From Phaeosaccion multiseriatum (Eukaryota; Protista; Ochrophyta, other classes), in assembly GCA_965112735.1 (NCBI GenBank), contig OZ218951.1, positions 4,216,001 through 4,280,000 of the forward strand: 64,000 bases of DNA, written 5' to 3'. A model generated the notes under the pieces. It saw nothing but the letters and a program-made list of their open reading frames with translations. It was not told the DNA's origin and did no database searches. Of this stretch, positions 1 through 64,000 are shown piece by piece. Made by a program: the position numbers and the translations under genes. Position 1 is the first letter of the stretch. Every line of letters starts with the position of its first letter.

Positions 1-108
1 GGGGGGGCGCGCCTAAAATGTTGACCTTGGATTGTTATAAGTGATCGGGGTGTGATCATCATTGAGTATAGTATTTCCCCTCCCACATATAATAGGCAAA
101 GGGAGAGT

Positions 109-3100
109 ATGACGACGTACTGCTCCACCCGCGGAGCACATCATGGCTGTAAGTTCGAGGACGTGGTCTTGGCGGGGCTCGCCACGGACAAGGGACTGTA
201 CGTGCCAGAGTCCGTGGCCAAGGTGTCCGCGGAGGAGATTGAGAGTGTAAGTGGAGGGCAAAGCGCAAGGTGGGGAGAGGTGGGCGGGGAGGAGGTAGTG
301 GCGTGCGGACCACAGTGCGAGAGCTGAGATGTGGATGTGGATGTGGTGTGGTGTGGTGTGGGCCTCGACGGAGTTGCTGACGTGTGCTTTCCTCAGAGGG
401 CCAGCAGCGCAGTGTCTTGCCCATCTGGCTGTCTTCCCTCTCTAGCGGTGCATCTTTGGAAAGCTGTGCTTCTTTCTTTTCATTTCGGCGCTCAGTCTTC
501 GAGAACAATGGAGTGTCTACAGAGCTGCGTGTGCACTTGAGCTTCGGCTTACGCAGCTGTAAGGGCAGCAGAGGAGGGACTCCGGTTCAGCCCAATGCGT
601 TCATCCTTACGATCGTACCCCCCCTCCCTCTCTCGCGCTCTTTCCTGCTGTCCTTCTGCATATGACAAACAGTGGCGGTCTCTCATCTTCCCTGAGCTAG
701 CCCACAAGATTATGTCTCGCTTCATCTCTCCAGACGAGATAGCCCCTGACCATCTTATGGACCTCCTCAGTAGATCCGCCAAGAACTTTAGACATCCCGG
801 TAAGAGAGTAAGAGTCACCCACACTACTGCTGGTAGAGCAGAAGTATTTGGAGGGGGTGGGAAAGGCCTTGGCTCTCGCATTATCTATCTTGCCTCTCAC
901 CCTACGCCCCAACGTTGCCGCCTTGGTCTGGAACGAACAAACATCCCTCCCGCCCAATCACCCACTGTTTGTCTTTTCTCTCTTCAGATGTGACCCCCGT
1001 GGTAAAGGTCGGTGACACGTGGGTGATGGAGCTCTTCCACGGGCCGACCTTCGCTTTCAAGGTGAGCCAAGAACGGAAGGCACCGGAAGGCACTTGAAGG
1101 CACTGGCCGTATATGAGAGAGGGCTGTGTGTGTGTGTGTGGGGGGGGGGGAGGACGGAACCGCCCGGCTACGAATTCAAAGCGGCAGTCAAGGCAGTTGC
1201 ATCGCAAAGTGACAGCACGTGCTAGGCCCGGCCCAGAGGGGTAACACTGGTGTGCATTGTGCGCGTTGAAGTGTCCTCTGATGGGGAGGGGGTGTGGGAA
1301 ATGAGATAGTGACCCTTGTCAACCACTCCCGGCCACACAAAAATGAACCCTAGTAATATATAGTTTTAGGGAGGGGATTTATCCCTCCTTTTATCCTCTG
1401 CTGGGTGGGGTCCTGAGGAGCGCTGTGACTTTCGATCATTCTCTACATATCTATCTCTTACATGTCTCTTCCCATCTGTCTCTACCTATCCGTCGCAACC
1501 TCTCCCTCCCTCCCCTGTCCCTCAGGACGTGGCCCTGCAGTTTCTGGGTAATCTGTTTGAGTACTTCCTTCTGCGCAAGAGAGCTGCTGGCGAGGAGGCA
1601 AAGCTCACAATCCTGGGAGCGACCTCCGGGGACACAGGCAAGCATCCAGTCAGTCAGTCAGTCAGTCAGTCAGTCAGTCAGTTAATCAGTGTGTGGCCCA
1701 CCTGCCCATACACCTCTACCCTGCTCTTACACCTCTACCCATACGCCACTGCCCTGTGAAACACACAGGTTCGGCTGCCATCTACGGGCTGCGCGGCAAG
1801 GCGCACATCGACTGTTTCATCATGTTCCCCACGGGAAGGGTGAGCGAGATCCAGGAGAGACAAATGACCACAGTGAAGGATGCCAACATTCACTGCCTCT
1901 CGCTCAACGGGACCTTCGACGACTGCCAGGTGGGGAGGGGGAGGTAGGAAGGGGGAGGGGGGACGAGGGAGGGGAGGACGTGAGGGAGGGAGGGAGGGAG
2001 GGAGGCAGGAAAGGGAGGGGAGGGAGGGAGGGGAGGGGAGGGAGGGAGGGAGGGAGGGAGCCAATCGATGTGATTCGCTTGTTTGTCAGACACCGACACC
2101 GATACACATGCCCCGTCTGTTTCCTTCCGCCCCTCGTGCGAGCGTGTGAGGTGTGGCCTTGTTAGCATGTTCTTCTGCAGTTCCAATGTCCGCTTGTATG
2201 GCCTGCCCTTGGCAATCTGGCTTTGGACCTTGCTCATTGATGCTTGCGTTCTGAGACTTGACCTCCTCCTAACCGCCACTGTCGTTGGTGTCTCCTCCCC
2301 TTCTTGTCAATTCTTGTTGGTCGTGCTCACTTTCTGCCCACAACTCACAGGCGGTGGTGAAGGGCGCCTTCGGAGACGAAGATTTCCGAGAGGAAGTGAA
2401 GCTTGGGGCCGTTAACTCCATCAACTGGGCGAGGGTGCTCGCACAAATGACGTACGTCATCCGCGCACACACTCATGCGCACGCGCTCTCATGCACGCAC
2501 GCACGCACGCACTCACGCACCTTCGATCTCTGGGTACTCGTGGTGCCCCCGTCTCTCCTCACTACATGTTTCCTCTTTCGTCCCTCTCTTATGAAACTGA
2601 ACCTGAACCAGATTGCATACTTCTTGTTGTACTTCCTTCTTGTGTCTGCCGTTGCCTCCCCCCCCCCCCTCCCTCCCTCCCTCCCTCCCTCCCCCTAACC
2701 CGCAGGTACTACTTTTGGAGCTACTTCCGCGTGACGGACGCCAAGGCCGAGGCAGGCGAGCCCATCGAGCCGCTCAACTACTCGGTGCCCACAGGAAACT
2801 TTGGAGATGTGTTGGCGGGCTACTACGCAAAGGTAAGGAAGATGCGTCGACAGGACAGGCCGTCGACAGTCCGTCGACAGTCGGTCGATAGAGTCTGTCC
2901 ATAGATAGTATAGGCGTCGATATATAGAAAGTCCGGCGGGCCACTGCACAAAGAAAAGGCCCCGTCCGTCTTTGGTTCAAACACAGACTCACTGCCCACT
3001 CACTCACTCACTCACACTCACTCACTCACTCACTCACTCACTCACTCTCATCTCTCCCATCCCTCCCTCCCCCGCCCCGACCCCCACAGCGCATGGGTCT

Positions 3101-3836
3101 CCCCCTGGGCAAGCTTGTGGTTGCCACCAACGAGAACGACATCCTGCATCGCTTCTTCACCTCTGGCAAGTACTGGAGAGAAGGCGTGCTGCCCACCGCC
3201 TCCCCCTCCATGGACATTTGCGTGTCCAGCAACTTCGAGAGGTACGTGAGTAGGGTGTATGGGCAAGCCTATGGGCAGGCATATGGGCAGGCATATGGGC
3301 AGGTGTATGGGCAGGCAGGCTGACAGATGGATGGATAGATAGAGAGGCATACGAGTATATAGACCCGGTCTCGCCCCGTCAATGATTCGGGTCATTTGCC
3401 CCGGGGATCACGTACATGCACACACCCGCACACGCTACGCTACCCAAGCGTGATTATGCAACCGTCTTTCTCCCCCCCCCCTCCCGCAGGTATTTGTTCC
3501 ACTTGGCGGGCGACGACCCGGAGACCCTCAAGGGCTGGATGAGCGGTTTCGAGGAGACGGGCCAGCTCACGCTCGACGGCAAGCTGCTGCAGAACGCGCA
3601 GGACGACTTCCTGAGCGCGCGCGTAGACACCGAGGAGGTGCGTGGCGTGGTGTCGAGTCGTGGTGTTGTGTTTTTGTGGTGTGTGGGTGTGCGTGCGCGC
3701 GCGTGTGTGTGTGTGTGCGTGCGCGTGTGTGTTTTTGTGTGTGTGTTTGGTGTTGTGTGTGTGTGTGTGTTTTGGTGTGGCGTGTGGCATGGTGTGGTGT
3801 GCTGTGGTACTCACCCACTTGCTTCACTCAAATCAC

Positions 3837-3876
<40 letters not shown>

Positions 3877-4277
3877 ACTCACGCACCACTATTTCGCTTG
3901 TTTTTCACTTGCTTACACGCTCACTCACCCAAATGATCACCCACTCACTCACGCACTCACTCACTCACCCTGCTTGCCGTGGCAGTGCCTGGCCACGATC
4001 AAGCAGAACTACGAAGAGCACGAGTACCTGTTCTGTCCACACGCTGCCATCGGTATGGCGGCTCCTGACAGCTGCAGCCTGCCCAGGGCCAACACCGTCG
4101 TCCTGGCCACCGCTCACCCAGGTGCGTGCGTGGTGTGTGTGTGTGTGTGGGGGGGGGTTATGAGGTGTGTGTGTGTGTGGGGGGGTTATGGTCTGTCTGT
4201 GGGGGATGTTTCGGGCCACTCGCACTGATAAGTAGAGAGCGAGGAAGAGAGAGACGGGTAGAAAAGAGAGAAAGCAC

Positions 4278-4319
<42 letters not shown>

Positions 4320-4669
4320 TCACTTGTGGCCCAGCCAGCAGCACATCACCAGCATCACAATCACCATCACCGCCGTCTTGGCAGTCGACTGACTCAACTC
4401 CTCCATCCACTGCCATTCCCCGTCTGCTCTTCCCCTCTCGGCGTGTCCTGCCTGCCTGGTTGCCCTCCCGTCCACTACCACCCACTGCCATCCCCTGCCA
4501 TCTCCCCCTACTCATGCACCCCTGCAGGCAAGTTCCCCGCGGCAGTGAGTAAGGTTGTGGACCCTCTGCCGGACGCCCCTTCTCAGCTCGCGGTGCTGTA
4601 CACTCTGCCCGAGAGGAAGGTGAGAGGCGGAGGAGGGATGGCAGTAGACGGGGGATGGATTGGACCAAT

Positions 4670-4704
<35 letters not shown>

Positions 4705-5182
4705 TTGTGTGCGTTGCGTGTGCCTCCTCATTTCCCTCCACACACCCCGACTCTCACATATTTCTCGTTTTTTTTTCTTTGTTTCTAACCCCCAACACTC
4801 CCAACACTCAATCAATGCTCAAACGACAAAACACGTTTTACTTGCGCGACCCCCACCCCCCACCACCCCACCACCCGACCACCCGACCACCCAACGACCC
4901 CAGGGCATGGTCGCCAACGACCTCGGTGAGGTGCAGGAGTACATCAGAGACCACCTCACGGGGGCAGAGGACAGGGGCGGCTTACATAGGCTTCGAACGT
5001 GGTCTGCCCGCCGCCTCTCCATGCGCAAACAGTCGTTTTTGCAGATGTTGTCGGATGCTCGAGGCGAGGACGAGGGGGCGGAGAAGAAGCAGCAGAAGAT
5101 GGCGGCTTTGGGGTTGGGGGCGGTGGTGGTGGTGGCGGCCGTGGCGTTTGGCGTGTTTGCTGGCAAGTCGAAGGGGCGGTGA
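109..5182 (+). CDS. THR4: Threonine synthase (PLP-dependent, fungal/proteobacterial type), 12 exons, with a C-terminal hydrophobic extension
   Basis: Exons 109-246, 673-799, 988-1061, 1526-1637, 1769-1929, 2351-2451, 2706-2832, 3090-3241, 3490-3637, 3986-4121, 4528-4619, 4904-5182 join in phase. Motifs: YCSTRG, GLATDKGLYVP, ELFHGPTFAFKD (PLP lysine), ATSGDTGSAA, GTFDDCQ, NSINWAR, VPTGNFGD, SPSMDI, SSNFER, LATAHPGKF. Confidence 0.95.
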
Positions 5183-6179
5183 GAAGGAAGGGAAGAAAGA
5201 GAGAGAGAGCGCGTTCTTTCTTGTTAGCTTATGTTACTTAGGGTTACGGTTATGTTAGGTTAGGTTGGGTTTTGGGTTTGGGTTTGGGTTTGGGTGGCTT
5301 TTCTGTTCTGTTCCCCAAACAGCCCTCCCTTTACCCTCTCGCCCAATGCCACTTTAGAGGTTAGACACACAAGGAGAGAGAGAGAGAGAGAGAGATGTAT
5401 CTAGTAAAGTAGTTAGTAGAGTGGGTAGGGTGTCCTTCCTGAGACCTTACTGAGGGCAGTGAAGCAACCGTCTGCTTTTTTTCTTTAGGTATGCAAGCAA
5501 TGAAAGGAGGGAGGGAAGGTGACAGAATTCCTTCTTTCCTCTTGGTGCCATTTTACTGCGGAGGGAGTGAGACAACGAAAAAATTCCGTTTCCCAAGTAT
5601 AATGACATCAAGTTGAGATGACACCCGCGAGTGTTAACGGGCTCACTTTCGTTGCCTGCATGCCTGCGGGTAGCTAAGGGAGCGGGTGCTATCAATCCCC
5701 CCCGGATCGGCCCCGGACAGAAGGATAAGCGGAAATTCGCACCGTGAGCTGAAATTCGATGAAATCTCGAGCAGTTAGCGCCGGCCGTAAGCTGAATCGG
5801 GCTCCGGATGATCATGGCAAGCTTATAATCCTGTGCAGGCCCGACCAGGATGGAGAAAGAAAAAGAGAGGAAAAGAGAGCAACCATTTCGATGAGATCGA
5901 TTTCCTGCATAGAGGGCCTCGATATTCAAAATGTTCCTTGACCGAACTCACGCCCCACCCATTTCCCAGCCTTTTCTCTCTGCCACACGAGTCAACTCGC
6001 TGTATTAGGCAACTCGGAAGGCAGAGTCACTCGCGGGGATATTAGGCATCATTAGGGGCTTTAAATTAGCAGTTGCGTGGAAGGGGGGATGATTGCGTAA
6101 TCCGACTTATCAACCCGAGACTACCACCCGCTTTTTTTGAAGGGCCCGCCCAGAGCACACACACCCTGGCGCGCGCAGG

Positions 6180-8013
6180 ATGGGGCTGCTGAAGGTGGGC
6201 AAGCCTTTGACCTGGGAGGAGAGCGCTCCGAAGAGAAACTACGTGAGGAAGCACGGAGTTGTGCAGTTCGTGAACACCTTCAATAAGGTACGAATGCTTG
6301 CTGTCCACCTCAGCCCTCCTCGCCGACCGAAACTTTGGGAAAGAGCAGAACCCCCCGCTTGATCCACTCTCTTGTCGAGGACAGCATCCTCGCTACTCTT
6401 GTGTCTACGTACACCTGAGAGAGAGAGCGAGAGGGGTGGAGGCGGTTGACTATGACGTTGATGTTTGACCCCACTTGTCACCCTCTCCCTGTTTTGGCCC
6501 TTTCGTCCGTGTCTCTGTTGTCTGCTCCTCTGCAGATCAAGCACGTCTGTCATGATGAGTTGCTGTGGGGCGATGAAGTGGAGTACGGCATATTTAAGGT
6601 GAGGGTTTAGTCCGATCCTTCTTGCTAATCCTTGTCCCATCCTTACATCCACCCCCCCGCATCGTATCATGGAGCCCTAACCACCCCCTCCCCCTCCTCC
6701 TCCTCCTCCTCCTCCTCCTCCTCCTCCTCCTCCTCCTCCTCCTCCTCCTCCTCCTCCTCCTCCTCCTCCTCCTCCTCCTCCTCCTCCTCCTCCTCCTCCT
6801 CCTTCTTCTTCTTCTTCTTCTTCTTCTTCTTCTTCTTCTTCTTCTTCTTCTTCTTCCTCCCCCCAACCCATCAGATGGATCACGCTGCCAAAACAGCAAA
6901 GCTCTCCCTCCGAGGGGCAGAGGTGCGGGCCGAGCTGAGCACCAAAGAAGAGCGCTCCCTCCACCGCTGCGAAGGATGCATGTGGCACCCCGAGTACGGG
7001 TCATGGATGGTCGAGAGTACCCCTAGACAGCCCTTCTCCGGCTATGCTGCCGATCTTCTCCGGGTGGAACGGAATATGCGGCTGAGGCGAAAGAGGCTGT
7101 TGAGCGTGCTGAAACCCGACGAGATTGCGCCCACCGTGTCGTGCTTTCCTCTCATGGGAGTCGGGCAGTTTACATACCCTCCACACAAGACAGGTAGGCT
7201 GCGGTGGGTTGGTGGGGTGGGGTGGGTGGGTGGGTCGGTGAGTGGGTGGGAGGGACGGACGGAGGGAGGACACATGTCCATTGGGGTGCGGCGCTCTTGT
7301 TGGCGCGTTGGTACTTCGCTCTCCCCTTGCGCGTGTGTGCGTGTATATATGTGTGTGTGCGTTTGTGTGTGTTCCCCATTCTTTCTGCCTCTCTACTCTT
7401 CGCCCACACACACTTATACCCACACGCGCACGCACACACTCACACACGCACACACGCACGCACACACGCACGCACACACACACACACACACGCACGACAG
7501 GCGGGCCCTTCTCTGAGTCCGAGTACGTCCCGGACGCAGTCATCAACCCGCACCCGCGCTTCGGCGCCCTTACGCGCAACATTCGGGCTCGCAGAGGATC
7601 GAAAGTAGACGTGCGCCCTCCTCTCTTCAGAGACACACACACGCCAGAGTTCGGGCATCAGCAGCAGCAGAAGCAGCAGACTCAGCAAGGCGGGGATGGG
7701 GCAGGGGGTTCTAACGTCAAGGCAGACTCCTCTATTCTTGATGTCGACAAGATCGACATTCAGGAGAAGAGTGGCTTGGAGGCTGAGGCGACTGGTGACG
7801 GCAACACGGCTGGGGCCGGGGCCGGGGCCGGGGCCGGAGAGCCAACTGTCGAATCAGTAGAGAACGGAGAGCCCCCTTCCGTGCACATGGACTGCATGGC
7901 CTTTGGCATGGGCTGTTGCTGCCTGCAAGTCACCTTCCAGGCCAGGGACTTGGAGGAGTCGCGCTTCATGTGCGTACGGGCATATGGGCAGGGGCACGCA
8001 GATTATATCACCA

Positions 8014-8048
<35 letters not shown>

Positions 8049-11000
8049 CCTTCACCCTACTTCTGCGCTGTGAAGTCCTCTCCTTTTTACTTTCGATTGT
8101 CTATTTACCTGCCCGTATGCCTGCCTGCCTGCCTGCACATATGCCCATGTGCCCTCATGTCTGCCTGGCGACGCTCAGGTACGACCAACTTGCGGTGCTG
8201 AGCCCCATCATGCTCGCTCTGACCGCCGCCACGCCCATCCTCAAGGGGAGGCTTGTGGACACCGACGTGAGGTGGGCAACCATCGCCGCCTCGGTGGATG
8301 ACCGCACACCGGCAGAGAAGGGGGAGGGAGAGGGAGAGGGAGAGGGAGAGGGGGATCCTAATATGGCGGGGGGCGGCAAGCGACGGCTGTACAAGGTGAG
8401 ATGAAGGGAGGCGGAAAGGTAGAAGGAGGGGGAGGGGGAGGGAGGGAGAGAGTTAGTAGAGGGCTCTGGCTCCAAGGGGATGGGGGAAGAGAGATAGAGA
8501 GAGCGAGGGAAGGAAGGAGGGAGGGAGGCAGGGAGGGGGAGGCGGAGATGGAGGTAAGGGGGCGGTTCGATCGATCGGCGTTTTTTTGTTCGGTGGACGC
8601 CATCTCTCCTCTCACTCGCAGGGTCTCATTCGTGTGTTTTGCACTGTTTGCGTGTTCCCTCCCCTCCCTCCCCTCCCCTCCCCTCCCTCTCCCCCCTCTC
8701 TCCCTCCCTCTGCCCCCCCCTTCCTCCCTCCCTCCCTCCCTCCCCGCCGTACGCAACAGTCTCGCTACGAGAGTATCTCCTCCTACCTGCACTTCTGCCA
8801 CCGCAAGCCCGACAACCCCATGCACGTGCTGGACACGTACAACGACATTGCCTGCCCCATCGACGAAGCCTCCCACAAGTTCCTCCTCGACAGCGGGGTG
8901 GATGGGGCCATGGCCAACCACGTTGCTCATCTCTTTGTAAGAGATCCCTTGGTCGTGTTCGAGGGGGCGGTGGAGGAGGTGGATGATGAAACGTCGACGG
9001 AACATTGGGAGTCCATCCAAAGCACCAACTGGCAAACTGTAAGGTGGAAGCCTCCACCCCCCCGCGAGCAGCACTCACCGCACATTGGCTGGAGGGCCGA
9101 GTTTCGTAGCATGGAGGTGAGGGAGTGAAGGGGGGGGGGTGCGTGCGTGCGTGGTGGCTTGAAAGATGGTTGTTGACTGCTGAGTCCTTCAGCTTGGTCT
9201 CTTCTTGAGCCATCGTGAGTGTGACTGTCTGTCTGTATCTTCTGACAATGTTACCTATATGTTGTGACGCCCTTCGCTTCCGTTCCCTCTCCTCCCCCCC
9301 GCCCATCTGCTGCCATTCCTTACCCCTCTTCAGATGATGCTGACGGACACGGAGAACGCGGCCTTCACGGTGTTCGTGGTGCTTGCCACGAGGGTCATCC
9401 TCGCCTTCGACCTCAACCTCTACATGCCCCTAGTAAGTAATCAAGGAGAGTCGACCTGGGAAGTCGAGCTGCTTGACGAAACAAGTCGAATCGAGTGGAG
9501 GAGTCGAAGTCGAAGCTGCTGTCTCCCTTTGCCTGCCTCTTATTCTCTCCCTCTCTTTCTCCCTTTCCCTCTCTCGTTTCCCTCCCTTCGTACGTTCGTA
9601 CGTACTTGTGGATGGCAGTCCATGGTGGATGAGAACATGGCCAGGGCGCACAAGAGAGACGCAGTCACGACGCAAAAGTTTTGGTGGAGGCTTCACATGG
9701 CGCCTCCCGAGGAGTGCTGCGATGAGGAGAGAGAGGAGGAGAGTAAGAGCACCAGCAGCGCCAGCAGCGCCAGCAGTAGCAGTGGCTCAGAGTCAGGGGG
9801 GGAGGAACCAGTTGGTGATACGGCAGTAGCAGATGGCGACGACGGCGATGAAGAGCACCAGGGGCACGACGACCACGTGTACGAGCAGGAGAGGCACAAC
9901 ACGCGCTGCCAGCAGGTGAGACTCACTCACTCACTTACTCACTGACTCTTTCACTCACCCACTCACTGACTCACTTACTCTTTCACTCACCTACTCACCC
10001 ACTTCCTCGCTCACTCACGCACTCGCTCACTCACTCACTCACTCACTCACTCACTCACCCACTCACTCGCTCACACTCACTCACTCACCCACTCACTCAC
10101 CCATTCACTCACTCACCCTCACGCAGGCGCCACCCTCGGGCTTCGAAGAGATGACTCTTGGCGAGATCCTCACGGGGAGGGGCAAGGGCGGGTCCTACCC
10201 AGGTATGTATGTATGAGAGAGGGGGAGAGAGAGGGAGGGGGAGAGAGAGGGAGGGGGAGAGAGAGAAAGAGAGATGAGAGGGGAGGGAGAGGAAGATGAA
10301 GAGAAACAGAGAGGGAGGGAGGGAGGGAGGGAGAGGGAGATGGAAGAGGAACAGAGAGAGAGAGACGAAGAGGGAGAGAGACACGAAGAGAGAGAGAAAT
10401 AAACTTTTTGTACTCGTCCTCTTTTATCTACTTACTCACCTTCACTCTGTTCTTCGGCCTTTTCAACCTCTCCTTCCTTCTTTCCGTCCTCTCCTGTCCT
10501 GCCCATCCACTGCCATCCCATGTCCTGCCCTACCCCCCTGTAGGCCTCATCCCGCTGATCTACGCGTACCTGGACCACATTGGGTGCGACACAGAGACAA
10601 GCGCGAGGGTGCATCAGTACCTTGAGCTCATCCGGAAGGTAAGGTGGAAGGTAACCAACCCAACCCACCATATACCCCAAACTATAACCCCAACCCACCC
10701 CAACCCGTCCCAACCCATCCCAACCCCACCAAACCCAACCCAACCCAACCCAACCCAACCCAACCCCACCAAACCCAACCCAACCCAACCCAACCCAACC
10801 CAACCCAATCAGCGTGCCTCTGGCGAGCTGCCTACGACGGCCCGCTGGATGAGAGACTTTGTCCAACAGCACCCCGACTACAAGCACGACTCGCACGTGT
10901 CAGAGGCCACAGCACACGACCTGCTGATGGAGTGCAAGGCCATTGGAGAGGGCACAAAGCACTGCCCCGAGCTGCTTGGTGACCTGCTCATTCGACCCAT

Positions 11001-11458
11001 TGTCCCTGAGGCAGGGTACGACGTGAAGCTCACGAGTGGACGTGTCTCCGGCAGGAGGAGGCGCACATTGCTGCAGGTGAGAGTAGCAAGTTCTGTGTGT
11101 AGTCAGTAAGTCGGTGGAACATTAGCTTCCATTTAGTGCCATCGTTATATATTGTACATGTAGCGCGATGCGAATCAGAGCTGTCGTTTTGATGTGGTGT
11201 GGTGTGTGGTGTTGTGATGCTTGCTTGGTTGTTGATGGGCGCGTCTCTCCCTCTTGTCGCGCGGTCTGCTCCTCTTGTGTATGTGTATGCATTTGTGCCT
11301 TTCCGACCGACTGACCGCTTCCTCCCTCCTCCCGTCACTTGCAGAAGTACACGGCCCGGCAGGCGTTCCAAGAGCACCCCCTGGGGGAGGCCACGGAAGA
11401 ACAGGACCGAAGGGAAAGCTTCTCGCGCACCAGAGAGCCCTCCAACATGTGGTACTGA
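6180..11458 (+). CDS. GCLC: Glutamate-cysteine ligase catalytic subunit (gamma-glutamylcysteine synthetase, animal/fungal type), 12 exons
   Basis: Exons 6180-6287, 6536-6598, 6875-7193, 7501-7969, 8179-8395, 8760-9116, 9334-9432, 9619-9915, 10127-10202, 10544-10638, 10813-11076, 11345-11458. Motifs: [76 protein letters not shown]. Confidence 0.95.
6694..6858. repeat. (CCT)n-(CTT)n microsatellite in GCL intron 2
   Basis: Long CCT run switching to a CTT run, directly visible. Confidence 0.95.
10714..10808. repeat. (AACCC)n pentanucleotide microsatellite in a GCL intron
   Basis: Tandem CAACC/AACCC units ending just before the acceptor at 10812. Confidence 0.9.
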
Positions 11459-11592
11459 GAGGCCACTGAAACTCATACTCATTCACTGCCATTTTGTGTA
11501 GGTAGTGAAGCATCACGACTGGTGCACGAGAAAACGAGTGCAGGTGCTCATGCTCTGATTCCACTCTTCTCGTGTGTGTAGATTCATGCAGC

Positions 11593-11900
11593 TGGTTGGT
11601 TGGTCGGTTGGTTGGTTGGTTGGTTGGTTGGTTGGTTGGTTGGATCATTGCTTGGTTGGCTGGTTGATTGATTGGTTGGTGTTGGTTGGTTGGTTGATTG
11701 ACTGCTTGGTTGATTGATTGGTTGATTGGTTGATTGACTGCTTGGTTGGCTGGTTGGTTGGTTGATTGACTGGTTGGTTCGTTGGTTGGTTGGTTGATTG
11801 ATTGATTGATTGGTTGTTTGTTTGGTTGATTGACTGCTTGATTGATTGGTTGTTTTTTGGTTGGTTACTTGGTTGCTAGGTTGGCGACTTCGTTGGTTGA
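11593..11900. repeat. (TGGT/TGAT)n tetranucleotide microsatellite, intergenic
   Basis: About 300 bp of degenerate TTGG/TTGA units. Confidence 0.9.
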
Positions 11901-12872
11901 TTTGCTTTGACGGTGTATGTGTGGTGCATCGGATAGGGGTAGTTGCCCTCATTCTACTGTGTAAAGTGGACAGAAAGGTCGTCAAGGAGGGTCAGTCAGG
12001 GTGTTTGTATGTGGGTCTCTTGGGAACCCCAACCAGGTGGTGGTGGTGGTGGTGGTACACTTACGGATGTGATGTTAACCAAATGAAAGTGTGATTTAAA
12101 TTTTAAAAGTCTTACGATGACGGTCTATTGAAGATGTGTTTGGCATGTTATGAACATCGAAGCAACGTATGTATAAACTCAGAGCCTTTTCTTTTCGGGA
12201 CGGGCCTACTGTCGCCCGGTGCCTGCCCACTGCAAATCAGCAATGGTACGACTCTGCCCCCCCCCCCCCCCCCCATGTGCTCTGCTGGTGTGTAGGGGTG
12301 CAAGCGAAACACTGCTGCCCACTTTTAACAAATTTTAAGAAAAGTACATTAGCCACTAGAGCGAGAGGGAGAGAAAGAGAACAGAGAGAGACGTCAGTGG
12401 CAGTGACGGAAGCGCCTCAGGACAGCCTCATGTCTGTGCTGCTGCCGAGACGGGAGTCAGGTCCAGCACCTGTGGGCAGGGAGGAGGAGGAGGATGAAGA
12501 GGATGGAGGAGGGAGGAGTGAGGAGGAGGAGGAGGAGGAGGAGGAGGAGGAGGAGGAGGAGGAGGAGGAGGAGGAGGAGGAGGAGAGGTGGGAGGAGGGA
12601 AAAGGAGGGAGGGAGGAGGGGGTGAGGGGCATGCAGGATAGAGTTGAAACAGATGAGCGCATTTTTGAAAGGCAATGGCATACACTGTACAGGAATGAAA
12701 AGAGTATACGAAATAAGCAAGGCAAGCCAAGCCAAGCATGACTCAGCCTCTACAACTACCCAGACACTCCTGCCCCCCCCCCCCACTGTCTCCCCTGCGC
12801 AACGGCACCGTCGGCTCCCTTGCTGCTCCTTCAAAATTGAGCAACACTTGCTCATCCCCCCCCCCCTTCGCT

Positions 12873-13179
12873 CTAACTTACCACCTCCCCCGTTCTGTTG
12901 GGCAGTGGCGTTTCATCGCTGGTAACGTCGAATCTGCAGGCCGGGCAAACGCGATGTGCGTCCATCCATGTCATGACACTGGAGCGCATAGGGGGAAGAG
13001 GGTACAGGGGTATACAGGGGGTAAAGCAAGGGTAGAGGGGTAGCAGGGGGGTTAGGAAGAGGGCAGAGGCAAGGGGCAACAAAGCAGCCATGCAGCAGTC
13101 GGGCAGCACAGGGGCGAGAGCGGGCGAGAAGGAGCCACACACACACACACGCACGCACCCACACACAAATAGAGTGCAC

Positions 13180-13225
<46 letters not shown>

Positions 13226-15225
13226 CAATAGTAATAGTAAAAAGTAGCAGGAGGAGGAGGGGGAGGAGGGGAAGAAAGAGGATGAGGGTCTGATCTTTTT
13301 CGTCGAAGGGCCCTGCACTTACCAGGTCTTGTGGAAGGCATGATGGCAGGGTAGACAGCAAATCTCCTCGCCCTCTTCGTACTCGCACAGGCAGATGATG
13401 CACTCCGACCCCCCCATGAAGTTTTGCCCTTGCATCCCGGTGCCGCCGCCCCCTTCGCCCACCTTGCCAGACCCACTCCTATTCGCAATCCCACCCCCGC
13501 CCCCGACAGTAGCAGCTAAGTCAGAGGCGAACGAGGCAGAGACGTCTTCCACTTCTTCCTCCTCCTTTGACTCGTGTTGTTGTGGGGATCCAGCGCTACC
13601 GAAGAAGGGAGGTGATGAGGCCGAGGGGTTAAAAGCCCGTGCGCCAGGGCCGTGTATTCTGCTGTCGTACCTGTTTGTTTGTTTGTTTGTTTGTTTGAGT
13701 GTCAGTTTGTGTTGGGATACACAAGGAGAGGAGGGAGGCGCGGGGGATGGCAGTGGACGCGCGGGGGGGGGTGGGGGAGGGAAAGAACAGGAAGAGAGAA
13801 TCGAGTCAGTCGGTCGGTCAGCGCATGCAACGAGGAGGAAGAGGCGCACAGTATACTTGCTTGGCGCCGATGGGGCTCGCATCTGATCTGCTCTTGCAGG
13901 GCTCTTGCCGTTTAAAAGCATCACAACACTCACTACTTTTGCTCACTGTGAACGAAACAAAGGAGCGAGCGAGCGAATAAACCAGCTTGCCCACTTGCCA
14001 CTTACTTGAAGTACACGAATTCTCTTCTCTTGTCCGTGCTGACGCCCCTTTGCTGCTCCATTCTGTCCTCTGTCGCATCTCCCCTCTGCAAGCACAGTAG
14101 TTGGTGATACAGCATAGCACACCAGTTGGTGATACAACACGGCACAGCAAGGAAGAAAACATAAAAGATACGACCAGCGACAAGAGGGGATTGATCCCAG
14201 CAACAACATACATGAGGCACCATTCCCGTCTCTTCCTCCCCTCCCTCACACGGACAAACTAACCACACTGTCGAAAAGGGAGGGCAGGGGTTTCATGTGA
14301 CCGTGAAGGGTTTAATTTAAGCATTGCAGAATCTCAAGCATCAACAGCAATCAATCATCCTCACTCACATACAGACTGCTCCTGTACAAGCAACCATACT
14401 CCTACTGATTCCTCCTCTTCCTCCCCCCGCACCGCACCCACGCACCCACGCACCCACGCACCTCCCTAACCGCCGACGACGCCCCGTACCGCATACGCAT
14501 CCTCCTTCTCTTGAGCATGGCGTACACGATGAACATGAGGAGGATGGTCCAGATGCCCACGTTTTGGTAGTTACCCGAGGAGAAGGCGTGGGCCTGTGTA
14601 TGAGAAGGGAGGGGAGGGGAGACAAAGGGAGTCAGCACTCGTATTTAACAATTTGCTGTTTGCATTGTGTGTGTGTGTGCGTGCATGTGTGTGTGTATGG
14701 GGGGGGGGGGGGGGGTAGAAGAGGGCGTTTCGTTGGGAGCGCAAGAGTACGTTACAAGACAGAACAGAGAGAGGACAACGGACAAGGCGACGCCAAAGCC
14801 ACGCACACAGGGAAAAGAGGCGAGACGCTCCTCTGCCAAGAAGGAAAAGGGCGGCAACTGTGGCAAATCCTAAGAACTGAAACTGAAACGGAAAAAAAGG
14901 GAAGGTGAGGCGCGCGGCGTGGACTGGGCCCAAGCCAGAAAGACCTACTCTCTCTCCCTCTCTCTCCAATCATTTTAAGAGCCTTTTCTCTCTCTCCCCC
15001 CCCCCACACACCCTCCCTCAAGTCACCAACCACGCGTGAGCCAACTCCAGATCTAGGGCAGGGGCAGCCAGGCTGTGTCCCTTTTGGGCTAACACGAACT
15101 GTTGTGCATAATACGCGACTCAAGCAACTCACCCATTCCTTGGCGCTGATGTAGACGAGAAACACCACCACAAGCATGGTGAGCCCGTTCAGCAGATCCG
15201 TGCACACACAATCTGTGCCCACCAT
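12873..15225 (-). CDS. Transmembrane RING-H2 E3 ubiquitin ligase (ATL-like architecture)
   Basis: Exons (minus) 15225-15133, 14869-14807, 14593-14462, 14085-14006, 13670-13323, 12978-12873 join in phase. CIICLCEYEEGEEICCLPCHHAFHKTCVMTWMDAHRVCPACR is a C3H2C3 RING; hydrophobic segments LTMLVVVFLVYI and VGIWTILLMFIVYAML are followed by KRRR. The start codon is tentative. Confidence 0.82.
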
Positions 15226-16537
15226 CCCCCCCCTCCTGCAGTCCGGGACAGAGCACGGGCAAGGTAGGCAGCACGGGAGAGATGCGGTTACTCGTGTGGT
15301 GAATGGGAGGGGAAGCGAGGGAGAGAGAAAGAGGCGCGGGGGCACGGGAGCGAGGGGCATTTTTCTTCTCATTCGGGAGGTTTCCCTTCCCCCCGAAAGA
15401 AGCTCAACGATCCACGCCAAGGGGATATCTTCCAGAGAACTTCCGTTCTTCACTCCCAATAGTCCCCAATGCTCCGACTGAGCCTCCTCCCTCACTTTTG
15501 TACTCTGTATGGCCCCCACCCCACCCTCTGCCGTGTGTGGAACCTCTTTTTGTGCCATGTTTTGTCGACCCGTGTCTCTCACCTGTGAGCCGCCGACGCA
15601 TCGTCCCTCCCGTAGTACTCCGCCTCCCCTTGTCGTTGCCTCCTCGCGAAGGACCTCGCTGCTGTCCCATCTCCTCTCTCCAATCCATCCTCAATTGGCG
15701 CGCTTGGCCCAATCACAACGAGGCCGTCAGACCTTCCCAACTCCCCTGTTGTTGGGAACTCCACCTGCCTCCCCGGCTCACCCGTCGATACGACCCAAAT
15801 ACTCGACATCTCCGACGCTCCGCTGAAGCTTCCCCGTACTCTTGAGGCGTAGGCTCCCTGCAGCAGCGGCAAAACTGTCTAAAGGTACACCAAAACGTAA
15901 AGATCACGGCACAGGGCGCCGCGCTGGCTTGAGATTTCTGTTCCGCAAACCTCAAGGAAGTGGTGTCTCCCTTTCCTTCTCGGTTGCTGGGCCTCCCTGG
16001 CTGTGTCCTCTTTCCACTCGATCACCACCGAGACCTTACAAGAGCCGCACTTGTCCTTGCTTCTGTGCCAAGAACTATATGGCCCAATTGGAAAAGAATC
16101 GGCAGGATGGCCCAAAAAAATCTGTGATTGGTGTGGAGCACCACCACCATCCCCAAGGGGGCTTTTTTCCTCCAATTTTTTTGACGGACCTGTTCTGGTT
16201 CCGTAGTAGTGGGCTTGCGTGGGAGACAGACAGAGCACCCTCCCCTCAATGACTCCATCCAATCTGGGCTTGCCTCTGCTGGTCCATCGCCTGCCATACT
16301 TTCCGTTTGAAATTCAGCCCCGTTTCGAGCGTTGGGAGATTTAACGACAAAGCACACAGGGCATCTCTTTGCAAATTGGGCAGCAGCAGCATCGGCAGCA
16401 CGCAAAAAAGAGAGGCAGGGCTGGAAGCCCGGCGTCTTAGAGTGCCCGAAAGAATGGGGGGTATAGCTGCTCCAAGAAGCTCAGGATAGCTTGCTTGATG
16501 ACTTGAGAGCTCTCCCCGGGCCGATAGAGCGTTAGCC

Positions 16538-17336
16538 ATGACGGCCCCCAGCCTGGCGCTGGCTCTTGCGGAGGACAATCTCTGTGAGGACCCTGCGCCC
16601 GAGGAGGGTATCATGGTGGAAGGAGCGGCAGGAGCAGCTGCAGAAGCCAACACCATCCTCCCTCCCAAGACGTCTTCGAGGCGGTCGGGAAAAACGGGGC
16701 ACCCGTTGGGCCGGGGAAAGAGAAAGCATGGGCGGCGAATAAGAAAGAGCTCAGGTGAGACGTCCTGCCATTCAGTGGCGTGGTCGGTGCATTATCGCGT
16801 GCAAGTCGACTGGACTGAACAAGTGTGTGCGTTTCTGTGTGTATTTACGTGAGGAGGGTCGAGGGCAGAGGGGGGGGAGGAGTTAGGTCGCTCGTAGGCA
16901 GACACAGTGCGCGTGTGGTGGAGCAAATACTCTTTGTGGGGAAGCCTCGCCGTATGTCCGTCTGGTCTCGCGCCCCCTCCTTGCTCCTGGCTGCCCGCCC
17001 ACCTGGGCCTCCGTGTCCCTCATTTCCTCCCTCCCTCCCTACTGGCATGTCATCGCACCGCACCACCCTCTCATTCAATGGCACGAAAAAAATGGAACAA
17101 TTGGGCTCTGTCTGGACCAACCAACCAACCAACCCGACCCAAACCAAATCAATCAGGCGTTGCGCGGAGGATGACCGGCGACGCTCTGCAGGACCTGTAC
17201 GTCCACCTCAAAGGGGCCGATTGGCACAAGAACAAGGGGTGGTTGGTGGAAGCCAGCGAGGTAAGTCAGCAGCAACGAGCGGCAGCAACGGGGGCAGGCG
17301 CGGGCGAACGTGGGCGGACACACACACAAACACACC

Positions 17337-17377
<41 letters not shown>

Positions 17378-17533
17378 GGAGAGAGGGAAAGAGAGAGAGG
17401 TTGATGGCTGACGGCTGGAGAGGGTGCGAGCGATGGTCCTCTTGGGTGGTGACTGTGGAGCTGTTCGTCCTAGGCATAGCTCGCTTTCCTTCTGGTGAAG
17501 CTCAACACAGACAACGACGACGACGACGACGAC

Positions 17534-17566
<33 letters not shown>

Positions 17567-18998
17567 TGAAGATGGCATGAGTCCTTAACACACTTCTGTT
17601 CTTCTGTTGGGGCTTGTCATCTCCCCCCTCCCCCCCTCCCCTCCCCTCCCCTCCAGCTGGCGAAGTGGCACGGCCTGAGTGTGCAGAGAGGCGTGGTGGT
17701 GGGGCTGACCCTGCCGTCCAATGGCCTCGTCGGGCAGCTACCGCCCTCCCTCGGCAACTTCGTCACCCTCGAGAACCTGAACCTGGCCTATAACCACAGA
17801 CTCGGTGGGCGCCTCCCGCCCTCCGTCGGCTCAATGAGCAGTCTGCGTGTGCTCCATCTCTTTTGCTGCGGTCTGGTCGGGCCCATCCCGGAGGCCGTGG
17901 GGCGGCTCTCCCGCCTAGAGGAGCTGTGGCTCAATAATAACGCCATGACAGGGCGAATCCCAGAGTCGCTGGGTCGATTGGTCCGTCTGAAGGAGCTGTA
18001 CCTGAACGGCAATGAGTTTACAGGCCGTATCCCTTCCAGCTTTCGCCGGCTCACCAAGCTGGAGGGGCTGAATTTGGGCTACAATCAATTACACGGCAGT
18101 TTCCCCACCTGTCTGGGAGAAATGACGAGCATCCGCTTGCTCGTGCTGGAGGGAAACACACGCATGCAGGAGGGCGGAAGGGTGATTCCCCCGCAAACGG
18201 GTGTGGGATTGGCTCGCTTCATGGCCCAGAAGAGATCGGACTTCCTCGCTGAGGTACGGTAGAGGGGATATAGTAGCACGGTAACGTCGTTAGATGGCGT
18301 TACACGGTTACACTGTAATGGGCCCAATGAGCTGTAACTGAAGAGCCACCCACTGCAGGCGCGGGGCGGGGGCGGCGGGGGCGGTGGGGGAAGGGGCGAC
18401 GGAGGGGCAAGGCGGGGCGAGCAGAGGAGGAGAGGGTGCTTGCGGCTGTGCTTTCGGGGCGGAGAAAGGACCCACAAGAGAGAAGGGAGCGGGGGAGTGT
18501 ATGCATACATATACTCTTTCTCCTTTTCTCTTGGTCGCTTACACGCCTCCACTCACCACCTCACCTGCCGCTCGTATTGTGCTGTGTTTTTGTGGTGTTT
18601 GCTTTGCCTGTTTGCTCTCCTGCGCCACCTGCTTTTCCTGCTCCTCCTGCTTCTTCTTCTTCTTCTTCTCCGCCGCCTCCTCCTCCTCCTCCTCCTCCTC
18701 CTCCCCCTCCTTCTCCTCCTTCCTCCTCTTCCTCTTCCTCCTCCTCCTCCTCCTCCTCCTCCTCCTCCTCTCCTCCTCCATCCTCCTCCTCCATCCTCCT
18801 CCTCCTCCTCCTCCTCCTCCTCCTCCTCCTCCACCACCTCAGATCTTGCGCCATACGGAGGCAGAGGAGCAGCGACAGGCGCTGGCGCGTCACGGGGTCA
18901 TGGATGCAATGTCGAGGGAGGGAGGGAGGGAGGGAGGCAGCAGAGGAAGAAGAGCATCGGGGATGGAGACGGAGTGGGTCAGGTGGGTTTGGGTGTAG
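16538..18998 (+). CDS. Leucine-rich repeat protein (24-aa plant-type LRRs with N-cap); probably the 5' part of an LRR-RGS gene
   Basis: Exons 16538-16754, 17157-17260, 17657-18253 and from 18843. N-cap ALQDLYVHLKGADWHKNKGW..LAKWHGL; about 6 repeats of LxLxxNxLxGxIPxSLGxLxxL. 18998 is the stop only if no further donor is used. Confidence 0.85.
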
Positions 18999-19236
18999 GG
19001 ATGATGGGAGGGAGAGAGGGAGGTAATTGGAGGGGAAAGAGAGGAGGAGTGGAAAATTTATTCCGTGGGGGAGTGGAGAATTTATTCCGTGCCATTTCTC
19101 TGTTATCGAAGCCAAGGAGAGGAGACTTTTTTGCTGGTGGATCTGCTTGTAATGAACGAATATTGGCCCTTTGTTTTCGCCTAACACCCACTCATCCTTG
19201 CGATACCCAACCCCATTGCCCTTGGTGCTCACGCAG

Positions 19237-22200
19237 GGGGATGGCTTCAGCACCGAAAGCGCAGAGCCGCGAGGAGAGAGGGGCGTGTCAGGAGGGTCCG
19301 GGCCCTTGACCGTTAGGGGTCGATCCGACAGCCACAGCATGGTGTCTGCGTCGACTCGCGTTACTCATTTGGGCTCGTCCACAGAGTCAAGCCCTTCCCA
19401 AGGGGTGGAGGAGCTGTGCCCTCCTCCCCCAGGGGTGGAGCAGTCGAGGCCTTCCCCAGGGGTGGAGGAAACGTGTCCTTCCCCCGGGGCGGAGGAGGAG
19501 TCTTGTTCTTCCCCAGCAGGGCTCAAGGAGCTGTGCCCTCCTCCCCCAGGGGTGGAAGAGTCGAGCCCCTCCCCAGGGGTGGAGGAGACTACCGCCTCAC
19601 CAAGGGTGAAGGAGTCCCGCCCTTCCTCAGGGGTGGGGGAGGAGTGCCCTTCCCCCCCCGGGCTGGAGGAACTGTGCGTCAGTGTGGACAGGGTCAGTCT
19701 AGAGGTGGTATGTGTCACCTCTGCTGCTGCTGCTGCCACCACCTCTGCCGCTGCTGTTGCTGTTGCCACCAAGCACAACAATGGCAGCAGCGTGGAGCAC
19801 CACCATGACAGGAATGGCGGGGAGGGTGGTGTGGGGGGTGATGAAGCCGCCGCAGTCGCAACGGTCGTGACGGAGCCCACGAAGTTTGACCTAATTGGGC
19901 CGGCGAGGGGGCCACGGGAAGCGGCGGCGGCTGCTTTCAGCGGGGCTGAGCAGACAAATAACGGAAGCATGCCGGCTCAAGACGAGGAGCCATCATCGAG
20001 AAGAGGCGAGGAGGAGGCATCAAGAAGAGAGGAGGGGGAGGAGGAGGAGAAGGAGGAGGCACGGAGAATGGAGGAGGGGTGGGGGGGGGAGGAGGAGGCA
20101 TCGAGAAGAGGAAAGGAAAAGGAGGAGGAGGAGGAGGAGGAAGAGGATGATGAGGAGGGGGAGGAGGAGGAGGAGGAGGAGGAGGAGGAGAAGAAGAAGG
20201 AAGAGGAGGAGGAGAAGGAGAAAAAGGAGGACGAGGAGGAAAAGGAGGACGACGGGGAGGAGGAGGAATCGAAACGAGGAGATGACGAGGAAAGGGAGGG
20301 GAAGGAGGCGCGGAGAGCAAGAGAGGAAGAGGAGCAGGAGCAACAACTGGGGGAGGCGGAGAGGCAGCGGCGAGATCATCTCGTTCAACTGATGCGTCGG
20401 CAGGAGGAGGAGCGCGCCGGACGAATGGTGGGAGGGTTGGAGGAGATGGCAGGGGGTTGGGAAGAGGAGAAGGAGGAGGAGGAGGAAGGGAGGGGACGGG
20501 GCGCCATGTTGGAATGGGCGGAGATGGTCAAGAAGGAAGGGAAAGGAGGACGTCGTAGAAGTGGCTCAGGAGCGACGACAATCTTCCTTGCACGAGACAT
20601 TTTCTCCAGCGGCAGAAAGGGCAGAAAGGTCAGAGGAGGAGGAGGAGGAGGAGGAGGAGGAGGAGGAGGAGAGGGAGGAGCAGGGAATATGCAGGAAAGA
20701 GACGAGGGACACGAAACGGAGATGCTGGACATGGCTGCATACTTTAAAGAGACGGAGCCGGTGGACGTGGCGACTTACTTTAGAGAAGCGGCTGAAGAGC
20801 TAGGTGGTGAAACACCTGGAGGAGGAGGAGGAGGAGGAGGAGGAGGAGGAGGAGGAGGAGCAGGAGCAGGAGCAGCAGTATCAGCAGCAGCAGTAGCAGG
20901 AGGAGGAGCCACAGCAGCAGGGCTTGACGCGGGGGGGGGAGACGAAGAGGAGGAGGGGCTTTCCGCTTCCGTCATTCCCCTTGCGCCCCCCCCCCTGGCA
21001 TCGACAGCAGGAAAGGGCTTCAGCGCGAGCCTGAACCCAAACCACTTCTCCACCTCCACCACGTACTCGGCGACTCCACGGGCCATCACCCCACCCACCC
21101 CAGCCAATCCTGAGGCCAGCCGCGATAAGCCCCGATGGGACTACCAACGGATGGGCTTCCTGAGCAAGAGCGCCTCTGCGCTAGCCACAGAGGAAGCAGC
21201 AGCAGCAGCAGCAGCAGCAAGCAGTGGAAGAGGCGGTAGTGGTGGTGGGGGCCGGGGGGGTGGTCACCGGACCTCCTCCTCATCTTCATCCTTCGCCAAG
21301 GCCCTCAAGGGACTAAGCTTCAAAGCCATGTTCATGCGGCATTCAATGGTAAGTAGTAGTCGCCATTTGCGAGTGGTGCGAACGAGTGATGAGTAGTGCC
21401 AGTTGTGGTGTAGCGAGGGGGGGGGGGGGAGAAGTTAAGGTGTAGTGAGAATGCTGCTGCTGCCTCACCACTTCCTTACGCTTACCGTACCTCTCGTCTT
21501 CTCTCGCCGCTGTCTATTTCCTCTTCCTCACCCTCTCCGCCCCTTTCCCCTCTCCACAGAGCAACTCAGCGTCGGATAATGGTGGGAGTGTGAGAGTCGG
21601 TGGCCAGCAGCAGGGACAGGCACACCAGGCAGCACCATTGTCCGACAACAACTCAACGATGAGAGACAAGGCGAAGGCCAAGGCCAAGGACAAGGGCAAG
21701 GGAAAGCAGCAGCACCGAGCCGATAAGAGGCAGGGGGCTGGGTTGTCTACCAAGCTGGGCTTCTCTTCGATGCTGCTTCCTCTCTCCCCCACCTCCAAGC
21801 GAAAGCGGTGGGGCGAGGACGAGGGGACTACGCCGTCACTGAGGAGGTGTGTGAGGGAGGGTGGGGTGATTGAGGAGGAGGGGTCGTGATTGATATGTGA
21901 TGAAACAAGGAAGGGAAAGGCAGGAAATACATGTTCTATTCTAGTGTTCATGGTGAGCTTCCTACAAGAGGTCCTCCAGCCTTTTGGTACTATCTAATTT
22001 TTCTGATTTTTCCCTCCTCCTCCTCCTCCTCCTCCTACTCCTCCTCCTCCTCCTCCTCCTCCTCCTCCTCCTCCTCCTCCTCCTCCTCCTCCTCCTCTTC
22101 CTCCTCCCCCTTCTCCTCCTCCCCCTTCTCCTTCTCCTCCTCCTCCTCCTCCTCCTCCTCCCCCTCCTCCTCCTCCTCTTCCTCCTACTCCTCCTCCTCC

Positions 22201-23193
22201 TCCTCCTCCTCCTACTCCTCCTACTCCCTCTCCTCCTCCTCTTCCTCCTCCTCCTCCTCCTCCTCCTCCTCCTCCCCCTCTCATGCCTTGAACGCTTGTT
22301 GTGCGTGTTCTGCCCTCTGCAGCAATGGTGTGTGGGGCCGCAAGTCTCTCGGTGGGTCGTCAGGAGCAGTAGGCAAGAACTTCATTGATTGCGCAATGAG
22401 CGAGGCCAGTGTGAGCAGCAGCAAACGGAGAGGCACCTTCAGCGCATTCACCATTACGCGCAGCTTGAGTCTCACCAAAACTCTACCCGCAACCTCGTCA
22501 TCTTTCCCGGGAGGAGGAGGAGGAGGAGGAGGCGGAGGAGGAGGAGGCGGAGGGGGCAGCGGGGACGGGGCGGAGGACGGGGAGGCCGGCGACATCGAAG
22601 ACTCTCTGCAGGAGAACCTACACACGAGCTTCATCGACATTTGCACAAGCCCCTACATCCTGCAGAAGGTCAGTGCAGTGCAGTGTAGCATAGTGTGTGT
22701 GCGTGTATACGTGAGTGATTGCCGAGCCGTCTCGCACGTTCTCCACCCGCACTTGGAAAGACTGACGTAACCCACGCACGCACACACACACGCGCACACA
22801 CACACACACACACGCACATGCGCATCATCATACATGCCCTTTTTCTTATCCCATTCTACCCTCTCTCCTCTCTTCTCTCCCCTCCCCAGATTGACGAGTG
22901 CCTGTCGAGGGGCACCGCTGTGCTGCCTTCCCTCGGACCAATCCTGGAACGGCGCTCGCAGGCACCGTTCTCTCTGCTCGAGTTCTGTCTCTTCACAAAG
23001 GCGGAGCACACGGACGAGAATGTGGACTTCTATCTTGCGGTGGAGGCTTACAAGAGGATCTTGCGAGGAGAGGCAGAGGGAGATGAGGAAGAGGCCAGCG
23101 AGGAGGAGAGAGAGGGGGAGGGGGAGGGGAAGGGGAAGAGAGGAGGGGGCGACAGGGACGGGGAAGGGGAGGGGAAGAGCCAACAACAACAGC

Positions 23194-23228
<35 letters not shown>

Positions 23229-23734
23229 GGAGGAAGGGGAGGAGGAGGAGGGAAGGTGGGGTGCGATGATGAGAGCGACCACAAGAGCGCATTCGGCGAG
23301 GACGAAGAGGGGCAAGAGCAGGGGCAGGGGCAGGGCAAGGAGGAGGAGAGGATTAGGGCGGAGCAGAAGGAAGTTCAGCGGAATAGGGCTAAGCTGAAGG
23401 CACTACGGCTCATCAAAGAGAGGTAGGAGGAGTGGGTTGGGGTTGGTTGTGGGTGGTGTGCTCAATTGAAAGGCACGACAGCACCAGTTGTTTGAGCCAA
23501 TTTTGTTCATAAACATCCTCCGCGTCCCCTCTCCCGTCTTGTTTGCTGTAATTTTGCTGTAACCTCTGCGCTGTCCAGATTCTTGAGTCACAGTTCGCCG
23601 CAGGAAGTGAATCTGTCGAGCACGGTCCGCAGCAGCACTTTGCGCAAGATCCATCATGAGCTTGCGGGCGGGAAATTCGAACGGACAGGCCGGACACCGG
23701 CGGCAGCAATACCAACAAGAGCAGTCGCAGCAGA

Positions 23735-23777
<43 letters not shown>

Positions 23778-25300
23778 GTAGGAGCAGCAGCAGCAGGAGC
23801 AGGAGCAGGAGCAGGAGCAGTAGCAGGCGCAGCAGTTGGTGATACAGCAGCAGCAGGGAGCGCGGAGGGCCTTCCCCGTGGTGGCAGCGACGCTGAGGGG
23901 GAGAGGGGGGAGAGCGAGTCCATGTGCTTCGCTGACGGTGACTCCGTCCTACCGGTAAGGAGGAGGAGGAGGAGGTGGCGGTGGTGGTGGTGGTGGTGGA
24001 GGAGGAGGAGGAGGAGCAACAGAGGAGGTGGGCGGAGGGAGGGGCTGGCTGGATGGATTGATGGACTGTTTCTCTTTTTTTCTTCCCCTCTCTCGGTCCC
24101 TTATCTGCTCCTCTCTTTTCTCTCTCTGCCTCTGCTCCCCTCCCCCCCCCCCCCTTCTCCTGAACACAATCGCTATTCCGATGTCGATAACGATAACAGG
24201 GGTCCGTGTATACCACAGCAACGGGAGGGTCTATCTTCCTGGGAGGCGAAGACGAGTCGTGTGTGACGCTCATGTCGTCATCTCAGGTCTCCATGGGCAG
24301 CCACGGCTACAGCGTGTCCACGTCCGGACTGTCGCCACACCACCGCAACCAGCAGCAACAGCAGCTGAGGATACAGGAGTTGGTGATACAGCAGCAGCAG
24401 TCGCAGGAAGAGGAAGAGGGCGTTGAGGTGCATGTGGTACATGAGGACGACGGTTTCAGAGTCGAAGAGGAGGAGGAAGAAGAAGAAGAAGAAGAAGAAG
24501 AAGAAGAGGAGGAGGAGGAGGAGGAGGAGGAAGAAGACGAAGAGGAAGAGGAGGAAGAGGAGGAGGAGGAGGAGGAGGAGGAGAAGAAGAAGGAGGAGGA
24601 GGAGGAGAAGGGAGGGGAGGGGGGGAGGGCATACGGCCCCAGCGGAGGAGCAGTGCAGGGGCTGGTCAGTCCGGAGAGTGTGTGTATCAGCCTGCCCCCG
24701 CTCAGCAGGAGCAGGGGCAGGAATGAGGGGAGGAGGGAGGGCGCCGCAGCAGAACAAGAGGAAGAAGAGGACGAAGCTGCCATTCTGTTCGACGAGGCCC
24801 AGCGGCAAATCTACTCGCTCATGAAGAACGATGTCTTTCCTCGCTTCATCGCCAACCGCTGTCGCACACTCAAGAACGTTGTGCGAGACGCTTCTGCTGC
24901 TGTATCCCTCATCAGCAGCGGAGGAGCGGCAGCGGCAGGAGGGGGAGGAGGAGGAGTAGGGGAAGTGGAGCGAGCAGTGGCGGTCTTGGCGGAAGGGCTC
25001 ACCGCAGAGGAGATGCGCGTGGTTGTGGACTTTGTGGATATCCTGCCGAGCCTCGCTAATGCCGACCCTGACCAACAAGCTGAGCCGCTCAGCCCCATGG
25101 TGCGGCACCAGCAGAAGCAGAAACAGCAGAAGCAACGGCAGCAGCAGCAGCAGCAGCAGTCACAGTTGTTGGTTCAGCCGGGTAGGGTGCACAGGAGGCA
25201 TGACACCAACTCATCCGACGGCTTGCCCCGGGGGTTCGCCCCCCTGAGCTGCGAAACGAACTCGCCTCCTTTCCCAAAGCTCACGTCATCACACACATAG
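19237..25300 (+). CDS. RGS (regulator of G-protein signalling) domain protein with very long acidic/Gly/Ala/Gln low-complexity tracts
   Basis: Exons 19237-21348, 21560-21846, 22323-22668, 22890-23422, 23579-23954, 24200-25300 join in phase. RGS signatures: FCLFTKAEHTDENVDFYLAVEAYK, RFLSHSSPQEVNLSSTVR, LFDEAQRQIYSLMKNDVFPRF. Confidence 0.8.
19402..19677 (+). repeat. Coding minisatellite, about 10 units of 27-33 bp (G-V-E-E-x-x-P-S/P-P)
   Basis: GVEELCPPPP/GVEQSRPSP/GVEETCPSP/GAEEESCSSPA/GLKELCPPPP/GVEESSPSP... in the 19171 ORF. Confidence 0.85.
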
Positions 25301-25310
25301 GAGCAGCAGC

Positions 25311-25365
<55 letters not shown>

Positions 25366-25859
25366 CAGCAGCGCAGCAGCAGCGGTTGGTACACGCAGTT
25401 GTGGTGTGTGGTTAGTTCGTTACGTGAGGTAGCGTAAGTTTTTAGTTTTTAGTGTTGTCGTTTAGTAGGAATTTGTCGTGTGGGCTTTGGATGGGGAGAA
25501 CGACGAGCGGGGAAGAGAGGAGCAGAGCCCTTTTTGAGCCTTCGGGCAATCAATCAGGACTCTCGTCTCGTCTCTCTCGTCTCTCTCGCCTCACACGCGT
25601 TAGGGTAGGAACGGCCCTTAGTCGGAAACAGCGTGAAATTAACGGGAGTTAATTAACGTTGGCAAAAGCTCGTCTAAAAATAGAAGGGAAGAAGAGGAGT
25701 AGTCGAGATGATATATTGTTCTAAATATATGCCTCACTCAGTACTCAGAAATGGATCTTCTCTTCGTTCTGAACCGCGCCATGGGAAGACAGACAGACAG
25801 ACAGAGAGACAGACCGACGGACTGAGACAACACCATCCACTGCCATCTACTGCTGCCTT

Positions 25860-28795
25860 CTAGTGGGGAGCGCTGGGCTCAAATAGAGACATTAGTCCCT
25901 TGTAGCTGCCGCTACCGCTGCCAGACGAGCTTTTGTTGCCGCGGGCTAATGCTGCTCCCCCTCTGCTGCTGCTCGCCTTCTTGCCCCCCGGGGCCCCGGC
26001 CTCCCCCCGTTTGCCGACGACGTTGTTGTTGGTGCTTCGCGGTGTGAGGGACCCGCAACCCGCGGCTCGCGTTGGGGAGGCCGCAAGCGTGCAAGCAGAT
26101 TCCACACTTTCCTTCTCCCCGAGAGCGGCCTCGCACTGCTGCCTCATGGCCACCACTCGGAAACCGCACTCGTCCTCCTCCTCTTCTTCCACCTCCACCT
26201 CCTCCTCGTCGATACTACCGCTACTGCTTCTTCCGGCTGCTGTTGCTGCTGCTGTGTCACCAACTGCTGTATCACCACCAAACGCCCCGTCGCTGAAGGC
26301 GCTGCTCCCCCGCACGAGGGACGGCAGCAGCAGGGGCGACACCGGCACTTGAACTTTGGTGGGACTCCCGCCCGGCGTGAGTTGCCCCGTGCTGCCGCTG
26401 CTGGCGCCGTCGCTGGTCCCATCATCACACGACCAATTGGAGTTTGAGTTGGTGGAGGAGACAGAGTATGAAGTGTTGCTCATCTCCCTCTCCTCCCTGT
26501 CGGCAAGAGCCTTCATATCGAGCCAGCTCTTGGTGGCGAGGAGGTTGCCTGGTTCGATGTAGTCCCTCCTCACCTTGAGCACGGAGGGCGTGTCGGGCTG
26601 GGAGGGAGGGGCGGTGAAGGACACGGGAAGCTTGCTTTGTGCGCGGCGGCTGAAACTCACATTCTCCAAGGCGGAGTCTGTCTGCCGCCTCTGACCGTGC
26701 TGGTCCTGCTCCTGGTCCTGCTCTGGGTCCTCCTCTTCGTCCTCCTCCTCCTCCTCCTCCTCCTCCTCCTCCTCTTGCTGCTGCTGCTGCTGCTGCTGCT
26801 GCTGTATCACCAACTGCTGCTGTCCTCCATCACTCGACGCCTCCTTTCGGTCGCCGCAGAACCCGAAGCGCTTCTCTCCAGTGCGGGTGGGCGATGCCCC
26901 CTCCTCTCTCCCCTCGGTTGGGTATGATGGGTCTTCCTCCCCCTCCGTGGGGTATGAGGGCTCCTCTTTCCCCTCCGTGGGGTATCCCGATGGCCCTTCC
27001 TCTCCCTCCGTGGGGTCACCGTCCAGGCTGGCGCCAGCGAGACTCGCGCGTAACTCAGACTCAACACCCTCCTCCGCCTCTTCCTCCTCCTCCCCCGCTT
27101 TCTTCTCCTCTGTCGGCGCCCCTCCGCCCCCGCCCGCGTGGCCGCTCTCCCCGTCGCTGCTCTCGTCGTCTGTACTGTCGAGGTCATCGCAGTATACAGT
27201 TACGGCCCCAAGTGGTGTTCGTCCCTCCCCTTCCTCCTGCGTGCCATTGTCCATCCCCTTTCGCTCTGTGAGGTCCCTTGCTATGTGCTCTGCTGCCTCC
27301 TCTACCCCTCCTCTTCCTGCTGATGGTACCGCAGCCCCTGTTGCGCCCGTTGAATTCCCGCCATGGGGCCCAGCGTCCTCCTCCTCCTCCTCCTCCTCCT
27401 CCTCCTGAGCAGGGCCTCCTCCCAAGGCCAAATCGGACTGTGACTGTGCTGAGAAGAAGGTCTCCACTCCAGGGGCGGCGCTTCCTTCTTGGTACTTGTA
27501 CTCCGGCACGTCGATGGTCAAGCTAAGGCCCGCCTTCGAGCCACGCCCCCCTCTGTCAGCTGCTGTATCACCACCAACTGCTGATGCTACAGTTGCTGCT
27601 GCTGGCTGATGCTGTACCACCAACTCCTCCTGCTGCTGCAGGGGTGGCGGGGGCAGAGGGCTCGACGACGACGACGACGAAGAAGAAGAAGACAATGATG
27701 GTACTGACGTCGGTACCCCCTCTGGTGACAGTATTGGCGATGGAGGCACCCCTTCCGAGCCGACGAAAGCGAGCCCGTACTTCTCGAGCCAAGGGTGGCG
27801 AAGCATACGGCCCACGGAGAGGCGCTTGTTGGGGGCCAAGGCGAGGGAGGTGAGCAAGAAGTCGCAGAGCTCGGGCGAGAGCTTGGTGGGGAGGAACACC
27901 TCCAACGTGGCGATGCTCTTCGAAATGGCCGCCTCGAAGCTACTTGTGCAGCTCAGCTTGGGGTACTCGTAGGCACCCATCCACAGCCGGCAGTAGTCCT
28001 CATGGCCAAGGACGAGCTCGAGGAGGATGCAGCCCAGAGACCACACGTCGGCCTTCTTGCCGTTGTACGCGCCCTTGATGAGCATCTCGGGGGCAAAGAA
28101 GCCGGGCGAGCCGCAAAACTCTCTGTGTGTACGTAGCGGACGACCGGCTCTCAGGCACTCCGCCTCCTCCGCGTCGCTCTCCACCCGCGCAGAGAGCCCA
28201 AAGTCGCACAGCACCACCCTCGTCTGCGGCGTGAAGCGGTGCTTGTCGGCGAAGAGAATGTTCTCGGGCTTGAGGTCGCGATGGCACACCCCGTGCGCGT
28301 GTGCGTAGTGTACAGGGCGCAAAATCTTGTGCAAGATTTGCGCCGCCACCTCCTCGGAGACGCCCTCCAGGTGTTGATCAAAGAACTCAAACAAATCCCG
28401 CCCGGCCTTCTCCGTGATGATGTAGATGCACTTGGGGGCGTGGATCACTTCGCACAGCCGGATGATTCCGTCGTGGCGCAGGCGAGTGAGCACGGCAATC
28501 TCATTGTCCACGCGGCGCAGAGTGGTCATGCTCACTACCTCGCTCTTGTGGATCATCTTGACAGCCAGCTCGGCGGGCGGGTCGACTGCTGTTGCTGCTG
28601 CTGCTGCTGCTGCTGCTTGCTGCACTTGCTCCCGCCGCCGCTGCTCGTCGTCTTGCTGCTGCTTGCTACTCCTACTACCGCTACTACTACTGCTAATGCC
28701 ACCGCCCCCGAACAGGGTCGACCGCTGGGTCTGACGAGCGCTCTTCTCCCCGGCAGCGGCCACCTCACTGCCACTCCCACTACCACCGCCGACGC

Positions 28796-28826
<31 letters not shown>

Positions 28827-30246
28827 ACCAGTGCTACCACCGGTTGGCGTCTTCCTCTTGCGAATACCCCTCACCGCCGCGAACTGCCCCTCCCCGAGGG
28901 TGTCAAGCAAATCATAGTCGCCAACCCTGTCATCCTCCTCCACAATACTCTTGTCTACGGGGGGGATGGCCTCAAGCCATTTGGGGCCCATGCCCTCCAC
29001 CCCGGGGAGCGCCTTGGCCGGAATAAAGTCCCACAAGACGTCTCTGAGCTGGGCTTTGATGGAGTCGTACTTTTTGCGCAGTAGACAGAACTTGTCAAAC
29101 AGGGCCTTTTGCTGCTGATGGAAGGCGGCGATGGAGGCCTCACTCTCCGTGGCTACCACCTCGAGCTCGTGGATTCGGCGGTCTCTTCTTCGAGCCTCCT
29201 TCTTGGCCCTTTCTTCGGCAGAGTTGAGCTCCTTCTTGAGCGACGACACTTGCTCCTTGAGCTTCTGTTGCTCCGTTGCACTGTTGGGGTTGTAGGTTAG
29301 GTGGGAACGTGGGTGGGTGGATGGGTGGGTGGGTGAGTGGGTAAGTGGGTGAAGGGAGGGACGGAGGAAAGGGACGAGGAGGTTCGAAAGTGAGCAGTGG
29401 ACGCGACGAGAAGTATTGCACCTCTTCATCCCCAGTTGTCACTGCTCTCCAACCTTCCTTCCTTCCTTCCTGCCTTCCTTCCTTCCTTCCTTCCTTCCTT
29501 CCCTCCCTCTCTCGAGAGTACTGCCGATGGGAAAGAAGACGAAGGAAGAAGTCCCCCGCGACTAAAGCAAAAGACACCCACAAAGGCACTCCTTCCTTCC
29601 GCGTACCCTACCTTCGGTTTCCTCCTCCAAAGGCACTGGTGAAGGTGGAGGCAAAACCATCCCCCCTCTTCTCTACAAGTCGAACAGCGGCATCCACGAA
29701 GCCGCCCCCTCCACTTCCGGCCTTGGGATTGGGAGTCGTCTTGTCCATCTCTCCTCCTCCGTCTGGTGGTGGTAGCTTCATGTCCCGACCGCCGCTACCA
29801 CTACTTCGGCTGTCTTCTACTCTATTACTCGTTTTGTCAAAATGGCCTCCTCCCTTGGAGGCCTCCCAGTCTAGAACCAACGTCTCTACCTCAGCGATGG
29901 CCACCACCCCCGCCGTGTCTCCTCCCCCCACCCCGGGACAGCCCTTCGACGGCTTAGTGGCCATGCGCCTGGCCTCTTGAGGGGAGCTTGCCAGAGACAC
30001 CTGTAATGATATCGCGGGAAGGAAGCGGGACGACGTGAGAAGGGCGTGGGTCATCGGGGGGGGGGGTTACGCGTACAGAGACCGCCCGAAGACGATGGAC
30101 GGAGATGGCCTGCTGTTGCTGTTCTCCCTCTTTCTCTCTCTCCTCATAGAGCTAACCTTGAGGTCATTGTGCAGCCCCAGGGATAGTGCTTTTTGCAGCT
30201 GCTCCAGGGAAACGCCCTCGCAGCTGATTTGATAGCAGGAAGTCAT
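25860..30246 (-). CDS. Ser/Thr protein kinase (CAMK/SNF1-like) with N-terminal coiled coil and long low-complexity tail
   Basis: Exons (minus) 30246-30157 (tentative), 30000-29612, 29280-25860. Motifs: LGEGQFAAV, LAVKMIHK, HRDLKPENIL, DFG, CGSPGFFAPE, DVWSLG. Coiled coil EQQKLKEQVSSLKKELNSAEE. Confidence 0.9.
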
Positions 30247-31058
30247 GCTGCGGGACGGAGGAATGTGCTTCTAGTCGTGAAGACCCTGCTCCCGCAGCTG
30301 CTGCTGGACTGCTGCTGTAGTATTTTCCGTGTTGCAGAGGGGGCGAAGGCCCCAGCCTCTCTCCAACTCGCCTTCGCTACTGTTCCTTTTATCGACCATA
30401 AGCCATCAACGAGGCGTGAAACTCTCCTTATCGAGACGTGCTGTCCTGCGCACCAAGTAGGAGACGAAGGGGGTTAAGGGGGCTATGTACATCGTCTGAC
30501 GAAGCTCCTCTCTGGGGACAGTCACGCCAAACAAGAATCCACACGCCGAGGCAGTTCAAGTAGTATAAGGGTGGCACTTACTTCGGAGCCGGCGGCAGCA
30601 GCAACAGGCCACCTGGTAGAGGTTGCCGTAGCCAAAACTCACCGTAGGACCATGGCTCAGGTACGTGTCTACTTCGCTCACTACTGCTGCCGTGGCTTCT
30701 ACTACTCCTTCTTGCTTCTACGGAGCTGTTGCTGGTGCTGTTGTTGCTGCTGCTGCTGCGGGTATTTGCTAGGTTGGCGCTGGGTGGCTCTCTGAAACGC
30801 CCTGGCTGGGGCTGGGGTCGAGAGAAATAAACGAAACCGTATTTTAGGTCGAAAAAAAACGAAACCGTATTCAGGTCGAATTCAGAAAAAAAAAAAGTAA
30901 AGTCGATATCCAAAATCGTGCTTGATTATCACTCTCCCTCCCTCTCTCATAAGTATACATCGATTGGATCCACCGCCGCCCGCCCCCTGCGAACCCAATC
31001 TGAAGGAACTAAAGGCTTTTGTTCACTGGGCCGTCTTCATGCCTCTACCACCCCATCC

Positions 31059-32020
31059 TCATCCCGGGTACTCAGGGAAGATCAGGGGGTGCCACTGCGC
31101 CATCCAGGCCATGAACCTGGAAGTGAAGGGGAGGGAAGGGTCGGATAGGGTAGCGCAGACAACGCAGCAGGGGCCAGCAGACAGACAAAGAGAGGAAGGA
31201 GGGAAGGTCATGGCAAGCACAGCACGCACACACACGCACACACACACATCGGTGAGTTCTCTTCTTTTCCTATCGCTGGGGCAGGACACAGCAAAAAGCT
31301 GCAGCCATCTATGGTCCGTCGCTGGCGGGCTGCCTCCCCCAAACCTTTGCGTCTGCTCATTTGGCATCTCTTTGCTCCATCTCATGTGGAGCACCACCAC
31401 AAGCGTGGTGCTGCTGCATGCCGTAACAGAGAAGAGCTGCCCCCACCCTTCTTATCTCTATCCTTTGGTCCACGCCCTATCTAGTGTAGTGTTGCCCCAC
31501 CCCACGCCTGATTCCATTTGCGGCACCCCCCCGATGCTTGCCCGGGCAGCGCCCTCCCCCGTAAGCCTCCCTTCTCTTTCCGTCTCCAGCCGTTCTGTAT
31601 GTCTCTCTCTCCGTCACAACCCCCCAGCCGTCGCTTTGTGGTCCAGATCAAGACACCCGTGCTTGCGGGTTTCATGTCTTTCACGCCCCAAAGCACAGAC
31701 AGCAGCAGCAAGCGGTGTTGTTTCCCACCACCTACTCCCCTGATGTGATGTGCCAGTACCATCGCGTGGGGCACCAACCCCGTCTAGCAGCCAGGCATAG
31801 CACCCCTCCCTATAAAGAAGACACTCCAACACACGAGAACACGCACGCACCAGAGAAACCACATGCAGAAGAAGCAGATGGCAATGACCACCATGCCCAC
31901 CCCCGTGTTGTCCTTGCTGAAGATGCCCAGGAAGTTGCCCGCTCGCAGAATAATCATGGCCGCCACCATGGCCCCGATGTAGCCCAGAGTGCCATTGAAC
32001 AGCGGCGCGGCGAACGCCAT
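31059..32020 (-). CDS. ATP6V0E: V-type H+-ATPase V0 subunit e (75 aa, 2 exons)
   Basis: Exons 32020-31851 and 31116-31059 give MAFAAPLFNG...AICFFCMWFLWFMAWMAQWHPLIFPEYPG: two TM helices plus the CxWxxWxxxxxAQxxPLIxP signature. Confidence 0.9.
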
Positions 32021-32965
32021 GCTGAGGCTAGGCTGGCCACAGCTGGCCGCGGCTTCTCACGATCTCTTCTCTGCTCTTCACAGAGGTTCCTTCCTTCCTT
32101 CCTTCCTTCCTTCCTTCCTCCTGCCTTCCGTGCTCCCCCCTCTTTACGGCGACATGCCAACCAATCTGGTTGCATCGTTCGGTTGGGGTTCATACGAGCA
32201 GCAGCAGCAGGCAGGCAAGTGAGTTGAAACAAACCCCGTTGAGAGGGCGGCTGGATTGGACGAGAACAAAAGCATTGTCCACCTTTCTTTCCCGTGAGGC
32301 GACCTTCCCCCTCCCCACCTCCAACCAAGACCAGACGGGGAAAAGGCCTTCACAACTAGCGTGTACCACAACACCAGCTACCCTGCACAACAGAAGGACT
32401 GAATGAGAAAGTGGTGATCTCTCTCTCCAAAAATCTATTTCTCATCCGACGCTCGCGGAGGCTGCCATTCCCTTCCTCACACCACCACTATCCCTCCCAC
32501 ATGCACCACCGAGACCCTCCCTCCCTTTTATTTGCTCCCCTACCTGCTAAAGCACCGCGCCTGTGGGTCCTCTGTCCCAAAAAGCAGAAGTCGCCAATAT
32601 TTTTCTGCGCCCCAGGGGGGCTCCCTCATATATAAATCAATCACATAGACTTGAAGGACTCCAAGTAAGGGAGAGGGCGAGGGAAGGCGCCTACCAGAGC
32701 ACAGACACCAGTCTCCTGACTCCGTGATCGTCTACTTAGCCGATAGTTGGCGAAAGCGGTGGCTTTCTACTATAAGATTACAGCAATAAAAGGGGGGAAA
32801 GAGGAGGAGGAGGGGGGGGGGGAGATAGGAGAAGCGGCGGGAGCACGGCGTCGTTAGTAGAGGTTTCCCTTCTCGCAATGCCTCCTCCCTTCTAATAAGA
32901 GGGAGGAGGTTATTCTTCATTAGTAGAAGAGGAGGGGGAGCGCTCAGCGACACACGGGGACAAAC

Positions 32966-33266
32966 ATGAGCAACGTCCCCCCGGCGCCACTCTTTGGAAG
33001 AGGAGAGGATGACGGGGCTGGAGGAGCGGGACAGGCGCCAGGTGCAGAGTCAAATGGACTGCCGGCCGCCGCGGGACACCCCGCTCTGGCCAAGTACATT
33101 AACATTGACGAGATATTCGCAGAGTGCTTTTCGAGTGAAGGCTCCGATTTGCTTGGGGCATCGTCCATGGAGCAGCTCATGGGACCAGCAGCAGCATCGC
33201 AGCAGCATCCTCAGCAGCAGCAGCCCCCGCAGCCGCTGCAACAGCCTGAGCAGCAACAGCAGCAGC

Positions 33267-33297
<31 letters not shown>

Positions 33298-34480
33298 GCA
33301 GCAGCAGCAGCTCCAGCACCAGCAACAGCAACGACAGCACTTACACCAGCAGCAGCAGCAGCTACTCCAACTCCAGCAGCAGCACCAGCAGCAAATGTAC
33401 AACGTGTCGCAGGGGCTGGCGGCAGACGGAGGCATGGGCCACTTAGTCGGGCAACAGGGCCTCATGTCCCTGCCCCCGCCCATGGGAGTCGCAGGAGTGG
33501 GAGGCGAGGCGGCAGCGCGGATGGGTATGGACGGACTGGGGGGCATGGGCGGGATGGAAGTGATGGGCGCGGCTTCTGCGCCGGTGCCTGGGATGGGTGT
33601 TGGGGTCGCAGGGGTGGGGGCGGGGGGGGGGCTCCAACGGGTTGGGAGCAGCGGCGGGGGCGGGTCCGGTGAAGGCGGAGGAGGAGCAGCAGCAGCAACA
33701 GGAGGAGGAGGAGCGTCTTCGGGGGAGGACGACAAAATGGGCGGCAAGATGAAGAGGGCACGGACGGGGGGGGGGCGCAACATGTCGGAGCAGCAGAAGC
33801 TGCAGAGGAGGGAGAGGAATAGGGAGCACGCCAAGCGCTCGAGAGTGAGGAAGAAATTCCTGTTGGAGAGCCTGCAGACCAGCGTTACTAGTCTGCAGCA
33901 GGAAAACGAGTCGCTGAAGAAGGCAATTCATGAGAATTTGGGGCCTGAGGCGGACGAGCTATTGACCAAGGCCCATGAAGACAGCCTCATTGCTTCCGAC
34001 CCGGACAAGGCGACGAGGGTGCTTGAGAATAAGGACTACAGTCTTGTCAAGGCGCTGCAAACGGCGCAGCAAAATTTTGTAATTACCGACCCCACATTGC
34101 CGGACAACCCAATCGTCTTTGCCAGCCAGGGCTTTTTGGACTTGACCGGGTATTCGTTATCGCAGATTCTGGGCAGAAACTGCCGATTCCTGCAGGGGCC
34201 AGACACGGAACCAAAGGCGGTGGAGAAGATTCGAAAGGCCATCGAGAAAGGGGTGGATGCATCGGTGTGTCTACTCAACTACTGTGCAGATGGCTCCACC
34301 TTTTGGAATCGGTTTTTTATTGCGGCGTTGCGCGACTCAGAGGGGAAGGTGATCAACTTCGTAGGGGTGCAATGTAAAGTGAGCGAGGGGCTTGCCAAGG
34401 CCTCTACTCGGAAACACGACGCCGGCGAGGAAGGGGAGGAGAGCGACATGGACGATATGGAGGACGAGGACGAGGTGTAG
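32966..34480 (+). CDS. AUREO1: Aureochrome blue-light-regulated transcription factor (bZIP + LOV), single exon, 504 aa
   Basis: bZIP RRERNREHAKRSRVRKKFLLESL followed by a LOV domain NFVITDPTLPDNPIVFASQGF...GRNCRFLQG with the photoactive Cys. N-terminal polyQ and polyG. Subclass assignment is from memory. Confidence 0.95.
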
Positions 34481-35224
34481 CGAGTGGCAAGGTAGGCACA
34501 AGAAGATAGGAAGGCATCACCTAGACACACGCAGAGAAGGGCACCATAGACACGACTAGGAGAGTCGACATCGATAGACATACATCTCATTTACATGGGG
34601 GAGGGAGGAAGGGAAGGCTGCCGGGAGTAGCGGATGCGCTGCTCCCACCAAAGAACTGAAGCCTTCCTTCCTTTTTCCACTCCTTCCTCTCCTTTTTCCT
34701 ACGTCGGCGCTTTAATTTACTTTTAAGAAAAGGAACTTCTCTCTCTCTCTCTCTCTCTCTCTACGACAGCGTCTTTCCCCGATGACTGCTGATGTTGCCC
34801 ATGACGCAGCCCTGTGTGGCTGCGCAGAAAGGGGCTGTAGAAGGCCCCTCTGCGCCTCTCTGATTGACACTCGCACTCCCACCCATCTCACTTGTGCCTG
34901 TCTTACTTGGGTTCTGAATGTGGCTGGGCTGCCATACAGCACCAAGCCAAGGAAGAAGCGCCGCTCATACACACAAAAGAGCAAAAGAGTGAATGAACGA
35001 ACGCTCGCTTGCAGAGCAATCAATCAGAGGGGCTGAAAAGTCAAGTCAAGCCGGAGCAACGCTCTTACGTTCCTCCCCTCAGGAGAGGCTGGCACGGCAA
35101 CGCACTGCAACGCACAAGGCAGGTCAATCGATCTTCGCTCCGAGCAAGACACATCGACCACAACGATCAAAACGATCACGGCGACACGCGAGCATCCCGG
35201 GTATCCTTCGCCGTGTGCGTGTGC

Positions 35225-35259
<35 letters not shown>

Positions 35260-35305
35260 TGCGTGCGTGTGTGTGAGTGCGTGACATGCAGTGCCGTGCG
35301 GGGCG

Positions 35306-35632
35306 TCACCAACGGTTGTTCTGTGAGCGCTTGCCCCCCTTCATACCGCCCCTCTGCATCTCCGTGATGATGTCCATGCTCTTAAGTCCGATCTTGCTGT
35401 GGCCCATACCGAACAGCGCCTGCGTATCGCATTGGAGGGGATGGATGGCAGTGGATGGAGAAGATGACGAGGAGAGAGGAGGAGGGAAGGAGGAGATTGA
35501 GAAGGGTATGCACGTATGGGCGGGAGAGGCAGACGAGACAAGCAAGCGACAAATCACAGCCCCCAATGCTGTATCATCAACTGCTACCGCACGTTTCCGG
35601 ACGGGCGCCCATCCCAGGGTTGGCTCTCCTCC

Positions 35633-35704
<72 letters not shown>

Positions 35705-35710
35705 CACACA

Positions 35711-35757
<47 letters not shown>

Positions 35758-38285
35758 CTTCTCTTCGTCCGCCAGGCTCTTGAGTGCCTTCCTCGTGCTC
35801 TTGAGGCTGTGAATCTGCTGCCGATCGAAGTCCTTCTTGGCTCGCGTGTGCTGCGTGGCGAGTACGTCATCATACTCTCTGCTGCCTGCGTGTTGATGAT
35901 GCCGTCGAAAGGTGTCCGTCCCTCCTATCTGACACCACTGCACCGGTGTGGTGCGTACTAGGTAGGCACTCTTGCGACCCAGGGCCACCGAGCTCGTCTG
36001 TGCGTGTTGGTGATATTTCGTTGGGTGTGGGTGTGGGTGTGGGTGTGGGTGCGGGTGTGGAGGTGAAGGCGGAGGTGGGTGTAAGTGTGTGGGTTTTGAG
36101 TGTGAGTGATGGTGCACGCGTGCGGGTGTGAGTGCCACGAGCGGCATCTCGCCTTCTTGAACGGTGAGACAACAAAAAGGCAGCAGAAGGTATGTATGTG
36201 GGCACGCAGGCTGCCCGTGGAGCAAGGTGGTGGTACGGACAGGAAGGCATATGGGCAGGCCGGCATTGGGCAGGCAGGCATATGGGTAGGCAAGAAGGGA
36301 CGGACGGACGGAAGGACGGAAGGAGGGAGGGAGGGAGGGAGGGAGGCGCTGACCTGCTTGAGATAGTCTTGCATGAAGGGAGAGAGCTGCATCGCGTCGA
36401 ATCTCGTGCGTGCTTGTCTCTGCTGCAGCCTCTCCAGACCCTCGGGCATGAGGGGGCGGAATCGGAGGTTCGTGCGATCGCCAGTGAAGGCATCCAGGGG
36501 GCGAGGCCTGAGAAGAGGGGAGCGGAGAGTAGCGGAGAGGAGTCAGTCAGTCAGTCAGTCAGTCAGTCAGGCAGTCAGGCAGTCAGTCAGACAGTCAGTC
36601 AGTCAGTCAGCCAGCTAGTCAGTCAGTCACCAGCTGCCCCCCCCCCCCCCCGTGTCCTGACACCCACCTCTGAGACGAACAGAGCCTCTGCAGCCGAAGC
36701 TTCTTCTTGGTCGCAGCAGCAGACTCGGTGTCAGTGGGAGAGTCCTGCTGCGGCTCCTCCCCCCCCCCCTCCTCCTTCCTCTTCCCCTTCCCCTTCCCCT
36801 TCTCCTTCCCTGTCCCCTCCCCCTTATCCTCCTCCTTCTTCCTGGGCTGCCACAGCCGTCCCTTCTTCCTTCTCGCCCCCCCCCCTCCCCCCCCTCGGCC
36901 CTTGCTGCTCCCGTCATTCGCACAGGCTTCCCCACGCCCGATCCCGCCACCACTGTCCTTTCTCCCGTCGCTGGTGTTGTTGTTGCTGCTATTGTCATCA
37001 GTCCTGACCATCCCTTCTGTCTTAGCGCTCCCCCCCCCGGCACCCCCCCCCCCTTGCCCTCCGTCGTTGGTGCCCGACGAAGAGGAAGCACCAGCGCCAG
37101 GGGGCCCTCCTGCCCCTCCTCCTCCGCTGTTGTTGCTGCTGCTCCCGTGCGGCTGGTGAGGGGCGGGTAGATAGTCGTTCCAATCGTCCTCCGCTACTTC
37201 GTCGGGGAAGAGCTTAGCCCTCATTGACGTAACGTACACAGGCGTAACGTCCGACCCCTGTGTGTGCGTGTGTGCGTGTGTGTGTGCGTGTGTGCGTGGG
37301 TGTTTGTGGGTGTGTGTTTGTGTGTATGTGTGTGTGTGGGTGCGTGCGTATATACATACATATGCATACACATAAGACGGGAGGAGAGTCGACGAGGGAA
37401 AAGGGGGAAGGGAAAGGTAAATGGACAGGGGAAGGGAAAGGTATATGGACAGGGGAAGGGAAAGGTATATGGACAGGGGAAGGGAAAGGGGAGGTGCTAG
37501 CGCCTTCGTCGTCTTTTCCTCATACGCCTTTCTCCTGACCCATATACCCTTACGTGAGCCCCTCTTGACCCATACACCCTTACGGGAGCCCCTCCGGACC
37601 CATATACCCTTACATGCGCCCCTCCTGACCCTGTATACCCACCGTGAGGATCTTGCAGCAGAGCAGAAAGAGGATCCTCCGGAGGGCACCTGTGTACAGA
37701 TGCCTGTGCGGAGGGGCGACGCGTGGTGTGAGAGGCGGTGAGGAGTGAGACAGAGAGAGAGAGAGGCGTGTATCGTAAGTCACTTGAGACGGAGGGAGAG
37801 GCATGTATGTCAAGGGGGGAGGTGGAGGGGGAGGTGGGGGTTGCATGCCCACTCATGCCCACTCAGACCCACTCAGACCCACTCATGCCCATTCATACCC
37901 ACTTACCTCGTGCCCGGCAGAAGGTAGAAGAAGCCCCAATACACGCTGCTGGCGACGCAGAATGGGTAATACTTGAAGAAGTAGTCTCCGTACTCGTCGA
38001 TGCCCTCTGTAGCGAGCATCTCCACATATGTCTGTGGTGTGCCGCAGCAGGGAAGGAGAAAAGTCGAAATGGGGTGAGTGAAGCGCTCGACAATAGAAGT
38101 GGTGGGAGGGAGTGTAGTATAGTGTAGCTACCGCCCTCCACTGCCATCCCCACCCCTCTCTTTCTCCACCCCCCTCCGCCTTCCTTCTCCACCCCACTCT
38201 CTCTCCCACTCTTTTCCTCCTCTCCCCCCCACTCTCTCTCCCACTCTTTCCCTCCTCTCCCCCCCACTCTCTCTCTCTTTCTCTC

Positions 38286-38316
<31 letters not shown>

Positions 38317-38325
38317 CCCTCTCTC

Positions 38326-38371
<46 letters not shown>

Positions 38372-38412
38372 TCTCTCTCTCTCCCTCTTTCTCTCTGTCT
38401 CTCTCTCTCCTT

Positions 38413-38455
<43 letters not shown>

Positions 38456-38509
38456 CTTCTCCCTCTTTCTCTCTGTCTCTCTCTCCTTCCCTCTCTCTCT
38501 CTCTCCTTC

Positions 38510-38546
<37 letters not shown>

Positions 38547-40159
38547 GTCTCACCCGGCTGACGTTCTGCATGAGTTGCTTCTGCTCCCTCCTGCTCTTGT
38601 CTTGGAAGAAGCGGCAGAAGGTGTACCAGAACATGTATGCCGTCAGCCGCTGACTCGCAGACGTCATGGCATAGTGCTGTGTAAAGGAACATGGACATAG
38701 TATAGAGGTGTGTGGGCAGAGCAAGAGAGCAGAGAGCAGAGCAGAGGCGTGTGGGTACGGTGGAACAGAGGCATCATGTGCAGGGCACAGCAGCGCAAGA
38801 GCGAGGGTAGCCGATGGCAGCAGAGGGTAGGCAGATGGGAGGGAGAGAGAAGAGGAGGAGGAGGAGGAGGAGGAGGAGGAGGAGGAGGAGGAGGAGGAGG
38901 AGGAGGAGGAGGAGGAGGTCAGAGACCACCAGTTGAAACAGATTCCAGAGGCCAGCGCACCCTCCCCATCCACCCACCCACTCGCCCGCTCACCCATCAC
39001 CACCCACCCACCCACCCACCTACCCACTGACTTACTTCATGCCCACCTATCCACCCACCCATCCACCCACCCACCTCAAAGACGCGCTGCCCCCCCGGCA
39101 GATTCATGCGCTCCACAGCATAAGAGATGAGCAGTTTGACATCCATCTGCTCGGGTCCAATGGGTATGGGGAACTTCTCCAGAGCGAACTCACGCTCGCC
39201 CTTGTTCAGGGGCTTGCTACCTGCGGGGTGAGGGTGAGGGTGGATGTGGGCGAGTATGGGTGCGGGTGTGAGTGTGGATGTGGGTGTGGGTGTGGATGTG
39301 TGTGGGTGGGTGGGAGGGCGTGGGTGTGGGTGTGAGTGGGAGAGTGCGGATGCGGGTGTGGGTGTGGGTGTGGGTGTGGGTGTGGGTGTGGGTTTCCATA
39401 CATACTTCCTACTTCAATACCCAACCAATCATGGTAATCAATCAACACACACGTATTGAAGGCTTCTGCACCAACCCACCTGTACCATCTTTGCTGCTCC
39501 CGCCGATGGTTGCGCACCCCTCCACTGTCGCTGCCTCCCCTCCTCCCCCCCCAGTCCCTCCGTATCCGCCACCCCCACCCGCCTTCCCCGTCTTTCCTCC
39601 CCCCCCGCTTCCCTCCCCAGCTTCGCCTCCTTCTCCTCCTCCTCCTTCTTCTTCGCCTCCTCCCTCCCTCTCTCGCCCCCCTCCTCGTTCTCCGTCTCCC
39701 CCTCCTCCCCCAGAACCGCTAGTCTGTACGTCCGTCGCTCCTCCTCCTGTCGCCGCTCCTGTGCCATTGCCTACCCCCCTGTCGACCCCGCCCCCCCCCC
39801 CCCCTCCTCCTCCTCCTCCTCCTCCTCCTCCTGCATCTGCGGACCACTTGCTGTCCTCTGTACACAGGGCCGAGCCGTCGTCCCCCTCCGCCTCCCCATC
39901 TGCGCTCTCCTTGATGTCCTCAGGACAGCGATAGACAAGGTCTGTGACCCCTCGTGTGACGAACGAGTCCAGATTGAGTTGTAAGCGCCGCTCCAGCACC
40001 ATCCGCTCCTGCAACAGCAACAGCAGCAGCATCAGCAGCGGCAGCACCAGCGGCAGCAGCAGTTGGTGATATGGCAGCGCAGGCCGAACCAGAAAGGCCG
40101 AGGGCCGAGGAGAAGAGCAAAAGTCAGGAGCTGCAAGACGTATAGGCGGACGAAACGCG

Positions 40160-40219
<60 letters not shown>

Positions 40220-42816
40220 TGAATCCCCATCTGTATGTATGCCCGTTGGTGGTACGCACATGTCTCCTTGACCCCTTCTTTGCGTCTACTCTCTTGGCCT
40301 TCTTCGACTTGGGCGCCGGCCTGCCCCCCTGCTTAGAGGCGTTCTTCCCGCCCGTAAAGCCGTAGCGGTTCTCAAAAGCCTCCAGCATCCTCCTCCCCGC
40401 TTCCTGCGGACGGCAGAGAGAGAGATAAAGAGAGAGAGGAGGAGGAAGAGGAGGAGGAGGAGGAGGAGGAGGAGGAGGAGGAGGAGGAGGAGAGAGAGCA
40501 CGAAGAAGCGGAGGCAGAGGCGCGAGGGGTGCAACAGGGAGGAGAGCGGCACCGAGGGGGGAGGAAGGAAGGACCGAGGGATCGACGGACGGACGGGCGG
40601 GCGGAGGGTAGACGGATGGCAGCGCAGTCAGTGATCAGTACGTTGCTCAGCCCGGAAGCATCGCACTCGACTCTCCAAGGAAAGAGAGGGAGAGGAGACA
40701 GGAGAGAGAGAGAGAGAGAGAGAGGAAGAGAGAGAGTGTGCGAGACAGAGAGAGAGACGGGGGGGGGGGTAGTAGTGAGCAGCAGCACACTTCCTGTCCA
40801 ACGCTTCGACAATAAAGACTGCCCCAACCCTTACCCACCCACCTGCTCTTTGGTGTGCCTGAAGGTGAGGCTGCTCCCCTCTGGGCCCGTGAGCCCCTCA
40901 AGGCCCGTTATACCCCCGCCCTTGCCTGCGAAGATGCTTTGGCGAGTCCTTCCGTGGGGCGCAGCGTGTGCGGGTTGTCGAGGAGTGTCCTTCGGAGTTG
41001 ACAGATAGACACGGGTGTCGGGACAGAGGGTTGGTGGGTGGGTGGGTGCGTAGGTTAGTGGTTGGTTGGTTGGTTGGTTGGTTGGGTGGGTGGATGGAAG
41101 CGTGGGTGGGTAGGTGGGTGGGTGGGTGCGTGGGTGGGTGGGTGGGTGAGTGAGTGGGTGGGTGAGTGAGCGGGTGGGAGAATGGGTGGGTGGGTAGATG
41201 GGTAGATGGATGGGTGGACGTCCCCCTCCCTCCCCTCTCCCCCCCTTCCTCACCCGTGCGTCATCGAGATGCATGCTATAGCTGTCCAGCTTGAGCGTCT
41301 TGCTGCTGCGAAAGTCTGTGGTGGCGTCCAAGTCACCCTTGCAACCCTTGTAACGGTCAATAACGATGTTGTCCAGGGTAGTGAGGTGGTTGTTCAGCAG
41401 ATCCACCATTTGGAAGATGCTGCGCTCTTTCTGGGCGAGCTTCTGGCTCACGTCTCCTTCACCCTGTGGGAGGAGGAGGAGGAGGAGGAGGAGGAAGAAG
41501 AAGAGGAGAAGGAGGAGGAAAAGAAGAAGAAGAGGAGGAGGCGACGAAGAGAGCGTTTGAATGGTATGATGGAGGTGCGTCCCTCTGTTGCCCATGTGTC
41601 TCAACTGGGGACACACAAGGCACATCGTTGCCCCGCCCTTCATGTACCTCTCTACCCACCCCACCCCATCCCGCCCATAACACATTCTCGCCCCCATCCA
41701 ATAGAAACGGAGAAGACGGCATCTCTCTTGGCCAATCGTACAACAGGACCACCAAAGGCATACCGTGCCTCAATCAGCCCTCCCCCTGACCCAGTTTGAG
41801 CCTAAGCCTGAGGCTGCAGCCCCCAGTCCTTCCCTTGGCCCCTATATGACACTAACTACAGCAGCTATTGAGGTCTGCGCCCGTCTGAGGCCAACTACAG
41901 CCATTGAATGCTGTGCCTGAGTCTGAGGCCGACCTTTTGCTTGGGATCGTTGTTGTATGCCATTTTGTTCTCCTCTTCGTCTGAGTCCTCCGAGTCGCTG
42001 TGGAAGTCCGAGCGGCCGCTCAGAGGAGTCAAGCACTGCAAGAGCCGCATGAGAGGTGGAGGGAAAGGAACAGAGGGGTGGAGGCAATTTGGAAGGGAGA
42101 GGGAGTACGGACAGCGACATGGACAGGGGCAGGGGCAGGGGCAGAGGGAAAGAGACGGATGGGAATGCGCGCCAGACAGGGCGGACACCGAAAGGAGGAG
42201 GGGGGCATCACCCTCAAAGCCGCTCCACCTCGATAGATGTCTGCTGGTAAGTGGAAACGAGCCTCGAAGAGCAATCGCCGCTCCGCCTCCTTCCCTTTTC
42301 TCATGGGGTCCCTCCCCACTCACTACTCTCCGCGATCGCCCCGCTTACCTCGAATTTGTTGCCCTTCAAGTCGTCTAGACTCACATCCCCTATCTGATCA
42401 ATGTCAATCCCAGCCATGATGGCCAGCTTCTCCACATGCGCCGACGTCTCACTGATGCTGTACCGGTCAGCCGGCATACCCTGCACCAGCCCCGCGATGG
42501 ATCTGCGCCCGGGTCTGTCCGCGGATAGATTTAACAGCGCCCCCATCCCCTCAGATGGGGCTGTTCCTGAATTTAGTTTGCCCCATCCGAAGGGGGACGA
42601 CTCTGTTGCTGCTGCCCCTGCGATTCCCTTAATGGAGATCTCCAGATCCTCCTCTAGTGGCCCTGCGGGGGGTTCATCCGAAACGCAGAGGCTTCTCGGG
42701 GATAGGGTGATCGCCAAGGGGTTCGGAAGAAGGCAGGACTCTCCTTCTTCGTCGTTGCTACCGCCATCGGCATGATCGTCCACAGCAGCAGCACCAGCGG
42801 CGTCCACCCCCGCCAT
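35306..42816 (-). CDS. FAM227/FWWh-domain-like protein, multi-exon (about 13 exons)
   Basis: Core exons (about 38680-38553, 38030-37907, 37705-37644) give AYMFWYTFCRFFQDKSRREQKQLMQNVS..YVEML..DYFFKYYPFCVASSVYWGFFYLLPGTRHLYTGALRRILF, matching the FW..F...Q..L...S..YV.L...D.FF..YP..A..Y..F...P pattern of FAM227. Flanking exons run from ATG 42816 to TGA 35306; some boundaries are uncertain. Confidence 0.7.
37403..37640. repeat. Two adjacent intronic minisatellites (24-bp GGGAAGGGAAAGGTATATGGACAG x3; about 30-bp CCATATACCCTTACGTGAGCCCCTCTTGA x3-4)
   Basis: Tandem units directly visible at 37403-37490 and 37535-37640. Confidence 0.8.
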
Positions 42817-43536
42817 TGCTTTCCACTCCCCGTTCAACCTTGTGTAGAGCTCAAACCATCATTTACGGAGAACCACTCTGCTACTGCTGCTTCAATCACT
42901 CCTTCTGATCAGTCTTATTGTCTTCCAACATATTTTGTAGCTCTCTTTCGCTTTTATCTTCATCCCCACCTCCCCCGGCCGATGTGAAACTAGAAACTGT
43001 AACGGCAGGATAATTGGTTGTTCGGTTGTTCGACTCACAGGGAGCGATGGATTGCGCCTTCGGATAACGTGCTTGGTGCTTTGGTATCTAAGTTAACGTA
43101 AGATGGGGGCCACGTGGGAATCGTCGGTGCTGTGGAGTCCACACGGTCGAGCAGCCGTAAGAACTTGTGGTTGGTGCGGACATGCGAGCCCCGACCTCAC
43201 GAGATCTCCGCGCAAACTCAAATTCGCAGTGCGGCGACAGAATGAGCGGCCCCCTATCGGCAAGGGAGTCAACACTATCGATGTCGAGCAGCTGTATCGG
43301 ACATCAGAGCTCTGGTCTCGAGATCTCCGCACAACAAAGTAAGGGGCTGCCCTGCGTGAGCCCATTGGTGCAAACGAAAAGCTCTCCTCCTTCTTTCCCA
43401 ATCGCTGCAAGAGCCTGTAGTGAAGTCCCGGAGGTCATCAAGTGAAGGCCCCGCAACACCCACATGCTCTATGCTAGCGAGTAACACCCTTTCCCAACCC
43501 CGTCCTCACAAGGCTTCAGACCCCTCAGACCAACCG

Positions 43537-45935
43537 TCAAGCCGAGCCAGCCTCCGGAGCGCATCGGCTGAGGATGGCCCGAAGGCTCTCCTCCGCAGAC
43601 CCCGTGCCGTGCTCGGCCTCAGGCACGCGGAAGTGATCAGGGTCGTCGTCCACTGCCTTCTGCATGGACTGGGAGGTGATTCCCGTGAGGAAGGCGCCAC
43701 AGCCGCACAGCGAAGCCTGCAGGTGGATGGAGGCAAGCAAGCAGGTGGGCAAGCGAGCATAGGAATACAAGTAGGGTGGGTTAGGGCAGAAGGAAACTCA
43801 ACGCCCTCTCTTCCTTCTCCCTCTCTCTCATCCTCTTCTTTCCCTCCCTCTCTCCCTCCCCACTCATCGATCTCGCTTCCTTCTCTCCATCTCCTCCCCT
43901 CTCCCCTTCCCCTCGCCTCTTCCTCCCTCTCTCTCTCCCCCACTCATTGCTCTCTCTTCCTTCTCTCCCTCTCCTCTCCTCCCCCCTTCTCCTCACTTCT
44001 TCCTCCCTATCTTCCTTCCCCACTCATGGTTCTCTTCTTTCTCTCCCTCTCTCCTCTCCTCTTCTCTTCGCCTCTTCCTCTCTCTTTCCCTCCCCCCGTT
44101 TCTCATCTACCTCTCCTATCGCCCTCCCCTCCCCACTCCCCCCCCTCCTTCCCTCCCCCCCCCGCCCCCCTCCCCCTTCCCCCTCACTCACTCCCCCACC
44201 CACCATCTTGACATCGTTGTCATCGTCGCACAGCGCCGCGCATGTGTCCATAGAGACTCCGAAGCGCTTGGACAGGTACAATACGCACTGGTCCTTGCCG
44301 CTCTGCTTGGGGAAGATGTCCACCAGACCGAAGTTGGTGTTGCTCGCCAGGGCGGGATCAAGTCCCTCCAGCAGCTGCTCCGTCTTCTTCAGGTCCGGGT
44401 CATCGCCTGGTTGGGGGGGAGCGGGTGGAGGGGCGAGGGAGACAGAGACAGAGACAGAACGGACGGACAGAAAAGACAGACAGAGAATGAGAGTGAGAGT
44501 GAGTGATATCTATATATACAGATAAGACAGACAGAGAATGAGAGTCAGAGTGAGTGATACACATATACATATATATCAGACACACATATATATATATATA
44601 TCAGACATACAGACACACCTACCGAGATAGAGAGAGAGAGAGAGAGAGGGAGATAGGCATACAGAGAGAAAGACAGACGGAAGAGAGATATGGCCTCGTG
44701 ACATTTGAGAGCGGGCCCTTTGTATTGCATTACCACGAACTTCCTCTCCTTTGTCCGCTTTGCCCACAGAAGGGGGGACACAAGTACGCGAGAGCTTACC
44801 TACGTTGACCCTGATCATGGTGTAGTACGAATTAGTGTCGACCTTGCACTCCCCCCCTGGGCCGCCGTCCTTCTGAATGCTCCTGCACACGTCCCACAGC
44901 GGCCCTTGCCTGTCCCCCGCCTCCTTCTCGTCCTGGTCGGGCCCGCCGGAGCCCGAGGCGAGCTCTTTCCGCCACTCCAGGTCCTCCTCCAGCTCGCCCA
45001 CGTCAGCAGCGGTGAAGATGTCTTGATGGGAGGCAGGGATGGCAGGGGATGGCACGGGGGGATGGGCGGATGGGTGGATGGATGGGTGGGCGTGGGCGTG
45101 TAAGAGCGAATCTGACTGCAGTGCTCGTTCGGGGAATACCGAGACAAGGGGCGCGGGGAGGCATAGGCAGAGGAGGGGAGAAAGGTGAGGAAGCCAACAA
45201 GTCCCTTGAACACTTGTGCAGCTGCTCCAACCCACCTTCGTCCTGTGGCGAGGGACGCGTTTTGGGGTAAAATATGCGCCCCCCGTTTTCAATCACGTAG
45301 GCATCCGCGGCAGGCAGGCAGGCCTTGCGCCCCTCAAAGGTGCTTCCGCGCATGCCGGAGATGAGCACGAAGGTGGTGCCGCGCTGCCGGATCTTCTGCA
45401 CCAAGCGCAATGTCTCTCTACTGATCCGAGCTTTCCGGCCCGTGGAGGACGCCGGGAGGTAGATCATCTCGTCAGGCTCCTCTGGTGATGATGGTCCAAG
45501 CAGCGCCTTGGCAGCTCCGACTATGTCACAACCTGCCAAGGCTGATGCAACAGCCCCTGCTTTTGACTGCTCGTCGTAATCATAGTGGACGAGCGTACCG
45601 TCCACATCGCTGTAGACGGTCGTGATCTGAGTAGATGAGGAAGTAGTCATTGTCTCTGCTCTTGACCTGGTAGACACTGCCACTTGTTGTGCTGCGCTCT
45701 CGGCCGCCTCCCCTGCCGCTGCCACTACTGCCGCGCGCCTCCTCTTACTCGCTTCACTCCTGCTGCTGTACTCCGTCTCCGCGAGAGCGGTATTGCTGCT
45801 GCTACGGCTGTCTGTCAGCGTCTTTCTTAGAGGGAGTGTGCTGCCGGAGACGTGAAGCAAATCGGCAAGGAGAACGATTACTAAGAAGATCGCCAGGCAA
45901 ACGTTACAGGGGCCCAGTGAAAAGGCAACAATCAT
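43537..45935 (-). CDS. HAD-superfamily subclass IIB (Cof/sucrose-phosphatase-like) hydrolase, 4 exons
   Basis: Exons 45935 (or 46064 or 45650)-45236, 45021-44800, 44406-44204, 43716-43537. Motif I VYSDVDGTLV, motif II LISGMR, IENGGRI, motif III SGK, motif IV CDDDND. Confidence 0.85.
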
Positions 45936-47233
45936 GAACCCTGACCTGCGCGGTTCTTGCGTGGGAAGGAAGGTGCAAAGGGTGTGCCAAGGCTGCGCAA
46001 GAGAGCCGCAGAGGTGGAACAAGTGGCGGCGTGGCGCCGCCGAATCCGAAGATCGAGACGCCATCTGTGAATAGAAGTGCGAGTTTCAGTTGGGAACGTC
46101 AAGGGGCATCGGGTGCCGTCCCCTGGCCATCCAAAAAGTCGTTACGTTTCTGGGACGCCATGGTAAGAGGCGTACTCGGAACGTCCAAAAACCCAAGGAC
46201 GTTCCGGGACGTTCGGACGTTCCCGGGACGTCCGAGCGGCGCCCGTCCGAGGCGCGTACATTAGACGGGTCGTGCTTTGGCCGAGAACGCGTGTGGACGT
46301 CCCCCGCACGGGCGCAAGTGGACGTCCCAGGGACGTGCGTGTGAGCCGGGTGGCGGAGGGGCGTGAAGCCGAGAACAGCGGGCGCGGTGTTTGGTTGGGT
46401 TTGGATAATACATTGACTTTCAAAACATCACACAGCGGTTGTGTACGTCCCTGGGACAGTACCGGGCCGACTTCCAGCCGGCGTGCTATCTGCTAGAATA
46501 CGAGCCGGCTTCAGCCGACGTGCTACCTGCTACCAGCCGGCGGCCAGTGGCGTGTTACTGGGCCCTGCGGGCCCGGTAGTTATGCTACTGGAAATGCGTC
46601 GGACCCACGTCAGGGGTTTGACAAGCCGCCTCTTGTCTCCCTTCCTTCATTTCGACATACGTCTCCGCGCCACTTTCTCTGCTTCATTCCGTGGGTGTTC
46701 ACTCGTCTCCTCTCTGTTGTCGCCTCTCCCTCCTCATACCACGCCAAGCTATGCTCTGCTGAGGCGGGGTTCGTTGTGCAGCCGGATGGGGGGGGGGGGG
46801 TGTTAGTGTATACTCATTCGTCTATGGTTGGGTCGTCATAGCCGTTGGGTCAGCTTCGCCGCGTCAGTCACTTCTTACCCCGCCAAATGTCCCAAATCCA
46901 CACACCTTCCATACACGTCGCTCTACTGTCCCTCCTCCGAACCCCTCTCTCTACCCTTTTCTCCATCCAGCCCGGAGGCGCCCTCTTTCGTCTTGGAGCC
47001 CTGCCTCGTCCGTCCACCCTCCTTTTGTTGCCTCCATGTTCGACTGTCGCCCCCCGTCCCGCCCAGCTACTCCGTCGAACCTCCTCACCTCTTGCTCATG
47101 GACGGGCGGAGTCTATGTCGGCCGCCAGCGTCTGTGGCCTCGGTGTGGGTCGGGGTTCAAGGAGAGACGGGGGAGGATCTCCATGGCAGCTGCGTCGATA
47201 GCCGGCGCAGAAGGGCCCATGATGAGGATGTAG

Positions 47234-47340
47234 TTGGAGCCGATCTCCATGGAGTATGTGGAGACGGCCCACCAGGCGGCAGACATCTTGACCAACAACC
47301 TGGGCACTGCTGCCCTCCCACCTACCTGTCTGCGGTGCCT
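47234..47340 (+). pseudogene. Fragment resembling the C-terminus of Ty1/copia RNase H, nested in the TIR element
   Basis: ISMEYVETAHQAADILTNNLG resembles the copia I.LEYV.T..Q.ADILTK.L motif. An in-frame TAG lies just upstream and there is no RT. Confidence 0.5.
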
Positions 47341-48865
47341 GGATCGGTCCTCTCCAAAGCCAAGGAGGGAGATCAGCTCCTCTGTCTCTCGGAGCTGGAG
47401 CAGAACCGCACCAACGTCGGAGTGCTGCAGTACATCAGCGGAGTGTGCCGACCGGGGGTATGCTCCAGCTCCGAGAGAGAGAGGAGCTGATCTGAGTGAG
47501 GGTGCGTGGGGAGGAGGGGTTATTCGTGGGCACCTTCTGTTAAAATACTTCAGCCGGGAGACCTCGCTTCTCCGCGCACTCTCCTACTCCTTTTCTCTCC
47601 TCTCTCCACTCTATGCTGCTCGTCCTCGCCCGCCTGCCCCTCTCGCTCCGCTCTCACTCCCCAACCATCCCTCCGTACCGCCATCATCCACCATGCCTAT
47701 CCCATACTTCTCCCCAAACAACCCTCCCGCCCGTGCACTCTCTTTCATCGCAGGTCCTCTCCCTTTCGCACTCCCTGCCCCCTCTCATCCCCAAAAACTC
47801 CCCTCTTCTTGTTCCTACTTTTGGGTCTCCCCCTCCCTACCCTCCCCTCCCTCTTCGTCAAGTCCGGCTACTCCGTCCAGCCTCCTCACCTCGTGCTCTG
47901 AGACGGGCAAGGCCGATGACGGCCGTCAGTGGCTGGTCTGCGGCTTCAGCGTGGGAAGGGAGTGCAGCACAGGCGGGGGAGGGAGGGTGTGGGGGTGGGC
48001 GAGGAGGAGGTCAGTTTTGGACACTCGCCTCCTACATAAAAATACTACGGCAGGCAGACATCGCGTCTCCACACACCCTGTCCCGCCCTCTCCCAACTGT
48101 CAATGCTACTGTCGTCTTCGCCCCCCATCCCTTCCTCTCCCCACCCTCACCCTCCGACCGTCCCTTCCTCTCTCCGTCACCCACCACACCTGGCACCTGC
48201 TTCCTCCAACCCGCCCATCCGCCGTCTGTTCCCTCTTTCGTCCCAAGTCCTCCATCGTTCGCGCTTCCTGCCTCCTCCCGCACTCAGACCATCCACTCTT
48301 CCCTCATCACCTTCCTCTCCACGACACTCTCGCCTCTCCCCCATCACCCTTCCTCCTCTTGTCCCTCTGCTTACCCCCCCCCCCCCCCCTCCCCTTCGTA
48401 CCGATCCGCCCCGGAGGAGGGTGTCATGTCGCCGCGCCCCCGCTCCCTAACCCATCGCCTCTCCTCCGTCCACCGGCTTTCTCATGCGCGTGTCCATCGT
48501 GCCGCCCCTCCCCCGTAGTATCGGCTGCTGCCTACTCGGCTCCCCGCATCAAACTTGCTTCTTCCCGTCACCCACCACCATCACCCGGCCCTCCCTCTTC
48601 GCCCTCTCTCCTGCCTCTCTATCGGTAGTGCGTACATCTTGTGGCCCCTGCACTGGACTCGCTTTTCGCCGTTGACGATTATTGGCTTGAAAAAAAAGGA
48701 GTAACGGTATTCTAAGAGTAATACCACCCCCCCCCCTTCATACTTTTCCTGCTTGCTTTCATCACCATGAGCGACGGTGACGGTGAGTCTGAGGGGTGAT
48801 TCCATAATGTCCCGCCCCTACTGTCGCCTCCATGAACGCCACCTCCGTACCTAGCCACCTGCCTC

Positions 48866-50732
48866 TTGCCCGACGCTACGGGACCTCCACCCCTGTTGGC
48901 TGTTGAAATGAACCTGATCACAGTGCTGTTGCCGTTGCTGCTGCTTGCTGTTGGTGTTGCCAGGCGAGGGGGTCCAGGCTACAGTCCACCCTCTGGCGAT
49001 GAGGGGGCCGACGGCAACGGAGGAGACTGCATCTCCACACCCCTCCGACAGGGCGTTTTTGATCCAAGAACTGCAGCTGCGCTTGAGGCAGTGATTGACG
49101 CAGCCAGAGCCAGACTGGATGATATTGATGAGAGGGCCCGCTTTTCCGCCGCCATGAGACAACAAGTTTCGGCGCTGGATGGGAATCAACTCAGGGGAAC
49201 CGCCCTCTGTGGCGCAAGGGCAGCGTTACGTACACTCCCCCGCGCATACACGGAGGAATCGACTTCGCCCGAAAGGCAACCAGACCGGCAGGACGTGGGA
49301 TCAGAATATCTTTAGCGAGGATGGAGAAATGGGCCAATCTTCATGGTGAGGGAGGGCATGAGAGATAAGGAGGGATGATCAGACTGCGCCCGCCCAACCG
49401 CGCCTGTGCCCACTTCCCATACATCACACTAACCGGTACCACTCCATGCCCCCCCCCCCCCCCCCCCCCTTTCCTCGCGCCTCCGCCACAGTTTTACCAA
49501 GGGCTACATCAGAATCGGTATCGAGTCGGCCAGCAATACAGCAACTCGGATGGGCGTCCAATCGCGATGTTTAGATGTACTCCCGTGTCAACCCGGTTCA
49601 ATGGAGGTGAGTAGGCCAGGCGTGCAGGGCAGGGGCACATATGACAGGGAGCGAGAAAGCATGTTTAGACCGAAGCAGGAGACGAAGATGTGGAACATGA
49701 CGTACTCACCCAACTCCGACTCCCCGCGCCCCCCCATTCCCGCCGCCTCCCGCCCCCGCACATGGCAGACGACCATAACACATGTGATACATTTGACGAT
49801 TAAGGAGCCACGGAGATGCCCGAGACTCCTGTATAGGCACTCCAGGCCCTGTGTGACGATTTCATAGCCACGGATCAACCCGACATTGATCCAAGTGCAC
49901 TCCAGGGGGGGCCAGCACCCACCAACTCCGGGGGCAGACCCCACGAACTGTCGCCCCACCCCCTCGCGAGACCTTCTCCTTCGACTAAGGACGAAGAAGG
50001 AAGAGGAGGACAGTCGTCCACCGACGAGGGGAGCGAAGACTTGGGAGTTCCGTGTCTGAGAAGGAGAGCGACAGGGGGCGCCCAGCCATCCAGCGGGACG
50101 AAGGGGGGGGTGGCAACGCAGGCCTCCGTCTTCCACCCTCCGGGCCGAGGCCAGAAGGGAAATGACCCCGAAGCAAGGCGAGACGACAGCGAAGGAACGA
50201 GGGAGGGGAAAGGAGCTGCAGCAGCAGGCGGCGGGGGGGGGAGGCGGAGGAGTCGGATACGGAGGACGAAGAGGTCTCCGTGAAGTTTCGAACATCGGCC
50301 GAGGATACCAACACAAAAGCTCCGCCGGCCGAGAAGCAGCGCAGGGGGGGTAGGCAGAAAGGCAGTGAGGAGCGGGGAGGAGCCGTGGGAGAAGCGCATG
50401 AGCCACGTGAGAGGCGGGCTCGTCTCAGAGGAGATGATGGACCAAACTCGGATACACCTCTCTCTTCTCTAACCTCCGGCCCCAACGCGAGAAGACAGAA
50501 GAGGACAGGCGAGCAGCAGCAGGAGGAGGGGGCGGAGCACAAGCGGGCGAATACGGCCGGAATGGGGGCAGGGAAGGAGAAGTTGGTGAAGGCCAAAAAA
50601 GTTGGGAGCAACAAGCGCAGGCTTTCCAAGGTCAAGCCGGCCCCCGAACCCACGGGCAGGAGGAGGCAGCGGCGAGCGCCCCAGCGGTTCCGTAACGGAG
50701 CCCCTCTTCTCCCAGAAGACGAGAGCCGCTAA
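48866..50732 (+). pseudogene. Degenerate spliced cargo gene of the TIR element (helical N-terminus, disordered acidic/basic middle); homologous to the Sae2-domain gene in copy 2
   Basis: Putative exons about 48866-49343, 49491-49606 and 49769-50732, with in-frame stops TAA 49801 and TAG 49834. 49960-50732 aligns with the reverse complement of 62880-64000 (MTPKQGETTAKERGRGKELQQQA vs MTPKQSETPVKERGSGKELQQQA). Confidence 0.65.
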
Positions 50733-51261
50733 GCACGCCACTCACATCGGAACGGCAGTCGTAGACAGAGCACACTCTAACTTCGCCTTCCGCCTCGTAA
50801 GCAGTCTACTGCAATGCATACTAATATCAATTGTTCTAGTCTACACAATGGTCGTGGCACAGTCCACGCCGAGGTTGCGCCCCCACCTGAGGTATACAAG
50901 CACGTGCCTTCACCGACACGCACACACACACACACACGTACACGGCACGGACAAGGCCCAATGCACGTCCCCAGCACGCACGGCCAGTGGACGTCCGGGG
51001 TGCGTGCAGGACATGGTGGACGTACCGGGTACGTCCACCCTGTCCAAGGACGTACAGAGGACGTCTGGTTTTTCGGACGTCCCCCTCACGCCCCTGCTCT
51101 CACGGACGTCCACTGGACGTCCCAGATGGCACGTCCCAGAAACGTAACGACTTTTTGGATGGCCAGCGGACGGCACCCGATGCCCCTTGACGAATGAAAC
51201 TGGCATTTTATCGATTATCAGAGTGTGTTTGCAAAAAAGAAAAGCAAAACAAGCAAACAAG

Positions 51262-53183
51262 ATGGAGGGATCAGATGGTTTTTTGCGACAAGGAGTGGAG
51301 CTAAGTCTAGCCTTTAGACCGATCGTCTCAATTCCAGGTGGGATCTCTCCAAAAAGGAAGGAAAGTAATTGCAACGACCGTGTGGCCCCATCCGTTCGCG
51401 CCTCGCTTCTTCTGTCTCATTGTCTCTCGTCTCTCATCTTCACGCCCCTCTCGCTCTCTATCACTCTGACTCATCATCATAACACGTGTCCCCCTCATTC
51501 AGGTGATCTTGCAGCACGGGAGGGGCGAGAAGTGGAGCTCCTGAATCTAACCGAGTGCGAGCTGGCCAACTATCATAACTTGCACCACTTTTGTAGGCTC
51601 AAGACACTGGTTCTCGACAAGAACAACCTCTCCGATCTGCAGGTAAGTCTTCTCTCTCTCTTCCCCCCCCTCTCTGCCTCTCTCTGAAGCTCTCTCTCTG
51701 TGTGTGACTGTGTGTGGGTGTCTCTCTCTCTCACGCTCTCTCTTCCCCTCTCCCTCCCTCCTCTCTCTCTCCGTCGCACTTCTTTTCTTCTCTCGTCTTC
51801 TCTCTCCCCCCCCCCCCCCTCTCTCTCTTCTCGCGCTGTCTCCTCCTCCCTCACTCTGTGCCATGTCTACTGGTGTCTCCCACCCATTCCCCATCCTCCC
51901 CCTGTCCCTAACCACAGAACTGCCCCAGCATGCCGAGCGTGAGCACTCTGTGGTTCAACAACAACTGTATCACCGACCTGGCTCCCTTCATGGACCAAGT
52001 TATTGAAAAGTTCACAGGGCTTACGGTGAGTCAGCTAGACTGTCTGCCCGTCGTTCAGGAGCATCAGCCAGGAGCGCCCCACCGTTTATCCGCCGATGGC
52101 TTCGACCGATGATTCCGCACCACATTCCATGCACTAGAGTTGCATACCTTGAGTGGTGCTGCTCTGCTGACGTGCCATGTCTCCCGTCCAACCCTGTGCT
52201 GCTGTCCCACCCACTGCTGAACCGCCTAGCTCCTGCCGTATCAACCAACCGCTGCTACCCCGTCTACTGCTGTTGTTCTCTGCTCTCTCCACTAGGAGCT
52301 GTCCATGATGCGGAATCCGGCCTGTCCGGGTCTGATGGACATTCAACAGCCCGACCTCGAGGCATGTCGCCTGTACAGACTGTACGTTGTGTACAGAATG
52401 CCCCAGCTGAGGGTAGTGGATGGCAACGACGTTACACAGGAGGAAAGGAAGGTACGGCTCTTGTGTCGACGACGGAACGGGACGACGCGGGAACTTGTTT
52501 GATCAAGTGCGCCCTGCTTAGAGGCTGTGTGAGACTGTGTGTGCCCGTTCACCTTGACTCGTGCCCCGACCCTGTGACTATGACCTTGATCCTCCACCTC
52601 TGACCCTGACCCTGATCCTTATCATGATCGTGACCGTATGTTTGGCTGTCTGCTCAACTCCTTCTCTGTATGTGTGTTCAGAATGCCAAGCTCAGAGGGC
52701 ATTTCGCAGTCAAGAGGCGGGTGCAGGAGGTGTATCAGCCCAAAACAAAGGTCTGAGAGTGGAGTCATGCATAGCTTTCTTTGCACCGCCTTGCATCTGC
52801 ACACCAGTGGCTCGACACTCGCCCTCCAAGTACATTGATTGCTTCTTTCGCGCATCTTGTCTCCATCGCTTTGAATCATCTGCTTGCTGCTGGCTCTGAC
52901 TGCTCTTCTTTTTCTCGCCTCTACTTCTCCTCCGGGTAATCCCACTCCTGGTTACTCCTACTGCTGCTGCTCCCATTTGCTGGACACCCAGGTGGGCTTC
53001 TTCGAGCGGGCGCCGTCGACAGTGTTCGACCCGCTCGGAGTCACCCCCGCCGCCGACGTCGCCGCCTACCACTCACCGCGCAAAAGCGTGACCCACGTGC
53101 ACTTCACCAGCAGCAGGAGGAGGGCTAGGGCGGACGGACGGCACAGTGAGGGCAACCGATTCATTCAGGACGACCACTTGTAG
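51262..53183 (+). CDS. LRMDA: LRMDA/C10orf11-like small leucine-rich repeat protein, 6 exons
   Basis: Exons 51262-51337, 51503-51642, 51918-52026, 52296-52451, 52682-52750, 52992-53183. LKTLVLDKN, TLWFNNN, LSMMRNPACP, YRLYVVYRMPQLRVVDG (LRR cap), and the C-terminal HSEGNRFIQDDHL typical of the family. Confidence 0.85.
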
Positions 53184-53580
53184 TGCTTACTGTCAGCAGC
53201 GATGGAAGATATTGATCTAGCCAGGCAGGCAGGACGACCCCTTGCTGGTCCCACTTGCTTCAAGCAGCGCCTCCATAGCCTCTACCTTTGAGCTATAGCC
53301 CTGGCGGCGTGGTCAGTCTTCAGCAGAGGTCAATTCTGTGGTGTTCATGTGGCGTGCCAATAAGATCGGGTCCTTGACTTGCTCAAGAAAGCCTACGCAG
53401 TAGTCAGTAGGAGCCACCGCCCAGCCTGGGGGGCTTTCTCTCGCCTCCCGTAGGCCATAGGCCAGAAGCCGGGGACAATCTGCGGCCAGCAGAAGCGAGA
53501 AGCGATCCTGAAGTCCAGGGATCCACAAAATTCCGAAGGCGGGCCGGGGCGTGCGACTGGCTGCAAGAATGGGCGCACGA

Positions 53581-53662
53581 CGAGAGGAGGAAGAAAAGGC
53601 GCCAGGCAGGACCAAGGGTATCGAGAGGAGGAAGAAAAGGCGCCAGGCAGGACCAAGGGTAT
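53581..53662. repeat. 41-bp tandem duplication
   Basis: CGAGAGGAGGAAGAAAAGGCGCCAGGCAGGACCAAGGGTAT occurs twice in tandem. Confidence 0.9.
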
Positions 53663-53806
53663 CGAGGGACACGCTTGAGGTTTGAGGCTTGAGGTGGCTC
53701 TGCCCAGCTCTGGAGCTGCCCTCGCTGCAGCGAGAAATGTGGGGTGAGCGAGGAGAGGAATGGACAAGATGTCTTGCTCCGCGTGGCGTCTTGCTCAATC
53801 AAAGTC

Positions 53807-54258
53807 TCGGCCCCGTGCACGCCTAGCGGCCTAGGCTCTAGGCCGCTCGGCCGCTCTAGGCCGCTCACTTTTCAGCCCTAGGCGGTCTATAGCCCGCCTC
53901 TAGGCAGGCAGCCTCCCAGTGACCGTGGGCGCGTGCGTGGTGCCGCCCAGCCAGTGGGTAGCAGCACACCTGTAGGCCTGCACTCCTCGTAGGGCCAGCG
54001 AGGCGGAAAGAGACAACACGAACCAAGTCAAGTCTACTCCTCCCTTTTCCTTAACATTTGCTTAAAACTGACGACACTTGGGCGGGTTCCGGGCCAGCCC
54101 AGGGGCATACAGTTGGCGTCTCCCCTAGGCCGCGGGCCTCCGGCCCCCGCTTAGGCCGCCGTCTAGGCGGCCTACAAATAGGCCGAGGGCCTACGGCCCT
54201 CGCTAGGCCGGGCAATTTTCCAAAATAGGCCTAGGCCGCTAGGCGTGCACGGGGCCGA
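53807..54258. mobile_element. 452-bp MITE with perfect 30-bp TIRs and 7-bp TSD CAAAGTC
   Basis: TCGGCCCCGTGCACGCCTAGCGGCCTAGGC at 53807-53836 and its exact reverse complement at 54229-54258; CAAAGTC at 53800-53806 and 54259-54265; many internal CTAGGC repeats. Confidence 0.93.
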
Positions 54259-54362
54259 CAAAGTCGATCAAAGGGAATTTAATAGCGTGGACACACCCTC
54301 CACATGATATCGACGAAAGCGGTGGTATGGAGGTATCGACAACAGCGTATGGTATCTATGAT

Positions 54363-54396
54363 CAAGGGGGTCTAATATGAATATTAGACCCCCTTG
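54363..54396. repeat. Perfect 16-bp inverted repeat with 2-nt spacer; candidate TIR-only mini-transposon
   Basis: CAAGGGGGTCTAATAT-GA-ATATTAGACCCCCTTG, flanked by CTATGAT and CTATGAA (6/7 direct repeat). Confidence 0.75.
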
Positions 54397-54541
54397 CTAT
54401 GAAGAGAAGGGAAGGAAGGAAGGAAGGAAAAAAAGAAGGAGAGAGAATTAAAATTTAAGGTCCCCTTCCCGTTGTTGACATAATCTCTATGTGGACAACA
54501 GCACTCTGGGCTCCATTTCTAAAACCCAGGCAAAGGGGATT

Positions 54542-55927
54542 ATGGATAGCTTAGTTGGCTACGGCTCCTCAGATGACGACAGTGGAGGAGATGAGGCGGC
54601 AGTGCCAGTAGTCAAGGCGAGCGCTTCTCCACCGAAGAAGGCGGGAAGATCATCATCAACGCCGGCCCAGTCTGTGCCAGGCAGGAAGAAGGCGAAGCGG
54701 AAGAGGAGCAAAGGGAGAAAGGTCAATATCCTGACCCTTCTGCTTCCCCCGGAGATGCAGGCGGCGCTCGCCAGAGGGGACGACCAACAGCTGGACAGCG
54801 ATTCAGATGGGGAGGAAGGGGCTGGAGGTGAGGGTGGGGATGCCCGGCGGGCGAGGGAGAAGACAAAAGAATGGAAGGCGGCGGCGGCACTGAGACAGGG
54901 AGACAAGAAGAACGACCTGCTTTCTATGCTTCCCCCGACCCAGAGCGCGGCGGCTGCGGATGACGCGCTGGCCAAGGTGTTTGTAAAGAAGGGAGGGGGG
55001 ATGGAGCCTCCGATAGCGGTGGGGGGCAAGAGGAAGAGAGCGCGGGGGGGAGGGGCGGAGGAGGAGGGAGGGGATGGGATTGGCAAGGTCGAGGATCGGG
55101 GCGACGAAGACGACGACGATGATGGAGATGATGATGATGATGATGATGAGGTCAAAGGGAAGGGAGAAGAGACGGCAGCAAGTGCACAACCACTCTTCAC
55201 TTTACCGTCGCCAATGGCGGCTCCGCCTATGCCTGGTGTGCCTAGGCCCCGACCCCCCTCTTTAGCAGCAGTAGCACCAGCACCAGCGAGCTCTCGTCCC
55301 GCCTACCACCCTCCATCATCCTACCAACACCAACAACAGCACCAAGTAGGCAACCCCCCACCAGTGAGCGGATACACTGACCATAACCATCAGCACCACA
55401 ACCACCAACAACATCATCATCAGCAGCAACACCCAGCGGTAGCAGCAGCCCCAGCTCCCACCCCAGTTCCGCAGCAGGAGGACCGCAGCAGCAAGTCCAA
55501 GCGCTCAAGCGACCGCGACCTCCAGCGAATGCTCCAAGCCGGAAACCTTTCCGCCCTGGGCTCCGCCACCGCTGGAGGAGGAGGAGGCCCGGGGGGAAGC
55601 AGCAGCAGCGGCGGCAGCCGTAGAGGAGTAGGTCCTGCAGGAGGGGCGGCCGTGGTACGAGAGCTGCACGCCCCTACCTTCCAATACACCGCCGCCTCCG
55701 CCACTGCAACCATGGCCTCAAGTCAGGATGTGGCCATCAACGCCAAGGTCTATGATGTAAGCACGGGTCTGGATGTGGTGCAAAAGCTACCGGGCAAGTT
55801 GGCCAAGCGCAAGCACCAAATAGGCCAGCTGGCGGCCACCGCACTGGCGATGGAGTCTCAGGTCCTTGACGCCAAGGCACAGCAGCGGTTGGAGGCAAAG
55901 AGATCGAGGGCCAATTTCGGGTATTGA
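54542..55927 (+). CDS. PRCC: PRCC-like proline-rich protein (spliceosome/mitotic checkpoint associated), single exon
   Basis: N-terminus MDSLVGYGSSDDDS and C-terminus KRKHQIGQLAATALAMESQVLDAKAQQRLEAKRSRANFGY* match the PRCC pattern (MSLVxYxxSD...RKHQI..L...KYGF); LLSMLP motif present. Confidence 0.85.
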   Translation: MDSLVGYGSSDDDSGGDEAAVPVVKASASPPKKAGRSSSTPAQSVPGRKKAKRKRSKGRKVNILTLLLPPEMQAALARGDDQQLDSDSDGEEGAGGEGGDARRAREKTKEWKAAAALRQGDKKNDLLSMLPPTQSAAAADDALAKVFVKKGGGMEPPIAVGGKRKRARGGGAEEEGGDGIGKVEDRGDEDDDDDGDDDDDDDEVKGKGEETAASAQPLFTLPSPMAAPPMPGVPRPRPPSLAAVAPAPASSRPAYHPPSSYQHQQQHQVGNPPPVSGYTDHNHQHHNHQQHHHQQQHPAVAAAPAPTPVPQQEDRSSKSKRSSDRDLQRMLQAGNLSALGSATAGGGGGPGGSSSSGGSRRGVGPAGGAAVVRELHAPTFQYTAASATATMASSQDVAINAKVYDVSTGLDVVQKLPGKLAKRKHQIGQLAATALAMESQVLDAKAQQRLEAKRSRANFGY

Positions 55928-57525
55928 CATGTGTGGCCTTCGTGGCTAAGGTTGGGGTGTAGGGGGTTGGGAGCGCGGCGGCGGCAGGCGAGGCGGTGGG
56001 ATGGGGATGAGGGGGAGGAAGAACCGGAGGAGCAGGAGGACGAGGAGGAGGAGCAAGAGGGGCAAGCAAGTCTACCCCTCTTTCGGACCCTCTTGCACTT
56101 GGGCACTTGGTGATAGAGCGGTGGGACACCCAGGTACCGCTGACTGCGGTATGTCACGGGCATGTTCAACCCCGACGGACACATTGTAGGAGAGAGGCTC
56201 TCTCTCTCTCTGTCTCTCTCCCCCTCTCCTCTCTCGCTCCCTCTCTCTCTTCTCTCTCACTCCCTCTCTTCTCTCTCCGAGATGCACGAGTTCGTAAAAT
56301 CCGTCGTGTACATTGTAGAACATCCCCCCATAATTGAATGCATCCGGAGGGCCTCCGCCGAGAGCCCCACATGTCCCGTAAAATACATGTTCCCCTTTGT
56401 TTCACGTGTTTGGTGTTGGGTACAGCTCTGCTCTGTCAGCTCGACACAGTGGGAAGGACACCCCCCCCCCAGGCCTGACACCAGGCACCAAGGAGAGAAG
56501 AAGGAACCCCTCCCTCTCACACCTTCTCACACAGTCCAGAGGGCTACACACGCAACCACACAACCCAGCACCGGCCGTCCCTCGTCTTTGCCATGCGCAT
56601 GACCGCTGTATCACCAACTGCTACTGCTACTACTGTTGGTCATGCTCGTGGAACGCTGCCAGCCTGCCTCCTGGTGTGCCTGTTCCCTATTGAGAGCGGA
56701 CAACCCTCGCGGCAGGACAACGGCTTGTGAACGAATTGGGGCCAAGCAGCAGCGCTGTCTCCCCCTCTCTCTTCTCCCTCTCCCCCTCCACCGCACAAAC
56801 GTCTCTTGTGTTGGCTCCAAAGCATTCGCCCTTCGAAGCCGCATACGACACGTGGGCGAAGAGCAAATGGCTCGACTCAGTCACAAAGCCGCGAGGAGTG
56901 AGGCGCTATCGCACAAGCCCCCATCCGCTTTTTGTGGAGAGCGACGACTTCGGAGTGGAAGTGGTAGTCCCCTACGGCTCGACAGTCGACAGCACAGCAC
57001 TTCGGCGGGGCAACCTACTCATGATGATGGAAGCCACACTCGCTCGTCATGATAAAGGCTACACTCTCTCGTGATGATGAAGCCACACCACTGCAAGCAT
57101 CTCGCGGTGATGAAGAAACATGGGAGCGGTGCTGAAGCTGGTGGTGCTGGTAGTGGTGGTGGTGCTGCCCGCCTGGGCTACTGCTGCTAGGTTGCGTCAG
57201 GTCCAGTAGCCGTTGCCACGGCTGATCTGGCTGTGCCACTGCCACCATTCAGAGCAGATGGGGCAACAGAAGCGGCAGTGAGCAGTTGGTGATATCGCGC
57301 CAGCAGCAGTTACTGTTGGTGATGTAGCACCGGCAGCAGCAGGCTCTTGAGGGCTTCCACACAAAGGCCGGTATGGTGATGCGCTCGCTCCACACCTCAC
57401 CTCCTCACACGACAGGAGAGAGAGGGAAGGAGGGAGGAAGGGGGGAGGGAGGGTACATCGCCGCTGCCACAATCAACCACGCCACAAGCTTCAGGGGCCA
57501 GCTGGTGGCAGAGAGAGTTTGAGTC

Positions 57526-60500
57526 TCAGTGAGTGCCCTCACAACTGAGCAGTGCGTCGGTGTGCTCCAACGCCCCCCGGAGCTGTTGCCAGTTGTTGAT
57601 GCGACCCTCACAACCCCCGTGGTGCCGCTTCTGCTTGGTGTCCGGAGCTGAGCCCGAAGGGTCCACTCCGAGGTGATTAAAGATGGTCTGTGTGGGTGTG
57701 TGGGTGGGTGCGAGGGTGGGCAAGTGTGTGTGCAGCACCCATAACAACAACAGCGTCAACAGCACCACCAGCAATAACAACGAAAGAAACAAGGATGCAA
57801 CCAAAAGCGTGTGATGAATCAGCACATACGGCGAGAGAGCAAAGGAAGGTCCTACCAGCTTACAGAACAAAGGTCCAACCAACCAACCCACCCACCCGCC
57901 CACCCACCCACCCGTGCATCGACATTGCTCAGGGCAGGGCTACTTCGAAAGGAGAGGCGAGAGTTCAGCAAATGTGTCCCAAATAGAGAGATAGAAGATG
58001 GAAGACACACACACATACACACACAGAGAGAGAGGGAGAGATGGTGCTGCTAACGACGAAATGAAACAAAACCGCCACCCCTTCCCTCCTTTCTACCCCG
58101 CCCCTTCCCATCTCAGAGGCACAGGTAGATCCCTCCCCCGCTTCTCGTCCCTCACCCGCAAGTAGGCATGGGCCTTATCGTCCCCGTTGGCCAGCTGCTC
58201 GTATTGGACGGACAAGTACGGCACACCCACGGAATGTCTGGACGTATACAGATAATGCCGTCGTGCGAAAGCAATGGGGAAAAAGAAGGAAGAAAAGAAG
58301 GGAGGATGGAATTAAGAGTGTGTTGGGAGCCAGGCATATGGGCAGGCAAAAGCGTACGGACGGGCAGGCAGGCGGCCAAGGAAGACCGAATACCGACTAC
58401 TGCTGCTACCGCTGCTGCTGCTACTGCTGCTCACGATGGCCACTCACTCACCTACTCAGTAAGTTGTGGAAGAGCTCCCTGTTTCTCTCCACCGTGAGCA
58501 CATATTGCCGCGTCGCCACAGGCCCCAGCCACAGCTTGCCGTTGTAGTGTGGGCGGGACTTCTCTTTCCAGTGCAAGTACGGCACGAGTACCCACTTTTC
58601 CACTTTATGGAGCAAGGAGAGACGGAGGGCCGGGGGGGGGGGGGGGGAGGAGAGGGCAATAGAATGGCAACAACAGTAGCAACAACAACAACAGCAGCAG
58701 CAGCAAGACCAACAAAAGTAGCAACAATGACAACAACAACAACAACAACAACAACAGCAACAACAAAGAGGTGCCACCCAGCGAGACAGACGAGAGGAAG
58801 GAAGGATAGAGTACATTAGACCGAGTTTCTGAGTATACTCAACATACAGAGGGGATGCGTGCAACAATCGTACGCAGCAAGGGTGGCCAGACTCAAGTGG
58901 ACTATGAAGTGCGCATCAGCAAAAGGGTGGGTTAAGCCTCTAAACCTGCTTCCTCTCCTCCCTGCAGTTTGTGCTTGGCCCTCTTCCATAGCAAAGCCCT
59001 GCCGTCGTCTGTCTTACCTTGTTCTGTTTGCCACGAAAGGTAGGACATGAGAACTGCGGTGTGAGCAGGCGGGGGGGGGGGGGGGGGGGCCGACACAAGC
59101 AGGAAGAGGCAAGGGGTTAAAGTCAAAGGAGGACATGGTGAGTGAGTGATGTGAGTAAGTGGGTGAGTTGGAGAGGGAGGGACTGAGTGGAAGAGCGAGG
59201 GAGTAAGAGAGAGGGGGAGGGGGTCGATAAAGAAGGCAGACAACGCACAGTAAGCTCTCCCTCCTCACTTCAGCTGGGAGAGAGAGAAGACAGAGAGAAA
59301 TGGCTGTAGCTTATTGTAGGAGAGAGGGAGAGGTTTCACTCGCACAGAGGTCCTTTACGCCCCACCTTACTTATTCACTCACGTACGTACGCACTAACTG
59401 ACTTACCATTTCTGGTCACGTGCACGACGGTGACATCGTTGCACGCCGCCCAGTTTGCAAAGTGTCGCAGAGACGTGTTCGGGATGTGGTTGTACATGAC
59501 CTTGTATCTGTGAGTGAGGAGAGATGCCGAAGGGCGGGCGGGCGGGGAGGGGTTTGGTGAATTGCGACAGAGGAGGAGGAGGAGGAGGAGGAGGGAGAGC
59601 AGAAAAAGCATGCCATAGAGCGTACAGAGGAAGCCGGAGAGCAGCAGCAGATAAAGGGAGAGAAAGGAAGAGAGATGTTTTGAATGGCTGGGCCGTATCT
59701 CCAAGAGCGAGCACAAGAGATGTGCTAAACGAAGAACATGTGCGTCGCCACTTCACAGCCCATACCATGACTCACCCCACGGCCTTGACACGCGTAGCCG
59801 TCGGTGCCTGATTTGCTGCTGCTGCGACCACTTTCCTATCCAGCGCCCTGCAAGCGTAAGTTACCACAGCAGTAGCAGCAGCAGCAGTAGTAATAGCAGC
59901 AGCAGGAGGACGAGAGACGAGAAGAGGCATTCTGAGAGCGAAAGAGGGATGCATCAGAGAGAAAAGAGGGGATAGGAGAAGAAGGAAAGCAGCAGCCCGG
60001 AGAGGGTGGGTGAGTGGGTGCCAACCCACCTCAGCGACTCGGCCACCCAGTAGCCCCAGTCCTCCCACGTGACGGTTTGAATATCTCTTAGGTCCCCTTG
60101 GGGTCCGAAGGCGCCGTCCAGAGAGAGACGCCGCAGAGTGCCATTCACTCCCGTCACGATTTCTGGATGCTCTCCGAACTTGCGAATGAGCCATGTTGAT
60201 CTTTACCATATTGTCATATCATCGGGGAGAGAAATAGGGGCAAAGAGTAGGGCTGAGGGGATTACAGGTTGGCGTTGGCGGAGAAGACCACACTTACTCT
60301 ATCCGAGGCACAGGGGGTCGGAATTTCCCTACATGACTCACCCTGACTTCTCGCTGGTGAGCATCACGAAATGCCTTCTCTTCTCCAGTCCCTCTCCAGC
60401 AGAGGTGTCGTTGGCCACCTTCAGGCGATCGGTGGTGTAGCTGCCACAGTCAACAGCACCACCAGGCGGTTCTCCTGTTGTTATTGGTTCAGCTACTCCT

Positions 60501-60808
60501 GCTCGCTGCTTACGGTGTTGTTCACCACTCCCACCCTCGTTCAAAACATAAGCATCATAGACCCACTGTGGTCGATGTGGCACGGCGAATAGGTCAATCG
60601 CATTAGCAACGTTGCTGAGGCGGAGAGGGGGAGGCCCCAGGGCCTGCAAGGTCGCGAGCACACAAATCAGTAGCCAAGCGGCCAGAGTGGTGAGTGCAAC
60701 CCTCTGCCAAACTGCAGGCGTTACTGCCCACAGCGAAGTTGCCTGCTGCCTTGCCCTATACAGATACTGTCGTTGCTGAAGAGGCAGGCGCCATGGAGCG
60801 GTTGCCAT
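57526..60808 (-). CDS. Type II membrane sulfotransferase (NodH/Stf0-like), 8 exons
   Basis: Exons (minus) 60808-60342, 60200-60030, about 59847-59776, 59507-59407, 59054-59018, 58602-58452, 58237-58156, 57687-57526. N-terminal TM (VALTTLAAWLLICVLATLQAL); 5'-PAPS loop FVMLTSEKSGSTWL...HPEI; AVGYKVMYNH; VHVTRNVLMSYLS; VQYEQL; RINNW. Confidence 0.78.
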
Positions 60809-61304
60809 ACGCCGCGTTGCAGACAAACCTTGGTCTTTGGTTGGCCTAAAAGTAATGGTTGGGCGGGGGAAAATTATTGACTTAAGAGGAATCACCTGAG
60901 AAACTGAAACTGAAAGTGTGTGTGTGGGTGTAAGTTTATGGGTAGGACATCGACATTTTAATTCGGGACTGTGGGCGGGAGGTTATCGGGTCAGTGACAA
61001 GGCCGTGTAGTAGGCAACAGGGATAAGGATAAAGGACATACAGGACATTGGGACAAGGGGAAGGACAGGACATCATTTGAGAACTCCAAGATATATAGAT
61101 AACCTCCCGCCCACAGTTAAACCCAAAGTCGACCCTCTCGATACCTAATGTCGATGTCCTGCCCATACACCTACAGTAGACTTGGCTGGGGGGGAGGTCG
61201 ATCGCATCATCCCAGGCTTTTGACCGCGGGCGTACGGCGCTCCACAAAGCCTCAGTAAGCGCAACATAACATAACATAACACAGAAGTTCATCAGAAGTT
61301 CATC

Positions 61305-61606
61305 ATCCAGCAGCTGCTCTCAGCCGGTGCGGAGGTCGACAAGAAGGCGGTACTGCCTTACTGCGGGCCGCGCAGGAACAAGGGCATCATGCAGTGGCGT
61401 AGTAACTGCTGTCGGCCGGCGCTGATCCCGACCACGTGGATGGCAGAAATGTTGACGGCCGCACCCCCTTGATGATGGCTTCAAAGGACGGAGACCACAA
61501 GATCACGCAGCTGCTGCTCACCTCGGAGGCAGATACGAATTTGAGAACCTGCGACGGAGTGTTTCCGCTTTTTTTTGCCAGCAAGAATGGGCATACTGTT
61601 ATATAT
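61305..61606 (+). pseudogene. Ankyrin-repeat pseudogene fragment
   Basis: IQQLLSAGAEVDK / GTALLRAAQEQGHHAVA**LLSAGADPD / GRTPLMMASKDGDHKITQLLLTSEADTN / GVFPLFFASKNGH, with stops TAG-TAA at 61400-61405 and a frameshift near 61345. Confidence 0.8.
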
Positions 61607-62428
61607 GCCCGTTCTGAGGGGACTGGAACGCCAAATCCCCCACGCATCCTGAATGTCGAGCCCCCCGAACACGTACCTCCTGACTACATAACTAGCAGCG
61701 CTCGCTCGCTCGACACAGGGAGCAAGAGTAGCTAGCTGCTAGCACTCCTCAGTCAGTCAGATGGCTTCGACAGGGAGTGAGTGACCCATCTCATTCCGTT
61801 TGCAACAGTCTGGACCTGCGTGAGGCGTGAGCCGCCACTGGACCAAGCAAAAGTCTCTGCATATAGCTACCTCCAGCATACCGCTAGATGAGGCACTGTG
61901 GCAGTGCCTACCGAAAGTCCTTCGGGCAGAGCCCAGCCGGGCGTGTTCAAAGTCACGTAGCTGCAATCCCACAACAATGCTAACTATGTACGTGCTATAT
62001 CAATGCATGGGAAAAAGTCGTCACCGATGCCAGCCTGCCCAGCGGCCTGCCGGCCTCCACCCAGGCCTAATACTTTGGATTTTCCAAAGTCCACTTTGCC
62101 AACCACTCCTTTTCGTTCGCTTCTGGACCCCACCACTCGTTCTTCTTGGGAAATCGTCCGTGTCTCGCCATCATTTCGGGCTTGGTCATGCCGCCGCGCT
62201 TGGCCAGATTTTTGGCCCGCGACAGCTTGTGCTTCCACGTCGAACGATAGGAATAGTCCTTCTTCTTTGGCTTGGGTTGTTTGGTACTCACACCGGCTTT
62301 TGTTGCTTTCGTCGCTTTGGCCACTCCCGTTGTCTTTGGCTTTGCCATTAGGGGAGGCTGGATTTTTCTACCCTGGGTAGTTGGACTACTTCGCCATCTG
62401 TGATCGCCTCTTCCCTTTTGAATTTGAC

Positions 62429-64000
62429 CGTCAAGGGGCATCGGGTGCCGTCCGCTGGCCATCCAAAAAGTCGTTACGTTTCTGGGACGTCCCGTCGGGG
62501 ACGTCCGGTGGACGTCCCTGAGAACAGTGGTGTGAGGGGGCCGTTCGAAAATACGGACGTCTTCCGTACGTCCGCATTTGTGGTGGACGTCCCGGGGACG
62601 TCCACCATGTCCGGCACGCACCCCGGACGTCCACTGGCTGCGCGTGCTGGGGACGTGCACTGGGCCTTGCCGTGCCGTGTACGTGTGTGTGGGGGGACGG
62701 GGGGGACGGGGGGGACGGTGAAGGTGTGCTCGTATACCACAGGTAGGGGCGCAAGCTCGGCGTGGAATGTGCCATGACTTAGGTGTGGACTAGAAGAATT
62801 GATATTAGTATGCATTTCAGTAGACTGCTTGCGAGGCGGAAGGCTCTGTCTACTACTTCCGTTCCAATGAGTGTTGCGCCTTCTGGGGGAAGGGCTGCGG
62901 TACCGTTCGGACGGTCGCCGCTGCCTCTTGCTCTCCGCGGTCTTGGGGCCCGACTTGACCTTGTAATATGGCATTTCGGTGGGGTCGGTCTTGTCGAAGA
63001 AGAAGGAGTCCTGCTTGTAAAGTCGCCACCGAGTATTGACGGAATGGCTCTCCTCTTCTCGTTCCTCCACCTCCTCAGCGAAGGACAAATCCCAGTACCC
63101 GTCCAGCGTATCGCTGAGTTCGTAGTTGCTGCGGTGCCTGCTGCACTTGTTCAGATCGGCCGCGCGCAACAGTTGCCAGACCTTCCTTCTCGAGCCAGTT
63201 ATACCACGGGCGGCAGACCTCGCAGTCCCACCTGGGAAGCTCGCGCCGCTCCTCCTTGTTGCGCACCACTTCTCCTTCCCTTTCCCCATTTCTGCCGTAT
63301 TAGCCCGCTTGTGCTCCACCTCCTTCCTCCTGCTGCTGCTCGCCCATCCTCTTCCTTCCTCTCGTGTTGGGGCCGGGGCGTTTGGGGGTAGGAGAAGGGG
63401 GGGGTGTCCGGGTTTGGTTCATCATCTCCTCTGAGACGAGCCCGCCTCTCCTGTGGTTCATGCGCTTCTCCCGCGACGCCTCCCCGCTCCTCGCTGGTCT
63501 GTGTGCCTTTCTGCCTATCCCCCTAGTGCTGGTTCTCTCCCCTCTCCCTCTTCCTGGCCGGCGAAGCTCCCCTTGTGCTGAGTCTCTCCCCTCTCCCTCT
63601 TCCTGGCCGGCGAAGCTTTGGTCTTGCCCCCCTTGACCGATGCGCTCTCGTTAACGGAGGCCTCTTCGTCCTCCACGAAGTCGTCATCCTCCGTATCCGA
63701 ATCCGACTCCTCCGCCTCCTCCCCCACCGCCTGCTGCTGCAGCTCCTTTCCGCTCCCTCGTTCCTTCACCGGCGTCTCGCTTTGCTTCGGCGTCATCTCC
63801 TTTCCGACATCAACTCTGAGGGTGGTAGGTGGAGGCCTGCGTTGCCCCTCCTTCGTCCCGCCGGGTGGCCGGGCTCCGTCACCACCCCCTGTCGCTCTCC
63901 CTGTCCAACGCGGACGTCCCAGGTCTTCGCTCTCCCCGCCGTCGGTCTACTCTCCTACTCCATCTTCTTCGTCTTCAGTCGGAGACGAAGGTGTCGCGAG
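62429..64000 (-). mobile_element. Second, inverted and diverged copy of the TIR transposon (right end; continues beyond the window)
   Basis: 62429-62489 is identical to the reverse complement of the right TIR 51132-51192. It is followed by the GGACGTCC array and sequence homologous to 49960-51130. Confidence 0.92.
63080..63272 (-). pseudogene. CtIP/Sae2/COM1 C-terminal domain within the transposon cargo gene (frameshifted)
   Basis: VVRNKEERRELPRWDCEVCRPWY in one frame plus LNKCSRHRSNYELSDTLDGYWDLSF in the adjacent frame match the CtIP pattern VVRKKEERRKL...CxxC...Y...CSRHR..Y....TP..FW...F. Confidence 0.85.

Follow-up and report, generated by a model that had tools for sequence, protein, structure and literature searches.

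Academ-RecQ and Helitron-RPA elements are transposons with DNA-metabolism accessory genes, and Transib/RAG elements leave flanking hairpins. Pack-TYPE elements have TIRs and host-derived interiors and lack a transposase (PMC6379663). The CMCT clade includes Transib/RAG, and PlavakaB elements have CATCA ends and a TSD of 2–3 bp (PMC12730594). In the host protein CtIP, CxxC...RHR is the conserved C-terminal motif, and a CDK site (T847/S267) lies directly after RHR (10.1101/2023.08.05.552090). A single change in CxxC or in RHR is enough to eliminate clipping by S. pombe Ctp1 (PMC4551917), and yeast without Mre11 or without Sae2 does not recover after Ac/Ds excision (PMC3299998). No CtIP/Sae2-bearing transposon was found in the literature searched, which had most subscription journals and Repbase Reports outside its scope.

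The locus described here lies in a 64,000-nucleotide stretch of the Phaeosaccion multiseriatum genome (the window), which is eukaryotic, has a GC content of ~58%, and contains microsatellite-rich introns. It harbors what is probably a Pack-type non-autonomous cut-and-paste DNA transposon, mobilised in trans, whose ancestor captured a CtIP-like gene that has since decayed neutrally. Self-BLAST of the window located a 61-bp terminal sequence three times, at 46097, 51192 and 62429, where none is expected by chance. The first two are mutually inverted and bound copy 1, a complete TIR element of 5,096 bp (46097–51192, plus strand). Its left TIR (46097–46157, plus strand) starts CGTCAAGGGG and is 98% alike to its right TIR (51132–51192, minus strand, by self-BLAST). 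The third is the right TIR of copy 2 (62429–62489, plus strand), an inverted copy that continues past the window edge. The element termini are CGTCA..TGACG, and the boundary is fixed because the base preceding CGTC differs at all three ends. The motif GGACGT/ACGTCC has 41 matches in the ~850 bp of the three ends versus 20 in the other 63 kb. These matches form a left subterminal array in copy 1 at 46181–46450 (12 matches), a right GGACGT array in copy 1 at 50965–51136 (14 matches), and a GGACGT array in copy 2 at 62485–62656 (15 matches). The ORFs of copy 1, the complete copy, contain no Pfam transposase domain, and the far part of copy 2 lies beyond the window; both copies are predicted to be non-autonomous 5-kb elements.

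The element probably belongs to the CMCT clade (CACTA/EnSpm-Plavaka), as suggested by the short TSD, by the subterminal arrays, and by the PlavakaB ends, which are one transition away. Membership falls short of demonstration because no transposase was found and because the element ends, despite subterminal repeat arrays at all three in the window, depart from the 5′-CA..TG-3′ rule of most CMCT members. Autonomous CMCT elements encode a DDE transposase with C(2)C and H(3-4)H motifs, and the TSDs of the clade measure 2–5 bp. The TSD itself is read from AA dinucleotides at 46095–46096 and 51193–51194 (both plus strand) on either side of copy 1. It is probable rather than proven, and only suggestive, because two flanking bases would agree by chance with a probability of 0.07 and a single insertion is concerned.

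Several further features lie in the left part of copy 1. An internal hairpin at 47370–47493 has 38-bp arms (92%), a 48-nt loop, a folding energy of −88 kcal/mol and a z of −9.9; it has no Rfam match, and may represent either a very small element nested in copy 1 or the precursor of a small RNA. A direct duplication of ~125 bp (47055–47176 and 47856–47982) has 72% identity. An exon-like, stop-interrupted stretch at 47197–47490 (plus strand; …MEYVETAHQAADIL…CLRC…) has no Pfam match and may be another cargo in decay or what is left of a transposase.

The CtIP-like sequence is found on the minus strand of copy 2, 650–845 bp inward of the TIR at 62429, as two peptides, EVVRNKEERRELPRWDCEVCRPWYNWLEKEG (63272–63180) and, one frame from it, LNKCSRHRSNYELSDTLDGYWDLSF (63154–63080). 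The original prediction had assigned both to Sae2/CtIP and had proposed the Pfam SAE2 profile (PF08573) as a check. Searched separately, the first peptide matches profile positions 4–39 (19.1 bits, E 0.003) and the second positions 79–105 (22.4 bits, E 3e-4, exceeding the gathering score of 19.8). The two matches are colinear along the profile, and the assignment is borne out. The first half of the domain (63180–63272, minus strand) contains EVVRNKEERR and the CxxC motif (CEVC, 63224–63213), and the second half (63080–63154, minus strand) contains CS-RHR (RHR at 63139–63131) and DTLDGYW (63112–63092). EVVR.K.ERR, CxxC, RHR and aromatic-W occur in the correct order, at the C-terminal end of a largely disordered ORF. 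The TP..FW motif also claimed for this peptide actually reads T-L..Y-W, the CDK-site TP after RHR being TL in copy 2 (ACG CTG; DTLDGYW). The missing S/T-P site alone does not disqualify a CtIP identity, since S. pombe Ctp1 also lacks the CDK site (10.1101/2023.08.05.552090). A basic tail after the domain (62885–62966, minus strand; KVKSGPKTAESKRQRR...) is common to copies 1 and 2.

CxxC and RHR are both present in copy 2 but not in one reading frame, as a +1 frameshift (63171–63187, minus strand) separates the two SAE2 halves; it is common to a sister subfamily of ~4 copies. Indel errors had been considered possible at 63270 and at 63170–63185, and contigs from the reads show that both indels are genuine. 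A single-copy contig spanning 63142–63272 has 0 differences and 0 gaps, on which an assembly error at 63270 or 63171–63187 was rejected, and a sister-subfamily contig at ~4-fold depth has the same frames as copy 2. A small intron restoring the frame was also rejected after all GT donors and AG acceptors had been read, none of which works without deleting the CxxC/RHR context, as was a programmed frameshift between the halves, no slippery heptamer having been seen.

At the upstream edge of the domain, copy 1 reads GAGAAGTTGGTG at 50577–50588 and copy 2 is without one T, and the flanks share one frame in each copy, all in line with what had been reported. The proposed restoration of that T, which would repair KLVRNK, is not required: the upstream cargo of copy 2 is already in register with the CxxC frame. 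That frame reads GEQQQEEGGGAQAG*YGRNGEREGEVVRNK and is continuous from GEQQQEE to EVVRNK but for one TAA codon, which is GAA in copy 1; in the sister subfamily the in-frame reading is ...KEVGEREGEVVRNKEERR, and the Pfam SAE2 match starts at the E of EVVR. Because the CxxC frame of copy 2 and the Pfam match already run into EVVRNK, the T-less state is plausibly ancestral, and would be at least as likely to be so as the state with T. Two single-base indels ~55 nt apart, which offset each other, distinguish copy 1 from copy 2, and the T at 50583 lies at the rearranged deletion junction of copy 1.

Upstream of the SAE2 domain, the cargo of copy 1 can be divided into three putative exons on the plus strand. 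Exon 1 (48767–49345) begins at ATG 48767, is interrupted by stops at 48797 and 49313, contains a helical stretch at 49058–49190, and is delimited by splice consensus only. Exon 2 (49492–49606), equally a prediction, has a CAG acceptor and a GTGAGT donor and no Pfam match. Exon 3 (49769–50732) would encode a disordered acidic/basic region with stops and frameshifts, has the SAE2 domain deleted at 50589–50629, and ends at TAA 50732. That these exons were spliced together is inferred from the GT-AG-bounded pieces. The corresponding cargo of copy 2 (63273–64000, minus strand) is ~82–85% identical to that of copy 1 and contains stops at 63300, 63515 and 63947; in addition, 67 nt are duplicated in tandem and several indels change the frame. 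The helix at 49070–49190 had been proposed as a CtIP N-terminus, an identity that gained no support: the region 49046–49312 gave weak generic coiled-coil matches only, with no match to Pfam CtIP_N or to CtIP/Ctp1 in the PDB. Of the suggested ancestral spliced CtIP-like protein, the N-terminal helix is thus left unsupported, while the SAE2 domain was probably present in the common ancestor of several copies, because the sister subfamily has its first half and copy 1 a weak junction remnant (p 0.01–0.05).

The sister subfamily and the other copies outside the window were recognized in Logan contigs from four runs of one sample, none recorded as RNA, aligned at a likeness of at least 80%; depth ratios from these contigs are rough, and contig filters leave holes. 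Across the four runs, single-copy contigs reach depths of ~55, 56–73, 520 and 100, respectively. A contig at ~3x depth skips 62844–63268 and matches the letters of copy 1 exactly (at 30 substitutions and 1 gap, agreeing in 19 of the 19 rows listed), and the copy-1 type comprises about three near-identical genomic copies without SAE2. The sister contig, at ~3.5–5x depth, covers 63131–63287 with seven substitutions relative to copy 2 and no gap, and represents about four copies carrying only the first SAE2 half. These share the frameshift and the T-less state of copy 2, have CxxC changed to SxxC (SEVC), and depart into CAG/CTG-rich sequence directly after RHR. They join 63744 to 63287 via 19 letters, and their upstream ORF is thus in frame into EVVRNKEERR. 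The segment after RHR is seen in copy 2 only, because the region 62958–63075 is at single-copy depth in all four runs, and among the contigs aligned at at least 80% likeness both SAE2 halves occur together only in copy 2. A further variant at ~2x depth skips 62766–62885 and has different subterminal sequence, and a single-copy variant of 63321–63436 is also found in the read contigs.

The subfamily contigs at ~3x and ~4x represent multiple dispersed copies with differing interiors, and the summed depth at the TIR, a rough measure, suggests some tens of ends, with several distinct flanks at the TIR junction. The claim that the transposon family carries SAE2 thus needs qualification: the domain does reside in a multi-copy TIR element, but most of the sufficiently similar copies lack part or all of it. 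The ~4x sister contig was rejected as the host CtIP gene, being multi-copy and having both the SxxC change and the same frameshift. No host CtIP contig aligned on the RHR–FW half at 80% likeness, and contigs 82–87% alike did align elsewhere; an older capture, short host exons or filtered contigs may account for its absence.

In copy 1, ~300 bp including the SAE2 domain are replaced by ~40 bp (50589–50629). The junction is weakly similar to the start of SAE2 (NK...RRLSK versus NKEERRKLPR), with a shuffle p of 0.01 against the sister letters and 0.05 against copy 2, and has short microhomology to the far breakpoint. An SAE2-like remnant and microhomology are what a deletion would leave, so that loss of the domain from copy 1, rather than its insertion in the other copies, is modestly favoured. 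The opposite polarity, in which copy 1 retains the ancestral state and the lineage of copy 2 and the sister subfamily alone gained an SAE2 piece, by another capture into unrelated cargo, appears quite improbable in the face of these two features of the junction. It would account for the fact that copy 1 is the more distant copy (~18% versus ~4.5%) and reads through the junction in one frame, and for the upstream exons matching no CtIP N-terminus. Such a late insertion would be compatible with neutral capture.

The cargo appears to be evolving neutrally in the copies seen. Over 189 aligned codons, copies 1 and 2 have 24.2 synonymous differences versus 27.7 expected under neutrality, as simulated with the same transitions and transversions, and omega is ~1.2, against ~0.9 in shifted-frame controls; most of these codons belong to the disordered region, which evolves fast even in a working CtIP. 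Within SAE2, all seven changes between copy 2 and the sister subfamily are non-synonymous, an outcome with a P of 0.004 at an omega of 0.2 and of 0.21 under neutrality; one of the seven destroys CxxC. The TIRs, meanwhile, are 98% alike versus 82–85% for the interiors. Conserved ends around a neutrally drifting interior are what a non-autonomous element would be expected to show. The original prediction had offered two options for the gene, a working accessory factor or a Pack-type captured gene. The first is contradicted by the disruption of all visible copies, only one of which has both SAE2 halves, and by the omega of ~1.2; the second fits best of the two with this disruption and neutral divergence. 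On the available sequence, no visible copy would be able to make an intact Mre11-Rad50 activator.

A partly active product of copy 2 could nevertheless be imagined, encoded by a stop-free frame (63418–62477; ATG 63289) in which two offsetting frame changes garble CxxC and keep RHR...YW, the Rad50-binding, Mre11-activating peptide. The frame runs for 314 codons, yet 15 of the 3,012 stop-free stretches in the GC-rich window are equally long. In it, four of the seven differences between copy 2 and the sister subfamily are silent, but the odds that three of these four fall in one codon position are about 1 in 9. For S. pombe Ctp1, the C-terminal 15 residues can stimulate Mre11 even when CDK phosphorylation is absent (cited in 10.1101/2023.08.05.552090). 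The RHR...YW peptide, however, is found in one copy only; it is missing from the sister subfamily, whose upstream ORF continues into the other frame, and no run containing the stretch is recorded as RNA. We consider this product very improbable.

It is also conceivable, and in our judgment rather unlikely, that the CtIP-like gene was a true accessory gene, the second ORF of an autonomous CMCT-like ancestor, and that the 5-kb elements are its decayed deletion derivatives. Through activation of host Mre11-Rad50, its product would have opened excision ends that were hairpin-capped or blocked by protein or, alternatively, would have steered the ends into homologous repair from the sister chromatid, restoring the donor copy. 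The cargo does resemble a complete gene filling the right half of the element, with SAE2 C-terminal as in CtIP. The ancestor shared by copy 1, copy 2 and the sister subfamily probably already had it, and no close host CtIP donor is found among the contigs aligned. The requirement for Mre11 and Sae2 after Ac/Ds excision in yeast (PMC3299998) makes such a role plausible, and the CMCT clade includes Transib/RAG. Against it, no copy at a likeness of at least 80% is intact, omega is ~1.2 with none of the seven SAE2 changes synonymous, no transposase remnant was found in copy 1, and no relative was found in protein, viral or metagenome searches, a weak argument for short pieces. The more specific proposal that an autonomous CMCT-like algal lineage with CGTCA ends once kept, or still keeps, a CtIP-like gene recruiting host Mre11-Rad50 to excision sites seems unlikely. 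If true, it would constitute a transposon-encoded resection factor, of which no description was found in the literature searched. An intact, selected, element-borne CtIP, if found, would be a case of a DNA transposon activating the host break-resection nuclease and steering the repair of its own excision sites.

Neutral capture, the reading we prefer, would proceed as follows. A transposase from an autonomous relative elsewhere in the genome would bind the conserved TIRs and GGACGT arrays and move the 5-kb elements. An ancestor would have captured a CtIP-like gene as DNA, to judge from the intron-like GT-AG stretches that it still contains, and the cargo would then have been carried along without selection, decaying independently in each lineage. 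One lineage (the copy-1 type) would have lost the SAE2 domain by deletion. The other would have acquired the +1 frameshift between CxxC and RHR and then split, the copy 2 branch gaining the TP to TL change and upstream stops, and the sister branch the change of CxxC to SxxC and the replacement of its second half by CAG/CTG-rich sequence. Repair of excision breaks would be left to host factors. Counting against neutral capture, the donor gene is not found among contigs aligned at 80% likeness, the cargo has the appearance of a single entire gene and not of a patchwork of gene pieces, and omega derives mostly from the disordered region, the SAE2 test comprising seven changes. Counting against the Pack/CMCT assignment, the 2-bp TSD is seen at one insertion and the window contains no autonomous partner.

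Copy 1 occupies a short gap between two apparently divergent genes (46064–51262), its left end 33 bp from the minus-strand ATG 46064 (weak HAD-hydrolase match, E 0.25) and its right end 70 bp from the plus-strand ATG 51262 (LRR-like exons by eye). The TIR of copy 2 is 81 bp upstream of the minus-strand ATG 62348, and these positions near ATGs hint at a preference for promoters. Elsewhere, the window contains a protein kinase ORF of 1,189 aa (25860–29429, minus strand; Pkinase E 1e-48) and an aureochrome-type ORF with bZIP and PAS/LOV domains (32966–34480), the mark of a probable ochrophyte host. It also contains a 452-bp MITE (53807–54258) with perfect 30-bp TIRs (TCGGCCCC…GGGGCCGA) and the 7-bp TSD CAAAGTC, and a palindrome (54363–54396) with perfect 16-bp arms and a 2-nt spacer that starts CAAGGGG like the element TIR core. 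A MITE-like element of 247 bp (60929–61175) has TIRs of 29 bp (90%) that enclose a perfect inverted repeat of 20 bp, and an ankyrin-like coding fragment lies near it at ~61490–61600.

Searches with the cargo and SAE2 pieces found no homologue among proteins, cluster representatives, phages, viral contigs, metagenomes or the PDB, or by exact look-up; their power was low, as the query pieces are short and length limits exclude full-length CtIP. The top match in the ESM Atlas, at 0.89, was below a useful level. TIR matches in one metagenome contig (L001) and one viral contig (L002) were rejected as isolated chance matches of 21–23 bp.

As it stands the locus reveals no new mechanism, and its CtIP-like gene seems to be cargo that was captured, not a functioning aid to repair. 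It adds a probable gene capture from outside plants, the host being an alga. The cargo is unusual and the CMCT-like ends are non-canonical, which makes the element useful for transposon classification. The cargo resembles CtIP/Sae2/Ctp1/COM1 (PF08573) in having EVVR.K.ERR, CxxC, RHR and aromatic-W in order at the C-terminus. It differs in being split by a frameshift, in reading TL at the T847/S267 equivalent, in showing, among weak generic coiled-coil matches, no recognisable N-terminal tetramerising coiled coil, and in evolving, apparently neutrally, inside a transposon. Like Academ-RecQ, Helitron-RPA and the TET-bearing fungal transposons (PMC12730594), the element has a host-type DNA-handling gene inside transposon ends; in those systems, however, an intact gene accompanies a transposase or replicase, and in the present element all copies seen have a disrupted gene. 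PlavakaB (CMCT; PMC12730594), some families of which carry a host-interacting accessory gene (TET/JBP), has 5′-CATCA ends one transition from CGTCA and a 2–3 bp TSD. PlavakaB was described from fungi and is defined by its transposase, whereas none was found here, and the TIR here is 61 bp. Pack-CACTA/Pack-TYPE elements (PMC6379663; reviewed in PMC13317346) differ in their CACTA rather than CGTCA ends and in a TSD of 3 bp where that of the present element is probably 2 bp; the algal host, the CtIP-like cargo and the lack of a donor contig at 80% likeness also set the present element apart. In common with them it has TIRs, asymmetric subterminal regions, an apparently gene-derived interior and no transposase found, together with recent copies, probably moved in trans, and internal deletions among its members.
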